Positions 1 through 64,000 of a stretch of 64,000 nt of DNA are shown one piece after another. The DNA is taken from assembly GCA_964558655.1 (NCBI GenBank), contig CAZLEX010000002.1, positions 1,600 through 65,599 on the forward strand, given 5' to 3'. The notes beneath the pieces are model-generated. The model searched no databases, had not been told where the DNA came from, and saw only the letters and a list, made by a program, of their open reading frames with translations. This DNA is from an uncultured Oscillospiraceae bacterium. Its GTDB lineage: Bacteria > Bacillota > Clostridia > Oscillospirales > SIG627. Made by a program: the position numbers and the translations under genes. Each line of letters begins with the position of its first letter. Within the stretch, counting starts at the first letter, position 1.

Positions 1-157
1 AAAGTTTGCCAAGTTCTCTGTAAGCTTTTTCAATATTCTTTTCTTCGTCGGAAATTACGCTGTTAATTTTCGTAATTTCTCCGAAATCCTTTGTCTTTTG
101 AACTGCTGTTTGACCTGCTTGCGATATCTTTTTACCCAAATCGTCGAAAAAAGCCAT
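1..157 (-). CDS. hypothetical protein, N-terminal 52 codons only (gene continues past window start)
   Basis: The reverse complement has GGAGG 6 nt upstream of ATG(157). It then reads MAFFDDLGKKISQAGQTAVQKTKDFGEITKINSVISDEEKNIEKAYRELGKL with no stop before position 1. It is absent from the ORF track because it is open-ended. Confidence 0.5.
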   Translation of the reverse strand, partial: MAFFDDLGKKISQAGQTAVQKTKDFGEITKINSVISDEEKNIEKAYRELGKL

Positions 158-233
158 ATTTTACCTCCGAATATGTTATATAATTACTAACATTATTATA
201 ATATCACAAAAAAACGGAATTGACAAGAGTTTT

Positions 234-662
234 TTAATGTTCACAACAATGACTGCAACCACCCGAGCAGAATTTTGTTTTATCGTACTCGATTCCGTTT
301 TTGTCGTAATAATCTTTTACTGCTGCTTTAACCGCTTCTTCTGCAAGAACCGAGCAATGAATTTTTGCAGGGGGGAGACCGTCAAGAGCTTCAACTACCG
401 CTTTGTTTGAAAGCTCCAACGCTTCTTCAATTGAGCGGCCTTTAATCATTTCGGTTGCCATTGAACTTGTCGCTATTGCCGAACCGCAACCGAAAGTGTT
501 AAATTTTACATCTACGATGATACCGTCCCGTACTTTAATGTACATTTTCATGATATCTCCGCATTTTACATTGCCTACTTCACCTATGCCGTCGGCATCG
601 TCCATTTTGCCGACATTTCTCGGATTTTTGAAGTGATCCATAACTTTTTCACTGTATAGCAT
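234..662 (-). CDS. iscU: Fe-S cluster assembly scaffold, NifU N-terminal/IscU type
   Basis: MLYSEKVMDHFKNPRNVG... carries the three scaffold Cys contexts (VKCGD, FGCGSAIA, IHCSVLA). I trimmed the start to the internal Met (662) so the gene does not overlap the nifS stop at 677. It lies immediately downstream of nifS. Confidence 0.88.
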   Translation of the reverse strand: MLYSEKVMDHFKNPRNVGKMDDADGIGEVGNVKCGDIMKMYIKVRDGIIVDVKFNTFGCGSAIATSSMATEMIKGRSIEEALELSNKAVVEALDGLPPAKIHCSVLAEEAVKAAVKDYYDKNGIEYDKTKFCSGGCSHCCEH

Positions 663-676
663 AAATTTTCCCTTTC

Positions 677-1873
677 TTAAAGTATAAATTTTCTTTCGCC
701 CGTCTGAAGTTCCTCCCAAACAGGAGAAATAGACCTCAAATAATCAACTACTTCTTCAACGCTTTTTATAATATAATCAATTTCTTTTTCCGTTATTTCC
801 GGAGAAATGGTTAACCGAAGAGAACCGTGTGCAACATCTTTCGGAAGCCCTATTGCGAGAAGCACATGACTTGGATCAAGAGATCCGGAAGTGCAAGCCG
901 ATCCGGAACTTGCCTCAACTCCTTTGTCATCAAGTAAAAGGAGCAAACTTTCTCCCTCAATTCCTTCAAAGCAGAAATTTACATTTCCCGGAAGTCTTGC
1001 CTCTTCACTGCCGTTAAGGACGGAATGAGGAATTTTGGCAAGACCTTTTATTAATCTTGTACGCAGCGGAATGAGAGTTTCGGAATTTTCTTTGATTTTG
1101 GCACAGGCTTCTTCCAATGCTTCCGTCATTCCGGCAATGGCGGGCAAATTCTCCGTTCCCGCCCGTTTGCCTCTTTCCTGTGCTCCGCCTTCGATAATAT
1201 TTTTAAGGACAATACCTTTTTTTGCGTAAAGTGCACCTATGCCTCGCGGACCGTTAAATTTGTGTGCCGACAGTGAAAGAAGGTCGATATTCATTTTTTC
1301 GACATTGATATCTATATGCCCCACTGCCTGAACTGCGTCCGTATGGAAGGGGATTTTATACTCACGGCATATTTTTCCTATTTCGGCTATCGGCTGAATT
1401 GTACCTATTTCATTGTTGGCCGTCATAACGCTTACCAAACAGGTTTCGTCCTTTATAGCGGCTTTTATGTCGCACGGATTTACAATTCCGTTCTTTCCGA
1501 CATCTATCAAAGTTATTTCAAATCCGTCTTTTTTCAGCTTTTCCAAAGTGTGCAACACGGCGTGATGTTCAAAAGCGGTCGAAATAATATGATTTTTCCC
1601 CCTTGATTTTCCTTTAAGTGCACAGGAAATAATCGCTTGATTATCGGATTCGCTTCCTCCGGAAGTAAAGTAAATTTCGTCGGGATTTGCACCGAGTGCT
1701 GCGGCAATTCTTTTTCTGCAACTGTAAAGCTCTTCTGCCGCAAGCTGTCCCGAAGTGTGAAGCGATGACGGATTCCCGGGATATTTTTCGGCACATTCAA
1801 TCATCTTTTCCAAAGCTCGCTTGCTTATTTTTGTTGTAGCTGCATTATCTGCATATATTCTCATTTTTGACAT
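677..1873 (-). CDS. nifS: cysteine desulfurase (NifS/IscS class)
   Basis: 398 aa. It has the PLP-lysine context SAHKFNGPRG, the catalytic Cys loop SSGSACTSG and an N-terminal YADNAATT motif. It sits in an operon with the Rrf2 regulator and iscU. Confidence 0.92.
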   Translation of the reverse strand: MSKMRIYADNAATTKISKRALEKMIECAEKYPGNPSSLHTSGQLAAEELYSCRKRIAAALGANPDEIYFTSGGSESDNQAIISCALKGKSRGKNHIISTAFEHHAVLHTLEKLKKDGFEITLIDVGKNGIVNPCDIKAAIKDETCLVSVMTANNEIGTIQPIAEIGKICREYKIPFHTDAVQAVGHIDINVEKMNIDLLSLSAHKFNGPRGIGALYAKKGIVLKNIIEGGAQERGKRAGTENLPAIAGMTEALEEACAKIKENSETLIPLRTRLIKGLAKIPHSVLNGSEEARLPGNVNFCFEGIEGESLLLLLDDKGVEASSGSACTSGSLDPSHVLLAIGLPKDVAHGSLRLTISPEITEKEIDYIIKSVEEVVDYLRSISPVWEELQTGERKFIL

Positions 1874-2304
1874 CTCGCTTTCTCGGATCCGGGTGCGTTT
1901 TCGTGCATGGCAAGATCCGCCAATGTTGTGGAATCTATATATTCGTTTATTACTCGGTTAAGCCCCTCCCAAAACGCAAAAGTCGCACAGTGAGTGCTGT
2001 TTGAGCAACTGCTTGTACTTCCCTCGACACATTTTAACGGAGCAAGACTTCCCTCCGATGCTCTTAAAATATCTCCTGCGGTATACTCTTCCGGAGGTTT
2101 TGAAAGGCGGTAACCTCCGCTTTTACCGCGACTGCTTTCTATCATTCCCGCTCTTGATAAAAGTGCCGTTATTTGTTCGAGATATTTCATTGAAACCTGC
2201 TGACGCTCCGAAATTGTTTTCAAAGGTATGAATTCTTCTTTAGGAGATGTTGCAAGGTCCATCATTATTTTGAGTGCGTATCTGCCTCTTGTGGATATTT
2301 TCAT
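1861..2304 (-). CDS. Rrf2-family transcriptional regulator (IscR/CymR-like)
   Basis: MKISTRGRYALKIMMDLA... is a typical Rrf2 wHTH N-terminus. The Cys triad CVEGSTSSCSNSTHC is plausible for cluster ligation. It overlaps the nifS start by 13 nt. Confidence 0.85.
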   Translation of the reverse strand: MKISTRGRYALKIMMDLATSPKEEFIPLKTISERQQVSMKYLEQITALLSRAGMIESSRGKSGGYRLSKPPEEYTAGDILRASEGSLAPLKCVEGSTSSCSNSTHCATFAFWEGLNRVINEYIDSTTLADLAMHENAPGSEKARCQK

Positions 2305-2518
2305 TATACTTCTCCTTTCATTTCCTAATTATACCATAGGTTTAGTAGGAATACAATACTTTTTTAAAAAAATCGTAAAATTACTGTTCAAATCTCACCC
2401 ATCACTGATAATTGAACAAATTTACCTAAAGTACTTGAAAATCGAATAAGTTTATTTTATAATTGCAATACAACGATTTTTTATTTTCTTTTTATCGCAA
2501 AAACAGAGGAAACTTTTT

Positions 2519-3577
2519 ATGTATTATTCTACCGGTTACAATACTGAAATGACAAGAGGGAAAAAACGCATCGCATTAATACTGTCATTTTTTGTTACAA
2601 TAATTTCTCTTTCTGTTTTACTGTACATTGTTTTCGTTTATAAATCTCACACGGTTTACGAAATAGAAAAAATCGATGCAAAGCTCGAATATGAGGACGG
2701 TCTCTTGGTATCCGATGACTGTGCATATTTGTACAATGAGTACGGCGGAAGTTTATCGAAAAGTAATTTGTTTTCGTTGCCGATTTATCAATATGACGGA
2801 CCGGAGGCTGATTACTTATACTACAAATTCGATACAAAATATTATGCGGCTTCCCGTGAAAATCAATTGCTTTCTCCGGCGAATACCCAAACGACATTAA
2901 TGTTAAAATACGAGGGTATTGTTTACGAAGTTGATATTGAGAATAAAAGCTGTAAAAAACTTTTGTCGGACTGTGAAATTCATTCGGTTTCATTGGGCGG
3001 AACATATTACCTTGAAATATCCGACAACCGTTACGCTTTTTATAAGCTTAATAAAGATGAGCTTTGTTATTCCTCTGCCATGCAGTTACAATCGGATTTC
3101 CCCGTTGAATTTTGCTTTTGGTTAAATGACAGGTACTTGCTTGTAAAAACTTATACGGATACATCCGTACTTTACAATATCGTCGATGCGTCTAACGGAG
3201 AGGCTACGGTATGCGGGTCAATAAATAATAATGTTCCCGAAAATCAAAAAAAGCTCTTTTCGGATAAATATCTCATTTCGGATATTGACAGTGACAGAAT
3301 TGACATTTTTGATATATATACGCAGGAAACAGTTAAGTTTAAATTAAAAAATGCCGAAAAATATACGGTACTGCAAGTGTCAAATGATGCTTCATATGCC
3401 ATAGTGGAAAAAGACGGTGAAACATTTTTAATTTCAAAAAAAGGAAAGATACTGTCTTTTAAGGATATTACAGGCAATAACTGTAGCGATTCTTTTTTTA
3501 TCAAAGATAACATAATGGTAGCGGTTTTTGATGACGGTACATCGTGTTATTCTTCAATTTACAAAATAATTTTTTAA
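2519..3577 (+). CDS. hypothetical single-pass membrane protein with a large extracytoplasmic domain
   Basis: 352-aa ORF with one N-terminal TM segment (IALILSFFVTIISLSVLLYIVFV). I recognise no family signature. Confidence 0.55.
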   Translation: MYYSTGYNTEMTRGKKRIALILSFFVTIISLSVLLYIVFVYKSHTVYEIEKIDAKLEYEDGLLVSDDCAYLYNEYGGSLSKSNLFSLPIYQYDGPEADYLYYKFDTKYYAASRENQLLSPANTQTTLMLKYEGIVYEVDIENKSCKKLLSDCEIHSVSLGGTYYLEISDNRYAFYKLNKDELCYSSAMQLQSDFPVEFCFWLNDRYLLVKTYTDTSVLYNIVDASNGEATVCGSINNNVPENQKKLFSDKYLISDIDSDRIDIFDIYTQETVKFKLKNAEKYTVLQVSNDASYAIVEKDGETFLISKKGKILSFKDITGNNCSDSFFIKDNIMVAVFDDGTSCYSSIYKIIF

Positions 3578-3596
3578 TAAAGGCAGGGTTGGTAAG

Positions 3597-5950
3597 ATGA
3601 AAAAAATTTCTTTATGCGGAGAATGGAAACTTGCGGTAATGCCGCACGAAACAAGCGTTAATTGTTCGTGCTCGCAGGAACTTCATGATTTAAATGTCGA
3701 AATAATTCCCGCAACGGTTCCCGGAAATTTGGAGCTTGATTTGAACAAAGCCGGAAAAGTCGACGATTTGTTTTTCGGAACCAATCCGGACAAAATCAGA
3801 AGATATACGGAAAAACTGCATTGCTATTATTTTAAATCGTTTACCTTTGAGGAATTCGAAAACGATCCCGTTTTGTGTTTTGAAGGTCTTGACTGTTATG
3901 CCGATGTATACTTGAACGGTAAAAAGTAGCCTCATATGACAATATGCTCATTGAGCATAAATGCGAAATTTCATCTTTTTTGAAAAAAGGCGAAAACGAA
4001 ATATTCGTTCACATCAAACCCGCTGTAAAAGAAGCTTTAAAATACGATTATTCGTTTTTGATAAGTGCCGGTCCGTCAGCTTACGAACAGCTTTATGTAA
4101 GAAAACCGGCACATATGTACGGCTGGGATGTTATGCCGAGATACTTGTCGGCAGGTATTTGGAAGCCTGTTTATATCGAATTGCACGAAAAAAAAGAAGA
4201 GATTGACAAATTTTTCTTAAGTACAACTGTTCTCGGTGAAGATACTGCAACGCTGGAGCTTCAATATTCGGCAAAATGCGATATATTCGGCGATATAAAA
4301 TTTAAACTGTTCGGCAAGTGCGAAGACAGTATTATCGAAGCTGAAATTCCTCTCGTTTTTCCGAAGGGAAGAAAGAAAATCATTGTCAAAAACCCGAAAT
4401 TATGGTGGCCGAAAGGATTCGGAGCCCCTAATCTTTATGAATGTGTTTTGACATTGGTAAGGGACGGAAAGGTTATTGACGAGGTTAAATTTAATCACGG
4501 AATAAGAACCGTACGCCTTGACTGTACCGATATTATAGATGATGACGGCAACGGGGAATTTGTTTTTGTTGTCAATAACAGAAAAGTGTTTATTAAAGGT
4601 TCCAACTGGCTTCCAGCCGATCCGTTCCATTCGCGTGATAAAGAAAGAATTCCCTCCATGATAAAATTGGCAGAAGAAATAAACTGCAATATGCTAAGGT
4701 GCTGGGGCGGAAATGTATATGAAGACGACTTGTTTTACGAGCTTTGCGATAAAGCGGGAATTATGGTATGGCAGGATTTCTGCTTTGCGTGCGGTAAATA
4801 TCCGCAAGACGACGAATTTATAAAGCGTGTACGAATTGAGGCCATACAGGTCGTAAAAAGACTTCGTTCACACCCTTGTATTGCACTTTGGTCGGGGGAT
4901 AATGAATGTGATATTCGTTGGGTGCTCTCTGAAAGTATTAAAGTCGATCCGAATAAAAATGTTATTTCCCGAAAAGTTTTGCCCGATGTAGTCGAACAGT
5001 ATGATACTGCGTCTTCATATTTGCCGAGTTCCCCGTATATTAATCCGACAATTGCAAGTATGGTTTTAAAAGATAAACGCGGATTTGAAAGTGAAGCTTT
5101 ACTGTCTGCTCCCGAATGGCACGCTTATCTTTGGTACGGTTACTTTAAAAAAGGTTTTGCGACAGTATCGAAACTGAAATTTGTAAGTGAATTCGGTTCA
5201 ATGGGAACTCCGTCTCCGGAGAGTATAAAAAAATTCATTTCACCTGAAAAATTATGGCCTTACGATGAGAATAACGATGAATGGAAAATGCATTTAACAA
5301 CCGCCATTCCGGAGCTTTGCGAAAATGATTTCAGAATTAAAATTTTCTTTGAGCAGCTCATGACAATATTTAACAAAGAACCGGACAGTTTAAGTGATTT
5401 TTCGATAAAAAGCCAAATTACTCAAGGTGAACAGTTAAAATATTACATGGAACTGTTCAGAGCTCAAAAATGGAATAAGACCGGAATAGTTTGGTGGAAC
5501 TTAATCGACGGTTGGCCTCAATTTTCAGACGCTGTTGTTGATTATTATTTTGATAAGAAAAAGGCTTTTTACGACTTGAAGTCATGTCAGCAAGATGTTT
5601 GTCTTATTGTTACCGATTCCAAAGACGGAAAATTTCATGATTTAACGGTAGCCAATGATACTTTGAATAATATTAAAATTAATTATTCCGTAAAAGATGC
5701 TGACAGCGGGGAAATGCTCGCTTCGGGTTCTTCGCATGTTCTTGAAAATACAAGTACCGTTGTTTCAAAAATTCCGGTATCTTCGTCTACTCGTTTTCTG
5801 CTTATTGAATGGGACGGAGATGTCAACGGAAAGAACCACTACTTAGATATACAGGAGAACAAGGAAAAAATATCAAAAGAACAGTATATCGGCTGGCTGA
5901 AGAAATGCGGTTTGTGCACAGAGTGGGTTAATAAGATAAGTTTGTGGTAA
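3597..5950 (+). pseudogene. glycoside hydrolase family 2, beta-mannosidase-like, split by a frame change at 3921-3929
   Basis: ORF 3597-3929 ends ...YADVYLNGKK*. The -1 frame continues directly as VASYDNMLIEHKCEISSFLKKGENEIFV... through to 5950. Together they form one GH2 protein (FEGLDCYADVYLNGK, WGGNVYEDD, WSGDNEC). The break lies at GGT AAA AAG TAG. Confidence 0.8.
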
Positions 5951-5969
5951 TGTAAAACATAATATTGCC

Positions 5970-6004
5970 AATGAGTCCGGTTTATATCGGACTCATTTTC
6001 TTTT
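5970..6004 (+). terminator. rho-independent terminator after the GH2 gene
   Basis: Hairpin AATGAGTCCG-N8-CGGACTCATT followed by a T-rich tract. Confidence 0.65.
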
Positions 6005-6074
6005 GAAAATTTTCCGTTCGCCGAAAACGGTTTACATATTTTTAAATTTACCGAAGTAATATGAATATGTATTT

Positions 6075-6521
6075 ATGTATTTTGGGAGCGGTAAGTTGAA
6101 AAAAATATTTTTAATATACATTATTTTTCTGCTTTTATTTGTGATTTTAAAAATTGATTTTCACGGGGATTTCATAACACGCATACATTTATTTGAATCC
6201 GGAAATTATAAAAATTTCAACACGGTTGTTTTTAACACTTTCAAAATGTATAAAAACAATTTAAATTCATGTTGGAGCATTTTTAATATCGTCGGTAATA
6301 TTTTACCGTTTTTCTTTTTCGGACTTCTTTTAAAATCGGCTTGGAAAGAAAAAAATTTTTTCGAACTTTTCTTTTTTTCTTCCTGCTTATTTACTTTGTT
6401 TGAAATTATTCAATATATTTTCATGATAGGTGTATGCGATATAGACGATTTGATAACGAATGTTTTTTTCGCTTCATTCGGGATAATATTTTATAAATTT
6501 TTAAAAAAATCAAAGCTTTAA
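6075..6521 (+). CDS. VanZ-like membrane protein
   Basis: 148 aa with about 4 TM segments. The NILPFFFFG ... FEIIQ ... DIDDLITNVFFASFG pattern matches my memory of the VanZ family. Confidence 0.55.
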   Translation: MYFGSGKLKKIFLIYIIFLLLFVILKIDFHGDFITRIHLFESGNYKNFNTVVFNTFKMYKNNLNSCWSIFNIVGNILPFFFFGLLLKSAWKEKNFFELFFFSSCLFTLFEIIQYIFMIGVCDIDDLITNVFFASFGIIFYKFLKKSKL

Positions 6522-6598
6522 TATTATTTTGCAATTAACAAAAAACCTATTGATTTTAATTCGGTTTTGTAATAGAATTATATCGGAGGAGGGATACC

Positions 6599-7768
6599 TT
6601 GTTTCGTAAATTTACAGATTTGTTTATAAAAAGAAAAGATACACTTACAAAAAATCAATTAAGAGAAAAATACGGGAATTTTTCCGGATTGGTCGGTATT
6701 TTTTGTAATTTTATTTTGGCAACGGTTAAATTTTTTATAGGAGCTCTTACCGGAAGCATTTCGGTCAGTGCGGATGCGGTAAATAATCTTTCGGATTCTT
6801 TGACATCGGTTTTGTCGATAGCGGCATTTAAAATTGCATCAAAACCTGCCGACAAAAAGCACCCGTTCGGTCATGCGAGAATTGAGTATATAGTTTCCAT
6901 GATACTTTCGTTTTTCTTATTGACCGTAGGCGTTGACCTTTTAAAATCGTCTTTTGAGAAAATATCGTCGCCGGCTTCCGTTTCCTATTCGTTCCCGATT
7001 TTAATAATACTTTTATTGACCGTATTGTTGAAAATCTGGCTTTCTTTTTTTTACCGCTTTATTTCAAACGAAATAGATTCCGATATGTTAAAAGCAAATG
7101 CCGCCGACAGTCTTTCCGATGCACTGTCAACATTTGCCGTTCTGATTTCGGCGTTGATATCCGAATATACCGACTTTAATCTTGACGGATATGTCGGGGT
7201 TCTTGTTTCCGTATTTTTGCTTGTTAATGCGTTTAAAATACTTAACGACACAAAAAATCATATACTCGGCACGGAACCCGATGCTCAACTTATCAAACAG
7301 ATATACAATTTCGCCATAGCCAATGACGAGATTATCGCAATACATGATTTGTACATACATAATTACGGTCCCGGAAGATGTTTTGCCACATTTCATGCCG
7401 AAGTAGACGGGAAGAAGGATATTTTCGTTACACACGACGCTATTGATAATGTTGAAAAGGGCATATTGAATGAATTCGGTATACAGTGTACGATACATCT
7501 CGATCCGATTATCAATGATGACGAAGAAGTTTTAAATCTGAAAAATCAAACTTCCGCTATCGTCGAAGAAATAAATTCCGAATTTTCCATTCACGATTTT
7601 CGTTTTGTTCCCGGAGATACCCATTTTAATTTGATTTTCGATGTGCTTGTTCCGTTTAATTGCAAAATGAGTGACGAAGAAATAAAGAATTTGATTGAAA
7701 TAAAAATAAAAAAATTATCAAACAGTTATTTTACCGTTGTTACAGTAGACAGAGGAGAAAAGATATGA
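6599..7768 (+). CDS. cation diffusion facilitator (CDF) family metal efflux transporter
   Basis: TTG start after GGAGGAGGG. Contains SADAVNNLSDS and HPFGHARIEY motifs, six TM segments and a C-terminal cytoplasmic domain. Confidence 0.85.
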   Translation: MFRKFTDLFIKRKDTLTKNQLREKYGNFSGLVGIFCNFILATVKFFIGALTGSISVSADAVNNLSDSLTSVLSIAAFKIASKPADKKHPFGHARIEYIVSMILSFFLLTVGVDLLKSSFEKISSPASVSYSFPILIILLLTVLLKIWLSFFYRFISNEIDSDMLKANAADSLSDALSTFAVLISALISEYTDFNLDGYVGVLVSVFLLVNAFKILNDTKNHILGTEPDAQLIKQIYNFAIANDEIIAIHDLYIHNYGPGRCFATFHAEVDGKKDIFVTHDAIDNVEKGILNEFGIQCTIHLDPIINDDEEVLNLKNQTSAIVEEINSEFSIHDFRFVPGDTHFNLIFDVLVPFNCKMSDEEIKNLIEIKIKKLSNSYFTVVTVDRGEKI

Positions 7769-8706
7769 ATAAAAAATCAAAAAGCTCAGGTGGAAAAATT
7801 ATAACGCTTATTTTGTTGGTTATCGTTGTGGCTGCTGCCGCAGTAATCGTTTACAATTTTTTCGGCAAATCCGATGAAGATTTAAATAATCCGACGCCTG
7901 ACAGTAATCAACAAACCGACAACAGTCAAAACGGTGACGACTCCGCCGTTTCGGATAACATAAACAGTTCGGATAAAACCGATCCCGCAGTGACTGTTGA
8001 TGAACCGAATGTCCCGGATTTATCCGAAACCGCACCGAAACCGGTTTATACTCAGCAGGAATTGCTTAGTCTTTATCCCGGGGCGGTGTTGCCTCTTTCA
8101 CAGGACGCAGGTGACGATTATATAAACGATATATATTTTGTGGGAGACTCGACCACTCACGGAATGGCATATTACGGGGTGCTGAAAGACGGGAAAGAAA
8201 CAGATAAAGTTTGGACGCCAAGATCGGGTACTCTTGCCATATGGAATGTTCTTACGGAAAAAATCGTACTTCCGGAAGATGATAGCGAAATGACAATAAT
8301 TGAGGCAGTGTCGTTGAAAAAACCTAAAAAAATTGTTTTCACTCTCGGCGTCAACGGCGTATCCAGTCAATCCGAAGATGCTTTTGTGTCTTTTTATTCG
8401 GATTTAATTGACGGCGTTAAAAAAGCATCTCCCGATACGGTTATTATTTTGCAGTCGATTTATCCCGTTTGTTCTTACTATCAGTATGTGAATTCGATTT
8501 CTATGGAAAAAATCAACCTTGCAAATTCTTGGATAGCAAAACTTGCATATGACAAGAACTGTTATTATCTTAATACCTGTTCGGTTTTGGTCGATGAAAG
8601 CGGATATCTGAACCCCGATTATTGCAACGGTGACGGAATTCATATTTCACCCGAAGGGTTTGAGGTAATACTCGATTATATAAAAACACATTCGATACAG
8701 CAATGA
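7765..8706 (+). CDS. membrane-anchored SGNH/GDSL-family hydrolase
   Basis: N-terminal TM segment, a low-complexity Ser/Asp/Asn linker, the GDS block (FVGDSTTHG) and the C-terminal DGIH block (GDGIHISPEG). Its start overlaps the CDF gene's stop codon (ATGA). Confidence 0.75.
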   Translation: MNKKSKSSGGKIITLILLVIVVAAAAVIVYNFFGKSDEDLNNPTPDSNQQTDNSQNGDDSAVSDNINSSDKTDPAVTVDEPNVPDLSETAPKPVYTQQELLSLYPGAVLPLSQDAGDDYINDIYFVGDSTTHGMAYYGVLKDGKETDKVWTPRSGTLAIWNVLTEKIVLPEDDSEMTIIEAVSLKKPKKIVFTLGVNGVSSQSEDAFVSFYSDLIDGVKKASPDTVIILQSIYPVCSYYQYVNSISMEKINLANSWIAKLAYDKNCYYLNTCSVLVDESGYLNPDYCNGDGIHISPEGFEVILDYIKTHSIQQ

Positions 8707-8726
8707 ACGGTAAAATACTAAGGCAA

Positions 8727-8736
8727 TAAAATTCGG
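8727..8736 (+). repeat. left copy of the 10-bp direct repeat TAAAATTCGG flanking the hsdS array
   Basis: An identical 10-mer occurs at 12138-12147. This copy lies 10 nt upstream of the hsdS-1 ATG. Confidence 0.7.
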
Positions 8737-8746
8737 AGGAAAATAA

Positions 8747-10309
8747 ATGACCGGACAACAGCTAAAAAACTCAATATTGCAGATGGCTGTTCAAGGAAAA
8801 CTTGTTGTGCAAGACCCGAATGACGAACCGGCATCTGTGTTACTTAAAAGAATCAGAGAAGAAAAAGAAAAACTTATCAAAGAAGGCAAAATTAAAAAAG
8901 AAAAAAATCCTTCTTATATTTTCAAAGGTGCCGATAATTTGCCTTATGAGAAAGTCGGCGAGAATGAGCCGGTATGTATTGCAGATGAGGTGCCGTTTGA
9001 GATTCCGGATAGTTGGGAATGGGTGCGATTGGGAACAATTCTTCATAAATTAAGCGACGGAACTCATTCCAGACCGCAGTATGTCCCCTTTGGTGTCCCG
9101 TTTATTTCTGTTAAAGATGTAAGTAGTGGAAAATTAGATTTTTCTGATTGCAAATACATTACAGAAGAACACCGCGAACTGTATAGTAAATGCAATCCCG
9201 AGCAAGGAGACATATTGCTAACAAAGGTTGGAACCACGGGTATTCCGGTGATTGTGGATACTATTGATGAATTTAGCTTGTTTGTCAGTGTGGCTCTTCT
9301 GAAATTCAATCAAGAATTGTTGTGCAACGAATATTTGGTTTGCTTGATAAATTCACCATTAGTGCAGAAGCAAGCTGAGGAAAACACTCGCGGAGTAGGA
9401 AATAAGAACTGGGTAATGCGAGATATAGCAAACACTTTAATTGTTATTCCACCACTTTTAGAACAACAAAGAATTGTAAGTAAACTACTAGAGATTCTAC
9501 CGTTTGCTGATAACTATACCCACACCTACTCTAAAGCAGAAGAATTAAACAAAAACTTTCCGGAACTGCTCAAGAAGTCCATTTTGCAAGAAGCTGTTCA
9601 AGGCAAACTTGTTCCGCAAGATGAAAATGACGAACCGGCGAGTGTACTTTTGGAACGCATTAGAGCCGAAAAACAAAAGTTGATTGCAGAAGGGAAAATA
9701 AAAAAAGACAAGCACGAATCCGTCATTTTCAGAAGGGGTAATTCTTATTATGAGAAGTTAGACGGAATTGAGCGTTGTATCGACGATGAAATACCGTTTA
9801 AGATACCGGATAACTGGTGTTGGGAACGCTGGGGAAATATAACGCAAAGCATACAGTACGGTTATAATGCACCGGCAAAGAATGAAGGAAAAATCAAAAT
9901 GGTACGCATTAGCGATATACATAATAATACTGTTCAATGGAATACTGTTCCGTTTTGCGATATTGCAAATGAAGATATAGAAACATATCTTTTAAAACCC
10001 AATGATATATTGTTTGCCCGAACCGGAGGAACGGTTGGAAAGTCATATTTAGTGACTGAAATAGTTGAAGATGCTATATACGCCGGATATTTGATTAGGA
10101 CTCGTTATAGTGATGAACTTGTTGCAAGATATTTGAAATACTTTATGGAAAGTGAATTATATTGGTCGCAACTACATTCAGGAACTATTGCAACAGCTCA
10201 ACCGAATTGCAACGGTCAAACATTGTCCAAAATGTTATTACCAATACCGCCACGGCTTGAACAAGAGAGAATAACAAAAATGATTGATGTTCTTTTTGAA
10301 AAAATATAG
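8747..10309 (+). CDS. hsdS: type I restriction-modification specificity subunit HsdS (copy 1), CR-TRD-CR-TRD layout
   Basis: 520 aa. The conserved-region signature ILQ.AVQGKLV.QD.NDEPASVLL.RIR.EK.KLI.EGKIKK occurs at the N-terminus and mid-protein. Each of the two variable TRDs ends in P(P)L.EQ.RI. Confidence 0.9.
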   Translation: MTGQQLKNSILQMAVQGKLVVQDPNDEPASVLLKRIREEKEKLIKEGKIKKEKNPSYIFKGADNLPYEKVGENEPVCIADEVPFEIPDSWEWVRLGTILHKLSDGTHSRPQYVPFGVPFISVKDVSSGKLDFSDCKYITEEHRELYSKCNPEQGDILLTKVGTTGIPVIVDTIDEFSLFVSVALLKFNQELLCNEYLVCLINSPLVQKQAEENTRGVGNKNWVMRDIANTLIVIPPLLEQQRIVSKLLEILPFADNYTHTYSKAEELNKNFPELLKKSILQEAVQGKLVPQDENDEPASVLLERIRAEKQKLIAEGKIKKDKHESVIFRRGNSYYEKLDGIERCIDDEIPFKIPDNWCWERWGNITQSIQYGYNAPAKNEGKIKMVRISDIHNNTVQWNTVPFCDIANEDIETYLLKPNDILFARTGGTVGKSYLVTEIVEDAIYAGYLIRTRYSDELVARYLKYFMESELYWSQLHSGTIATAQPNCNGQTLSKMLLPIPPRLEQERITKMIDVLFEKI

Positions 10310-10317
10310 CAACACTT

Positions 10318-10373
10318 ATGCCGTTACCACCCCTTGCAGAACAACACCGCATTGTTGATAAAATCAAAGAAGT
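10318..10373 (+). pseudogene. relic 3' end of an hsdS gene (MPLPPLAEQHRIVDKIKE...)
   Basis: Reads the HsdS C-terminal motif PLPPLAEQHRIVDKIKE. It is nucleotide-identical to the 3' end of hsdS-2 over 48 bp, and no TRD lies upstream of it. Confidence 0.65.
10324..10371 (+). repeat. perfect 48-bp direct repeat, copy 1
   Basis: TTACCACCCCTTGCAGAACAACACCGCATTGTTGATAAAATCAAAGAA is identical to 12066-12113. I checked it base by base. Confidence 0.92.
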
Positions 10374-10569
10374 ATTCTGTGCAAGAACTTGCCGATAGAA
10401 ACTATAACATTGACCTTTGCCCTTATCCACACGAGGAAGAAGAAATTCTTCCATCTTATGAACTCATTTTGCAGTATCAGGAAAAGCGAGCAAGTTTAAA
10501 GCCGATATTGACCGAATACTCGAACAAATTACGGATATTTTAGGTATTGATTTTGAGGAAAATAAATGA
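10372..10569 (+). pseudogene. probable relic of the 3' end of an hsdM (type I methylase) gene, frameshifted
   Basis: Reads ...YSVQELADRNYNIDLCPYPHEEEEILPSYELILQYQEKRASL. After a 1-nt frame change near 10498 it continues ADIDRILEQITDILGIDFEENK*, with its stop overlapping the hsdS-2 ATG (ATGA). That is the usual hsdM-hsdS junction. The HsdM C-terminus assignment is from memory of the family. Confidence 0.45.
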
Positions 10570-12140
10570 CCGGACAACAGCTTAAAAATTCAATATTGCA
10601 GATGGCGGTTCAAGGTAAACTTGTGCCTCAGGATCCCAATGACGAGCCGGCATCGGTATTGCTTGAGAGAATACGAAAAGAAAAAGAGCAACTTATCAAA
10701 GAGGGAAAAATCAAAATAGATAAGCATGAATCTTTTATTTTCAAAAAGAATAATTCTTATTACGAAAAGCGTGGTTCAGAAATTGTTTGCATTGACGGCG
10801 AAATACCCTTTGATATTCCTGACAGCTGGCAATGGGTAAAGCTTAAGAATCTTGTTAGAAAGGAAATTAAGCGTGGTAAATCTCCAAAGTATGCAGATGG
10901 TGGAAATGTTTATGTTTTTGCGCAGAAATGTAATGTGAAACTTGGTGGAATTGATGTTTCGTTGGCCAAATTTTTGGATATGAAAGCATTTGAAAAATAC
11001 CCAATCGAAGAATATATGGTTAATGAAGATATAATCATTAATTCGACTGGAAATGGTACTCTTGGGCGAATTGGAATGTTTCGTGATACTGATAGAATAA
11101 ATGATTTTGTTATCGTTCCAGATTCTCATGTTACAATTATTCGAGCTTGCGACCAGTTGAAAAAAGATTATTTATTCTATGTTCTGAAATACTATCAACC
11201 TTATCTCGAAAAAGCAGGGGAAGGTTCGACCAACCAGACTGAATTACATCCTTCAACCATAGCAGAGTTATTTGTTCCTCTTCCGCCTGCTTGCGAGCAG
11301 GAAAGAATAATCGCAAAACTCTTGAAAGTTTTACATTATGTTGATGTGTACGGCGAAAAGGAAAAAGCACTGCAATCTTATAATGCAGACTTTCCGAAAC
11401 AACTCAAGAAATCCATTTTACAAGAAGCCGTTCGGGGTAACCTTGTTTCGCAAGATGAAAATGATGAGCCGGCAAGTGTACTTTTAGAACGAATTCGTGC
11501 TGAAAAACAAAAGTTGATTGCCGAAGGTAAAATCAAAAAGATAAACGAATCCGTCATTTTCAGAAGGGATAATTCTTATTATGAGAAGTTGGACGGAACT
11601 GAGTGTTGTATCGACGATGAGATACCGTTTGACATTCCGGAAAGTTGGTGTTGGTGCAGATTAAATACACTCGGCATTACGCAGACTGGGAATACTCCAT
11701 CGAAAACGCATCCTGAATATATTGGAAAAGATATTTCTTTTATTACACCGGGAGATATTCAAAATGGTAGCATTTGTTATAATAATCAAGCTTTATCATT
11801 TTTAGGAAAAGATGTCGCTCGTGTTTGCTCACCAAATTCTGTTCTTCAAGTTTGTATAGGCGGCTCTATAGGTAAAGCTGCTATAACAACTGCAGAAGTT
11901 ACATTTAACCAACAAATAAATGCAATTTCACCTCTCGTAGTAAATACTGAATTTGTTTATGTTGTTATGCAGTCCGTTTATTTTTTGAAAAATATAAAAG
12001 AACAAGCCGGAGGAACTGCAACTCCAATTATTAATCGAGGTGTATGGGATTTGTTATTAATTCCTTTACCACCCCTTGCAGAACAACACCGCATTGTTGA
12101 TAAAATCAAAGAATTACTTTCTTTGTGTAATAATCCGTAA
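10566..12140 (+). CDS. hsdS: type I restriction-modification specificity subunit HsdS (copy 2), CR-TRD-CR-TRD layout
   Basis: 524 aa with the same conserved regions as copy 1. Both of its TRDs differ from both TRDs of copy 1. Confidence 0.9.
   Translation: MTGQQLKNSILQMAVQGKLVPQDPNDEPASVLLERIRKEKEQLIKEGKIKIDKHESFIFKKNNSYYEKRGSEIVCIDGEIPFDIPDSWQWVKLKNLVRKEIKRGKSPKYADGGNVYVFAQKCNVKLGGIDVSLAKFLDMKAFEKYPIEEYMVNEDIIINSTGNGTLGRIGMFRDTDRINDFVIVPDSHVTIIRACDQLKKDYLFYVLKYYQPYLEKAGEGSTNQTELHPSTIAELFVPLPPACEQERIIAKLLKVLHYVDVYGEKEKALQSYNADFPKQLKKSILQEAVRGNLVSQDENDEPASVLLERIRAEKQKLIAEGKIKKINESVIFRRDNSYYEKLDGTECCIDDEIPFDIPESWCWCRLNTLGITQTGNTPSKTHPEYIGKDISFITPGDIQNGSICYNNQALSFLGKDVARVCSPNSVLQVCIGGSIGKAAITTAEVTFNQQINAISPLVVNTEFVYVVMQSVYFLKNIKEQAGGTATPIINRGVWDLLLIPLPPLAEQHRIVDKIKELLSLCNNP
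12066..12113 (+). repeat. perfect 48-bp direct repeat, copy 2 (inside the hsdS-2 3' end)
   Basis: Identical to 10324-10371. The offset between the copies is 1742 bp. Confidence 0.92.
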
Positions 12141-12147
12141 AATTCGG
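12138..12147 (+). repeat. right copy of the 10-bp direct repeat TAAAATTCGG flanking the hsdS array
   Basis: Identical to 8727-8736. It overlaps the hsdS-2 stop codon. Confidence 0.7.
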
Positions 12148-12174
12148 CATACACCTCTTTTTGAAGTGTATGCC
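12146..12174 (+). terminator. stem-loop after hsdS-2 (possible terminator, weak T tract)
   Basis: GGCATACAC-N11-GTGTATGCC. The downstream sequence is not a clean T run. Confidence 0.45.
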
Positions 12175-12277
12175 TAACTGTTTGCAGGGGATTTTTGTTT
12201 TATGTTTGTGAAGTGTAAAGAAAGTTTCGCTACGGTAATGTGTCAATACAGATTACATAAACCGGTAGAAAAATAAA

Positions 12278-12337
12278 GATGCTTTTTCAACAATTATGCG
12301 TCGCTTAACTTTGCGGAAGCTTTATATTGCAATTTTT
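12278..12337 (+). repeat. about 55-60-nt intergenic repeat, copy A
   Basis: GATGCTTTTTCAACAATTATGCGTCGCTTAACTTTGCGGAAGCTTTATATTGCAATTT closely matches 19661-19718, with a few substitutions or indels by eye. Confidence 0.75.
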
Positions 12338-12364
12338 TCATAGCAAAAATTCATAATATTTTTC

Positions 12365-12393
12365 TTGACTAAGCTCAAGAAAGGTTATATAAT
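12365..12393 (+). promoter_or_regulatory. sigma-A-type promoter for the 12424 gene
   Basis: TTGACT-17 nt-TATAAT. Confidence 0.55.
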
Positions 12394-12423
12394 AAAAAAG
12401 ATACAATTATTGCGGAGGTTGCC

Positions 12424-13014
12424 GTGGAAGATATAACAGTACCCGAAAAATATAAAAACGATTTTCAGAGAGCTCTTGACAAAGCTGTTGAACTTGGCAG
12501 TTTTTCGGATTCAACGCTTGCAAAAGAGTTAGATATAAGTAAACTTAATGCGGCGATACTTATAGGGTTTATGGATAAATACGGATTCCTTTTTCCGTCT
12601 GCCAAAAACGAGGTTAAGGCTGTAAGAATATCGCAGGAAGAATGGGATAACATCGATCGCGATATACGAAGGTATTCTCCCGAGCCCGCCGAAGAAAAAG
12701 AACCGGAATTTACACTCTCTCCGATAGAACCGGTTAAGGCACTTTATTCCAAGACGGTTGAGATTACTTCCGGAGGTGTGATGATATCGGATAAATCGGC
12801 TACTGTCTTTATTCCTGCCGACGGTGTGCTTGTACCTCATTTTAAAAAAGCGGGTTTTCTTTCCAAAGGATTTATATATTTCGGAGACAGCCGTCCTAAA
12901 AATGCGAGAATTGCAAGAAAGAGTACTTCATCGGTTATATTTCGGCGTTCTCTTAACGAAAAAATGGAATACCTTGTTACAAGCCTGATATCAGACATTG
13001 AAGAACGGTTGTAA
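12424..13014 (+). CDS. hypothetical protein with an FtsK-gamma-like winged-helix N-terminus
   Basis: GTG start 5 nt after GGAGG. Residues about 15-65 (ALDKAVELGSFSDSTLAKELDISKLNAAILIGFMDKYGFLFP) resemble the FtsK gamma/KOPS-binding wHTH pattern. The C-terminal half is unassigned. Confidence 0.55.
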   Translation: MEDITVPEKYKNDFQRALDKAVELGSFSDSTLAKELDISKLNAAILIGFMDKYGFLFPSAKNEVKAVRISQEEWDNIDRDIRRYSPEPAEEKEPEFTLSPIEPVKALYSKTVEITSGGVMISDKSATVFIPADGVLVPHFKKAGFLSKGFIYFGDSRPKNARIARKSTSSVIFRRSLNEKMEYLVTSLISDIEERL

Positions 13015-13145
13015 AAAATTCACCGCAAGCATAGAAAAGTATCTTTTTTCGAAAAAAATTCTTTTAAATTTTGTTTTTCCGAAAAAATTAAATTTGCGAT
13101 ACTTTAATTTTTTGCTTATTTTTTTAAAAAACTTCGATATTATTG

Positions 13146-13174
13146 TTGACAACAGCACATTTTGGTGATATACT
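13146..13174 (+). promoter_or_regulatory. sigma-A-type promoter for gdhA
   Basis: TTGACA-17 nt-TATACT with an extended -10 TG. Confidence 0.55.
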
Positions 13175-13227
13175 TTTTTATCATTTACGAAAGTATTTAA
13201 TATGCTGTATTGAAAGGATTGATTATT

Positions 13228-14577
13228 GTGAATGCATATGTTGAAAGCGTAATTGAAAAGGTTCGTACAAAATACGCAAGTGAGCCTGAGTTCGTGCAGA
13301 CGGTTGAAGAAGTTTTGTCTTCATTGTCTCCGGTTGTCGATGCTCACCCCGAGTATGTTAAAGCAGACCTTCTCAACAGAATGACAGAACCCGAAAGAAT
13401 GTTTTCTTTCCGTGTTGTTTGGACAGACGATAACGGAGAAGTTCATACAAATACGGGCTACCGCTGCCAGTTTAACGGAGCTATCGGTCCTTACAAGGGC
13501 GGTCTTAGATTTCAAAAAAATGTTTATCCCGGAATCATTAAGTTTCTCGGATTTGAACAGACCTTTAAAAATTCTTTAACCGGGTTGCCTATCGGCGGAG
13601 GTAAAGGCGGTTCCGATTTTGATCCGGCAGGAAAATCCGATGCCGAGATTATGCGTTTTTGTCAAAGCTTTATGACGGCACTTTACCGTTATATCGGTCC
13701 CGATGTTGATGTTCCCGCAGGTGATATCGGTGTCGGCGGAAGAGAGATAGGCTATCTTTACGGTCAGTACCGCCGTTTGAAAGGCGTATGGGAGAACGGG
13801 GTTCTTACCGGAAAGGGCACTACATACGGAGGTTCTCTTATTCGTCCCGAAGCAACCGGATACGGTGCAATTTATTATCTTAATGAAGTCCTTTCTCATG
13901 AAGGAGAAAGCATCAAGGGAAAGACCATAGCTGTTTCCGGCTTCGGTAATGTTGCATGGGGAATTTGCAAAAAAGCTATGCATCTCGGTGCAAAGGTTGT
14001 AACTCTTTCGGGACCTGACGGATATATTTATGATCCGGACGGTGTTTCGACAGAAGAAAAAGTTGCTTATTTGCTTGAAATGCGTTCTTCCGGCAGAAAT
14101 CGTGTTCAGGATTATGCCGATAAATTCGGAGTTAAGTTCTTTCCGGGACAGAAGCCTTGGGGAGAAAAAGTCGATATCATCATGCCGGCTGCAACACAGA
14201 ACGATGTCGGGGTGGATTCGGCTGAAAAGATTATCGCTAATGGCATAAAGTATTACATTGAAGTTGCCAATATGCCTACAACAAACGAAGCCCTCGAACT
14301 TTTGAGAAATGCCGACGGAGTTATTGTGGCTCCTTCCAAAGCGGTTAATGCGGGCGGTGTCGGTGTATCCGCACTTGAAATGTCTCAGAACTCCGAGAGA
14401 CTTGTATGGACGGAAGAAGAAGTTGATAAACATTTGCACGAAATGATGAAAAATATTCATAAGGTTTCAGCAGAAGCTGCCGAAGAATACGGTCTCGGTT
14501 ACGACCTTGTTGCCGGTGCAAACATTGCCGGATTTAAGAAGGTTGCGACTGCCATGCTCGAACAGGGTATATTCTGA
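13228..14577 (+). CDS. gdhA: glutamate dehydrogenase (hexameric Glu/Leu/Phe/Val DH family)
   Basis: Contains GGGKGGSDFDP (catalytic Lys box) and a GFGNVAWG dinucleotide fold. The start is probably GTG 13228 (AAAGGA 9 nt upstream) rather than the track's TTG 13210. Confidence 0.92.
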   Translation: MNAYVESVIEKVRTKYASEPEFVQTVEEVLSSLSPVVDAHPEYVKADLLNRMTEPERMFSFRVVWTDDNGEVHTNTGYRCQFNGAIGPYKGGLRFQKNVYPGIIKFLGFEQTFKNSLTGLPIGGGKGGSDFDPAGKSDAEIMRFCQSFMTALYRYIGPDVDVPAGDIGVGGREIGYLYGQYRRLKGVWENGVLTGKGTTYGGSLIRPEATGYGAIYYLNEVLSHEGESIKGKTIAVSGFGNVAWGICKKAMHLGAKVVTLSGPDGYIYDPDGVSTEEKVAYLLEMRSSGRNRVQDYADKFGVKFFPGQKPWGEKVDIIMPAATQNDVGVDSAEKIIANGIKYYIEVANMPTTNEALELLRNADGVIVAPSKAVNAGGVGVSALEMSQNSERLVWTEEEVDKHLHEMMKNIHKVSAEAAEEYGLGYDLVAGANIAGFKKVATAMLEQGIF

Positions 14578-14592
14578 TAAAAAGGTTAAACA

Positions 14593-14622
14593 AAAAGCCG
14601 TCTCACATGAGTCGGCTTTTTT
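14593..14622 (+). terminator. rho-independent terminator after gdhA
   Basis: AAAAGCCGTCTCA / TGAGTCGGCTTTT hairpin (one mismatch) running into a T run. Confidence 0.65.
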
Positions 14623-14632
14623 CGGTGATAAA

Positions 14633-15601
14633 ATGAAAAATATAAATTTTGGAATAATAGGGACAAATTTTGTATCCGATTGGTTTTGCGAAAACGCAAA
14701 AAGGACTGACGGAATAAACCTTGAAACCGTTTATTCAAGATCCGAAAATCAGGGGATACAATTTGCCGAAAAGCACGGAATTAAAAATCATTGTACCGAT
14801 ATGAAAAAATTTTTTTCTTCCGTTGACGCCGTATATATAGCAAGCCCTAATTTTTGCCACTTTGAACAGACTCGGCTCGCTTTGGAATCCGGAGTGCATG
14901 TTTTGCTTGAAAAGCCCGCGACTCTTGAAAGAAAACAATTTGAATACCTTTTGGAACTTGCCGAAAAAAAGGGGCTTGTATTGCTTGAGGCGATGCGTCC
15001 CGTACACGATCCGGCACTTGAAACAATACGGGCGGCAATGAAAGATATAGGCGTTTTACGCCGTGTATCACTTGAATACTGTCAATATTCATCACGGTAT
15101 GACGCTTTTAAACGCGGTGAAATTCTCAATGCATTTAATCCGGCTTTCGGCAATGCGGCTGTTATGGATTTGGGCTGCTATCCTCTATCGGTGGCCGTCG
15201 CTCTTTTCGGAAAACCGAAAATAAACGCGGCGTTCTGCGAAAAACTGTATAACGGTTTTGAGAGTACCGGATATACACTCCTTGAATTTGACGATGTTAT
15301 GGCAGATATCAGATGGTCCAAAATATACGAATCGGCAGGTTTTTCACAAATCACCGGAGAGAGCGGTTCTGTTCTTATAGGTAAAATTTCCACTTTGAAC
15401 AGAGTGGAATTATTAAAAAGAGGCGGTGAGAGAGAAATACTTTTGGGCGACAGGGAAGGCATGAATATGATTTATGAGATAAAAAATTTTGTGTCTGCCG
15501 TCAACAAAACTTTAAATATTTCGGATTATCACAAAATAAGTCTTATCGTACTTGAATTAATTGACCAAATCCGTCAAAAATGTTCAATAGAATTTAAATA
15601 A
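14633..15601 (+). CDS. Gfo/Idh/MocA-family NAD(P)-dependent oxidoreductase
   Basis: MKNINFGIIGTNFVSDWF is a Rossmann N-terminus, and an EKP motif (LLEKPATL) is present. The track ORF start at 14507 would overlap gdhA and its terminator, so I chose the internal Met. Confidence 0.85.
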   Translation: MKNINFGIIGTNFVSDWFCENAKRTDGINLETVYSRSENQGIQFAEKHGIKNHCTDMKKFFSSVDAVYIASPNFCHFEQTRLALESGVHVLLEKPATLERKQFEYLLELAEKKGLVLLEAMRPVHDPALETIRAAMKDIGVLRRVSLEYCQYSSRYDAFKRGEILNAFNPAFGNAAVMDLGCYPLSVAVALFGKPKINAAFCEKLYNGFESTGYTLLEFDDVMADIRWSKIYESAGFSQITGESGSVLIGKISTLNRVELLKRGGEREILLGDREGMNMIYEIKNFVSAVNKTLNISDYHKISLIVLELIDQIRQKCSIEFK

Positions 15602-15605
15602 AAGG

Positions 15606-15630
15606 TTATGCTTTGGCATAATCTTTTTTT
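15606..15630 (+). terminator. rho-independent terminator after the oxidoreductase gene
   Basis: TTATGC-TTTG-GCATAA followed by TCTTTTTTT. Confidence 0.6.
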
Positions 15631-15638
15631 ATTTTGTC

Positions 15639-15666
15639 TTGACAAATTATCATTTGTATGTATAAT
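15639..15666 (+). promoter_or_regulatory. sigma-A-type promoter of the P-type ATPase gene
   Basis: TTGACA-16 nt-TATAAT. Confidence 0.6.
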
Positions 15667-15671
15667 ATACA

Positions 15672-15689
15672 TATACCCCTATGGGTATA
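15672..15689 (+). promoter_or_regulatory. perfect inverted repeat TATACCC-CTAT-GGGTATA, a CsoR/RcnR-family-type operator candidate
   Basis: It lies 5 nt downstream of the -10 hexamer. The shape (AT-rich arms around a C/G tract, TACCC...GGGTA) matches my memory of Firmicute CsoR boxes. Confidence 0.5.
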
Positions 15690-15712
15690 AATTGATATAA
15701 AGGAGAACGGGT

Positions 15713-17560
15713 ATGAAAAAAATATTAGATGCCCTTGATGATTTTCTTGAGTTCGGAGGCTTGAGAAAGCAAATAATTTTACTTGTTGTAAGCGGGATAT
15801 CTCTGTTGCTCGGATTTTTCGATTTTTTGCCGTTTGATGCTTCGTGGATTGCAATAGTTTTATGCGGTGTACCGATATTGCTTGAAGCTTTTATTTCGCT
15901 CATAGAACGGTTTGACATAAAGTCCGGTATGCTTGTATCTGTTGCTTTGATTGCTTCGGTTGTCATAGGAGAAACTTTTGCCGCAGGTGAGGTTGCATTT
16001 ATTATGCAGCTCGGCGAGCTTTTGGAGCACTTGACTGTAAAAAAAGCAAGAAGCGGAATTGAAAAGCTTGTACGGTTGACTCCGAAGACTTGCAGATTAA
16101 TTGTCGACGGTGAGGAAAGAATTGTGTCGCCGGAAGAAATTAAAATCGGAGACACTGTCCGTATACTGCCCGGTGAGACAATAGGAGTTGACGGGATTAT
16201 AATTAAGGGTGAAACATCTGTTGATCAGTCGCTTATGACGGGGGAAAGTATTCCCGTTGACAAGAGCGTCGGAGATGAAGTTTACAGCGGAACGATAAAT
16301 CGAATGGGTGCATTTGAAATGCGAGCCGAAAAAGCCGTAAAAGACAGTTTCGCTCAAAGAATGGCACTGCTTGTTGAAAGTGCCGATGCCAAAAAATCAA
16401 AAATTGTCAGCATAACGGATCGCTGGGCGACATGGATTGTTGTGGCAGCTCTTGTGAGTGCGGTCGTCGCCGGAGTAATAAGTGCGGATATCACAAGAGC
16501 GGTTACCGTACTTGTTGTTTTTTGCCCGTGTGCACTTGTGCTTGCAACTCCTACCGCAATTATGGCCGCAATAGGAAATGCTTCGCGTCAGGGGTGTTTG
16601 GTTTCGAAAGGAGACGCATTTGAGCGTTTGGCAAAAGTCGATAAAGTATGCTTTGACAAAACGGGTACACTTACTTACGGAGAACCCGAAGTTATTGAAA
16701 CCGTAAGTCTTTCGGAATACAGTGCCGATGAAATTTTACGGTTTTGTGCAGGTGCCGAGCAGTTTTCCGAACACCCGCTGGGAAAAAGTATAGTAAAACA
16801 TTTTAAAGATAAAGGCGTTATTCCCGATGTGACAGACTTTGAAGTTGTTCTCGGACGCGGAGTTCGTGCAAAGTGTGAAGGAAAAACAATATGTGCGGGT
16901 AACGGCACATTTATGACGGAATGTGGTATCGATGTATCCGAAGCCGAAAAGAATATACCCGTAAGCAATGCTACGATTTTTGTATGTATAGATAAAGTGC
17001 TGGGCGGGTATATATCGATTGCCGACAAAATAAGAGAAGACAGTCAATCGACTCTTGAAGATCTCAAAAAAATGGATATTTCGGCAAATCTTTTGACGGG
17101 AGATAAAAAAGAAATAGCCGACAGACTTGTTTCAAATCTTGATATCTGTGAAATATGTGCCGAGTGTCTTCCCGAAGAAAAACTCGCATACATAGAAAAA
17201 TCACGGGATGCCGGCTTTGGCGTTTTAATGGTAGGTGACGGAATAAATGACGCCGCCGCACTGAAATGTGCCGATGTCGGAATCGCGATGGGAAAAGTCG
17301 GCAGTGATATTACTCTCGATGCCGCCGATATTGTACTTGTCAATGATGATATTTCAAAGATACCGTACTTGCTGAAATTGTCAAAAACCACTTTGAAAAA
17401 AATCAAACTGAATATAATATTTTCAATGGGGCTTAATTTTGCTGCGGTTATACTTGCCGCAACGGGATATTTGAATCCGATTGTAGGAGCACTCGTGCAT
17501 AATGCGGGTTCCGTTGCGGTTGTGTTAAATTCTTCGCTTTTGCTGAGATGGCATGAATAA
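15713..17560 (+). CDS. heavy-metal-translocating P1B-type ATPase without an N-terminal metal-binding domain
   Basis: Contains CPC in the TM helix (VVFCPCALVLATP), DKTGTLT, TGD, and GDGINDAAAL. No CxxC HMA domain precedes the first TM segment. Confidence 0.9.
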   Translation: MKKILDALDDFLEFGGLRKQIILLVVSGISLLLGFFDFLPFDASWIAIVLCGVPILLEAFISLIERFDIKSGMLVSVALIASVVIGETFAAGEVAFIMQLGELLEHLTVKKARSGIEKLVRLTPKTCRLIVDGEERIVSPEEIKIGDTVRILPGETIGVDGIIIKGETSVDQSLMTGESIPVDKSVGDEVYSGTINRMGAFEMRAEKAVKDSFAQRMALLVESADAKKSKIVSITDRWATWIVVAALVSAVVAGVISADITRAVTVLVVFCPCALVLATPTAIMAAIGNASRQGCLVSKGDAFERLAKVDKVCFDKTGTLTYGEPEVIETVSLSEYSADEILRFCAGAEQFSEHPLGKSIVKHFKDKGVIPDVTDFEVVLGRGVRAKCEGKTICAGNGTFMTECGIDVSEAEKNIPVSNATIFVCIDKVLGGYISIADKIREDSQSTLEDLKKMDISANLLTGDKKEIADRLVSNLDICEICAECLPEEKLAYIEKSRDAGFGVLMVGDGINDAAALKCADVGIAMGKVGSDITLDAADIVLVNDDISKIPYLLKLSKTTLKKIKLNIIFSMGLNFAAVILAATGYLNPIVGALVHNAGSVAVVLNSSLLLRWHE

Positions 17561-17621
17561 CAGATAAAAGTTTTTGTTACGGTAAACGGATTGTGATATA
17601 CAAATAAAAACAAAGTGACAA

Positions 17622-17660
17622 AAAGTGCACATGCAGGGGAAAGCTCTGCATGTGCACTTT
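17622..17660. terminator. bidirectional terminator between convergent genes
   Basis: 15-bp perfect stem AAAGTGCACATGCAG / CTGCATGTGCACTTT with a 9-nt loop, flanked by A and T tracts. Confidence 0.75.
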
Positions 17661-17681
17661 GTTTCAAAGAAATTATTCGGT

Positions 17682-18908
17682 TTAGTAGTTGAAGTTTCCG
17701 TCACATATTGGCATATTTGAAATATAGGAGCTTTCCACCGCAGGAACATAATACGCTCCGTAGGTTTTTAATCCGTTCTCCTGTTCTTCTTCGGGCAGTT
17801 CAACATAGAAACGGTAGTATGGCATATAGCATTCTTCGTGTTCGTCTGTCCGGTAGATAAGTTCGGCCTTTTTTATAAACTCTGCACCGGGAAGTCCGTA
17901 AGGGACAGTCGAAATATAATTGCCGTTTAACAACAACTCTTTTGCCTGCTCCGAACTGATAATCGGATAATCTCCGAGTTTGCTCGATAAATCGGGCCGG
18001 TATATTCTTGCCATGTACAGTTCGCCGCTGTCATTGCAGTAAAATGCTATTCGATTAAAATTATAGTTTATGATTTGCTCGACATCGCTACCGCCGGCAT
18101 CAAAAAACTCGATGGAATAGCTCTGTTGGTTATAGATGTTGTAATTTCCACCGTAAATATTTACTTGCAGATCATCAATGCCGATAAGTTCGCAATATTT
18201 GCTCTTTAAATAATCGGCTACGGCAACTATATCATCATAGGATGCAAGGTTTGTAAAGTTATATTCTTCGGGAAGAGATATTGCGGGATTGAAAGATACT
18301 GTTGCCGTCATAGTTTGGTCTACTTCAATTTTTATTCCATCGGATTTTATTATTACTTTTGTCGGGTTAAAATATCCATCGGGAACAGTTTCTCCTATCT
18401 TTTGAAACTTTTCAATTATCTTCTGCTTTGATTCTTCGCTCGGTGCATTGTCAGTGACAGTCAAGTTATTTGTATCAAGCCCCAATCTTTCGGCAATATC
18501 CAATATAAATTCCCGCATCTTATCAAAATCAGCTCCCGATGCAATAAAGTTTGCGTCATAGGTTAAAGAATTTCTGTAAACGGGCAGTGAGGATATCTCA
18601 GAATCTTCGGTATAAGGATTTGCATTTACAAGTTCCGAAATGTCATAAGCCGTATATCCTTCATACCCCATTTGTGCTGAGGTGCTTTCAAAAACCTGTA
18701 GCATAGGCAGATCGGTATCATCGGTATTTAACACCTGTTCATCTTTCATTAAAAGTATTGTGCACGCAAGAATCATTACTGCAAAACAGGCGGCAACGGC
18801 TCCCCACTTAATCCAAAAAGGTTTCTTTTTCTTCATCTTGGTGTCTGCCGCTTCAACATAGGCAGAATCGATAAGCTCCATCTTATCTAAAAAATCATTT
18901 CCTCTCAT
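17682..18908 (-). CDS. sigma-coupled single-pass membrane protein (putative anti-sigma factor or partner), extracytoplasmic domain unassigned
   Basis: The start overlaps the sigma gene stop by 4 nt. It has a short cytoplasmic N-terminus (LIDSAYVEAA), a KKKKP stop-transfer sequence plus a TM segment, and a C-terminal domain of about 340 aa. There is no ZAS HxxxCxxC motif. Confidence 0.55.
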   Translation of the reverse strand: MRGNDFLDKMELIDSAYVEAADTKMKKKKPFWIKWGAVAACFAVMILACTILLMKDEQVLNTDDTDLPMLQVFESTSAQMGYEGYTAYDISELVNANPYTEDSEISSLPVYRNSLTYDANFIASGADFDKMREFILDIAERLGLDTNNLTVTDNAPSEESKQKIIEKFQKIGETVPDGYFNPTKVIIKSDGIKIEVDQTMTATVSFNPAISLPEEYNFTNLASYDDIVAVADYLKSKYCELIGIDDLQVNIYGGNYNIYNQQSYSIEFFDAGGSDVEQIINYNFNRIAFYCNDSGELYMARIYRPDLSSKLGDYPIISSEQAKELLLNGNYISTVPYGLPGAEFIKKAELIYRTDEHEECYMPYYRFYVELPEEEQENGLKTYGAYYVPAVESSYISNMPICDGNFNY

Positions 18909-19489
18909 ACGGTATAACCCTCCTTTTCAAGATGCTCCCGAAGCTGATTGCGGCAACGAAAGAGCGTGGTTTTAATTTTGCTTTGTGACAGAGCGAAGCG
19001 TTCGGAGATGTCGGCTATGGAATCCAGATACCAATACCGACGAACAAAAATATTTCGTTTTTCTTCGTCGAGTGTACCCAGAAATTTATTGAGTGTCTCA
19101 GTCAGTGTCATGTCGTCAATACGGCACTCAACATCATCGGGAGCAGGAATACACTGCTCCATTTCTGTTGTGAGTTCACATATAAATGTACTGCGTTTAA
19201 GTCTGCTGCGGTCACGGCAGCAATTCAAAGAAATGTGACGGGTGATCCGAGCAAGAAACGCATATAAATAGCTTTTGGGCTCATTGGGCGGAATGGCGTT
19301 CCACGCCTCCATGTAAGTATCGTTTTCACATTCTTCGGCTGTTTGCCGGTCATTGACGATTCCATAAGAGAGAGAACACAAACGGCTACCGTATTTTTCC
19401 TTGGTGTGTTTTATTGCCGTTTCGTCACGCATCAAATACAGTTTAACGATTCTCTCATCGTCCAAGTATTTCATCTCCCTTCTTTTCAT
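18905..19489 (-). CDS. RNA polymerase sigma-70 family, ECF-like sigma factor
   Basis: It has region 2 (DTYMEAWNAI) and region 4 HTH (SIADISERFALSQSKIKTTLFRCRNQL). The start could be 19489 or 19474. Confidence 0.85.
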   Translation of the reverse strand: MKRREMKYLDDERIVKLYLMRDETAIKHTKEKYGSRLCSLSYGIVNDRQTAEECENDTYMEAWNAIPPNEPKSYLYAFLARITRHISLNCCRDRSRLKRSTFICELTTEMEQCIPAPDDVECRIDDMTLTETLNKFLGTLDEEKRNIFVRRYWYLDSIADISERFALSQSKIKTTLFRCRNQLREHLEKEGYTV

Positions 19490-19660
19490 GTTTAAAGGCC
19501 TTCACTCTAATAAGCACCGTTTAGGGTTGCGGGGTTACACTAATCAAGAAAATTATAGCAAAAAAATTTGAAAAAATCAGCATTAATCGCCAATTCCGTG
19601 TTTCTGTACGGGGTAAGTCGAGCGAAAGCCCAATCTTAAAGTGCTGCCTTGTTTATCATC

Positions 19661-19718
19661 TGATATGCTATTTCAACAATTATCTGTCGCTTAACTTTGC
19701 GGAATCTTTATGCAATTT
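19661..19718 (+). repeat. about 55-60-nt intergenic repeat, copy B
   Basis: GATATGCTATTTCAACAATTATCTGTCGCTTAACTTTGCGGAATCTTTATGCAATTT matches 12278-12337. Confidence 0.75.
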
Positions 19719-19740
19719 ATTAAAGATTTTTATGCACCTA

Positions 19741-19775
19741 TTGACTTTTACGCTTTAGTGTGTTAAAATACTAAA
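19741..19775 (+). promoter_or_regulatory. his-operon promoter with an overlapping inverted repeat TTTAGT-N10-ACTAAA
   Basis: TTGACT(19741)-17 nt-TAAAAT(19764). The palindrome arms at 19754-19759 and 19770-19775 straddle the -10. Confidence 0.55.
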
Positions 19776-19802
19776 CAAATAAAGCGGATTTGGAGGAACA
19801 AT

Positions 19803-20096
19803 ATGGAAAAGAAGCCTATTACTGTCAGCGATAAGCTTTTTGATGCGGTGTTAAAACTCGAAAATGCGGAAGAATGTAAGGCGTTTTTCGAAGATTTATG
19901 CACAATCAGAGAACTTCAGGATTTAACTCAGCGTTTTGAGGTTGCATGTATGCTTTGGGAAGGGAAGAATTATCAGGAAGTTTCAAGCCTTACCGGAGCT
20001 TCTACGGCTACTATATGCCGTGTGAATAAATGTATTAATTACGGAAGCGACGGATACCGTCGGCTTTTGGAAAGAGAAAACGGTTCAAAAAAATGA
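19803..20096 (+). CDS. TrpR-like YerC/YecD-family DNA-binding protein (candidate his-operon regulator)
   Basis: 97 aa. LCTIRELQDLTQRFEVACML..GKNYQEVSSLTGASTATICRVNKCINYG is the YerC/YecD signature. Its stop overlaps the hisZ ATG (ATGA). Confidence 0.8.
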   Translation: MEKKPITVSDKLFDAVLKLENAEECKAFFEDLCTIRELQDLTQRFEVACMLWEGKNYQEVSSLTGASTATICRVNKCINYGSDGYRRLLERENGSKK

Positions 20097-21172
20097 ATTT
20101 TTCCGAAGATATATTAAAAAATGACGAAAAAGTCGCCTTCCGTCTGCGTTCGCTGTACAAAAAAAGAGGCTATGAGCCTTATAAGATGAGTAAATTTGAA
20201 GAATATGATCTTTATGTGAGGAACAAAAGTTTTCTTGTTTCGGATAATATAATTACTTTCACCGATACCGACGGAAAACTTATGGCTCTCAAACCCGATG
20301 TTACGCTTTCCATTATAAAGAGCACGCGGGACGGAGAGCAGAGGAAACTTTACTATAACGAGAATGTCTACCGTGTGTCCGGCGGTACACATTCGTATAA
20401 AGAAATAATGCAGACAGGGCTTGAATGTATAGGAAAAATAGACCTTTATTCCGTTTCCGAAGTACTTTCTCTCGCAGTTCAAAGTCTTGCCGAAATTTCC
20501 GAAGATTTTGTTCTCGATATTTCTCATCTTGGAATCATTTCACAGCTTTTGGATCTTTCCGGTGCCTGCGGCAAAACAAGAACGGAAATTATCGAATGTA
20601 TCGGGAAGAAAAATGTGTCCGGTTTGGAGGCTGTATGTGCCGACGCCGGAATAAGTGCGGAAAATACGGAAAAATTTAAAGTTTTGATTAAGTATTACGG
20701 CAGACCGGAAGAAGTTTTGTCAAAAATGAAAAGCAGTTTTTTCGATAGCGAAATTCTTTCACAGCTTGATATTCTCGAAAAGGTTATCTCTCTTGTCGGT
20801 ACCGAAGGCGTGAGACTTGATTTTTCAACGGTCGGCGATATGAATTATTATAACGGAATTATTTTTAAGGGGTATGTTAATTCAATTCCGTCGGCAGTGC
20901 TTTCGGGCGGGCAGTATGACGCTTTGATGAGGCGGTTTTCGCTAAGCTCCGGTGCGATAGGATTTGCGGTGTATACGGATATGATTGAAGAATTTTCAGC
21001 CGTTCCAGAATATGATGTAGACACTTTGGTGCTTTACACGGAAAAATCCGATCCCGCAGATGTTTTGAAAACGGTCGAACTCCACATTGAAAAAGGCGAA
21101 AGCGTGAGAGCGTTGCAGAATATTCCCGAAAAGCTTAAATATAAAAATCTTGTCAAAATCGGGGAGGAATGA
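20093..21172 (+). CDS. hisZ: ATP phosphoribosyltransferase regulatory subunit
   Basis: 359-aa HisRS paralogue directly upstream of a short-form hisG. Confidence 0.88.
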   Translation: MNFSEDILKNDEKVAFRLRSLYKKRGYEPYKMSKFEEYDLYVRNKSFLVSDNIITFTDTDGKLMALKPDVTLSIIKSTRDGEQRKLYYNENVYRVSGGTHSYKEIMQTGLECIGKIDLYSVSEVLSLAVQSLAEISEDFVLDISHLGIISQLLDLSGACGKTRTEIIECIGKKNVSGLEAVCADAGISAENTEKFKVLIKYYGRPEEVLSKMKSSFFDSEILSQLDILEKVISLVGTEGVRLDFSTVGDMNYYNGIIFKGYVNSIPSAVLSGGQYDALMRRFSLSSGAIGFAVYTDMIEEFSAVPEYDVDTLVLYTEKSDPADVLKTVELHIEKGESVRALQNIPEKLKYKNLVKIGEE

Positions 21173-21174
21173 TT

Positions 21175-21834
21175 ATGTGTGACGGTATGTTAAATATAGC
21201 ACTCCCAAAGGGACGGCTCGGAGAAAAGGTTTATTCGCTGTTTGAAAGATCGGGATTTGAATGTCCTTCTATACGGGAAAATAACCGACGGCTTATATTT
21301 GAAAATCCCGATAAAAACATTCGGTATTTTTGGGTTAAGCCTTCGGATGTGGCAATTTATGTGGAGCGTGGTGCTGCGGATATAGGTGTTGCCGGGAAAG
21401 ATATTTTGCTCGAGTATTCTCCCGATGTTTATGAGTTGGCGGATCTCGGTATGGGAAAGTGCAGAATGGCTGTTGCCGCACCGGAAGATTTTCGTGACAA
21501 TGTTCAGCGTACATTGCGTGTTGCAACCAAGTTTGTAAATATCACAAAAAAATATTATTCCGGAATAGGCAGGGATATTGATATTATAAAGCTCAACGGT
21601 TCGATAGAAATAGCTCCGATTCTTAAGCTGTCCGATGTGATTCTGGATATAGTCGAGACAGGGACTACTTTGCGTGAAAACAATCTTTGCGTATTTGAAG
21701 AAGTTGTTGAGATAAGTGCGAGGCTTATATCAAACAAGTCGGCTTTTAAGTTTAAAAACGCCATGATAGAAAAAGTTGTGCAGAACATAATGAGGGAAAT
21801 TTCATCGGAGGATAAAGATGATAAAAATACTTAA
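21175..21834 (+). CDS. hisG: ATP phosphoribosyltransferase, short form
   Basis: Contains LNIALPKGRL... I chose ATG 21175 (6 nt after GGAGGA). 21169 and 21187 are also possible starts. Confidence 0.9.
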   Translation: MCDGMLNIALPKGRLGEKVYSLFERSGFECPSIRENNRRLIFENPDKNIRYFWVKPSDVAIYVERGAADIGVAGKDILLEYSPDVYELADLGMGKCRMAVAAPEDFRDNVQRTLRVATKFVNITKKYYSGIGRDIDIIKLNGSIEIAPILKLSDVILDIVETGTTLRENNLCVFEEVVEISARLISNKSAFKFKNAMIEKVVQNIMREISSEDKDDKNT

Positions 21835-23095
21835 GTATAAAGACTGCGAAAACAGTGAAATATTCGGCAGAATCAGTCCCGCATCTCAGGTTGAGGGGGC
21901 TGTTTCCGAGATAATAGCCGAAGTTGCCTCCAAAGGTGACAGTGCACTTTACGCTTTTGAAGAAAAATTCGACAAAGTAAAACTTGATAAATTGACTGTT
22001 ACGGAAGAAGAAATCGAAGAGGCAGTCGGCAGTGTATCAAAAGAATTTTTGAAAGTGATTGGAAAATCAGCCGAAAATATAGAAAATTTCCATAAAAGAC
22101 AGATAAGAGAAGGCTTTGTGATAAACGAAAAGAGGGGAGTTGTAATAGGTCAGAAAGTTATTCCTCTCGACCGCGTGGGGCTGTATGTGCCGGGCGGTAC
22201 GGCGGCATATCCGTCTACCGTGCTTATGGACGCAATTCCGGCAAAACTTGCGGGTTGCCGTGAAATTGTCATCACTACTCCGCCCCGTCCCGACGGAACG
22301 GTAAATCCGGCAATTTTGGCTGCTGCGAAAACTGTCGGAATTAATAAAATTTTCAAGATAGGCGGAGCACAGGCTGTTGCGGCACTTGCTTTCGGCACCG
22401 AAACCGTACCGAAAGTCGACAAAATAGTCGGACCGGGAAACGCTTATGTTGCCGAAGCAAAAAAGCAGGTTTTCGGCAGAGTGTCTATTGATATGATTGC
22501 GGGGCCCAGCGAAATTTTGATAATTTCCGACGGACTTTCAAATCCGTCTTACATCGCGGCAGATCTTTTATCTCAAGCCGAACATGACCGCATGGCAAGT
22601 GCCGTACTTGTTACCGATTCCGAAGACCTTGCCGAGCGTGTTTCGCGGGAGCTGGAAAAACAGATACCTAAGCTTTGCCGTGCCGAAATAGCAAGAGAAT
22701 CGATAGACAAGAACGGCATGATAGTTATTGTGCCGAATATTGAAACGGCAATAGATGTTTCAAACGAACTTGCACCGGAGCATCTCGAACTCTGCCTTGA
22801 AGATCCGTTTGAATTTCTCGGGCAAGTCCGTCATGCAGGTTCCGTATTTATGGGAAGATTTTGTCCCGAAGCACTCGGAGATTATTTTGCCGGTCCCAAC
22901 CATACTCTTCCGACAAGCGGAAGTGCCAAATTTTCCAGCCCGTTATCCGTAGACGATTTTGTTAAAAAAATGCAATTTACCTATTACACGGAAGAAGCAC
23001 TCGAAGCTGTTGCCGATGATGTCGCTCTTTTTGCGAGAGAAGAAGGACTGACGGCACACGCCGCATCGGTTATTGTACGCAAGGAGGGAAAATGA
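21818..23095 (+). CDS. hisD: histidinol dehydrogenase
   Basis: 425 aa with GGAQAVAALAFGTETVPKVDKIVGPGNAYV and AGPSEILII motifs. Confidence 0.93.
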   Translation: MIKILKYKDCENSEIFGRISPASQVEGAVSEIIAEVASKGDSALYAFEEKFDKVKLDKLTVTEEEIEEAVGSVSKEFLKVIGKSAENIENFHKRQIREGFVINEKRGVVIGQKVIPLDRVGLYVPGGTAAYPSTVLMDAIPAKLAGCREIVITTPPRPDGTVNPAILAAAKTVGINKIFKIGGAQAVAALAFGTETVPKVDKIVGPGNAYVAEAKKQVFGRVSIDMIAGPSEILIISDGLSNPSYIAADLLSQAEHDRMASAVLVTDSEDLAERVSRELEKQIPKLCRAEIARESIDKNGMIVIVPNIETAIDVSNELAPEHLELCLEDPFEFLGQVRHAGSVFMGRFCPEALGDYFAGPNHTLPTSGSAKFSSPLSVDDFVKKMQFTYYTEEALEAVADDVALFAREEGLTAHAASVIVRKEGK

Positions 23096-24171
23096 GCGAA
23101 TTTTTTTCATCAAAATATTCATTGCTCAAACCCTATACTCCGGGTGAACAGCCCAAGTACAGAGAATTTGTAAAACTTAACACAAACGAATCTCCTTTTT
23201 TGCCGCCTGAACAAGTGAAAAAAGCCGCCGCTTTTGCGATTGAAAATGTCAATCTTTATTCGGACCCGGAATGTACGCTTTTCAGAGAATGTGTTGCCCG
23301 CCGATTTAATGTTGAGTCGGATATGGTTATTGCGACAAACGGTTCCGACGAAGCTTTAAATTTTGCGTTTATGGCGTTTTGCGACGAAAAATGTCCTGCT
23401 CTTTTTCCGGATATTACATACGGATTTTATCCCGTATTTGCCAATCTGTCTTCAATTCCCTACAAAACATTTGCCCTGAGGGAAGACTTTACGGTTGATA
23501 TTGAGCCGTACAAAAACACTTACGGTACGGTCTTTATAGCCAATCCGAATGCTCCGACGGGCGTAGCACTTTCTCTTGAAGAAATTGAAGAAATTACGGC
23601 TTCCGACAGGGGCAGAGTTGTAGTTGTTGATGAAGCGTATGTCGATTTCGGAGCGCAAAGTGCTTTGCCGCTTGTGCATAAATATCCGAATTTGCTTATA
23701 ATACAGACCTTTTCAAAATCGCGTTCGATGGCAGGCGCAAGGCTCGGATTTGCGATAGGTAACGCAGAGCTTATTAAAGATATGAATACGCTAAGGTACT
23801 CGACAAATCCTTACAATGTCAACTCTGTAACTCTTGCTATGGGAACCGAAATGCTCAAAAACGACGGCGTTACAGCTCAAAGATGCGAAATTGTGGCAGA
23901 AGTAAGAGAGTGGACAAAAAAAGAACTTTCCCGTCTCGGTTTTGTAATGACACCGTCCGTTGCGAATTTTATTTTTGCCCGTCATTCCTCTAAAATCGGC
24001 GGAGAGAATATTTATCGGTATTTGAGAGACAAAGGCGTGCTTGTCCGTCATTTTAATACGCCTAAAATTTCCGATTATGTAAGAATTACGGTCGGAAGCC
24101 GGGAACAAATGGAAACGCTTGTAAAAAAACTTGAAGAAATCTTGGAGGAAAATCATGCCGTCGGAATATAA
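23092..24171 (+). CDS. hisC: histidinol-phosphate aminotransferase
   Basis: Class II aminotransferase with the PLP Lys context FSKSRSMAGARLG. Operon position supports the call. Confidence 0.9.
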   Translation: MSEFFSSKYSLLKPYTPGEQPKYREFVKLNTNESPFLPPEQVKKAAAFAIENVNLYSDPECTLFRECVARRFNVESDMVIATNGSDEALNFAFMAFCDEKCPALFPDITYGFYPVFANLSSIPYKTFALREDFTVDIEPYKNTYGTVFIANPNAPTGVALSLEEIEEITASDRGRVVVVDEAYVDFGAQSALPLVHKYPNLLIIQTFSKSRSMAGARLGFAIGNAELIKDMNTLRYSTNPYNVNSVTLAMGTEMLKNDGVTAQRCEIVAEVREWTKKELSRLGFVMTPSVANFIFARHSSKIGGENIYRYLRDKGVLVRHFNTPKISDYVRITVGSREQMETLVKKLEEILEENHAVGI

Positions 24172-24739
24172 GATGGAAAGAAACACACTTGAGACAAAAG
24201 TGTCAGTGGTTATCGGAAATGAAAAAAAATGTGAAATATCTACGGGTGTCGGATTTTTGGACCATATGCTCACGCTTTTTTCACGGCACTTAAATATACC
24301 GATTTCCGTTATATGTCACGGAGACACGGAAATTGACGCACATCATACTACTGAAGATATCGGAATAGCTTTGGGGCAGTCATTGCTCGCCTGTCTCGGA
24401 GATAAAAAAGGCATCACCCGTTACGGTTCCGTTATACTGCCAATGGACGAAGCTCTTATTCTTTGTTCCGTCGATATTTCCGGAAGAGGTGCTCTTTTTT
24501 ACGATGTTGACGGATTGAAAGAAAAAGTGGGAGATTTCGATACGGAACTTTGCGAAGAGTTTTTTACGGGATTTGCCAGAGAATCGGGTATTACACTTCA
24601 TATAAAAAAACTTTCGGGCAGTAATTCTCATCACATAATAGAGGGTATTTTTAAGGCGGTTGCAAGATCTTTGCGTCAGGCCATAAAAAAAGATCCGGAC
24701 GAAAACGGAAGAATCCCCTCTACAAAAGGAGTTCTTTAA
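24155..24739 (+). CDS. hisB: imidazoleglycerol-phosphate dehydratase
   Basis: RNTLETKVSV..., DAHHTTEDIGIALG and HHIIEGIFKAVARSL motifs. The start is ATG 24155, 6 nt after GGAGG. Confidence 0.92.
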   Translation: MPSEYKMERNTLETKVSVVIGNEKKCEISTGVGFLDHMLTLFSRHLNIPISVICHGDTEIDAHHTTEDIGIALGQSLLACLGDKKGITRYGSVILPMDEALILCSVDISGRGALFYDVDGLKEKVGDFDTELCEEFFTGFARESGITLHIKKLSGSNSHHIIEGIFKAVARSLRQAIKKDPDENGRIPSTKGVL

Positions 24740-25359
24740 TGACGGTTATAGTGAATTACGGAGTGGGTAATCTTTTTTCACTTAAAAGTTCAATCGATGC
24801 AATAGGTGTTCCCGTTTGTGTAACATCGGACAAAAATGTCGTGCGTTCGGCTGACAGAATAATATTGCCCGGAGTAGGAGCTTTTCAAGATGCCATAACA
24901 AAACTTCGCACCGAAGGCCTTGACAAAATCATCGTCGAAAAAGCTGAGAGCGGGTGTCATATACTCGGAATATGTCTTGGTATGCAAATGCTTTTTGAAA
25001 AAAGCTTTGAGTACGGAGAGTGGAGCGGTTTGGGACTTCTCAAAGGAAATGTTGTGTCTCTTAAAGGATTTGCGAGAGACGATTTGAAAATTCCGCATAT
25101 GGGGTGGAATAGGCTTGAATTTAAGAAAAGCACACCTCTGTTTAAATATATTTCCGAAGGTGATGCGGTTTATTTTGTACATTCCTATCATGTTACGGGG
25201 TGTGAAGAGTCGCTCGCCGCAACGGTGGAATACGGCAAAGATATTACGGCTGCGGTTTCTTTGGGGAATATACACGGCTGTCAGTTTCACCCCGAAAAAA
25301 GCGGACGGGTGGGACTTGAAATACTTAGAGCTTTTTGCTGTGGGGAGGAGTTTTTGTGA
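24739..25359 (+). CDS. hisH: imidazole glycerol phosphate synthase, glutaminase subunit
   Basis: The GICLGMQ catalytic Cys and the HPEKS motif are present. Confidence 0.92.
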   Translation: MTVIVNYGVGNLFSLKSSIDAIGVPVCVTSDKNVVRSADRIILPGVGAFQDAITKLRTEGLDKIIVEKAESGCHILGICLGMQMLFEKSFEYGEWSGLGLLKGNVVSLKGFARDDLKIPHMGWNRLEFKKSTPLFKYISEGDAVYFVHSYHVTGCEESLAATVEYGKDITAAVSLGNIHGCQFHPEKSGRVGLEILRAFCCGEEFL

Positions 25360-26069
25360 ATCTTTTTTGTGCCATAGATTTATACGATGGGAAAGCTGTT
25401 CGCCTTTATAACGGAAAGTATGACGAAATGACGGTATACAGCGATAATCCGCTTGAAATTGCCCGCAATTTTGAGCAAAGCGGGGCAAAGTATTTGCATT
25501 TGGTAGATCTTGAGGGTGCCAGAGACGGTACCGTTCCGAATTTAAATACGGTAAAAACAATTGTTGAAAATACAAATTTATTTGTTGAAACAGGTGGTGG
25601 AATTCGTTCTTTTGATACTCTAGACCGTTATTTTGATTTCGGAGTCGATAGGGCAATTCTCGGAACGGCGGCACTCAACGATGAAAAATTTCTTTGCGAA
25701 GCACTTGAAAAATACGGAGATAAGATTGCCGTCGGAGTGGATATAAAGGACGGAAATGTTGCGGTAAAAGGTTGGATTGAGCGGTCTCAGACAGACGCTT
25801 TCGACTTTTGCACTCATCTACAGACACTCGGCGTCATGTATGTTGTATGTACCGATATTTCCCGTGACGGAGCTATGAGAGGCGTTTCACGGGAACTGTA
25901 CAAAAAACTTTCGGAAAGATTTGATATGAATATTACGGCTTCGGGTGGAGTGTCCTGCATTGATGATATTCGTGCTTTGGCAAATCTCGGACTTTACGGT
26001 GCGATTTTGGGAAAGGCCTACTATACGGGAGCCGTTTCGGTCAAAGATGCTTTGGAGGCAGCGAAATGA
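25356..26069 (+). CDS. hisA: ProFAR isomerase
   Basis: Contains AIDLYDGKAVRL... The likely start is GTG 25356 (after GGGGAGGAG), which overlaps the hisH stop. Confidence 0.9.
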   Translation: MNLFCAIDLYDGKAVRLYNGKYDEMTVYSDNPLEIARNFEQSGAKYLHLVDLEGARDGTVPNLNTVKTIVENTNLFVETGGGIRSFDTLDRYFDFGVDRAILGTAALNDEKFLCEALEKYGDKIAVGVDIKDGNVAVKGWIERSQTDAFDFCTHLQTLGVMYVVCTDISRDGAMRGVSRELYKKLSERFDMNITASGGVSCIDDIRALANLGLYGAILGKAYYTGAVSVKDALEAAK

Positions 26070-26821
26070 TAACAAAGAGAATAATTCCATGCCTCGATGT
26101 CCGCTCCGGAAGGGTGGTAAAGGGTACAAATTTTAAAAATCTTAACGATGTTTCCGATCCGGTGGAACTTGCACGCTTTTACAGCGACAACGGAGCTGAT
26201 GAACTTGTGTTTTACGATATTACCGCTTCAGCCGAAGAAAGAAAACTTTTCACAGATGTTTTGTGCCGTGTTGCCAAAACTATTTTCATCCCTCTGACCG
26301 TCGGAGGCGGGATAAATTCGCTTGACGATTTTGAAAGAGTTTTAAAGTGCGGTGCGGATAAAGTGAGCGTTAATTCCGGCGCGATAAAAAGACCGCTGCT
26401 TATCGAAGAAGCTGCTAAACGCTATGGGAATCAATGCGTTGTTTTATCGGTTGACATAAAGCGTGTCGGAGGCAAATTTACGGTATTTTCCAAAGGTGGC
26501 CGCGAGGATACAGGACTTGAGGCTGTTGAATGGATAAAAAAATGCGTGTCTCTCGGCGCGGGGGAAGTGGTTGTCAATTCCATTGACACGGACGGCATGC
26601 GTCACGGATTTGATATTGAACTTCTTCGTGCCGTGTGCGATGCGGTACAGGTGCCGGTAATTGCATCGGGCGGGGCCGGTAATGTCGATGATTTTATAAC
26701 ACTTTTTAAAACACTGCCGAAAGTGGACGCGGGGCTTGCCGCTTCGATTTTTCACTTCGGAGATGTTGAGATAAAAGATTTGAAAAAGCAGCTTGCAAAA
26801 AACGGAATACTTGTCAGATAA
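26066..26821 (+). CDS. hisF: imidazole glycerol phosphate synthase, cyclase subunit
   Basis: Contains [14 protein letters not shown] and ASGGAG motifs. Confidence 0.93.
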
Positions 26822-26837
26822 AGGAGAAATTGAAATT

Positions 26838-27482
26838 ATGAATATCGATGACATTAAATTCGATGAAAACGGTCTTATTCCCGCAATTATTCAGGACGCA
26901 CAAACAAATGAAGTGCTAACGCTTGCATATATGAACAGAGAGAGTCTCGAAAAGTCAATCGAAAAGGGACTTAGCTGTTTTTGGAGCCGTTCCAGACAGG
27001 AGCTTTGGCTGAAAGGGGAGACAAGCGGAAATTATCAGCACATCAGGTCAATAACATCGGATTGCGACGATGACGCTCTTCTTGTCAAAGTATGCCCGGA
27101 CGGTCCCGCCTGTCACACGGGTTCCGTTTCCTGTTTTACACACGGTATTTTGGCAGACGGTGATGAAGAAGAGTTTTCGCTTTCTTCTTTGATGGAGCTT
27201 ATCTCCGGACGCAAAACGGATAAAAAAGAGGGCTCGTATACCACATATTTGTTCGAAAAAGGACTTGATAAAATATTAAAAAAAGTGGGAGAAGAATCAA
27301 CCGAAGTCATAATTGCCGGCAAAGCAGGCGATAAGCGGGAAACGGTTTACGAAATTGCCGACTTGACATATCATGTTATGGTCCTTATGATAGAGATGGG
27401 AATATCTCTTGATGATATAAAAGCAGAGCTTGCTTCACGCCATGTTATAGATAAAAAGGTTAAGCAGGAAAAAATGGTATAA
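26838..27482 (+). CDS. hisI: bifunctional phosphoribosyl-AMP cyclohydrolase / phosphoribosyl-ATP pyrophosphatase
   Basis: LIPAIIQD...[20 protein letters not shown] (HisI) is followed by a HisE-like helical C-terminus ([20 protein letters not shown]). The start is at the internal Met after AAGGAG. Confidence 0.9.
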
Positions 27483-27536
27483 ACCGTGTGCTTACACGAA
27501 AAAAATTACATATACCGTGAAACAGGGGGAAAAATT

Positions 27537-29477
27537 ATGAAAAATTTGTACAGCGAAGAAAGTGTAAATTTTGTAAGATTGAAAACCGACAGATTTTTTA
27601 CCGATTACCGCAATAAATTTTCTTATGACGGAATAATCGATAAAACATACAGATTTGTCGAGCAGTTTCAGCTCTATGATGTTGAACTTTGGGCACGCTT
27701 TGTAACTCAGTTCAAAGAAAGTACAGATGACGATTCCGGATGGCGAGGAGAATATTGGGGCAAGATGATGAGAGGGGCTTGCTTTGTATATTCGTATACG
27801 CAAAATGAAAAGCTTTATGAAATTCTCAAAGATACCGTTTCAAATATGATGAGTGCCGAAAATGACGGGCGTGTAAGTTCTTATCCCATTGACAAGGAGT
27901 TCACCGGCTGGGATTTATGGTGCCGAAAATATGTCATTCTCGGCATGGAATATTTTCTGGAGATTTGCAATGACTGTGAATTTGAAGAAAAAATAATTAA
28001 ATTTATATCCCGTCAGGCAGATTATATTTGCGACCGAATAGGCGATGACGGTAAAATTTGCATTACTCATACTTCGTATGCTTGGAGAGGGCTTAATTCT
28101 TCGTCGATATTGGAACCGATGGTTCGTCTGTATTCGCTTACCAAAGACGAAAAGTATTTGAAATTTGCCTCGTATATTATATCTGAGGGGTGCATTGATA
28201 CAGGAAATATCTTTGAGTATGCGTACGAAAACGGTTTGTATCCTTATCAGTATCCCGTCACCAAAGCATATGAAACCATATCCTGTTTTGAGGGACTTTT
28301 GGAATATTACAGAATAACGGGCGAGGAAAAGTACCGTACTGCCGTTGTCAATTTTGCCGATAAGATTCTTGAAAGCGATTTCACCGTAATAGGAAGTTGC
28401 GGCTGTACCCATGAGCTTTTTGACCATTCAACAGTCCGTCAGGCAAATACGACTAACGGGGAACTTGCACAGGAAACCTGCGTTACGGTTACACTCATGA
28501 AATTTTTGTATCAGGTTCATCTTCTGACGGGAGATGTAAAATACGCCGACGCTTTTGAAATTTCTTTATACAACGCATATTTGGGAGCGGTAAATACGGA
28601 AAAAAGCCTGTGCAAACGGACTTTTGAAGAGAATCCCGATTTACGCCGCGATCCTATGCCGTTTGACAGTTACAGTCCGCTTACAGCCGACAGACGAGGA
28701 AAAGCCGTCGGAGGTTTTAAGATTATGAAGGACGGTACATATTACGGCTGCTGTGCGTGTATCGGTTCGGCGGGAATCGGTCTTGTATCGAAAATTCATA
28801 TTTTAACGACGCCCGAAGGGTTTGCCGTTAATTTGTTTATACCGGGCGAAGTAAAAACGCTTTCTCCTCTTGAAAAAGAAGTCGTTTTTAAAACCGAAAC
28901 GGCTTATCCTTCCGACAATAAAGTGAGTATAACCGTCGAAACTTCTTCTTCCGAGACATTCGAGGTTCTTTTACGCTGTCCGAAATGGAGTAAAAATACA
29001 GAGGCAAAAATTAACGGGAAAAAGGTATGCACGGCTGACGGATATGCAAGAATTTACCGTGAGTGGAGCGGTTGTGATAAGATTGAAATGGAATTTGATA
29101 TGAGTACTTATGCCGTTTTTCCGCCGGTTTACAATGAGCAGGTTATCATGACGAATGTGGTTGCAGACCGCAACGGCGATACGGTAAACATTCCCACTTA
29201 TGACCGTCAGGATCCTCATGCACTTAAATCTTTGGCACTTCGACGGGGGCCTCTTATGCTTGCTCAAGATGAAAATTTGGGCTGTACTCCCGATATTCCG
29301 GCAGATATAAAAATCAGTTCGGACAACACGATCGATGTTTTGCCGGATAAGTCCGATACGGCTATGCTTAGGGTGTCTGTCCCGCTTAAAGATGGTTCTT
29401 TTATGCCTCTTTCCGATTATGCCTCTGCCGGAAAAGATTGGAATAAAAAAATAGCCGTTTGGATTAAGACAAAATAA
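27537..29477 (+). CDS. glycoside hydrolase family 127-like (DUF1680 / beta-L-arabinofuranosidase family) protein
   Basis: GEYWGKMMRGA, ETCVTVTLMKF..LLTGDVKYADAFEISLYN and YGCCACIG resemble GH127 signature blocks. This assignment is from memory only. Confidence 0.6.
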   Translation: MKNLYSEESVNFVRLKTDRFFTDYRNKFSYDGIIDKTYRFVEQFQLYDVELWARFVTQFKESTDDDSGWRGEYWGKMMRGACFVYSYTQNEKLYEILKDTVSNMMSAENDGRVSSYPIDKEFTGWDLWCRKYVILGMEYFLEICNDCEFEEKIIKFISRQADYICDRIGDDGKICITHTSYAWRGLNSSSILEPMVRLYSLTKDEKYLKFASYIISEGCIDTGNIFEYAYENGLYPYQYPVTKAYETISCFEGLLEYYRITGEEKYRTAVVNFADKILESDFTVIGSCGCTHELFDHSTVRQANTTNGELAQETCVTVTLMKFLYQVHLLTGDVKYADAFEISLYNAYLGAVNTEKSLCKRTFEENPDLRRDPMPFDSYSPLTADRRGKAVGGFKIMKDGTYYGCCACIGSAGIGLVSKIHILTTPEGFAVNLFIPGEVKTLSPLEKEVVFKTETAYPSDNKVSITVETSSSETFEVLLRCPKWSKNTEAKINGKKVCTADGYARIYREWSGCDKIEMEFDMSTYAVFPPVYNEQVIMTNVVADRNGDTVNIPTYDRQDPHALKSLALRRGPLMLAQDENLGCTPDIPADIKISSDNTIDVLPDKSDTAMLRVSVPLKDGSFMPLSDYASAGKDWNKKIAVWIKTK

Positions 29478-29495
29478 ATATTTAAGCACAAAAAA

Positions 29496-29523
29496 GGCAC
29501 TGTCGGAAATTTCCGACAGTGCC
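29496..29523. terminator. bidirectional terminator between convergent genes
   Basis: GGCACTGTCGGAAA/TTTCCGACAGTGCC perfect palindrome, flanked by an A run and a T run. Confidence 0.8.
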
Positions 29524-29528
29524 GGTTT

Positions 29529-30464
29529 TTATTTATTCATGTGTTTGAGTACTTCGGCTGTAACTCTTGCAACAATTTCATCGATGTTTACATCTGACGG
29601 ATTTTGTCTGTATCCTTTGCCGCAGCTGCCGAAAAGTTCCAGCTTTTCGATGACGGCACGGCGTACCGCTTCGACTGCGGCGGGAATTAAATCGGTAATA
29701 CCCTTATTCATGTCGGTGAAAGCACGCAATTCGGCTTCAACCGCCGCAATGTTAATATCCGTGAAAATGTTAACTTTGGATATGCCTTTTTCAATCGCTT
29801 TCTTGAAATCGCTGTCGGTAAGCCCCGAACCTCCGTGAAGTACAAGAGGAACATCAACTGTATGTGCAATGGTCTCAATTCTGCCGAAATCCAATTTCGG
29901 AGGAAGTTTGTACGCTCCGTGTGCGGTTCCTACCGCAATTGCGAGAGCATCGACTTTAGTGCGACAGACAAAATCTCTCGCTTGTTCCGGATCCGTATAA
30001 AATTTTGTCGGATCTGTCTCGCTTTGTGCACTTGCGTCACCTTCTACACCGCCGACATGACCGAGCTCGCCTTCTATTGTTGCACCGTATGAGTGTGCTA
30101 TATCAGCCATTTCGCGAACTTTTTTAACATTGTCTTCATAGGTGTCGGTAGAACAATCGTACATAATCGAAGTAAAACCGAGCTCCAGTGCCTTTATGCA
30201 AGTCTCTTTTTTAAGACCGTGATCCAGGTGGGCAACGACAGGAACTCTCGCTTTTTTTGCCATAGGAATAAGATAGTAGGACACTTCTTCCAGCGGACAG
30301 TAGGGAAGAAGCACCTCAGCCGTACCCATTATAACGGGAGAGCCCGTTTGTTCTGCGGCTTGAATAATTCCTCTTGCAAGTTCCATACTCACCGCATTAA
30401 AAAGTCCTACCCCGTATTTGCCCTTTTTTGCGGGGTACAGAACTTCATTCATATTAACTAACAT
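29529..30464 (-). CDS. class II fructose/tagatose-bisphosphate aldolase family protein with a C-terminal extension
   Basis: AHLDHG and LVLHGGSG motifs typical of class II FBA/KbaY-type enzymes. An extra tail of about 27 aa follows ...ELFGSCGKG. Confidence 0.85.
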   Translation of the reverse strand: MLVNMNEVLYPAKKGKYGVGLFNAVSMELARGIIQAAEQTGSPVIMGTAEVLLPYCPLEEVSYYLIPMAKKARVPVVAHLDHGLKKETCIKALELGFTSIMYDCSTDTYEDNVKKVREMADIAHSYGATIEGELGHVGGVEGDASAQSETDPTKFYTDPEQARDFVCRTKVDALAIAVGTAHGAYKLPPKLDFGRIETIAHTVDVPLVLHGGSGLTDSDFKKAIEKGISKVNIFTDINIAAVEAELRAFTDMNKGITDLIPAAVEAVRRAVIEKLELFGSCGKGYRQNPSDVNIDEIVARVTAEVLKHMNK

Positions 30465-30624
30465 ACTGTTTCCTCCGTATCTTGTTCGGATAACTTTTCA
30501 AGATAAATTATACACTTTTTAAAGTGTTAAGTCAACGCAAAACAAACACAAAAGCCGTATTAAATGTCGGAGAAAAACATTTTTTGTTACAAAATCAAAG
30601 ACGGCATCGGACAATTTAACATTT

Positions 30625-31839
30625 TTACTGACTGTAACCGTCAAGGAAATTACCTATTTCCAGCATTGCCGAGTGTAGAGTTTCTTTTTCGGGAAGCATT
30701 ACCACACGGAAATGATCGGGATCCGGCCAGTCAAAACCGCTTCCCGGAACAATGAGTATATGTTTTGCTTTCAGTAAATCGAAAGCAAATTTTCTGTCGT
30801 CTGTTATGTTATGCTTTTTTGCGTCTATTTTCGGGAATGTATAAAAAGCGGCGGAATTTTTGACATAGGTAATATCCGGGATTCTGTCCATTGCCGAGCA
30901 GCACGCTTCCCGTTGGTCGTAAAGTCTTCCGCCGGGTACCATCATCGACTGTGTGGTTTCTTTGTCGTGAAGTGCGGCGGGGATTACAAGTTGCATGGGA
31001 GCGTTTGCACACAGACGCATTGCCGCAAGAGCGACAAGTCCCGATATGAAATCTTCGCATTTTGTTGTGTCTCCGCTTATACACATCCAGCCGCAACGGA
31101 ATCCGCATATTATGTGAGACTTTGAAAGCCCGTTGAAAGTGATGACCGGGAGATCTTCCGAAAGCGAAGCCAATGCAATATGCTTCTTTCCGTCGAGAAG
31201 AAGCCTGTCGTAAATTTCGTCGGTACAAATAATCAGGTTATGCTCTTTTGCAATTTTTACGATTTCCAGAAGTACATTTTCGGGGTAAAGGGACCCGGTG
31301 GGATTGTTGGGGTTTATTATGACAATGGCACGGGTTTTCGGTGTTATTTTCGAGCGGATATCTTTTATGTCGGGATACCAGCAGGAAGATTCGTCGCAGA
31401 TGTAGTGAACCGGTTTCCCTCCCGCTATAAGTACGGTGTTTGACCATAGCGAATAGCAGGGGCAGGGCACAAGCACTTCGTCTCCGTCATTAATTAACGC
31501 CGTAGTAACCATGGAAACGAGTTCGCTCACGCCGTTTCCTATAAAAATATTATCCCGGGAAAGTTTGACTATTCCCTTTTTTTTGCAGTATTCGTAAATT
31601 GCATCTCTTGCCGGATCCATTCCTCTCAGGTCACAATAAGCCGTCGCCTTGTCGATGTTATCGACAAGGGCACGCTTTATACTGTTCGGAAGTGCGAATC
31701 CGAATGAAGCAAGATTTCCCGTATTTAATTTTAATACTTTAGTGCCCTCTTTTTCCATTTTGAGAGCTTCCAAAAAAATCGGACCTCTTATATCGGAATG
31801 TACATTTTCGATTTTGTCCGAACGATTTATTTCTTGCAT
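30625..31839 (-). CDS. PLP-dependent aminotransferase, AlaA/YfbQ-like (alanine aminotransferase family)
   Basis: N-terminal KIENVHSDIRGPIFLEALKMEKEGTKVLKLNTGNLASFGF, plus the SKSHIICGFRCGW PLP-Lys block. Confidence 0.82.
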   Translation of the reverse strand: MQEINRSDKIENVHSDIRGPIFLEALKMEKEGTKVLKLNTGNLASFGFALPNSIKRALVDNIDKATAYCDLRGMDPARDAIYEYCKKKGIVKLSRDNIFIGNGVSELVSMVTTALINDGDEVLVPCPCYSLWSNTVLIAGGKPVHYICDESSCWYPDIKDIRSKITPKTRAIVIINPNNPTGSLYPENVLLEIVKIAKEHNLIICTDEIYDRLLLDGKKHIALASLSEDLPVITFNGLSKSHIICGFRCGWMCISGDTTKCEDFISGLVALAAMRLCANAPMQLVIPAALHDKETTQSMMVPGGRLYDQREACCSAMDRIPDITYVKNSAAFYTFPKIDAKKHNITDDRKFAFDLLKAKHILIVPGSGFDWPDPDHFRVVMLPEKETLHSAMLEIGNFLDGYSQ

Positions 31840-32095
31840 AATGTTCTCCGTGTAGGGATATTTTTAAAGTAGTGTCAGAAATTATATCATATATATCCGA
31901 ATAAGTCAACGATTTACAGTGAAAAACTAAAAAAGCGCAAAAAATCAAAAAATTATTTGCCGATTTTTAATTTTTGCCGAAAATATTTTTGATTAATTGC
32001 ACTTTGCCGTTTTGCGTTTTTTCGGCGGCACTTGACAAATTCGGATTGATATATTAAGATAAACATATAAAATATTGTTACAGGCGGAAAAATAT

Positions 32096-32644
32096 ATGAG
32101 AATAATTACGGGAAAAGCAAGAGGTACAAAACTTCAAAGCGTTGCGGGAGATGCTGTTCGTCCGACAACGGAAATGGCAAAGGAAGGACTTTTCAGTTCG
32201 ATACAGTTCGATTTGGATTCAAGGAGAGTTCTCGATCTTTTTGCGGGAAGCGGACAGCTCGGACTTGAAGCTTTAAGTCGCGGTGCGGAATTTGCGGTTT
32301 TTGTAGATGAGTTTGAAAAATCCGTAGAGACGGTGAAAATCAACGCACAGCGTGCAAAGCTTTTTTCTCAATGCAGGATTGTCCGTATGGATTATACGGA
32401 TTTTCTCAAAAAAAACACGGAAACCTTTCATTATATTTTTGTCGACCCTCCGTATTCTCTCGGAATTATTCCGGAGGTAATAAAAAAAATACTGAAATAC
32501 GGTGCACTTGCCCCCGACGGAATAATCGTTTGTGAAAACGACGAAGAGACCATTGATGATGATATTCTTTCTTCTTTGGGAGCAGAGGTAAAGAAAAAAT
32601 ACAAATACGGGAAAACTTACATTCACATGGTGGGAAGAAAATGA
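32096..32644 (+). CDS. rsmD: 16S rRNA (guanine966-N2)-methyltransferase
   Basis: MRIITGKARG..RPTT, DLFAGSG and DPPY motifs. Immediately upstream of coaD, which is the usual arrangement. Confidence 0.88.
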   Translation: MRIITGKARGTKLQSVAGDAVRPTTEMAKEGLFSSIQFDLDSRRVLDLFAGSGQLGLEALSRGAEFAVFVDEFEKSVETVKINAQRAKLFSQCRIVRMDYTDFLKKNTETFHYIFVDPPYSLGIIPEVIKKILKYGALAPDGIIVCENDEETIDDDILSSLGAEVKKKYKYGKTYIHMVGRK

Positions 32645-33135
32645 AAAGAAAAGCTGTAATTCCCGGAAGTTTCGATCCTATAACGACGGGGCATCTCTCC
32701 CTCATCTCGCGTACTGCCGAACTTTTTGATGAGGTAACGGTGCTTGTCTGCGTCAATTATGACAAAACCTACATGTTTTCGGAAGAAGAACGCTTTGAAC
32801 TTGTCAGGCTTTCCGTTTCCGAACTTAAAAATGTCAATGTTGAAATTTACGGCGGGTGGCTGTACGAATATCTTAATTCACACAAGCCCTGCGTTTTGGT
32901 TAAAGGCGTTCGTGACGAAAAAGATTTCGTTTACGAAAGACGAATGGCCGAATTTAATTTTGAAAAGAGTTCTGTGGAAACGCTTCTCCTTTTTTCCGGA
33001 GGTGACGAGATATCGACTTCGTCTACAAAAGTCAGACAGCTTTTGGAGAGCGGAGGGGACTGGGAAAAGATTATACCGCAAAATGCACAAAAAATATTGA
33101 AAAAATTTTACGCAGAAAAACAAAAAAACTGTTAA
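32641..33135 (+). CDS. coaD: phosphopantetheine adenylyltransferase
   Basis: Contains the AVIPGSFDPITTGHLSLI (T/HxGH) motif. Confidence 0.92.
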   Translation: MKRKAVIPGSFDPITTGHLSLISRTAELFDEVTVLVCVNYDKTYMFSEEERFELVRLSVSELKNVNVEIYGGWLYEYLNSHKPCVLVKGVRDEKDFVYERRMAEFNFEKSSVETLLLFSGGDEISTSSTKVRQLLESGGDWEKIIPQNAQKILKKFYAEKQKNC

Positions 33136-33152
33136 GTAATTTGTAAAAATAC

Positions 33153-33181
33153 TTGCATTTTTCGTTTTTCTGCGTTATACT
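33153..33181 (+). promoter_or_regulatory. dcw-cluster (mraZ) promoter
   Basis: TTGCAT-17 nt-TATACT. Confidence 0.55.
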
Positions 33182-33191
33182 ATACTCAACG

Positions 33192-33216
33192 GTGGTGAAA
33201 AATGGTTTAATGTGGT
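33192..33216 (+). promoter_or_regulatory. three direct (G/A)TGGT repeats at exact 10-bp spacing, an MraZ operator candidate
   Basis: GTGGT at 33192, ATGGT at 33202 and GTGGT at 33212, just downstream of the -10. This matches the known MraZ operator architecture. Confidence 0.6.
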
Positions 33217-33276
33217 TGAATTTTCCACCAAAATTACCGTAAATTTCCGAAAATATCGCAAAAGGAGGGGAATAAA

Positions 33277-33696
33277 ATGCTTTTGGGCGAATATAATTAC
33301 AGTCTTGACGCTAAGGGCAGAGTTTTTGTTCCCGCAAAGCTTCGCGATGATTTGGGCGATATTTTCGTTATCGCAAAGAGTATGGACAAGTGCATATCCG
33401 TTTATTCGGAAGATATGTGGTTGAAATATGTTGAAAAGTTAAATTCGATTCCCGAAATGCGTGCAAGATACATTCGGCGTTTTGTTTACTCAAGTGCGAC
33501 GGAAGCTTCCTGCGATTCTCAGGGGCGTGTTGTTCTTCCTCAGGGATTACGGGAATATGCCGGACTTGAAAAGGAGCTTGTTATAATCGGTGCCGGAGAT
33601 CACGCTGAAATTTGGAATTCGGAAACATGGAACGGTTACATGAGTGAGGAAAGTACGGATAACATGGTTGAGACTCTTATGGAGTTCGGCTTCTGA
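33277..33696 (+). CDS. mraZ: transcriptional regulator MraZ
   Basis: [23 protein letters not shown]..., with a duplicated SpoVT/AbrB-like half. Confidence 0.93.
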
Positions 33697-34631
33697 TGGC
33701 AGAGTTTAATCATTATTCGGTTTTGCTTCACGAAACGGTGGAGGCACTTAATATCCGTCCCGACGGAATATATGTCGATTGTACTCTCGGAGGCGGAGGA
33801 CATTCGCTTGAGATAGTCAAACGCCTTGATAAAGGCCGTCTTATCTGTATAGACCGTGATGCAGAAGCAATACAGGCTTCCCGTGTCCGTCTTGAAAAAT
33901 ATCTTGACAAAATAACTTTTGTTCATGACAACTATAAAAATATAAAAGAAATTCTTTCCTCTCTCGGAATTGATTGCGTACAGGGGATTACGGCTGACCT
34001 GGGGGTATCTTCTTACCAGCTTGACACGGCGTCCAGAGGATTTTCTTTTCACAGTGACGCTGCACTGGATATGAGAATGAACAGAGAAGATGCTCTGAGT
34101 GCCGAAAAAGTGGTGAATGAATATTCTCTGTCCGAGCTAAAAAGGGTTATTTCCGACTGGGGAGAAGAGAAATGGGCTTCCCGTATTGCTTCGGGGATTG
34201 TCGAGGCGAGACAGCACAAGAGAATTGAGACAACATTTGAGCTTGTCGAAATAATAAAAAACAGTGTTCCTTCTTCCTATCTCCGTGAAAAACATCCGGC
34301 ACGCCGTACATTTCAGGCGATCAGGATAGAGGTCAACGACGAAATATCTTCTTTGCATACAGCAGTGTCCGATATGTGCGACTGTCTTTCCGAGTTCGGA
34401 CGGATTGCCGTAATAACATTTCATTCTTTGGAAGACCGTGCTGTTAAAGAGGCGTTTGCCGAGCGTGTAAACGGATGTACCTGTCCTCCGAATTTTCCGA
34501 AGTGTGTTTGCGGTTTTGTTCCTACATTGAGGATACTTAAAAAGTCGCAGACGGCAAGCCGTACGGAGCTTGAGGAAAACAACCGTTCGCGAAGTGCGAG
34601 ATTGAGATGTGCCGAAAAAATAGTAAAATAA
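33696..34631 (+). CDS. rsmH: 16S rRNA (cytosine1402-N4)-methyltransferase
   Basis: [23 protein letters not shown]..., and ITFHSLEDR. Confidence 0.93.
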
Positions 34632-34647
34632 AGAAAGGGCAGACGCG

Positions 34648-35358
34648 ATGTCGAAAAATTACATCATGGGCGATGATGTTATTGCTCAAAAGAAACCTTT
34701 GGAAAAAGCGGTGCCGGAAAAAGAATTCGCCGAAGAGTTGCTCCAGTCCGAAGGGTATGTCCCGGCAGCAAAGCCTCGCCGCGTAAACGGCGGAAAAGAG
34801 CCGGCAGGTGCCCGCAGTACAGAAGCAAACAAGGTGCGTTTAAATAAAACTTTGTCCAAAACTCCCGAACAGGCACGCCCTGACGCAGCACAGGAAAGAA
34901 AGCAGAGAAATGTTAGAAAGACAAAGAAGCGTCTTTTTGAATTTTCTCTTTACAGCAAGCGTGAAAAATCGGCAACTCCTTTTCCTATTTCCTATATATT
35001 TTTTATATGCTCGATTACAGTGATGCTTGTTTACATAGTGCATCTGTGCATTGAGGTTTCGGATATAGATTCTGCAATGGCGGAAAGCAATAACATGCTT
35101 GTGGAACTCAAGAGCGAGCAGAACACGCTCGTTTCCGAGAAAAACAAGCTCGTGGGAAAATACATAGAAGAAGTCGAAGAAATAGCCCGTACAAAATACG
35201 GTATGGTCAGTGCCGATCAGGTGACGAGCAAATACAGGGACAACGATGGCGGAGATACGATAGATATACCGGAAACCGCCGAAGAAAAAAGTGCCGCCGG
35301 CGTTTTGATGTCGGGCTTCGGCAGTGCTGTTTCCAACTTTTTATCATACATAAATTAG
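34648..35358 (+). CDS. ftsL: FtsL/DivIC-like cell-division membrane protein with a long N-terminal extension
   Basis: Its position lies between rsmH and the PBP gene. It has a single TM segment followed by a coiled coil and an EEIARTKYGMV motif, preceded by a basic N-terminal region of about 110 aa. Confidence 0.65.
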   Translation: MSKNYIMGDDVIAQKKPLEKAVPEKEFAEELLQSEGYVPAAKPRRVNGGKEPAGARSTEANKVRLNKTLSKTPEQARPDAAQERKQRNVRKTKKRLFEFSLYSKREKSATPFPISYIFFICSITVMLVYIVHLCIEVSDIDSAMAESNNMLVELKSEQNTLVSEKNKLVGKYIEEVEEIARTKYGMVSADQVTSKYRDNDGGDTIDIPETAEEKSAAGVLMSGFGSAVSNFLSYIN

Positions 35359-35431
35359 ATTTAACATAATAATGAAATTAAGAGTAAAGGGAATGGTAAA
35401 ATATCTCTTTACTCTTTTTACCTAATATATT

Positions 35432-37780
35432 TTGAGATATTCGGAGGATACCGTCTTGAAATACAGGATTCGCACATCACGCAGGCAAGTTAATCAAAAA
35501 AGCAATATATTTTTCGGTATAATGCTGCTGTGTGCACTCTTTTTAATCATTCGTTTAGGCTACATAATGATAGGACAGTACAGCGAATATCAGAACAAGG
35601 CTCTCAATCAGGCAACTACGGAGATGAAGTTGTCGGCATCAAGAGGAACGCTTTATGACCGCAATATGAATGTGCTTGCGGTTTCAACGACGGTTGAGAG
35701 AGTTTTCATTTCTCCGTCGGATATACCGCAAATGACTGTCGGTGAATATATAGACGAGTATGTGGAAGAGATGAGTGCTACCGCCGCCGAAAAGGAAAGC
35801 GAAAGAACAAGGCTTCGGTCTCTCTATACCGATCTTTCCGTAACCGTTGCGGAAGATGTTGCCGATTTCCTTTCCGAAATACTTGAAGTCGACAAAAGTA
35901 TGATTCTTGAAAAAGCGGCAAAGCTTAACAGAAAAGACGAAACCGTCAAGCAGAAAGTCGATGTGCTTATATGCGATGAAATACGCGAAATAATCGTCGA
36001 CCGTCATTATACGGGATTCGTACATATGCAGGAGGACAGCAAACGCTCTTATCCTCACGGCAGTGTCGCAAGTCATGTTTTGGGATTTACGGGATCCGAC
36101 GGCAACGGACTTCAGGGAGTGGAACTTTCCTACGACGAAGAACTGTCCGGAGTTGACGGAAAAATTATCACTGCGGTAAACGGCGTCGGCGAGCAAATGC
36201 CCTACAAGTACGAAACATATATTGCCGCCGAAGACGGCACGAATCTTATGCTTACGCTTGATCTTAATATACAGAAAATCTTAGAAAAGCATTTGGAAAC
36301 CTCGCTTGCCGAAACTCAGGCGGAGCAGGGTGTATGGGGAATTGTCATGGAGGTCGATACCGGAGAAATTTTGGCTATGGCGGGATTGCCGGATTTTGAC
36401 TGCAACACTCCGTATGTTCTCGATACGGCTTCTCAGGAAGAATATGACGCTTTTGTGGGAACCGACGAAGAAAAAAACAAACTCAAAAGCAATTTGCTGT
36501 ACGAAATGTGGGAAAACAAGCTTGTTACAAACACATATGAGCCGGGTTCTACATTCAAAATGGTTACGGCGGCTATGGCAATTGAAGAAAAGCTTGCCAC
36601 AGAATACGAAACTTTTAACTGTACGGGTTTAATTTATGTGGACGGATATTCAAAGCCTATCAACTGTCATTTGCACAGCGGGCACGGCGTTCAGACTTTT
36701 GAGGAAGCCATATGGCATTCCTGCAACCCTGTTTTCGTTACGATGGGACTGAGAATCGGAACGGAAAAGTTTTACGAATATTTTAAAGCTTTCGGATATT
36801 TGAGCAAAACCGGCATTGACCTTCCGAGCGAGCGTCTCGGAATTTGGCATTCCAGTTTCAATCAGGTTGAACTTGCGGTATCGGCATTCGGACAGACATT
36901 TACCGTTACTCCGATTCAGCATATTGCCGCAGCAGCGGCTGTTGCCAATGGCGGAAAACTTGTTACTCCTCATGTTGTAAAGGCGTCCGTCGGCAGTGAC
37001 GGCAAAATAATCGAAAATTACGATTGGGATACAAAACGCAGTGTTATTTCGGAAGAAACTTCAAAAACGGTTCTTTCTTATATGCAGCACGGCGTTGAAA
37101 ACGGCGGTTCGGCCAGAAATGCTTATGTTACCGGTTATTCGGTAGCCGCAAAAACGGGTACATCGGTAAAAACAGATGTAAAAACGCAGACAGGCGAAAC
37201 GAAATACATAGCGTCGTGTATCGCTTTCGCTCCTGCAGATGACCCTCAAATAGCAATTATGATTTTGGTTGACGAGCCTGTCGGAACCTATTACGGAGGA
37301 AGCGTTGCCGCTCCGGTAGTATCCAGAGTCCTTTCGGAAGTTCTTCCTTATCTCGATGTCGAACGCACATACAGCGATGAAGATAATGCGGAATATCCCG
37401 TTGTGAGTTATGTCGGACTTTCGCTTGAAGATGCGAAGAGTCAAATTAAAAATCACAATTACGAATATAAAGTTATAGGTGAGGGAAACACAGTACAGAA
37501 ACAGGTTCCGAGCGTTGGCGAGGAACTTGCACACGGTTCGACGATTGTGCTGTATACCGATTCCGTGACATCCGGACTTGTGAAGGTCCCCAATGTTGTC
37601 GGAATGACTGCCGCTCAGGCAAATCGAACTCTTGCCGATGCGGGATTAAACATAAGTATATCCGGAACCGATACAGAAGGTTCTCAAGCCGTTTCGCAGT
37701 CTGTAAATCACTCGGAGATTGTCGAAAGCGGAACTATAATAACGGTCGAATTCAGAGATTATTCAAACATTACCGATTAG
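35432..37780 (+). CDS. class B penicillin-binding protein (FtsI/SpoVD/PBP2B family) with two C-terminal PASTA domains
   Basis: TTG start. STFK, HSCN and KTGT transpeptidase motifs. Two PASTA-like repeats follow residue about 650. Confidence 0.88.
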   Translation: MRYSEDTVLKYRIRTSRRQVNQKSNIFFGIMLLCALFLIIRLGYIMIGQYSEYQNKALNQATTEMKLSASRGTLYDRNMNVLAVSTTVERVFISPSDIPQMTVGEYIDEYVEEMSATAAEKESERTRLRSLYTDLSVTVAEDVADFLSEILEVDKSMILEKAAKLNRKDETVKQKVDVLICDEIREIIVDRHYTGFVHMQEDSKRSYPHGSVASHVLGFTGSDGNGLQGVELSYDEELSGVDGKIITAVNGVGEQMPYKYETYIAAEDGTNLMLTLDLNIQKILEKHLETSLAETQAEQGVWGIVMEVDTGEILAMAGLPDFDCNTPYVLDTASQEEYDAFVGTDEEKNKLKSNLLYEMWENKLVTNTYEPGSTFKMVTAAMAIEEKLATEYETFNCTGLIYVDGYSKPINCHLHSGHGVQTFEEAIWHSCNPVFVTMGLRIGTEKFYEYFKAFGYLSKTGIDLPSERLGIWHSSFNQVELAVSAFGQTFTVTPIQHIAAAAAVANGGKLVTPHVVKASVGSDGKIIENYDWDTKRSVISEETSKTVLSYMQHGVENGGSARNAYVTGYSVAAKTGTSVKTDVKTQTGETKYIASCIAFAPADDPQIAIMILVDEPVGTYYGGSVAAPVVSRVLSEVLPYLDVERTYSDEDNAEYPVVSYVGLSLEDAKSQIKNHNYEYKVIGEGNTVQKQVPSVGEELAHGSTIVLYTDSVTSGLVKVPNVVGMTAAQANRTLADAGLNISISGTDTEGSQAVSQSVNHSEIVESGTIITVEFRDYSNITD

Positions 37781-37793
37781 AAAGGCTTAAAGT

Positions 37794-39275
37794 ATGCTTC
37801 TTGAAAAAGTTTTTGAAAATATCAAAATAAAAAAGACAAATATTTCTTTTGACAGAGAGTGTGTGGGAATAACCGAGAGCAGTAAGCGCGTAAAAGAGGG
37901 AAGTGTTTTTTGTGCACTGTGCGGAGAGCGTGTTGACGGAAACAGATTTATTCCTCAGGCACTTGCCGCAGGAGCAATTTGCATTGTTACCGAAACCGAA
38001 CCGGATAAAGATATTCCGTTCGTGCTTGTAGATGATGCGAGAAGTGTTTTTTCAAGGCTTCTTTCGAATTTTCATTCGCACCCGGAAAAATCTTTCAAAT
38101 ATACCGTAGCGGTTACGGGAACAAACGGAAAAACATCGACAACCCTTATGTTAAAGTCCATTTTTGAGAGAGCGGGTTATAAGGTCGGACTTATAGGTAC
38201 AATGAAGTATCTTATAGGCGATAAGGAGTACAACTGCGAATCCGAAGGTAATCTTCTGACGACTCCCGATCCGGAAAATTTTTACGCACTTCTTGATATA
38301 ATGAGACAGGAAAAAACCGATGTTCTTGTCATGGAAGCTTCATCTCATGCTTTGGCGATGGATAAGCTCGGAGATATCGTGTTTGACTGCGGAGTGTTTA
38401 CCAATCTCACCCGTGATCATCTCAATTTTCACGGCACGGTTGAAAATTATCGCGACGCAAAAGCAAAACTTTTTAAAATGTCGAAGATATCCCTCATAAA
38501 CGACGACGATCCCATGTCTTCCTATATGAGACAGTCGGCTTCGGGCAGTGTTTTCGGATATTCCGTCAATGATATCAGCAGTGACTTTAACGCAAAGAGT
38601 GTGCGTTATTCGGGAGCACTCGGTGTGGATTATGTTTTTCTCGCAAAAGAGGTAATCTTTCGCATATTTGTCGGAATACCCGGAACTTTTTCGGTGTATA
38701 ATTCTTTGGCTGCCGCTTCCTGTGCCTATGTTCTCGGTATTGACAGAGAGGCAATAGTCGATGGACTCCGTGACATAAACCGTGTCGAAGGCAGATTTGA
38801 CAGGGTGGATATAGACGCTCCGTTTTCGGTTATTATAGATTTTGCTCATACTCCCGACGCAATGGAGAATGTACTGAAAACGGTAAGGAGTTTTGCACCC
38901 GCATCGGTTATTACGGTCTTCGGATGCGGAGGAGACAGAGACCGTACGAAACGGCCGATAATGGGGGAAATTGCCTCAAGAATGAGCGACAAAGTGATTG
39001 TTACATCGGATAATTCGAGGACTGAAAACCGTGAAAAAATTATTGACGAAATAATGGAAGGTATAGATAAACACTTTGAGTGTGTCAGAAGAATAAGCGA
39101 CCGTACCGCAGCGATTCGTGCGGCTATGGATATTGCCGAAAAAAATGATGTTATAATGCTTTTGGGAAAAGGTCATGAGGAATATGAGATAGACGAAAGC
39201 GGAAAGCATCATTATTCCGAGCGGGAAGAAGTCGTTAAGTATTATAATATCATGAAGTCGGAGGGAAAATTATGA
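37794..39275 (+). CDS. murE: UDP-N-acetylmuramoyl-L-alanyl-D-glutamate--2,6-diaminopimelate ligase
   Basis: GTNGKTST P-loop. The DNSRTE block corresponds to the DNPR motif of DAP-adding enzymes, and the Arg is retained. Confidence 0.88.
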   Translation: MLLEKVFENIKIKKTNISFDRECVGITESSKRVKEGSVFCALCGERVDGNRFIPQALAAGAICIVTETEPDKDIPFVLVDDARSVFSRLLSNFHSHPEKSFKYTVAVTGTNGKTSTTLMLKSIFERAGYKVGLIGTMKYLIGDKEYNCESEGNLLTTPDPENFYALLDIMRQEKTDVLVMEASSHALAMDKLGDIVFDCGVFTNLTRDHLNFHGTVENYRDAKAKLFKMSKISLINDDDPMSSYMRQSASGSVFGYSVNDISSDFNAKSVRYSGALGVDYVFLAKEVIFRIFVGIPGTFSVYNSLAAASCAYVLGIDREAIVDGLRDINRVEGRFDRVDIDAPFSVIIDFAHTPDAMENVLKTVRSFAPASVITVFGCGGDRDRTKRPIMGEIASRMSDKVIVTSDNSRTENREKIIDEIMEGIDKHFECVRRISDRTAAIRAAMDIAEKNDVIMLLGKGHEEYEIDESGKHHYSEREEVVKYYNIMKSEGKL

Positions 39276-40624
39276 TACCGATGAAACTTTCCGAAATAGC
39301 GAGACTTCTCAATGTTGAATTTTCGGGAGATGACAGGCTTATAACGGGAATCTCAACGGATTCGAGAACCGTTTCGGAAAATGAACTTTTTGTTTCAATC
39401 GTCGGTGAAAAATTTGACGCTCATGATTTTATCACGCAAATTAACTGTGCCGCATCTCTTTGTGAGCGGGAGTGCCCGCCGACTTCTTTCCCTCAGCTCA
39501 GAGTGAAGTCCTGTGTTGAAGCACTCGGCAAAATCGCTTCTTACAATGCTCGTCTTTCAAATCCGAAATGCGTGATTACGCTTACGGGGAGTGTCGGAAA
39601 AACGACGACCAAAGAAATGTGTGCCCTGGTGTGTGAGAAAAAATACAAGACGCTTAAAACGGCGGGAAATTTTAACAATCATATAGGCGTTCCGAAAACA
39701 CTTTTGGGACTTGACGGAAGTTACGGTGCACTCGTTTGCGAAATGGGTATGAGTCATGCGGGAGAGATTGCATATTTGTCCGGCCTTGTTGATTCGGATA
39801 TTGCGATTATTACGAACATAGGAAACGCACACATAGAAAATTTAAAATCCAGAGAAAATATCGCCAAAGCCAAAACGGAAATTACGGCAGGGCTGAAAAA
39901 AGAAGGAATTTTACTTGTAAACGGAGACGAAAAATTGCTCGAAAACATTGAGTTTTCCGGCAAAATAATCCGTGTCGACATGAATTCCAATTCGAGTGTT
40001 TATGCAAAAAATATTGTAACGCATGCGAATTCTGTCGAATTTGACTGTGTTTGCTTTGGCAAAACCGCAAAAGTTTTTCTTCCCGTTCCCGGAAAACACA
40101 ATGTTCACAACGCTCTGTTTGCCATGACGGTCGCTCACTGTATCGGCGTGGACCTGAATATCGCTGCCGAAGCACTCGGAAAATATGTGCCCGCCGGAAT
40201 GAGACAGCACATATATAATGTCGGAAACAGCACGGTTATTGCCGATTGCTACAACGCCGGAGTTGAATCTATGACAGCATCGCTCGAAACGCTTTCCGAT
40301 ATGAGTTCGGGAAGAATGAGCATTGCGGTTCTCGGCGATATGCTGGAACTCGGAGATATGAGTGAAGAACTCCATCGCAAAGTGGGAGAAACTGCGGCAA
40401 AAACAAATACAGATGTACTTGTCTGTGTCGGAAACAAAGCCGAGTTTATTGAAATTTCCGCACTTGAACACGGGTTAAAAGAGGCATATTATTTTAAAAC
40501 GCACGAAGAAGCGGCAAAATTTTTATCGGCTTACAGAGATAAAAACGCAGTGATTCTTTTTAAAGCCAGCCGTGCCATGCAGTTTGAAAAACTTGCCGAA
40601 ATATCGGGATTTTCCGAAAAATAA
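39272..40624 (+). CDS. murF: UDP-N-acetylmuramoyl-tripeptide--D-alanyl-D-alanine ligase
   Basis: ISTDSRTV..., and the GSVGKTTTKEM P-loop. Confidence 0.9.
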   Translation: MIPMKLSEIARLLNVEFSGDDRLITGISTDSRTVSENELFVSIVGEKFDAHDFITQINCAASLCERECPPTSFPQLRVKSCVEALGKIASYNARLSNPKCVITLTGSVGKTTTKEMCALVCEKKYKTLKTAGNFNNHIGVPKTLLGLDGSYGALVCEMGMSHAGEIAYLSGLVDSDIAIITNIGNAHIENLKSRENIAKAKTEITAGLKKEGILLVNGDEKLLENIEFSGKIIRVDMNSNSSVYAKNIVTHANSVEFDCVCFGKTAKVFLPVPGKHNVHNALFAMTVAHCIGVDLNIAAEALGKYVPAGMRQHIYNVGNSTVIADCYNAGVESMTASLETLSDMSSGRMSIAVLGDMLELGDMSEELHRKVGETAAKTNTDVLVCVGNKAEFIEISALEHGLKEAYYFKTHEEAAKFLSAYRDKNAVILFKASRAMQFEKLAEISGFSEK

Positions 40625-40632
40625 AGGAGTTA

Positions 40633-41613
40633 ATGATGAAAGCAGTTCAATTTGCCCTGCCTTTTATATTGAGTCTCATTGTTACTTTTGTCCTTGAAAA
40701 AAAATTTATCCCGGCACTCATGCGGATAAAAATGGGGCAATACATTCTCGATATAGGTCCGAGATGGCATAAATCAAAAGAGGGTACCCCAACAATGGGA
40801 GGAATATTTTTTATATCGGGTACGGTAATTGCTTTTCTTGTTACAGGTTTGATTTCCTCTCTGAAAAATTCGAATTTTTCCGATTTGTCCGTGCTTGTGA
40901 CGGCACTTCTTTTCGGAGCTATCGGATTTATAGACGACTATACGAAGTTTGTAAAAAAGCAAAACAAGGGACTTACCGCTCGCACAAAACTTATTTTGCA
41001 GCTTGCGGTGAGCACTTTGTTCCTGTTTTCAATGACACGGCTCGGAATAATAAGCACACAGCTTGAACTGCCTTTTGTGAAAAAAACAGTGGAACTCGGA
41101 ATTGTGTATTACATATTCGCACTGTTTTTTATAGCGTTCGTTGTCAACAGTGTAAATCTTACCGACGGAATAGATGGGCTTGCCGGCAGTATAACTCTTA
41201 TTGTGACAGTATTCTTTGCTTCTCTTGCTTTCAAAAATTCCGATTATTCTTTTCTGTCTCTCACTGGAGCGGTAGCCGGAGGGCTTTGTTCGTTCCTTTA
41301 TTACAACATAAATCCCGCAAAAATTTTTATGGGAGATACGGGGTCTCTGTTTTTGGGGGGATTTGTCGTCTGTACGGCGTTTAAGCTTAACTGCCCGCTC
41401 ATAATCGTGTTTGCTGGACTTTGGTATATGATAGAAGCTTTATCGGTCGTACTGCAGGTGGCTTCGTTTAAGCTGTTTAAAAAACGCATTTTCAAAATGG
41501 CACCGATACATCATCATTTTGAGATGTGCTCATGGTCGGAACACCGAATTGTCCGTACATTTTCGTTTTTTACCGCAGTTATGTGCATTATAGCGTATTT
41601 TTCTTTTTATTAA
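40633..41613 (+). CDS. mraY: phospho-N-acetylmuramoyl-pentapeptide transferase
   Basis: PTMGG, NLTDGIDGLA and GDTGSL motifs. The start is 40633 or 40636. Confidence 0.93.
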   Translation: MMKAVQFALPFILSLIVTFVLEKKFIPALMRIKMGQYILDIGPRWHKSKEGTPTMGGIFFISGTVIAFLVTGLISSLKNSNFSDLSVLVTALLFGAIGFIDDYTKFVKKQNKGLTARTKLILQLAVSTLFLFSMTRLGIISTQLELPFVKKTVELGIVYYIFALFFIAFVVNSVNLTDGIDGLAGSITLIVTVFFASLAFKNSDYSFLSLTGAVAGGLCSFLYYNINPAKIFMGDTGSLFLGGFVVCTAFKLNCPLIIVFAGLWYMIEALSVVLQVASFKLFKKRIFKMAPIHHHFEMCSWSEHRIVRTFSFFTAVMCIIAYFSFY

Positions 41614-41634
41614 AAAATATTCGGAGGGTTACAG

Positions 41635-42936
41635 GTGATAAGCGGGAACTCGAAAGCAAAAAAAATAACCGATGAAAAAAGGCGACAGTCGGAAAACGGA
41701 ACGCGGAAGAGTGCGGAAACTTCCCGCAGTATATCCGAAGAAAAGCTTGCCGCAAATAAAAAAAGTCCCCGTCCCGTTGCGACGAGGAAGTCGTTGGGCA
41801 CAAAGAATACCGAAGACACTGATGAAAGTCTCGTCCGTGTAAAATCGGGAGTGGACAGGCCTTTTTTACTCATAGTTTTGACTCTCGTTGCACTCGGAAC
41901 CATAATGGTTTTTTCCGCAAGTTACGCATATGCAAAGCAAAATTACAATGACAGTTACTTTTTTGCGACAAGGCAGATAAGGTGGGTAATTGTCGGAAGT
42001 GCCGTTATGTTTCTTGTTTCCCATTTCGGAGATTATCTTTTGATAAGGACTTTTCAAAAGCCGTTTTTTTACATTTCCATGTTCTTCATGGCGATAGTTC
42101 CTTTTTTGGGGTTTGATGCCGGAGGAGCTACACGCTGGTTTCAGATAGGTCCTATAAACTTTCAGCCGTCGGAATTTGCGAAAATCGCAATTATACTTTA
42201 TTTTGCCGATTATATCGCAAAAAACAAGGGAGCCGGGAAAACCGTAATAGGTCAGGCACTTCCTTATCTTGCGGTCGGCGGATATATGGGCATAACCCTT
42301 TTGCTTGAGCCTCACATTTCTTGCTGTATAATAGTCCTCCTTCTTATTTTTGTACTTATGTTTTTCGGAGGTGTTTCCAGAAAGCTCATTTTTGTTCTTT
42401 CTGTTACCGCCGTAATTGCGGTTGCGGCAATGATTGCGGTTTCTTCTCACGCACAGGCGAGAATACTTGCGTGGCTGCATCCGGAGCAATACGAGGCTGA
42501 TGCATGGCAGTCGATACAGTCACTTTATGCGATAGGATCAGGAGGTTTGTGGGGAGTAGGTCTCGGACAGAGTACTCAAAAGCATCTTTACCTTCCGGAA
42601 CCGCAAAACGATTATATTTTCCCCATACTTTGCGAAGAACTCGGATTTATCTTCGCGGCGGGCGTTCTGCTTTTGTTTACGGCACTTATATGGCGGGGTG
42701 TATATATTGCAAAACACTCACCGAGCATTTATTCCTGTCTTGTTGTCGTGGGAATTATCGCACAGGTCGGGATACAGACTTTTTTGAATATTGCCGTGGT
42801 GACAAATACGCTTCCGACGACGGGTATCCCATTGCCGTTCTTCTCGTACGGAGGAACATCGCTTATAATACTTATGGCCGAAATGGGAATGATTTTGAAT
42901 ATTTCACGCTATTCATATATAAGAAAGGATAAATGA
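41635..42936 (+). CDS. ftsW: SEDS-family peptidoglycan polymerase FtsW/SpoVE with a basic N-terminal extension
   Basis: GTG start 6 nt after GGAGGG. FQPSEFAK and LPFFSYGGTS motifs. About 75 extra Lys/Arg/Ser-rich residues precede the first TM segment. Confidence 0.88.
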   Translation: MISGNSKAKKITDEKRRQSENGTRKSAETSRSISEEKLAANKKSPRPVATRKSLGTKNTEDTDESLVRVKSGVDRPFLLIVLTLVALGTIMVFSASYAYAKQNYNDSYFFATRQIRWVIVGSAVMFLVSHFGDYLLIRTFQKPFFYISMFFMAIVPFLGFDAGGATRWFQIGPINFQPSEFAKIAIILYFADYIAKNKGAGKTVIGQALPYLAVGGYMGITLLLEPHISCCIIVLLLIFVLMFFGGVSRKLIFVLSVTAVIAVAAMIAVSSHAQARILAWLHPEQYEADAWQSIQSLYAIGSGGLWGVGLGQSTQKHLYLPEPQNDYIFPILCEELGFIFAAGVLLLFTALIWRGVYIAKHSPSIYSCLVVVGIIAQVGIQTFLNIAVVTNTLPTTGIPLPFFSYGGTSLIILMAEMGMILNISRYSYIRKDK

Positions 42937-44051
42937 CAATGAGAGTGTTACTGTCAGGCGGAGGCACGGCGGGGCATATAAATCCCGCACTTGCCATTGC
43001 CGAAAAAATAAAAGAAGAAGTTCCCGATGCACAAATAGCTTTTGTCGGAACTCCGGCGGGCATGGAAAACCGCCTTGTGACAAATGCGGGATATGAGATA
43101 TTTCATGTAGATGTAAAAGGGTTTCAGAGAAAACTTACACCGAAAAATATTCCTATTGCGTGGAAAGCACTTGTCTCACCGGTTAAGGCGGGAGGAATAA
43201 TAAAAAAATTTAAGCCCGACATCGTAATAGGTACCGGCGGGTATGTAAGCTGGCCGGTGGTAAAAGCTGCCGCCGACCGAAAAATTCCGACGCTCATTCA
43301 CGAACAAAACGCTCAGGCGGGTGTTACGACGAAAATGCTGTCAAAAATCGTGGATAAAGTCATGATAAGTTTCGATGCAACCGCCGAACAGCTTCATGCA
43401 AAGCGTGAGAACATCATTTTAACGGGCAATCCCGTAAGAACGGAGCTTTTCCGAATGAATAAGTCGGAGGAAAGAGAGCGTCACGGAATTGCGTGCGGGA
43501 CTCCGTATATATTGAGCTACGGGGGAAGTCTCGGTGCCCGTGCAATAAACGACACGGTGTTTTCTATCATAAAAAGCGGTGCGTTTTCTTCACGGGGATT
43601 TTTTCATACTCATGCGGTCGGTTCTTACGAATGGAGCAGAAGGAAAGAGGAAATCGCAAAATTCGAAAAAAATGAGTTGCTTGAAGTATGCGAATACATT
43701 TACGATATGCCTTCCAGACTGTGTGCCGCCGATATTGTAATATCCCGTGCCGGTGCGATTACATTGGCTGAGCTTGCGGTATTGGGCAAACCCGCAATTT
43801 TGGTTCCCTCACCGAATGTTACCGACAACCATCAATTTAAAAATGCGAGTGTGGTTGAAAAAAGCGGTGCGGCCGTAATGATAGAGGAAAATAATTTAAC
43901 GCCGGCCTTGCTCGAAAAAACCGTTACGGAAATTCTTTCGGACGGAGCAAGGCTTGAAGAAATGGGAAAGGCCGCAGAAAAACTCGCAATAAAAGATACT
44001 CACGAAAGAATATGGAAAACCGTTAAAGAATTGACGGATAAGAGGACTTAA
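42933..44051 (+). CDS. murG: UDP-GlcNAc:undecaprenyl-PP-MurNAc-pentapeptide GlcNAc transferase
   Basis: GGGTAGHINPALA, and GGSLGA motifs. Confidence 0.92.
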   Translation: MTMRVLLSGGGTAGHINPALAIAEKIKEEVPDAQIAFVGTPAGMENRLVTNAGYEIFHVDVKGFQRKLTPKNIPIAWKALVSPVKAGGIIKKFKPDIVIGTGGYVSWPVVKAAADRKIPTLIHEQNAQAGVTTKMLSKIVDKVMISFDATAEQLHAKRENIILTGNPVRTELFRMNKSEERERHGIACGTPYILSYGGSLGARAINDTVFSIIKSGAFSSRGFFHTHAVGSYEWSRRKEEIAKFEKNELLEVCEYIYDMPSRLCAADIVISRAGAITLAELAVLGKPAILVPSPNVTDNHQFKNASVVEKSGAAVMIEENNLTPALLEKTVTEILSDGARLEEMGKAAEKLAIKDTHERIWKTVKELTDKRT

Positions 44052-44053
44052 AG

Positions 44054-44839
44054 ATGACAGATGAAACAAAAATCCGTAAAATAAGGGAAAAAGCACAAAA
44101 CAAGCAGAAGAACACGAAAAAATTTTTTGCTGTCGCTTTTATTTTGTGCCTTGCCGTGTTTTCGGTTTTTGTGTTTCTGAAACTTTTTGTAATCAAAAAA
44201 ACAGAAGTGATTATGCCGGAAAATACCTTTTTGACCGCAGATGCCGTAATAAGTAAAACAGGCGTTAAAACGGGGGATAATCTTCTGCTTGCGAGTAAAA
44301 AAGAGATAGAAAAAAATCTCACATCCGCATATCCTTATATAAAAAGCGTAAAAGTCGAGAAAAAATTTCCGTCATCGCTGAGAATTTCGCTTGAACTCAA
44401 TTCTCCGGCAATGCGGATTGAAATAGGAGGAAAAAACTTTGTTCTTTCTTCCGACGGCAAAGTGCTTTTTTCACTTGAAGAGGACTCTGAAATTTTGAGC
44501 CGAACGGCAAATCTTGTGACACAGGGTGTTACAAAATGTGTTCAGGGAGAAAAGATAGGTTTTAAGGATAAGGACAGCTTAAAAATCGTAACGGATATAT
44601 ACCAAGCTTTTGAAAAGTATTCTCTGTCGGATAAACTGACATATATCGACATTACCGACAAATATAATATAAAGCTGCAGCTTGACGAAAGGCTGGATAT
44701 CGTTTTCGGCACATTCGACAATGTCGAAGCAAAAGTCGAAATGCTTTCTTTGGATTATGAAAAAGAGTTCCAAAACCTGAAGGCAAAGATAGATATTTCC
44801 GACGGAAAAGATGCGTTTGTATATGTATACGGCAGCTGA
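44054..44839 (+). CDS. ftsQ: cell-division protein FtsQ/DivIB (POTRA domain)
   Basis: It has a TM anchor followed by a POTRA-like segment (ITKTEVIMPENTFLTADAVISKTGVKTGDNLL). Its position lies between murG and ftsZ. Confidence 0.75.
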   Translation: MTDETKIRKIREKAQNKQKNTKKFFAVAFILCLAVFSVFVFLKLFVIKKTEVIMPENTFLTADAVISKTGVKTGDNLLLASKKEIEKNLTSAYPYIKSVKVEKKFPSSLRISLELNSPAMRIEIGGKNFVLSSDGKVLFSLEEDSEILSRTANLVTQGVTKCVQGEKIGFKDKDSLKIVTDIYQAFEKYSLSDKLTYIDITDKYNIKLQLDERLDIVFGTFDNVEAKVEMLSLDYEKEFQNLKAKIDISDGKDAFVYVYGS

Positions 44840-44959
44840 AACAATAAAAATTATGAAAAATTTATAAAAATTTCAAAAAAACCTTGCAAAACTTGAAAAA
44901 GTGTATTAATATATATAATAAGAGTATTATCCCATTAGATAAATTAGGAGGACGACAAA

Positions 44960-46018
44960 ATGCCTGAATACGGAGAAAGCCTTGTTAACATCAAGGTAAT
45001 TGGCGTCGGAGGCGGCGGAAACAATACAGTAAACAGAATGATTAAAGCGGGAGCTGCGGGTGTAGAATTCATTGCTATCAATACCGATATGCAGGCTCTC
45101 AAGCGTTCATGTGCCGAAAAAAAGATTCCTATCGGTGAGAAATTGACAAAGGGACGCGGAGCCGGTGCAAATCCGGAAGTCGGCAAGAAAGCTGCCGAGG
45201 AATCACTTGATGAAATCAATTCGGCGGTTGAGAGTGCCGATATGGTGTTTATCACTGCCGGCATGGGCGGAGGTACCGGTACGGGTGCGGCATCGGTTGT
45301 TGCGAAGGCGGCACGCAGTAAGGGTATACTTACGGTCGGCGTTGTAACAAAACCTTTTGCCTTTGAAGGAAAGCAGCGTATGGAAAGAGCCGAAACCGGA
45401 ATTGCGGAACTTAGCGAGCAGGTTGACGCACTTATCGTTATTCCCAACGAGAGACTGAAGATGGTTTCGGAAACGAGAATTACGCTTGCCAACGCATTCG
45501 ACATTGCCGACGGAGTTCTTTCACGCGGAGTTCAAAGCGTATACGAACTTATCAATATGGACGCTATTGTAAACCTTGATTTTGCCGATGTTACGGCGAT
45601 TATGGCAAATGCGGGCCTCGCACATATGGGTGTGGGAAGCGGTAAAGGCAAGGATAAGGCAGATCTTGCCGCACGCATGGCAATTTCGAGTCCTCTGCTT
45701 GAAACTTCCATTGCAGGTGCGACCGGTATCATCGTAAATATTACGGCTTCTCCCGATATTGGGCTTGATGAAATTGATTATGCTTCCAATATGATTGCGG
45801 AAGAGGCAAATTCCGAAGCGAATATCATCTGGGGTGCTGCGTTTGACGATACTTTGGAAGATGAAATGAAGATTACTGTCATAGCTACAGGATTTGATAT
45901 TGCCAAGAAGAAAGAAGCTGCGGCAAAGAGTGAAGAAAAAGCTGAAGATAAACCGCAGGCTGAAACAGGCGATATAAACGACATTGACACAATTATCAAT
46001 ATGCTCAGAAGTAAATAA
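44960..46018 (+). CDS. ftsZ: cell-division GTPase FtsZ
   Basis: Contains [22 protein letters not shown] and NLDFADV motifs. Confidence 0.96.
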
Positions 46019-46163
46019 TTCGATTTTTTGAAAAAAATACTTGATTTTGCAAAACAGTTGTGTTATAATATGTGCACTTGTGTTGCGATTAGTTTGTGCA
46101 ACCGTATAAAATACTGAAGATGCCGTTTTGCATAAGCGGCTTTATATAGGAGGTGTTTGCAAA

Positions 46164-46349
46164 ATGGCAAAATGCGAAGTTTGCGGAAAAAGCGTTGCTT
46201 TCGGTTTGAAAGTGTCTCACTCTAACAGAAAGACCAACCGCACATGGAAGCCCAACATCAGAAAAGTAAGAGCAGTTGTTAACGGAACTCACAAGAAAAT
46301 GTATGTTTGTTCCCGTTGCCTTCGTTCTGACAAGGTTCAGCGTGCTTAA
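46164..46349 (+). CDS. rpmB: 50S ribosomal protein L28
   Basis: MAKCEVCGKSVAFGLKVSHSNRKTNRTWKPNIRKV... The start is at an internal Met after AGGAGG. Confidence 0.93.
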   Translation: MAKCEVCGKSVAFGLKVSHSNRKTNRTWKPNIRKVRAVVNGTHKKMYVCSRCLRSDKVQRA

Positions 46350-46366
46350 ACAGTTAAGAGAAAAAT

Positions 46367-46390
46367 GCACCCGCAAGGGTGCGTTTTTTT
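46367..46390 (+). terminator. rho-independent terminator after rpmB
   Basis: GCACCC-GCAA-GGGTGC followed by T7. Confidence 0.8.
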
Positions 46391-46540
46391 GTTCGCCTGC
46401 GGTTCTGCAAAAAAATAAAGCAAGTTTTTTAAAAGCTATTGAAAAAACAGAAAAAATATGATACAATATAAAACAACAAAAAACAAAGCTTGTGATGAGA
46501 ATTTGAGAATGTCAAGCGAATTTTAGAAAGGATTTGTTAT

Positions 46541-47689
46541 ATGAAGCATTTCGATATAAAAACGCACATATATTTCGGTGAAAATTCTCTTGACCGCCTC
46601 TCAGAACTTCCCTATAAAAAAGCACTCATCATTTCCGATCCTTATGTTGTTAAAAGCGGAATGGTACATTTGATTACCTCCCGACTTCAGCAAGCCGGCA
46701 TTGAGTGGCAGATTTTTGACGATGTAATTCCGGATCCGCCGATTGAGAAAATCACGCTTGGTGTATCTGCCGTCCTTGAAGCTCGTGCCGACCTTCTTAT
46801 TGCTGTCGGCGGAGGTTCTGCTATCGACTCGGCGAAAGCTATACGCGAGGTGGCGGGGAAGATTGATTCTTCCATGTCCCGTCCCGCACTTATCGCAATA
46901 CCGACAACAAGCGGAACCGGAAGTGAGGTAACATCTTTTTCCGTTATTACCGACCACAAAAATCAGACAAAAATTCCTCTTGCCGACGATACACTTTTGC
47001 CCGATGAGGCAATTCTTGACGCAGAGCTTGTAAAGACTGTACCGCCTTCTGTTACAGCCGATACCGGAATGGATGTTTTTACTCATGCACTTGAATCTTA
47101 TGTAAGTACTAACAACAATGAATTTTCGGCGGCTCTTGCGGAAAAAGCAATCGAGATAACGGGTTCGTTCCTTTTGCGTTCTTACCTTGACTGCAACGAT
47201 ACTCATGCCCGTCAGAAGATGCATGTGGCTTCCTGTCTTGCCGGACTTGCCTTTAATACGGCTTCTCTCGGACTTAATCACGGTATGGCTCATCAGCTTG
47301 GTGCGAACTTTCACATCCCTCACGGAAGAGCAAATGCACTTCTGCTTCCTCATGTAATTGAATATAACAGTGAAATTGACAAATATTCCAGATTGAAAAC
47401 CGATTATCCGAAACATGTACGCAAATATGCAACTGTGGCGAGAACACTCGGATTGCAGAATTTTAACATTGTGACAACCGTTCGAGCTCTTTCAAACTGG
47501 TGTCAGTTTATGATGAAAGAAATGGATATGCCTCTTTCGGTTTCCGAAATGAATGTATGTACCCGCGAGGAGTATTTTGCACAGATTCCCATGATGGCGG
47601 AAGCGGCTTTGAGAGACGCTTGTACAAAGACAAATCCGAGAGTCCCGACAATTAAAGATATAGAGATGCTTTATATGCAGTTGTGGTGA
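46541..47689 (+). CDS. iron-containing (group III) alcohol dehydrogenase
   Basis: GGGSAIDSAK plus a His-rich metal site (HALESY, HGMAHQLG, HGRANA). Confidence 0.88.
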   Translation: MKHFDIKTHIYFGENSLDRLSELPYKKALIISDPYVVKSGMVHLITSRLQQAGIEWQIFDDVIPDPPIEKITLGVSAVLEARADLLIAVGGGSAIDSAKAIREVAGKIDSSMSRPALIAIPTTSGTGSEVTSFSVITDHKNQTKIPLADDTLLPDEAILDAELVKTVPPSVTADTGMDVFTHALESYVSTNNNEFSAALAEKAIEITGSFLLRSYLDCNDTHARQKMHVASCLAGLAFNTASLGLNHGMAHQLGANFHIPHGRANALLLPHVIEYNSEIDKYSRLKTDYPKHVRKYATVARTLGLQNFNIVTTVRALSNWCQFMMKEMDMPLSVSEMNVCTREEYFAQIPMMAEAALRDACTKTNPRVPTIKDIEMLYMQLW

Positions 47690-47699
47690 ATTTCAGTCA

Positions 47700-47733
47700 A
47701 GCCGTCGGCACTTTGCCGGCGGCTGATTTTTTT
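47700..47733 (+). terminator. rho-independent terminator after the ADH gene
   Basis: AGCCGTCGGC-N5-GCCGGCGGCT followed by T7. Confidence 0.7.
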
Positions 47734-47816
47734 AGCACTTTTTGCTTTCAAAAGCGAAAAAACAAATTTATTCACAATATGTTTACAGAAAAAATAAAAA
47801 ATATTGCGATTACCTA

Positions 47817-47845
47817 TTGACTTTTTTGGCTTTGCGTGGTAAATT
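47817..47845 (+). promoter_or_regulatory. sigma-A-type promoter of the hrcA-grpE-dnaK-dnaJ operon
   Basis: TTGACT-17 nt-TAAATT, immediately upstream of CIRCE. Confidence 0.55.
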
Positions 47846-47856
47846 TATATCGTTGA

Positions 47857-47883
47857 TTAGCACTTTGCAATAAAGAGTGCTAA
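47857..47883 (+). promoter_or_regulatory. CIRCE operator (HrcA binding site)
   Basis: TTAGCACTT-N9-GAGTGCTAA, one mismatch from the consensus TTAGCACTC-N9-GAGTGCTAA. Confidence 0.9.
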
Positions 47884-47909
47884 AAAATAAAAAGGCGGAG
47901 GGGAGAAGC

Positions 47910-48953
47910 TTGGAGTTAAATGACAGAAAAAAGAAGATATTAAAGTCGATAGTCGACACATATATTTTGTCGGGAGAGCCTGTCGGTTCAAAATATCTTT
48001 CGGATTCTATCGGGCTTAATGTTTCGCCGGCAACAATCAGAAACGAAATGAGCGAGCTTGAGCGACTTGGGCTTTTGGAACAGCCTCACACCTCAGCGGG
48101 AAGAGTTCCCTCAAGTCACGGATTCAGAGTATATGTCGAAAATCTCATGAACGATTATTATCTTTCAATTGAAGAAATATCGGTTTTAAATGAGATAATG
48201 AATTCAAAGATAAAGAGATTGAACACGGTCATCGAGGACATTACGAGAGTTTTGTCGGAAATGACGGATTACACGGCTTTTGCTTACACTGAGAAGAGTA
48301 CGGCTATAACCGTAAAGCATTTTGAGGGAGTGCTTCTTACAAAAAATTCATTCCTTCTTGTTATGGTAACTTCTTCCGACAATGTCAAAACACAGCAGGT
48401 AAAAAGCGAATATACTATTAATTCCGAAATACTCGGACAGCTGTTGAAAGTGCTTAACGAAAATCTTGCCGGAGTGACGGTCGATTCGATAAGTATGGAA
48501 ATCTTCTACAAAATGCAGGATATTCTCGGAGTTTACGCCGACATTCTTATGGGGATAATCAAAAATGTGATATCCGTTATACGCGAAGAGGAAGAATGTA
48601 AAGTTTATCTTGACGGAATGTCAAATCTTTTGAAGTATCCCGATTTTTCCGATATAGAAAAAACGCGTACAGTACTTTCACTTCTTGAAGAAAAGCAGGA
48701 ATTGCTTTCACTTATAAGTAAAAACTCGGGAGACCGCGAAGGACTGAATGTTCTTATCGGTGACAAAAATTTGCGTGAAGGGCTTGACCAAACAAGTTTT
48801 GTTTATCATAAATTCAACATAGGCGATAATATGACGGGCGTTTTCGGACTTATAGGTCCGCACCGAATGGACTATTCGGGAGTTATCGCACGGCTTGAAT
48901 ATGTTGTTAAAAATTTAATCGGAGAAAATCCGCCGAAAAATAATGACGATTAG
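47910..48953 (+). CDS. hrcA: heat-inducible transcriptional repressor HrcA
   Basis: LELNDRKKKILKSIVDTYILSGEPVGSK... I prefer TTG 47910 (5 nt after GGAGGGGA) because the track's GTG 47877 lies inside CIRCE. Confidence 0.9.
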   Translation: MELNDRKKKILKSIVDTYILSGEPVGSKYLSDSIGLNVSPATIRNEMSELERLGLLEQPHTSAGRVPSSHGFRVYVENLMNDYYLSIEEISVLNEIMNSKIKRLNTVIEDITRVLSEMTDYTAFAYTEKSTAITVKHFEGVLLTKNSFLLVMVTSSDNVKTQQVKSEYTINSEILGQLLKVLNENLAGVTVDSISMEIFYKMQDILGVYADILMGIIKNVISVIREEEECKVYLDGMSNLLKYPDFSDIEKTRTVLSLLEEKQELLSLISKNSGDREGLNVLIGDKNLREGLDQTSFVYHKFNIGDNMTGVFGLIGPHRMDYSGVIARLEYVVKNLIGENPPKNNDD

Positions 48954-48970
48954 TTACGAAAGGACAGAAT

Positions 48971-49498
48971 ATGGGCGAAAACATGAAAGATATTCCCGAA
49001 ACTCAGGATACGGAAGAGATTTCCGTCAATGAAGAGGAGGAAAAAGCCGAAGAGACGGAAGAAAACGGAAATACTGCCGCAAATGACGAATATAAAGATT
49101 TGTATGACAAGTATTTACGCCTTCTTGCCGAATTCGATAATTTCAAAAAGCGTACACAGAAAGAAAAAGAGAGCATATATTTTTCTGCAAAATCAGATGT
49201 GGTCTCTTCTCTTCTCCCGGTTATAGATAATTTTGACCGTGCGGAAAAAATTATCGAAGACGAAGCGGTCGCAGAGGGAGTGCGTTTAATTCACAAACAG
49301 TTTGACGAGTTTTTGAAAAAACTCGGAGTTGAGGAAATTCCCGCACAGGACTGTGAATTCGATCCCAATTTTCATTCGGCTGTAGTGCACGAAGAGGTTG
49401 AGGGAGGTCCGGAAAATACCGTTTCCGAAGTGCTTCAAAAAGGTTACAAACTCGGAGACCGTGTAATACGGCACGCAATGGTTAAGGTGATAAATTAG
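48971..49498 (+). CDS. grpE: nucleotide exchange factor GrpE
   Basis: Acidic N-terminus, YLRLLAEFDNFKKR, and a C-terminal GYKLGDRVIRHAMVKV block. Confidence 0.93.
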   Translation: MGENMKDIPETQDTEEISVNEEEEKAEETEENGNTAANDEYKDLYDKYLRLLAEFDNFKKRTQKEKESIYFSAKSDVVSSLLPVIDNFDRAEKIIEDEAVAEGVRLIHKQFDEFLKKLGVEEIPAQDCEFDPNFHSAVVHEEVEGGPENTVSEVLQKGYKLGDRVIRHAMVKVIN

Positions 49499-49507
49499 CT
49501 TGAATGA

Positions 49508-51394
<1,887 letters not shown>

Positions 51395-51403
51395 TAATAC
51401 GGT

Positions 51404-51428
51404 TTGAGGGGCTGAAAATGCCCCTCAA
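51404..51428 (+). other. stem-loop between dnaK and dnaJ (no T tract)
   Basis: TTGAGGGGC-N7-GCCCCTCAA. It may be a partial attenuator or a processing/stability element. Confidence 0.4.
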
Positions 51429-51463
51429 TAGTCATGTTTTAGAAAGGACATAATCCAGGACAT

Positions 51464-52609
51464 ATGGCACAGAAACGAGACTATTACGAAGTACTCGGAG
51501 TGAGTAAAAGTGCGAGTGCCGATGAAATAAAAAAGGCTTTTCGCAAACTTGCAAAAAAATATCATCCCGATATGAATCCGGGTGATGCTACATGCGAGGA
51601 AAAATTTAAAGAAGTTAACGAGGCATACGAAGTGCTCTCGGATTCCGAAAAAAAGGATTTGTACGACAAGTACGGTCACGACGGACTTGATCCCAACTTT
51701 AACGCGGGCGGATTCGGTGGCGGCGGATTTGGCGGATTCGGCATGGATTTTGATATGGGAGATATTTTCTCCAATATTTTCGGCGGCGGATTTTCTCAAG
51801 GATCTTCCCGTCGCGGTCCCGCACGAGGAAGTGACATAGGTGTACGCGTTATGCTTTCCTTTGAAGAGGCGGCAAAGGGTTGTAAAAAAGATGTTACATT
51901 TACCAAAGTCGATGCCTGTTCGGAATGTGGAGGAAGCGGAGCCGCCAAAGGTTCATATCCCGAAACTTGCCCGAAATGTCAGGGAACCGGGCAGGTCAGA
52001 GTTCAGCAAAGGACCGCTTTCGGTATTATGCAGTCAACCCATTCATGCGATAACTGTCACGGCAAGGGAACAATTATAAAGAATCCCTGTAAGAAATGCG
52101 GTGGCAACGGAGTTGAAAAGAAGACAAAGACTTTCGAGGTAAATATACCTGCCGGTATCGACAATCTTCAAAGGGTTGTTGCGCGCGGGCAGGGTAATGT
52201 CGCTCCAAACGGCGGCGTTGCCGGAGACCTTGTTGTCGAGGTAGGTATTCGTCCTCACCCGATTTTCGAACGGGACGGGTACAATATTTACTGTGATGTT
52301 CCCATAAGTTTCACTGAGGCGGCACTTGGTGCAACCGTTTCCATACCGACACTTGACGGCGATTACAGTTATAAAATTCCGGAGGGAACTCAAACGGGTT
52401 CGACCGTCACCCTCAGAGGAAAAGGTATACAGATTCTTAATTCCCGTTCACGCGGAGATCTTATCTTCAAGGTTACGGTTGAGGTTCCGAAAAATTTAAG
52501 CGAGACACAGAAAAAGCTTCTTCGCGAATTTGAACAAAGCTGTGACGATCACAATTTGTCGGCAAAGGCTACATTTAAAGAAAAAATAAAGAATATATTT
52601 AAAAAGTAA
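51464..52609 (+). CDS. dnaJ: co-chaperone DnaJ
   Basis: J-domain with HPD (KKYHPDMNP), a G/F-rich linker and four CxxCxGxG repeats. Confidence 0.96.
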
Positions 52610-52649
52610 TTTAAAGTTTGCTCAAGTTATTCGGAAAGACGGAAAAATG

Positions 52650-52684
52650 CCGTGCATAATTTTGCACGGTTATTTTCTTTTTGT
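52650..52684 (+). terminator. rho-independent terminator after dnaJ
   Basis: CCGTGC-N8-GCACGG followed by TTATTTTCTTTTT. Confidence 0.65.
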
Positions 52685-52753
52685 GTTTTAAGACGCAAAT
52701 TCATTGATTTTATTTTTTGCATATGGTAGAATAAAAAAGGGGAGGCGATTAAT

Positions 52754-55700
52754 ATGTCGGAAAAAATCAATTTTACGCCCGATCAGATGCTTGCGATAAA
52801 TACAGAGGGGAGGGATATACTTGTAAGTGCCGCGGCGGGAAGCGGTAAGACGGCGGTGCTCACAAAGCGTGTGCTTAACAGATTAGTCAGCTCTTCCCAA
52901 AAAGCCGATATTACGGATTTCTTGGTGGTGACATTTACGGTTTCGGCCGCCGCCGATTTGAAAAAGAAGTTATCCGAAGGTATCCGTGATGAAATGAAGT
53001 GTGACGGAGCCGATATCTCAAGGCTTCGCCGTCAGCTTTTGTCGCTTTCGTATGCCAAAATCGCCACGATAGATTCATTTTGCCGTTTTATTGTTAAAGA
53101 CTGTTCGCAGGATTTGGGATTGCCATCCGGAATGAATTTGGCAGACGAGGACGAAATAAAGGCACTTGCAAAAGAAATAATGGACGAAACGGTTGAAAAA
53201 TTTTATGCCGAAAGCGGAGAAGACAGTGACTTTTTGCTGCTTGCCGAAACTTTTTCCGATGCAAGAGGCGACGCAAATCTTGTTCCGTCGCTTTTGCTCA
53301 TATATGACCGTATAATGCAATATCCCGCTCCCATGTCGCTACTCGGTGAAAATTTAGCTGATTTGAAAAGTATATTGGCACTGAGAGGCAAAGAATCTGT
53401 TTTTTCCACTTCTCTCTTATCGTCTCTTAGAGACGATATAAAAGAAAAACTGTTTTTGGCAAGCAAATTTTTCAGTGAAGCAAAGAAATTGTGCGAGCTT
53501 GATGAAGATGCGTGGAATAAATATCTCCCCGTAATCGAAAAAGACGAAGAATTTGTAAAAAGCCTAAAAGAAGCCCTTGATGTTTCATACGATGAATTTA
53601 ACAAAATTCTTCGGCTTAACATTCACGATAATATGCCGCAAATTCGAGGCAGAAGTACAGATGAAGTGCTTGAGCGTATAAAGTCAATGAGGAAATCCGG
53701 CCGTGACATTATTTCATCATTGATCAAGAAATTAGGCGTGGAAAGCGAAGAGGAAATTTTCAGTCAGCTTGAAATACATATAAAAGTTCTTGAAGCGGCA
53801 AATAAAGTTATATGTGACTTTCACGAAGCTTTTACCGAAGAAAAGAAAAAGCAAAGAATAATGAATTTTTCGGATATGAGTCACTACGCTCTTTCGGCTC
53901 TTGTTGTCGAGGGAAGTTATGACAGAAAGAACGGCACTTTTGAAAAAACACCCTATGCAAAAGCTTTGACGGAGAGTTTTTCTCAGATACTTATCGACGA
54001 ATATCAAGATGTAAACGAATTGCAGGATTTGATATTCCGTGCGGTTTCAAATTCTAAAAATCGCTTCATGGTAGGGGATATCAAGCAAAGCATTTATGCT
54101 TTCAGAGGTGCAACTCCCGAAATTTTCGAGCATTACCGCGATGTATTTTTGCCTATTACATCTTCCGATGACAAAAGCGACGCTCCGGGAACCGTGTTCC
54201 TGCAAAACAATTACCGTTCAGACGGCTCCATAATCGATTTTACAAATGCTGTCTTTTCAAAATTGATGAATCACGATGAAAAAAAATATCTTGAAAAAGA
54301 CGAGCTTGTTTTTTCAAAGAAAGAGGACGCTCACAATCCCGTAGAACTCGTTCTCTTTGAAGACGAAAAAAGCGACGAACAAAATTCCGAAGCCGAATAT
54401 GTTGCCGACGAAATTATCAAGCTTACATCTTCCGGCGAGTGTAAATATTCCGATATCGCAATACTTGCACATAACAGAGCGACGCTTGAAAAAATGAAAG
54501 AAGTTTTTGACGAGAAAAAAATCCCGTGCGAAAACACCGACAAAAGCGGATTTTTCGAATCTTATGAAATCCTTTCTCTTATTTCTTTCTTGAGGGCGGT
54601 ATCCAATCCGACCGATGATTTGGCTTTGGCGACGGCTATGACTACTTTGCCGTTTACATTTTCTCCCGACGAACTTTTTGAAATAAGAAAATACGATAAA
54701 AAACGCGGGTATTATTTTGCTCTTGTCAAAGCATCGCTTGAGGAAGGCGAACTCGGAGAAAAGTGCCGGGATTTTCTTGAATTTATCGATTCGATGCAAG
54801 AGTGGTCACAAAATAATTCCTGTGACAGCACTGTTTGGAAAATAATTGAAAGAACAGAGTTCTTCCGTCAGATAAACGCACTTTCGAATCCTGCCGAACG
54901 GCGTGAAAATGTGATTTTGTTTTACGAACTTTCCCGCAAATTTTCACGAGGGGAGTCTAAAAGTATAGGGGCATTTTGCGATTATTTTGAAAATTTCGAG
55001 AAAAGCGGCAGCAAAAAATCCGGTCATAAGAAATTTTCCGATGCGGTAAATCTGTTAACTTTTCACTCGTCAAAGGGATTGCAGTTTCCGGTGGTTTTCG
55101 CTGTTGGACTTGGGGATTGTATAAATAAGTCCGACAGCAGAAATAAAATTGTTTTTTCGCAGTTGGGGCCGTTTTTCGATTTGCCTCATTTGAACCCTTG
55201 CACGCATATAATTTCCTATTTAAGAAAGAGTGCTTCGGTTTCTGTCGAAAAATCGTCTGTCGATGAGGAGCTTCGTATTTTATATGTTGCTTTTACGAGA
55301 GCCGAAAAGCGATTGTACATTACGGCAAAAACAAAGACAGCATCGCTGAAAAAAACGGCTTCCAATGCTTCGATGTGTAAAGAGTTTTTTTCTCATACCG
55401 TAAAAAATGCCGTAACTTTTATTTCGTTTTTGGCAAGTGCCCTACACGAAAATCCGACATTTTTAAAGGCGATTTCGAATGACGCCGAATATGTGCGTGA
55501 AAGTTCTCCCACACTCTGCGTGAGTGTAATAAAAAACGGATTTAAAAGTAAATTATCCGTAACGGAAAAAGAAAAAAATGACGAATTGCATCTAAACCTT
55601 TCGGACGAAGAAATACTGTTTGCCATGCGTGAACTGCCTGAGAAAAAGATTTATTCCGTCCCCTTCAAAATATCGGTTTCCGATTTGAAAGACGGAACAA

Positions 55701-56302
55701 GCGAATACGGCGGGGAGGAAAAGAGCGTGGAATTTGTTTGTGCCCCGCAGTTTATAAATCCTCAAAACGAGGAGTCTTTTGCGTTTGAAGGCACATCTAT
55801 GCACACTTTTATGCAGTTTTGTTCTTTTGACTTGTCGGGAGAAGAAGATTGCCGTCGGGAAGGGAAGAGGCTTGCCGAAGAAGGATTTATTCTTCCCGAA
55901 CACGAAAAATGTCTCGACTATAAAAAACTTGCCCGCTTTTTTGATTCAAACCTCTTTAAGCAGATAAAAGCAAGCAAGAGAGTAGAAAGAGAAAAAAGGT
56001 ATACTCTCAAGATAGGTGCCGATAAATTATTCCGTGATATAAATGCAGATGACAGCGAGAGCGTTCTCATGCAGGGAGTTATCGACTGCTTTTTTGAAAA
56101 TGACGACGGCACGGTTACTTTGGTGGATTTTAAAACCGATAGAGTTAAGAGGGACGGCGGACGCGAAATACTCATTAAAAGACATTCGCGGCAGCTTTGC
56201 CTGTATGCCGAGACGCTGTCACAGATACTTCATAAAGAGGTAAGCAAAATATACATATATTCCTTTGCTCTCGACAGCGAAGTGGAAATAGTCGGATATT
56301 GA
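52754..56302 (+). CDS. addA: ATP-dependent helicase/nuclease AddA-type (UvrD-like SF1 helicase with a C-terminal PD-(D/E)XK nuclease)
   Basis: 1182 aa. FTPDQMLAI..DILVSAAAGSGKTAVL (Walker A), DEYQDVN, and the C-terminal nuclease motif GVIDCFFENDDGTVTLVDFKTD. Confidence 0.85.
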   Translation: MSEKINFTPDQMLAINTEGRDILVSAAAGSGKTAVLTKRVLNRLVSSSQKADITDFLVVTFTVSAAADLKKKLSEGIRDEMKCDGADISRLRRQLLSLSYAKIATIDSFCRFIVKDCSQDLGLPSGMNLADEDEIKALAKEIMDETVEKFYAESGEDSDFLLLAETFSDARGDANLVPSLLLIYDRIMQYPAPMSLLGENLADLKSILALRGKESVFSTSLLSSLRDDIKEKLFLASKFFSEAKKLCELDEDAWNKYLPVIEKDEEFVKSLKEALDVSYDEFNKILRLNIHDNMPQIRGRSTDEVLERIKSMRKSGRDIISSLIKKLGVESEEEIFSQLEIHIKVLEAANKVICDFHEAFTEEKKKQRIMNFSDMSHYALSALVVEGSYDRKNGTFEKTPYAKALTESFSQILIDEYQDVNELQDLIFRAVSNSKNRFMVGDIKQSIYAFRGATPEIFEHYRDVFLPITSSDDKSDAPGTVFLQNNYRSDGSIIDFTNAVFSKLMNHDEKKYLEKDELVFSKKEDAHNPVELVLFEDEKSDEQNSEAEYVADEIIKLTSSGECKYSDIAILAHNRATLEKMKEVFDEKKIPCENTDKSGFFESYEILSLISFLRAVSNPTDDLALATAMTTLPFTFSPDELFEIRKYDKKRGYYFALVKASLEEGELGEKCRDFLEFIDSMQEWSQNNSCDSTVWKIIERTEFFRQINALSNPAERRENVILFYELSRKFSRGESKSIGAFCDYFENFEKSGSKKSGHKKFSDAVNLLTFHSSKGLQFPVVFAVGLGDCINKSDSRNKIVFSQLGPFFDLPHLNPCTHIISYLRKSASVSVEKSSVDEELRILYVAFTRAEKRLYITAKTKTASLKKTASNASMCKEFFSHTVKNAVTFISFLASALHENPTFLKAISNDAEYVRESSPTLCVSVIKNGFKSKLSVTEKEKNDELHLNLSDEEILFAMRELPEKKIYSVPFKISVSDLKDGTSEYGGEEKSVEFVCAPQFINPQNEESFAFEGTSMHTFMQFCSFDLSGEEDCRREGKRLAEEGFILPEHEKCLDYKKLARFFDSNLFKQIKASKRVEREKRYTLKIGADKLFRDINADDSESVLMQGVIDCFFENDDGTVTLVDFKTDRVKRDGGREILIKRHSRQLCLYAETLSQILHKEVSKIYIYSFALDSEVEIVGY

Positions 56303-56432
56303 CGGAAAAATTCCCGAAATGTTATGGTATTTTACGGCGTTTGTTTGAGTTTGTGCTGTATTGAGCATATATACTGTAAAAAATATTTATGGGCAAAGAA
56401 TTTAATTGCCATATGAAAGAGGAGGAATTGTC

Positions 56433-57101
56433 ATGAGAGACGGAATTAGCGATTGGGACAGAATGATTGAGGGAAAACTTTACAATTCGGCAAGCAAGGA
56501 TATTGAAAAACAACATATAAACGGGTTGACAGGCTGTGACAGATTCAACAGAATTCCCGTACGGAGAGCGAAAGCAAAACGGCGGGCATTAGAGAAACTG
56601 ATACCATCGTCAAAAGGAAAAGAATTCGCTGTATTTGCTCCTTTTTACTGTGAATACGGAGTTAATATTCATGTGGGGAAGGAATGTTTTGTCAACTATA
56701 ACTGCATTTTCCTTGATGTTTCTCCGATTACTTTGGGCAACGGCGTTTGGATAGGAGCAAATGTAACATTGGCAACACCGAATCATCCCTTTTTGGCTGA
56801 AGAAAGATTAAATGCAAACTATCCGGACGGATATCATGACCTTGAATATTCGGCACCGATTACCATAAAGGACGGCTGTTGGATTTGCTCCTCCGCAACT
56901 ATCTGCGGAGGTGTGACAATCGGGGAAAACAGTATTGTTGCGGCGGGTTCCGTTGTTCTCAGAGATGTTCCTCCCAACAGCATTGTTGCCGGTGTGCCCG
57001 CAAAGGTGATCCGACAGATAGACGAAACGGATCGAATTAATGTATGGGAAACTTATGTGAAAAACGAAATTCCCGTATCAGCCGGAAAAAAAGAAAAATG
57101 A
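56433..57101 (+). CDS. maltose/galactoside O-acetyltransferase-like hexapeptide-repeat acetyltransferase
   Basis: N-terminal Mac domain (MIEGKLYNS...) followed by left-handed beta-helix repeats (IGANVTL, ICGGVTIGENSIVAAGSVV). The start is ATG 56433 after GAGGAGG. Confidence 0.85.
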   Translation: MRDGISDWDRMIEGKLYNSASKDIEKQHINGLTGCDRFNRIPVRRAKAKRRALEKLIPSSKGKEFAVFAPFYCEYGVNIHVGKECFVNYNCIFLDVSPITLGNGVWIGANVTLATPNHPFLAEERLNANYPDGYHDLEYSAPITIKDGCWICSSATICGGVTIGENSIVAAGSVVLRDVPPNSIVAGVPAKVIRQIDETDRINVWETYVKNEIPVSAGKKEK

Positions 57102-57111
57102 TGCAAAAAGC

Positions 57112-57131
57112 GGCGTGACAAAAGTCACGCC
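57112..57131. terminator. bidirectional terminator between convergent genes
   Basis: GGCGTGAC-AAAA-GTCACGCC. Confidence 0.65.
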
Positions 57132-57161
57132 GTTGATATCTTTATAAAGTAAAGCTAAAAA

Positions 57162-57536
57162 CTATTTTTCATTCATTGATTCATTGAACTTTTTTATTGC
57201 ATAAAACGATTCGTCGGATATATCGTGTTCCATTTTGCAGGCATCATCGAGTGCGTTTTTTTCGTCAACGCCGAGTGCCATGAGAAATTGCGAAAGGACG
57301 GAATGACGCTCAAAAATTTTTTCGGCAATTTGTCTGCCTTCCTCTGTAAGATGCAATGCTCCGTCGGAATCCATTGTCAAAAGCTCTGCGTTTTTCAGAA
57401 TACCTACCGCACGGGAAACACTCGGTTTTGAATATCCCATATGTTCGGCAACATCTATGCTTCTTACAAATGAATTTTTTTTCGACAAAATCAGAATGGT
57501 TTCAAGATACATTTGCCCGGATTCCTCTAAGTGCAT
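57162..57536 (-). CDS. DtxR/MntR-family metal-dependent transcriptional regulator (short form, no SH3 domain)
   Basis: SGQMYLETILIL..VRSIDVAEHMGYSKPSVSRAV.. plus the ERH..L..FL metal-site helix. Divergent from feoA. Confidence 0.85.
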   Translation of the reverse strand: MHLEESGQMYLETILILSKKNSFVRSIDVAEHMGYSKPSVSRAVGILKNAELLTMDSDGALHLTEEGRQIAEKIFERHSVLSQFLMALGVDEKNALDDACKMEHDISDESFYAIKKFNESMNEK

Positions 57537-57632
57537 AACAATACCTCCTTACAATATGTATGTAATTGTACCACGAAATGACGCCTTTTTCAAGCATTAT
57601 AAACAAAAATTAAAAATTTTTCAAAAAAAGTA

Positions 57633-57661
57633 TTGACAAAATAAATTGAGGGTGATAAACT
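57633..57661 (+). promoter_or_regulatory. feoAB promoter
   Basis: TTGACA-17 nt-(TGa)TAAACT extended -10. Confidence 0.55.
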
Positions 57662-57669
57662 TAGATTAA

Positions 57670-57685
57670 GTTAGCGGAGGCTAAC
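57670..57685 (+). promoter_or_regulatory. inverted repeat GTTAGC-GGAG-GCTAAC, candidate operator of the adjacent DtxR-family regulator
   Basis: Perfect 6+6 palindrome 9 nt downstream of the -10. A second GTTAG-N6-CTAAC site lies at 57960. Confidence 0.5.
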
Positions 57686-57715
57686 GGAACTATTTTCATA
57701 AAAAGGAGATTGATT

Positions 57716-57931
57716 ATGACTTTATTGAACGCACAGGAAGAAAAGGAATATGTCATCGAGTCTATCGATACGGACGATGAAGAGCTTGATTCGTTTCTTT
57801 TTTCGTTAGGTTGTTATGTCGGAGAGCCGGTAACCGTTGTGTCTCATCTGAAAGGCGGCTGTGTTGTTTCGATAAAAGACGGCAGATATACAATAGATAA
57901 TCAGTTGGCTGAACTTATAACAGTTAAATAG
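57716..57931 (+). CDS. feoA: ferrous iron transport protein A
   Basis: 72-aa SH3-like FeoA (EYVIESID...GEPVTVVSHLKGGCVVSIKDGRYTI). ATG 57716 lies 7 nt after AAGGAG. Confidence 0.88.
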   Translation: MTLLNAQEEKEYVIESIDTDDEELDSFLFSLGCYVGEPVTVVSHLKGGCVVSIKDGRYTIDNQLAELITVK

Positions 57932-57959
57932 TCCTTACGGATTATTTTTTTGAGCTACG

Positions 57960-57975
57960 GTTAGCCGTGACTAAC
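57960..57975 (+). promoter_or_regulatory. second GTTAG-N6-CTAAC inverted repeat (GTTAGCCGTGACTAAC) between feoA and feoB
   Basis: It has the same half-sites and spacing as 57670-57685. Confidence 0.4.
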
Positions 57976-58041
57976 TCAAACCGTATTTTCGAGGTTAACA
58001 GCCTTTAAAATAACCATATATATTTTTAGGAGGATCATAAC

Positions 58042-60333
58042 ATGAGAATTGCTTTGGCGGGCAACCCTAACAGCGGTAAGACGACCATGTACAATGCCCT
58101 GACCGGCAGAAACGAAAAAGTCGGAAACTGGGCCGGAGTTACGGTTGAAAGAAAGGAGCATGAAATCAAGAAATCGCTTACGGGAGGAAAGAGCGGAATT
58201 GTCGCAGTGGACCTTCCCGGTGCGTATTCGATGTCCCCTTTTACATCGGAAGAGAGCATAACCAGCTCTTATGTAAGGAATGAAAATCCCGATGCCATTA
58301 TAAACATAGTGGACGCTACAAATCTTTCAAGAAGCCTTTTCTTTACAACACAGCTTTTGGAGTTGGGGATACCCGTTGTGGTTGCACTCAATAAAGCCGA
58401 TATTAACAAAAAGAAAGGCACGAAAATCGACACGCAAAAACTTTCTCAATTACTGAAATGTCCCGTTATAGATACGGTATCGACATCTTCCGAAGGTCTT
58501 GAGAGCGTTGTGCTCCGTGCAATAGAGTCTAACGGAAATTCTCAGGAAGCACCGTGGACTCAGGGAGATATCGACCTGAGCAATAAAGAAGAGGTAGTTG
58601 CCGCCGATAAACGCCGTTTTGATTTTGTAAACGGTATTGTTAAGTCGACGGAAAACAGAAAAATTCTGACAAGAGAAAAGAATTCGCAGGATAAACTTGA
58701 CAGAGTTCTTACAAATAAGTGGCTCGGTATTCCGATTTTTGCGGTTGTTATGTTCCTTGTTTTCCAAATCTCGCAGGTATGGGTAGGACCGTGGATCGCT
58801 GAGGGATATGTCTTTGAAAAAGACGATACTGTTTCGCTCACATACGGTGAAAATGTTTATGACATGACAAGGCCGGACGAATCCGAAGAGGAAGGAATTC
58901 TCGGAAAATGGGAGCTTGACGGAACCGTTATGGACTTCAGTGAGGACGGTACTTTTACTCTTACGCAAAACGGAAGTGTAAAGAGCGGTGAATATACATT
59001 TGAAGAAGATGTATTGACTGCCGAACTTGACGGAGAAGAGCTTGATGTCGAGTTCGATTCCAACGATGTCGAAATACCCGGACTTGTAACTCTTATCGAG
59101 ATGTTTCAGGAAAAAGCGGACGAGTGGCTGGAAGACGCTTCTCCGATTTTGAGAGCACTTTTGGTTGACGGAATTATAGGCGGTGTCGGTGCGGTTGTCG
59201 GATTTTTGCCTCTTGTCATGGTTATGTATTTTCTTATTGCACTTTTGGAAGACTGCGGATATATGGCGAGAGTATCTGTCGTGCTTGATCCTATATTCAA
59301 AAAAGTCGGTCTTTCCGGTAAATCGGTTATTCCCTTCGTAATCGGAGTCGGCTGTGCCATTCCCGGAGTAATGGCTTCCCGTACAATAAGGAACGAGAGA
59401 GAACGCAGAGCTACCGCAATGCTTACTTCGTTTATGCCGTGCGGTGCAAAAATCCCGGTAATTTCGCTATTTGCGGGTGCGTTTTTCGATAATGCCGGCT
59501 GGGTAAGCACACTTATGTATTTTTCCGGAATAATTCTCATTTTCTTCGGAGCTTTGATTATTAACAAAATTGCCGGATACAAATCAAGAAAATCGTTTTT
59601 CATCATGGAACTTCCCGAATACAAGGCTCCCAGCTTTTTGCGTGCTTTTAAATCCATGTGTTCACGCGGTTGGGCTTACATAGTAAAAGCCGCTACGATT
59701 ATTTTGCTTTGCAACACGGCAGTTCAGGTTATGGAAAGCTTTACATGGAGCTTTAAAGAGGCCGAAAGTGCGGATGTTTCCATTCTTGCAAGCATTGCAC
59801 ACCCGTTTGCTTATCTGATTGTCCCGGTTGTAGGTATACTTTCCTGGCAGCTTGCCGCCGCTGCGGTTACGGGATTTATCGCAAAAGAAAATGTTGTCGG
59901 TACACTTGCGGTATGTTTCGGAATTACCAGTTTTATAGATGTAGAAGAACTTGCTATGATTGAGGGATCGGGTGCCGAAGTTTATGCGGCGTTCGGACTT
60001 ACAAAGGTCGCGGCTCTGGCTTATCTTATGTTTAATCTTTTCACGCCGCCTTGTTTTGCCGCTATCGGTGCCATGAATTCGGAAATGAAGAGCAAAAAAT
60101 GGTTATGGGGTGCAATAGGTTTTCAGCTCGGCACCGGATTTACGGTAGGATATCTCGTATATCAAATAGGAACACTTATTACGACAGGCAAATTCGGTGC
60201 CGGATTTGCGGGCGGTCTTGTAGCGGTTGCCGTTTTTGCGGGAGTGCTTATATATCTGTGTGCGACATCTGACAAACGGTTGAAAGCGGAATATGCTCTT
60301 GACGGCAAGAAAGCTACACCTGTCAGTAAATAA
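58042..60333 (+). CDS. feoB: ferrous iron transporter FeoB with an inserted segment in the first extracytoplasmic loop
   Basis: G-domain GNPNSGKTT / DLPG / NKAD, plus the gate-motif TM core. See the finding on the insertion of about 90 aa. Confidence 0.93.
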   Translation: MRIALAGNPNSGKTTMYNALTGRNEKVGNWAGVTVERKEHEIKKSLTGGKSGIVAVDLPGAYSMSPFTSEESITSSYVRNENPDAIINIVDATNLSRSLFFTTQLLELGIPVVVALNKADINKKKGTKIDTQKLSQLLKCPVIDTVSTSSEGLESVVLRAIESNGNSQEAPWTQGDIDLSNKEEVVAADKRRFDFVNGIVKSTENRKILTREKNSQDKLDRVLTNKWLGIPIFAVVMFLVFQISQVWVGPWIAEGYVFEKDDTVSLTYGENVYDMTRPDESEEEGILGKWELDGTVMDFSEDGTFTLTQNGSVKSGEYTFEEDVLTAELDGEELDVEFDSNDVEIPGLVTLIEMFQEKADEWLEDASPILRALLVDGIIGGVGAVVGFLPLVMVMYFLIALLEDCGYMARVSVVLDPIFKKVGLSGKSVIPFVIGVGCAIPGVMASRTIRNERERRATAMLTSFMPCGAKIPVISLFAGAFFDNAGWVSTLMYFSGIILIFFGALIINKIAGYKSRKSFFIMELPEYKAPSFLRAFKSMCSRGWAYIVKAATIILLCNTAVQVMESFTWSFKEAESADVSILASIAHPFAYLIVPVVGILSWQLAAAAVTGFIAKENVVGTLAVCFGITSFIDVEELAMIEGSGAEVYAAFGLTKVAALAYLMFNLFTPPCFAAIGAMNSEMKSKKWLWGAIGFQLGTGFTVGYLVYQIGTLITTGKFGAGFAGGLVAVAVFAGVLIYLCATSDKRLKAEYALDGKKATPVSK

Positions 60334-60344
60334 AGGATAAAAAT

Positions 60345-60518
60345 ATGAAACTTGCTGATTTTATTATTATAGGAATTTTGGCACTGATAATAGTTTTGGC
60401 ACTTGCTTATATAAGGCGTGCAAAAAAAAGCGGGAAGAAGTGTATTGGCTGTCCCGATGCGGGTGCTTGCTGTTCAAAAAAATGTTCTTGCTGTCAAGAT
60501 GGCGATGACAAAAAATAA
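60345..60518 (+). CDS. FeoB-associated Cys-rich small membrane protein (57 aa)
   Basis: Not in the ORF track because it is under 60 aa. MKLADFIIIGILALIIVLALAYIRRAKKSGKKCIGCPDAGACCSKKCSCCQDGDDKK. It starts 12 nt after feoB and matches the known feoB-linked TM plus Cys-rich tail family. Confidence 0.7.
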   Translation: MKLADFIIIGILALIIVLALAYIRRAKKSGKKCIGCPDAGACCSKKCSCCQDGDDKK

Positions 60519-60545
60519 AAACTCCTCTTTATGATTTAACACAGG

Positions 60546-60576
60546 GAAAAGCGTGCGAAATGTTTGCACGCTTTTC
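60546..60576 (+). terminator. rho-independent terminator after the feo operon
   Basis: GAAAAGCGTGC-N9-GCACGCTTTTC followed by a T-rich tract. Confidence 0.75.
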
Positions 60577-60726
60577 TTTGTTCTGTGAAAAAGCGGTTTT
60601 GCGTGGGATTTTCGACAATTTTTTCACTTTTATAGATAAAAATAAAAGTTTTTTAAAAAAAGCCTTGAAACATTTAGAAAAAAGATGTAAAATATAATGT
60701 AAAATTGTGTGCAAAGGAGAATTGAT

Positions 60727-61998
60727 GTGGCAGAAATCAGATCGTTTAAGGCGTTGAGATTTACCGAAAAAGCGGGCGATATAAAAAACAATGTATGCCC
60801 ACCGTATGATATTATTTCCGAAAAAGAAAGAGAAGAACTTATCGAAAAAAGTTTGAATAATGTAATCAGGCTTGAACTTCCTCAGGGCGACAACCCTTAC
60901 GAAAATGCAGGGAAAGTGCTGAATGAATGGTTGAGGGACGGCATTGTTGCCTGCGACGAGAAAGACGGCATATATATTTACGAAGAAACTTTTGAATGTG
61001 AAAACCGCCGTTATAAAATTCGCGGTATTATAACTTTGGTGAGACTTGAAGAGTTTTCAAAGGGAGTTGTACTTCCGCATGAAGAAACTCTTTCAAAGGC
61101 GAAAGAGGATCGTTTTAAACTCATGAGTTCCACTTTTTGCAATTTCAGTCAGGTTTATTCAATGTATATTGACGAATCCGGCAATGTAAAAAAACTTGTT
61201 GACGGTATTGTTTCGAAAAAATGCAATGTTGAATTTGTTGCCGATGACGGAATAATTCACCGCCTTTGGATTGAAAACGACGACGGTGTTATATCGGGGC
61301 TTGTAAAAGAGTTTTCCTCAAAACAGCTGTTTATTGCCGACGGGCATCACCGTTATGAGACCGCACTCAACTTCCGCAACAAAATGCGTGAGGACGGTTT
61401 GCTTGACAGTGCCGACGGTCTTGGAAATTATGTAATGATGTTCCTTGCCGATATAGACGACGAAGGACTTGTGATACTGCCTACGCACCGAATGGTTCGA
61501 AATATCGAAAATTACGACATCGACGATGCTCTCAAAGAGATATCCGAAAAATTTGATGTCGAATGGATTGACGGGCTTGACGGCATAAAAGAACGCCTCG
61601 ATTCTTCAAAAAATCGCGCGTATGCTTATTATACGGGTAAAAACGGTTATTACCTTTGCACATTGCGTGATGAGAGCGAAACTTACAAGCTTCATGCCGA
61701 CAGGTCGGAGGCTTATTCACAGCTTGATGTAACAGGACTTCACTCTCACATTCTTGAACCCGTTTTCAAAATTGACAAGGAAAATATGGCATCTCAGAAA
61801 AACCTTGTATATACAAGAAGCCTTGACGAAGCGATTGAAAAAGTCGCCTGCGGTGAATTTCAGTGTTCGTTTATTCTCCGTTCAACCAAGATGCGTCAGA
61901 TAAAAGACGTTGCTCTTGCGGGAGATAAAATGCCTCAGAAGTCGACTTATTTCTATCCCAAGCTTATTACGGGCCTCGTAATGAATAAATTCAGATGA
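60727..61998 (+). CDS. DUF1015 domain-containing protein
   Basis: IRSFKALRF...CPPYDIISEKERE...IRLELPQ is the characteristic DUF1015 N-terminus. GTG 60727 lies 7 nt after AAGGAG. Confidence 0.75.
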   Translation: MAEIRSFKALRFTEKAGDIKNNVCPPYDIISEKEREELIEKSLNNVIRLELPQGDNPYENAGKVLNEWLRDGIVACDEKDGIYIYEETFECENRRYKIRGIITLVRLEEFSKGVVLPHEETLSKAKEDRFKLMSSTFCNFSQVYSMYIDESGNVKKLVDGIVSKKCNVEFVADDGIIHRLWIENDDGVISGLVKEFSSKQLFIADGHHRYETALNFRNKMREDGLLDSADGLGNYVMMFLADIDDEGLVILPTHRMVRNIENYDIDDALKEISEKFDVEWIDGLDGIKERLDSSKNRAYAYYTGKNGYYLCTLRDESETYKLHADRSEAYSQLDVTGLHSHILEPVFKIDKENMASQKNLVYTRSLDEAIEKVACGEFQCSFILRSTKMRQIKDVALAGDKMPQKSTYFYPKLITGLVMNKFR

Positions 61999-62013
61999 TA
62001 AAGGATTAATAAA

Positions 62014-64000
62014 ATGTGTAACAACGAAAAACAAAATCTTTCCACAACTTACGACCCGAAAAGTTTTGAGTCGGCAATTTACAAAAGATGGGAAGAAAAC
62101 GGATACTTCAAGCCGTCGGACGACAGGACGAAAACACCGTTTTCCATTGTAATTCCGCCTCCCAATGTAACAGGCAAGCTTCATATGGGACACGCTCTCG
62201 ACGATACTTTGCAGGATATAATTATCCGTACAAAAAGAATGCAGGGGTACAACACTCTTTGGATTCCGGGTACAGACCATGCGGGAATTGCCACTCAAAT
62301 AAAAGTTGAGGAGGAGCTTCGCAAAAACGAAGGCCTTTCACGCCATGATATAGGCCGTGAAGAATTTTTGAACAGAGTATGGGCGTGGAAAAATCAGTAC
62401 GGCGGTATAATCATATCGCAGCTTAAAAAAATGGGAGTTTCATGCGACTGGTCAAGAGAAGCGTTTACCATGAGTCCGTCGCTTTCCAAAGCCGTAAAAA
62501 AGACCTTTGTTTCTCTTTACAATAAGGGACTGATTTATCACGGATACAGAATCATAAATTGGTGTCCGAAGTGCAATACGGCTCTTTCGGATACAGAAGT
62601 TGAATATAAAGATTTGCCCGGTAATTTCTGGCATATACGATATCCTATTGAGAACACGGATTCCTATCTCGTGGTTGCCACTACTCGTCCGGAAACCTAT
62701 TTCGGAGACAGTGCGGTCGCGGTACACCCCGATGATGAAAGATATGCTCACCTTGTCGGAAAAAATGTTATTCTGCCACTTATCGGAAGAAAGATTCCGA
62801 TAATAGCCGATGAGTATGTCGACCGTGAATTCGGAACGGGCTGTGTGAAAATCACCCCCTGTCACGACCCCAACGACTTTGAAGTCGGAAAGCGTCATAA
62901 TCTTGAAAATCTCTGCGTACTTGACGGAAATGCACATCTCAACGAACTGTGCGGAAAATATGCCGGTTTGGACAGATACGAGGCAAGAAAACTTTTGATC
63001 GAAGAGCTTTCGGAAAAGGGATTTTTGGAAAAGACAGAAGAACACTCGCATAATGTCGCACACTGTTACAGATGCGGAACGACCGTTGAGCCTTTGGCAT
63101 CGAAACAGTGGTTTGTAAGTATGAAACCGCTTGCAAAACCCGCTATTGAGGCGGTAAAGTCGGGAGAAATCAAGTATATTCCCGACAGATTTTCCAAGAT
63201 ATACATGAATTGGATGGAAAATATTCAGGACTGGTGCGTTTCCCGTCAGCTTTGGTGGGGACACCGTATACCTGCTTATTACTGTGACGAGTGTGGAGAA
63301 GTTACCGTTTCCGAAACCGATGTAACGGTATGCCCGAAGTGTCATTCCGATAAAATTCACCAGGACGAAGATGTTTTAGACACATGGTTCTCTTCGGCAC
63401 TTTGGCCTTTTTCGACTCTCGGCTGGCCCGAAAAGACAGAAGATTTAGACTATTTTTATCCGACAAGCGTTCTTGTTACGGCGTATGATATAATAACTTT
63501 CTGGGTAAGCAAGATGATTTTTTCCGGAATTGAACAGATGAAGGAAATACCGTTTAAATATGTATTCATTCACGGTCTTGTACGCGATTCTCAGGGAAGA
63601 AAGATGTCAAAATCACTCGGAAACGGAATAGATCCGCTCGAAGTTATAGACAAATACGGAGCCGACGCTCTGCGTTTCACTCTCGCTACCGGAAATTCAC
63701 CCGGAAACGATATGCGGTTTAATTTTGAGAGGGTGGAGGCATCGCGTAATTTTGCAAACAAGCTTTGGAACGCTTCCCGATTTGTCCGTATGAATTTGGA
63801 TATAGACACACTGTCGCTTCCGGATGTTTCAGAATTGCGTGCCGAAGATAAATGGTTGCTTAATGCGTTCAATATACTTGTTTCCGAAGTTAGTGCAAAC
63901 ATTGACAAGTATGAACTCGGAATTGCTCTTGCCAAAGTGTACGATTTCATATGGGATATTTTCTGCGACTGGTATATTGAGCTTGTTAAACCGCGTCTTG
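62014..64000 (+). CDS. valS: valine--tRNA ligase, N-terminal about 662 codons (continues past window end)
   Basis: My own translation from ATG 62014 gives [32 protein letters not shown]...[15 protein letters not shown]...TRPET...RKMSKSLGN... with no stop before 64000. It is absent from the ORF track because it is open-ended. Confidence 0.93.

Follow-up and report, generated by a model that had tools for sequence, protein, structure and literature searches.

Taken by itself, the HsdS specificity subunit of type I enzymes is catalytically inactive, and it acts only when assembled with two HsdM subunits (and HsdR). In the loci known as epigenetic invertons, the genes are arranged as hsdR-hsdM-hsdS-tyrosine recombinase-inverted hsdS' (Huang et al. 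2020, PMC7672463; Atack et al. 2020, PMC7394358), and phase-variable type I systems have been recognised by two or more oppositely oriented hsdS copies that share inverted repeats of at least 20 bp that are 100% identical and lie within 30 kb (PMC7394358). Specificity genes stranded from their partners have also been described. Orphan hsdS genes of Lactococcus are mostly plasmid-borne, sometimes several per replicon, and act in trans, and many of them (43% of the intact orphan S genes) are silent (PMC12418389). [quoted passage not shown]

The two hsdS genes analysed here lie within a 64-kb window (the whole stretch of DNA that was analysed, part of a contig of 132,588 bp) and share with type IB invertons the same HsdS family and layout; an hsdM stub, a post-hsdS hairpin and all four TRDs (72-89% at the amino acid level) have close relatives in inverton loci. 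In contrast to these loci, however, the window is without intact hsdM, hsdR, recombinase, inverted hsdS or inverted repeat, and its two hsdS copies are direct and both of the 'expression-site' type, keeping the N-terminal CR, the ribosome-binding site and the start codon. Of the features that mark phase-variable type I systems, inverted hsdS repeats, an adjacent recombinase and complete hsdM/hsdR were each absent from the 64 kb. Like the Lactococcus orphans, the window has intact S genes without adjacent M or R genes, more than one per locus, and a distant enzyme would gain a specificity from each of them; unlike the Lactococcus genes, those of the window are chromosomal, apparently of type IB, set in housekeeping surroundings and marked by deletion and duplication scars. 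The S. epidermidis case is similar in that an orphan hsdS sits beside the remnant of a partner gene, the function of 12228-S depending on a cognate hsdM allele elsewhere, but 12228-S is a single gene of a different type I family in an SCC-element context. Locus 6 of M. catarrhalis, an orphan hsdS like those of the window, where direct repeats flank the TRDs and movement of TRDs between loci has been inferred, differs from the pair in having a known partner locus. Thus, while the initial annotation had treated an orphan pair as unusual, orphan hsdS genes, multi-copy ones included, are well documented (PMC12418389, PMC6918075, PMC6241649), and the present case is an ordinary one. Its main value is for annotation and as a small point of evolutionary biology, in that the locus illustrates the decay of a mobile, widespread type IB inverton within a chromosome, where specificity genes can outlast enzyme genes; it raises no new mechanistic question.

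Both genes are intact and, as first annotated, lie in tandem on the same (forward) strand: hsdS-A at 8747-10309 encodes 520 aa, comprising an N-terminal CR, TRD1, a central CR, TRD2 and a short tail, and hsdS-B at 10566-12140 encodes 524 aa with the same layout. Two stretches of each protein matched Pfam PF01420 (Methylase_S), and both matched the PADLOC model Specificity_I PDLC03076, the match of hsdS-A being full-length (residues 1-518 on model positions 1-481 of 488, 378 bits). The CR-TRD-CR-TRD layout and the four different TRDs reported initially were both borne out, the TRDs being only 20-28% identical pairwise, against 65-84% for the four conserved regions; this layout, however, is the norm for the EcoAI/EcoEI-like (type IB) family. 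A circularly permuted HsdS, an idea raised by the N-terminal CR, was rejected on the same ground. Each TRD had a counterpart in a homologous locus: 86% identity in L010 for TRD1 and 89% in L020 for TRD2 of hsdS-A, and 87% in L101, there within a silent inverted copy, for TRD1 and 72% in L022 for TRD2 of hsdS-B. The conserved helical regions, responsible for TRD pairing and HsdM binding, were compared with those of 43 HsdS proteins embedded in operons, at the 77 columns where conservation among the latter reaches at least 90%; hsdS-A and hsdS-B each have 1 mismatch at these columns, where the operon proteins themselves average 1.1-1.4 mismatches per region, and both proteins thus have the helical regions expected of an HsdS. 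Differences between the CRs of the two genes are mostly synonymous (dN/dS 0.07-0.14, dS about 1), and the conserved regions of both ORFs are without decay. The hsdS ORFs total 3.1 kb without interruption while the 0.2-kb hsdM stub is already frameshifted, a contrast that rests on a single frameshift event. An exact-protein look-up found no other contig with an identical hsdS-A or hsdS-B protein, both being singletons among 15 billion sequences. The MADS mad5 models gave weak, sub-threshold matches to hsdS-A and hsdS-B, as expected for any HsdS; being sub-threshold and cross-matching, they led us to drop a mad5 identity.

The pair was confirmed to lie between an SGNH/GDSL hydrolase gene (7765-8706, assigned by Pfam), which flanks hsdS-A upstream, and the gdhA neighbourhood, with a 196-aa ORF followed by gdhA (13210-14577); the conserved 196-aa protein accompanies gdhA even at loci without hsdS. 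A metagenome scan with the SGNH protein gave no match. The initial annotation had found no hsdM, hsdR or recombinase in the 64 kb, and this stands for intact genes only, for an hsdM 3' stub (10355-10569) and an hsdM tail (8731-8746) are present. An all-ORF PADLOC scan had been swamped by Specificity_I models, and a rescan leaving out the hsdS genes found no hsdM or hsdR among the 46 other ORFs of at least 150 aa. Searching the whole 64-kb window by tblastn with type IB HsdM and HsdR queries returned nothing but the stub, and the recombinase of the homologous loci was likewise absent from the window (tblastn, best E-value 0.98); no window ORF of at least 150 aa carries a recombinase domain. Those of these ORFs with a Pfam match are all housekeeping genes (four have no Pfam match), and the only methyltransferases of the window are rRNA enzymes (MraW, RsmD-like). 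The two genes are therefore orphans in the usual sense of intact hsdS without adjacent hsdM or hsdR.

We compared the locus with 80 homologous loci, 73 with enough upstream and 45 with enough downstream DNA. In 62 of the 73, hsdM abuts hsdS, and in 9 more hsdM/hsdR lie nearby, leaving only 2 (L015, L028) that look orphaned. A recombinase was present in 37 of the 45 loci, in most of them 75-96% identical across taxa and in three 52-55%, and an inverted hsdS' in 36. The norm of these loci (for example L002 and L101, for which the Pfam context was obtained) is thus hsdR-hsdM-hsdS, to which in most cases a conserved tyrosine recombinase gene and an inverted hsdS' are added downstream, an arrangement which is that of the known type IB 'epigenetic inverton'. 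Silent hsdS copies in these loci are without the N-terminal CR, as in P0006 of L101. The HsdR proteins carry EcoEI_R_C, for which the window has no hsdR to compare.

Around the pair we found a series of scars, all on the forward strand. At 8731-8746, adjoining hsdS-A, about 16 nt survive from the 3' end of an hsdM that has otherwise been deleted, a GGAGG ribosome-binding site among them; this tail begins 24 nt past the SGNH stop codon, at the start of direct repeat D2, and its region aligns to the hsdM/hsdS junction of homologous loci (alignment A4). An exact 28-nt repeat links 8736-8763 with 10555-10582. A 57-nt remnant of an hsdS 3' end (MPLPPLAEQHRIVDKIKEV), recognised from repeat D4, its translation and an exact repeat, lies at 10318-10374; it is 95% identical to the tail of hsdS-B itself at 12060-12116 (48 nt exact), in comparison with only 73-87% for the tails of other loci. 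It is joined at the microhomology TTGATAAA..CAAAGAA to the hsdM 3' stub (10355-10569, ~210 nt, ~65 codons), which starts near HsdM residue 424, carries a 1-nt deletion at about 10500 and overlaps with its 3' end the start codon of hsdS-B. The stub is 70% identical to residues 426-471 of the C. beijerinckii HsdM (tblastn) and, by blastn, 75-79% identical to the 3'-terminal ~210 nt of the hsdM genes of dozens of loci. Its plasmid matches are all annotated as DNA methyltransferases, one of them (H1) lying within an EcoAI/FtnUII hsdR-hsdM-hsdS operon, and its amino acid sequence is 67-70% identical to the HsdM C-terminus from an 'EcoAI/FtnUII family' operon. Directly 3' of hsdS-B, inverted repeat I15 forms a stable hairpin without a T-run (12143-12177; folding energy -19.3 kcal/mol, z = -3.45), 90% identical to the hsdS-recombinase intergenic hairpin in L020, L022 and L026, and it is the restriction-modification module's own post-hsdS hairpin. 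The right-hand island tail, 12178-12343, to which no strand was assigned, had no match in any fetched locus.

The hsdM stubs, the duplicated hsdS tail and the norm in homologous loci together argue that the island at ~8731-12343 is very probably what rearrangement has left of a type IB (EcoAI/EcoEI-like) restriction-modification module that has spread horizontally and is usually organised as hsdR-hsdM-hsdS-hairpin-tyrosine recombinase-inverted hsdS'. The island sequence bears the marks of at least three events. One would be the microhomology-mediated join of an hsdS tail to hsdM codon ~424, for which the best reading is that the stretch spanning hsdM 3' end to hsdS tail was duplicated in tandem. 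In another, the body of copy 1 would have been replaced by a different allele (hsdS-A) with its own stop codon, leaving the old hsdS tail 8 nt downstream of hsdS-A. In a further event, all of hsdR and all but the final ~16 nt of hsdM would have been deleted, with loss of the recombinase and hsdS'.

Comparison across related strains, which the initial annotation had proposed as a check, supported the reality of the left junction. Seven independent Logan assemblies (L083-L089) of a ~95%-identical relative have the SGNH stop, hsdM tail and hsdS start in the same order, so that the hsdM-less left junction, common to both, is real and not brand new. All seven contigs end 17 nt into hsdS; this uniform break, which might have pointed to extra hsdS copies in the relative, was discounted as uninformative, the last 30-mer being the family consensus junction and possibly shared with other organisms in the samples. 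On the right side, homology with the relative returns only at window position 12344, from which L094 and L096 align onward (97% identity), and the 37 nt upstream of this breakpoint in them are unrelated to the window and found no match. The hsdS locus lies at a lineage-specific rearrangement point.

As to what the pair does, our preferred though tentative reading, a little short of an even chance, also among the options of the initial annotation, is that it acts in trans with type IB HsdM and HsdR of a compatible system whose genes lie elsewhere, as orphan hsdS genes do in Lactococcus (PMC12418389) and S. epidermidis (PMC6918075); the best explanation in full, module remnant and working in trans together, we rate as evenly balanced between right and wrong. 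Nearly as likely as the trans role is an inert relic, in which the pair was stranded by deletions with no usable partner and is intact through short time or a recent refreshing by recombination. Every partner gene is gone or reduced to a stub, the locus is at the rearrangement point described above with right-side content unlike that of the nearest relative, intact orphans are often silent (PMC12418389), and 12228-S of S. epidermidis needs its cognate hsdM to be active (PMC6918075). Moreover, the intact ORFs could just reflect recent arrival, since the right island end differs from the relative and both proteins are singletons, and this counts against the trans reading. Against an inert relic, however, the hsdM-less left junction is older than the ~5% divergence of the flanks and yet 3.1 kb of ORF has neither stop nor frameshift, the conserved regions are as good as in operon copies, and both deletions halted just before a ribosome-binding site and start codon. 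Two further readings seem hardly tenable. An assembly artefact, in which the contig jumped via the repeated hsdS CRs and wrongly linked housekeeping DNA with a portion of some complete hsd locus, might be suspected because the CRs are repeats and the relative's seven contigs all break within hsdS, but we think it very improbable: seven independent assemblies contain the same left junction, with its unique spacer and 16-nt hsdM tail, and repeat collapse could not produce the fusion of hsdS tail and hsdM stub or the frameshift in the stub. Least credible of all is the initial annotation's option that the HsdS proteins work with a non-canonical, nearby-encoded partner other than HsdM, for which nothing speaks beyond the absence of hsdM; the neighbours are czcD, the SGNH hydrolase, the 196-aa gdhA companion and core metabolism genes, no methyltransferases other than the rRNA enzymes are encoded, and the CRs keep the residues typical of HsdM-bound family members.

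The pair could also be envisaged, as it was in the initial annotation, as a store of donor cassettes from which TRDs would be copied by RecA-dependent gene conversion into a putative active type IB locus at another site, the CRs and the hsdM-tail junction serving as shared sequence, much as in pilS/pilE. Conversion between the copies is suggested by the 28-nt 5' junction, identical in hsdS-A and hsdS-B, with derived changes (GGAGGAAAATAAATG) that are absent from the relative's orthologous junction and the family consensus (GGAGGAAGAATAATG). Another allele has evidently overwritten copy 1, and movement of TRDs between orphan and complete locus has been inferred in M. catarrhalis (PMC6241649). 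Nevertheless, we consider such a store improbable. The exact identities between the hsdS-A and hsdS-B copies are short (20-48 nt) and the CRs are saturated at synonymous sites, and full promoter-proximal 'expression-type' genes with a ribosome-binding site are unlike usual silent cassettes, which in the homologous loci are without the N-terminal CR. Equally doubtful is the stronger form, in which selection would maintain the pair as a reservoir of specificities that works without a recombinase, is expressed from a housekeeping operon and trades TRDs through gene conversion with an active type IB locus far away. Possible hints of it are the derived junction, the overwriting of copy 1 and conserved regions free of decay; if true, a gut Oscillospiraceae-like bacterium would have, for methylation specificity, a counterpart of the inverton built like pilS/pilE.

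Returning to the preferred trans role, putative read-through of hsdS-A and hsdS-B from the czcD-SGNH operon is probable because no terminator or structure was predicted in the 40-nt spacer between SGNH and hsdS-A, its basis being this absence of predicted signals. Each gene would contribute a single, fixed bipartite m6A specificity. No inverted exact repeat of at least 15 nt was found between the island and the whole 64-kb window, and the CR repeats of the pair are all direct; with neither inverted repeats nor a recombinase, the pair would undergo no reversible switching, and recombination between the 20-48-nt direct repeats could, on this layout, only delete or fuse hsdS genes. The half-site combinations, up to four, initially expected from the use of both genes do not follow, as two fixed genes give two specificities, and the other two combinations need recombination, which here could only come about via deletion between direct repeats. 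If the pair is active in trans, assignment of the host's methylome to genes must include hsdS-A and hsdS-B, and attempts to bypass its restriction barrier must include the orphans, as was found for lactococci and staphylococci.

The two specificity genes, hsdS-A (8747-10309, 520 aa) and hsdS-B (10566-12140, 524 aa), were uninterrupted ORFs on the forward strand. Pfam Methylase_S matched two stretches in each protein, and both matched the PADLOC model Specificity_I PDLC03076, hsdS-A over its full length (residues 1-518 against model positions 1-481 of 488). Pairwise identity was 20-28% among the four target-recognition domains (TRDs) and 65-84% among the four conserved regions (CRs). This bore out the initial annotation of a tandem, intact pair with four different TRDs; the CR-TRD-CR-TRD layout that it had singled out is present, but is the normal layout of the hsdS-B family. 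Conserved columns held one mismatch in 77 in each protein, a deviation no greater than in operon-embedded homologues. Between the CRs of hsdS-A and hsdS-B, dS was about 1, with synonymous sites saturated, and dN/dS 0.07-0.14; the genes are old alleles rather than recent duplicates. Each of the four TRDs had a 72-89% identical relative within complete loci of different taxa.

PADLOC detected no type I methylase or nuclease among the 46 other ORFs of the window, tblastn with type IB HsdR and HsdM returned nothing but a short hsdM fragment across the window, and the recombinase typical of the hsdS-B family was not found there. The reported lack of hsdM, hsdR and recombinase partners in the 64 kb thus held, apart from hsdM fragments. 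As there are neither inverted repeats at the pair nor a recombinase, reversible phase variation at this locus is ruled out, and recombination between the 20-48-nt direct repeats could lead only to loss or fusion of the hsdS genes.

The hsdS-B family comprises more than 8000 database relatives in gut and rumen Clostridia, Bacteroidales and other groups. Eighty homologous loci from a scan of species-representative genomes were annotated by local tblastn. Where enough upstream DNA was available, hsdM abutted hsdS in 62 of 73 loci and hsdM/hsdR lay close by in a further nine, leaving only L015 and L028 apparently orphaned. Downstream DNA was sufficient in 45 loci, and of these 37 had a tyrosine recombinase and 36 an inverted second hsdS (hsdS'). 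The recombinases were mostly 73-96% identical to that of locus L101, with three at 52-55%. Pfam analysis of L002, L101 and L102 identified HsdR with EcoEI_R_C, HsdM, HsdS, a Phage_integrase protein and an inverted hsdS', here without an N-terminal CR. The order hsdR-hsdM-hsdS-recombinase-inverted hsdS' is a known 'epigenetic inverton', or phase-variable type I architecture (PMC7672463, PMC7394358).

The module was markedly conserved over distant taxa (L003-L082, e.g. L014, L024, L065, L029, L041 and L060), with HsdM/HsdR ~89-90% identical in the one pair compared (L067 and L002). Its hosts included Lachnospiraceae, Oscillospiraceae, Erysipelotrichaceae, Bacteroidales, Treponema and Victivallales MAGs; the L065 MAG bears the name of an archaeon, Methanimicrococcus, for which either horizontal transfer or contamination of the bin could account. 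Some modules contained further inserted elements. In L101 (5110-6525), recombinase and silent hsdS' were separated by a group II intron reverse transcriptase; in L002 (5957-8506), hsdR and hsdM were separated by a GmrSD-type (type IV) nuclease gene, and the hsdR-hsdM gap was similarly large in L003, L039, L046 and L080. In L067 (10001-14473), hsdR-hsdM was followed by two direct-tandem hsdS genes and then a recombinase; thus direct hsdS tandems do occur within complete loci. Amedibacillus dolichus carried the hsdS-recombinase-hsdS' block twice, one copy (L027) flanked on both sides by hsdM/hsdR and the other (L028) without hsdM in the DNA available.

The orphan genes are leftovers of the decay of such a known inverton-type module and add one more case to an established phenomenon. 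The 256-nt spacer between them consists of recognisable hsdS-tail and hsdM remnants, which the initial annotation had not reported. An hsdS 3'-end remnant (10318-10374, encoding 'MPLPPLAEQHRIVDKIKEV') was 95% identical to the hsdS-B 3' end (12060-12116), including 48 nt of exact identity. From ~10355 to the hsdS-B start, the spacer comprised the terminal ~65 codons of an hsdM gene, 70% identical in amino acids to the C-terminus of a C. beijerinckii HsdM from an 'EcoAI/FtnUII family' hsdR-hsdM-hsdS operon. Nucleotide identity to the hsdM 3' ends (final ~210 nt) of dozens of homologous loci was 75-79%. The alignment placed a single 1-nt deletion in this stub near 10500, and the hsdS-tail/hsdM junction in chance microhomology TTGATAAA..CAAAGAA. 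Upstream of hsdS-A, the same tail sequence of hsdM is preserved only in its final ~16 nt, RBS included, and directly after hsdS-B a hairpin (12143-12177; -19.3 kcal/mol, z = -3.45) corresponds to that after hsdS in complete loci. Both genes share an identical 28-nt 5' junction (8736-8763 = 10555-10582, GAGGAAAATAAATGACCGGACAACAGCT), whose derived bases occur neither in the family consensus nor in the orthologous junction of a ~95% nt-identical relative (GGAGGAAGAATAATG), which hints at gene conversion or concerted evolution between them.

The most economical reconstruction would involve three steps. A microhomology-mediated tandem duplication in the hsdM-hsdS unit, beginning at hsdM codon ~424 and reaching as far as the hsdS tail, would explain the 48-nt direct repeat as well as the fusion of tail and stub. 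A different allele, hsdS-A, would then have overwritten the body of copy 1, contributing a tail and stop codon of its own and leaving the old hsdS tail 8 nt downstream. Finally, hsdR and hsdM would have been deleted but for 16 nt of hsdM, and the recombinase and hsdS' lost. The scars form a neat evolutionary record, while the orphan pair itself would not surprise a specialist.

HsdS by itself is inactive in type I enzymes. We tentatively favour the reading that at least one hsdS gene still serves in trans a putative compatible type IB HsdM/HsdR encoded elsewhere, since the hsdS ORFs are intact across 3.1 kb whereas the 0.2-kb hsdM stub is already frameshifted, and the conserved regions show no excess deviation; each such gene would contribute one fixed specificity. 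Read-through transcription from the SGNH side is plausible, as no terminator or structure was predicted in the SGNH-hsdS-A spacer. Trans action of an orphan hsdS is documented in Lactococcus (PMC12418389), and in S. epidermidis requires the cognate hsdM allele (PMC6918075). Nearly as likely, the pair is an inert relic that has not yet decayed: the frameshift argument against this depends on a single event, and silence is common among intact orphan hsdS genes. A role as donor cassettes, at which the conversion tract hints and for which M. catarrhalis offers a parallel (PMC6241649), seems improbable, and the proposed non-canonical HsdS partner found no support.

Upstream of hsdS-A lies an SGNH/GDSL hydrolase gene (7765-8706) overlapping a cation-efflux gene; downstream of hsdS-B follow a 196-aa ORF (12424-13014), with its own strong promoter-like site (12365-12393), and gdhA. 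The 196-aa protein had no Pfam or NCBIfam match; it was conserved (52-97% identity) directly 5' of gdhA in every locus inspected (L093, L097, L098). The remaining window genes are core housekeeping (Rrf2-iscS-nifU, the his operon, the dcw cluster, hrcA-grpE-dnaK-dnaJ, addA, feoB). A comparison with relatives, as the initial annotation had proposed, reproduced the left junction without hsdM: a ~95% nt-identical relative, independently assembled from seven Logan runs (SRR254005xx), showed SGNH stop, hsdM tail and hsdS start. As all seven assemblies gave this order, the junction is real and shared by descent. All seven contigs (L083-L089) broke off at one identical base 17 nt inside hsdS; the final 30-mer of each is the family consensus hsdM/hsdS junction, and the assembly graph therefore branches there in every sample. 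On the right, homology with this relative resumed only at 12344, and the island content therefore varies between strains.

Gene order was compared with more distant relatives, including L098-L100 and L090/L091. In 61%-identical relatives, Rrf2-iscS-nifU directly adjoins the 196-aa gene and gdhA, and in 66-71%-identical relatives VanZ-czcD-SGNH lies in a different neighbourhood. Because gene order differs in these distant relatives, the hsdS pair marks a lineage-specific rearrangement junction. VanZ-czcD-SGNH adjoins ispH-S1 and tsaE in other relatives. Unlike the 61%-identical relatives, the window has a ~10-kb block interposed (~2305-12343), with a 352-aa unknown protein, a split GH2, VanZ, czcD, SGNH and the two hsdS genes. 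The GH2 glycosidase is apparently divided into a 110-aa N-terminal fragment (3597-3929) and, 15 nt later, a 668-aa ORF (3944-5950) whose Pfam match begins midway through the GH2 N-terminal domain; either pseudogene formation or a sequencing error could account for the split.
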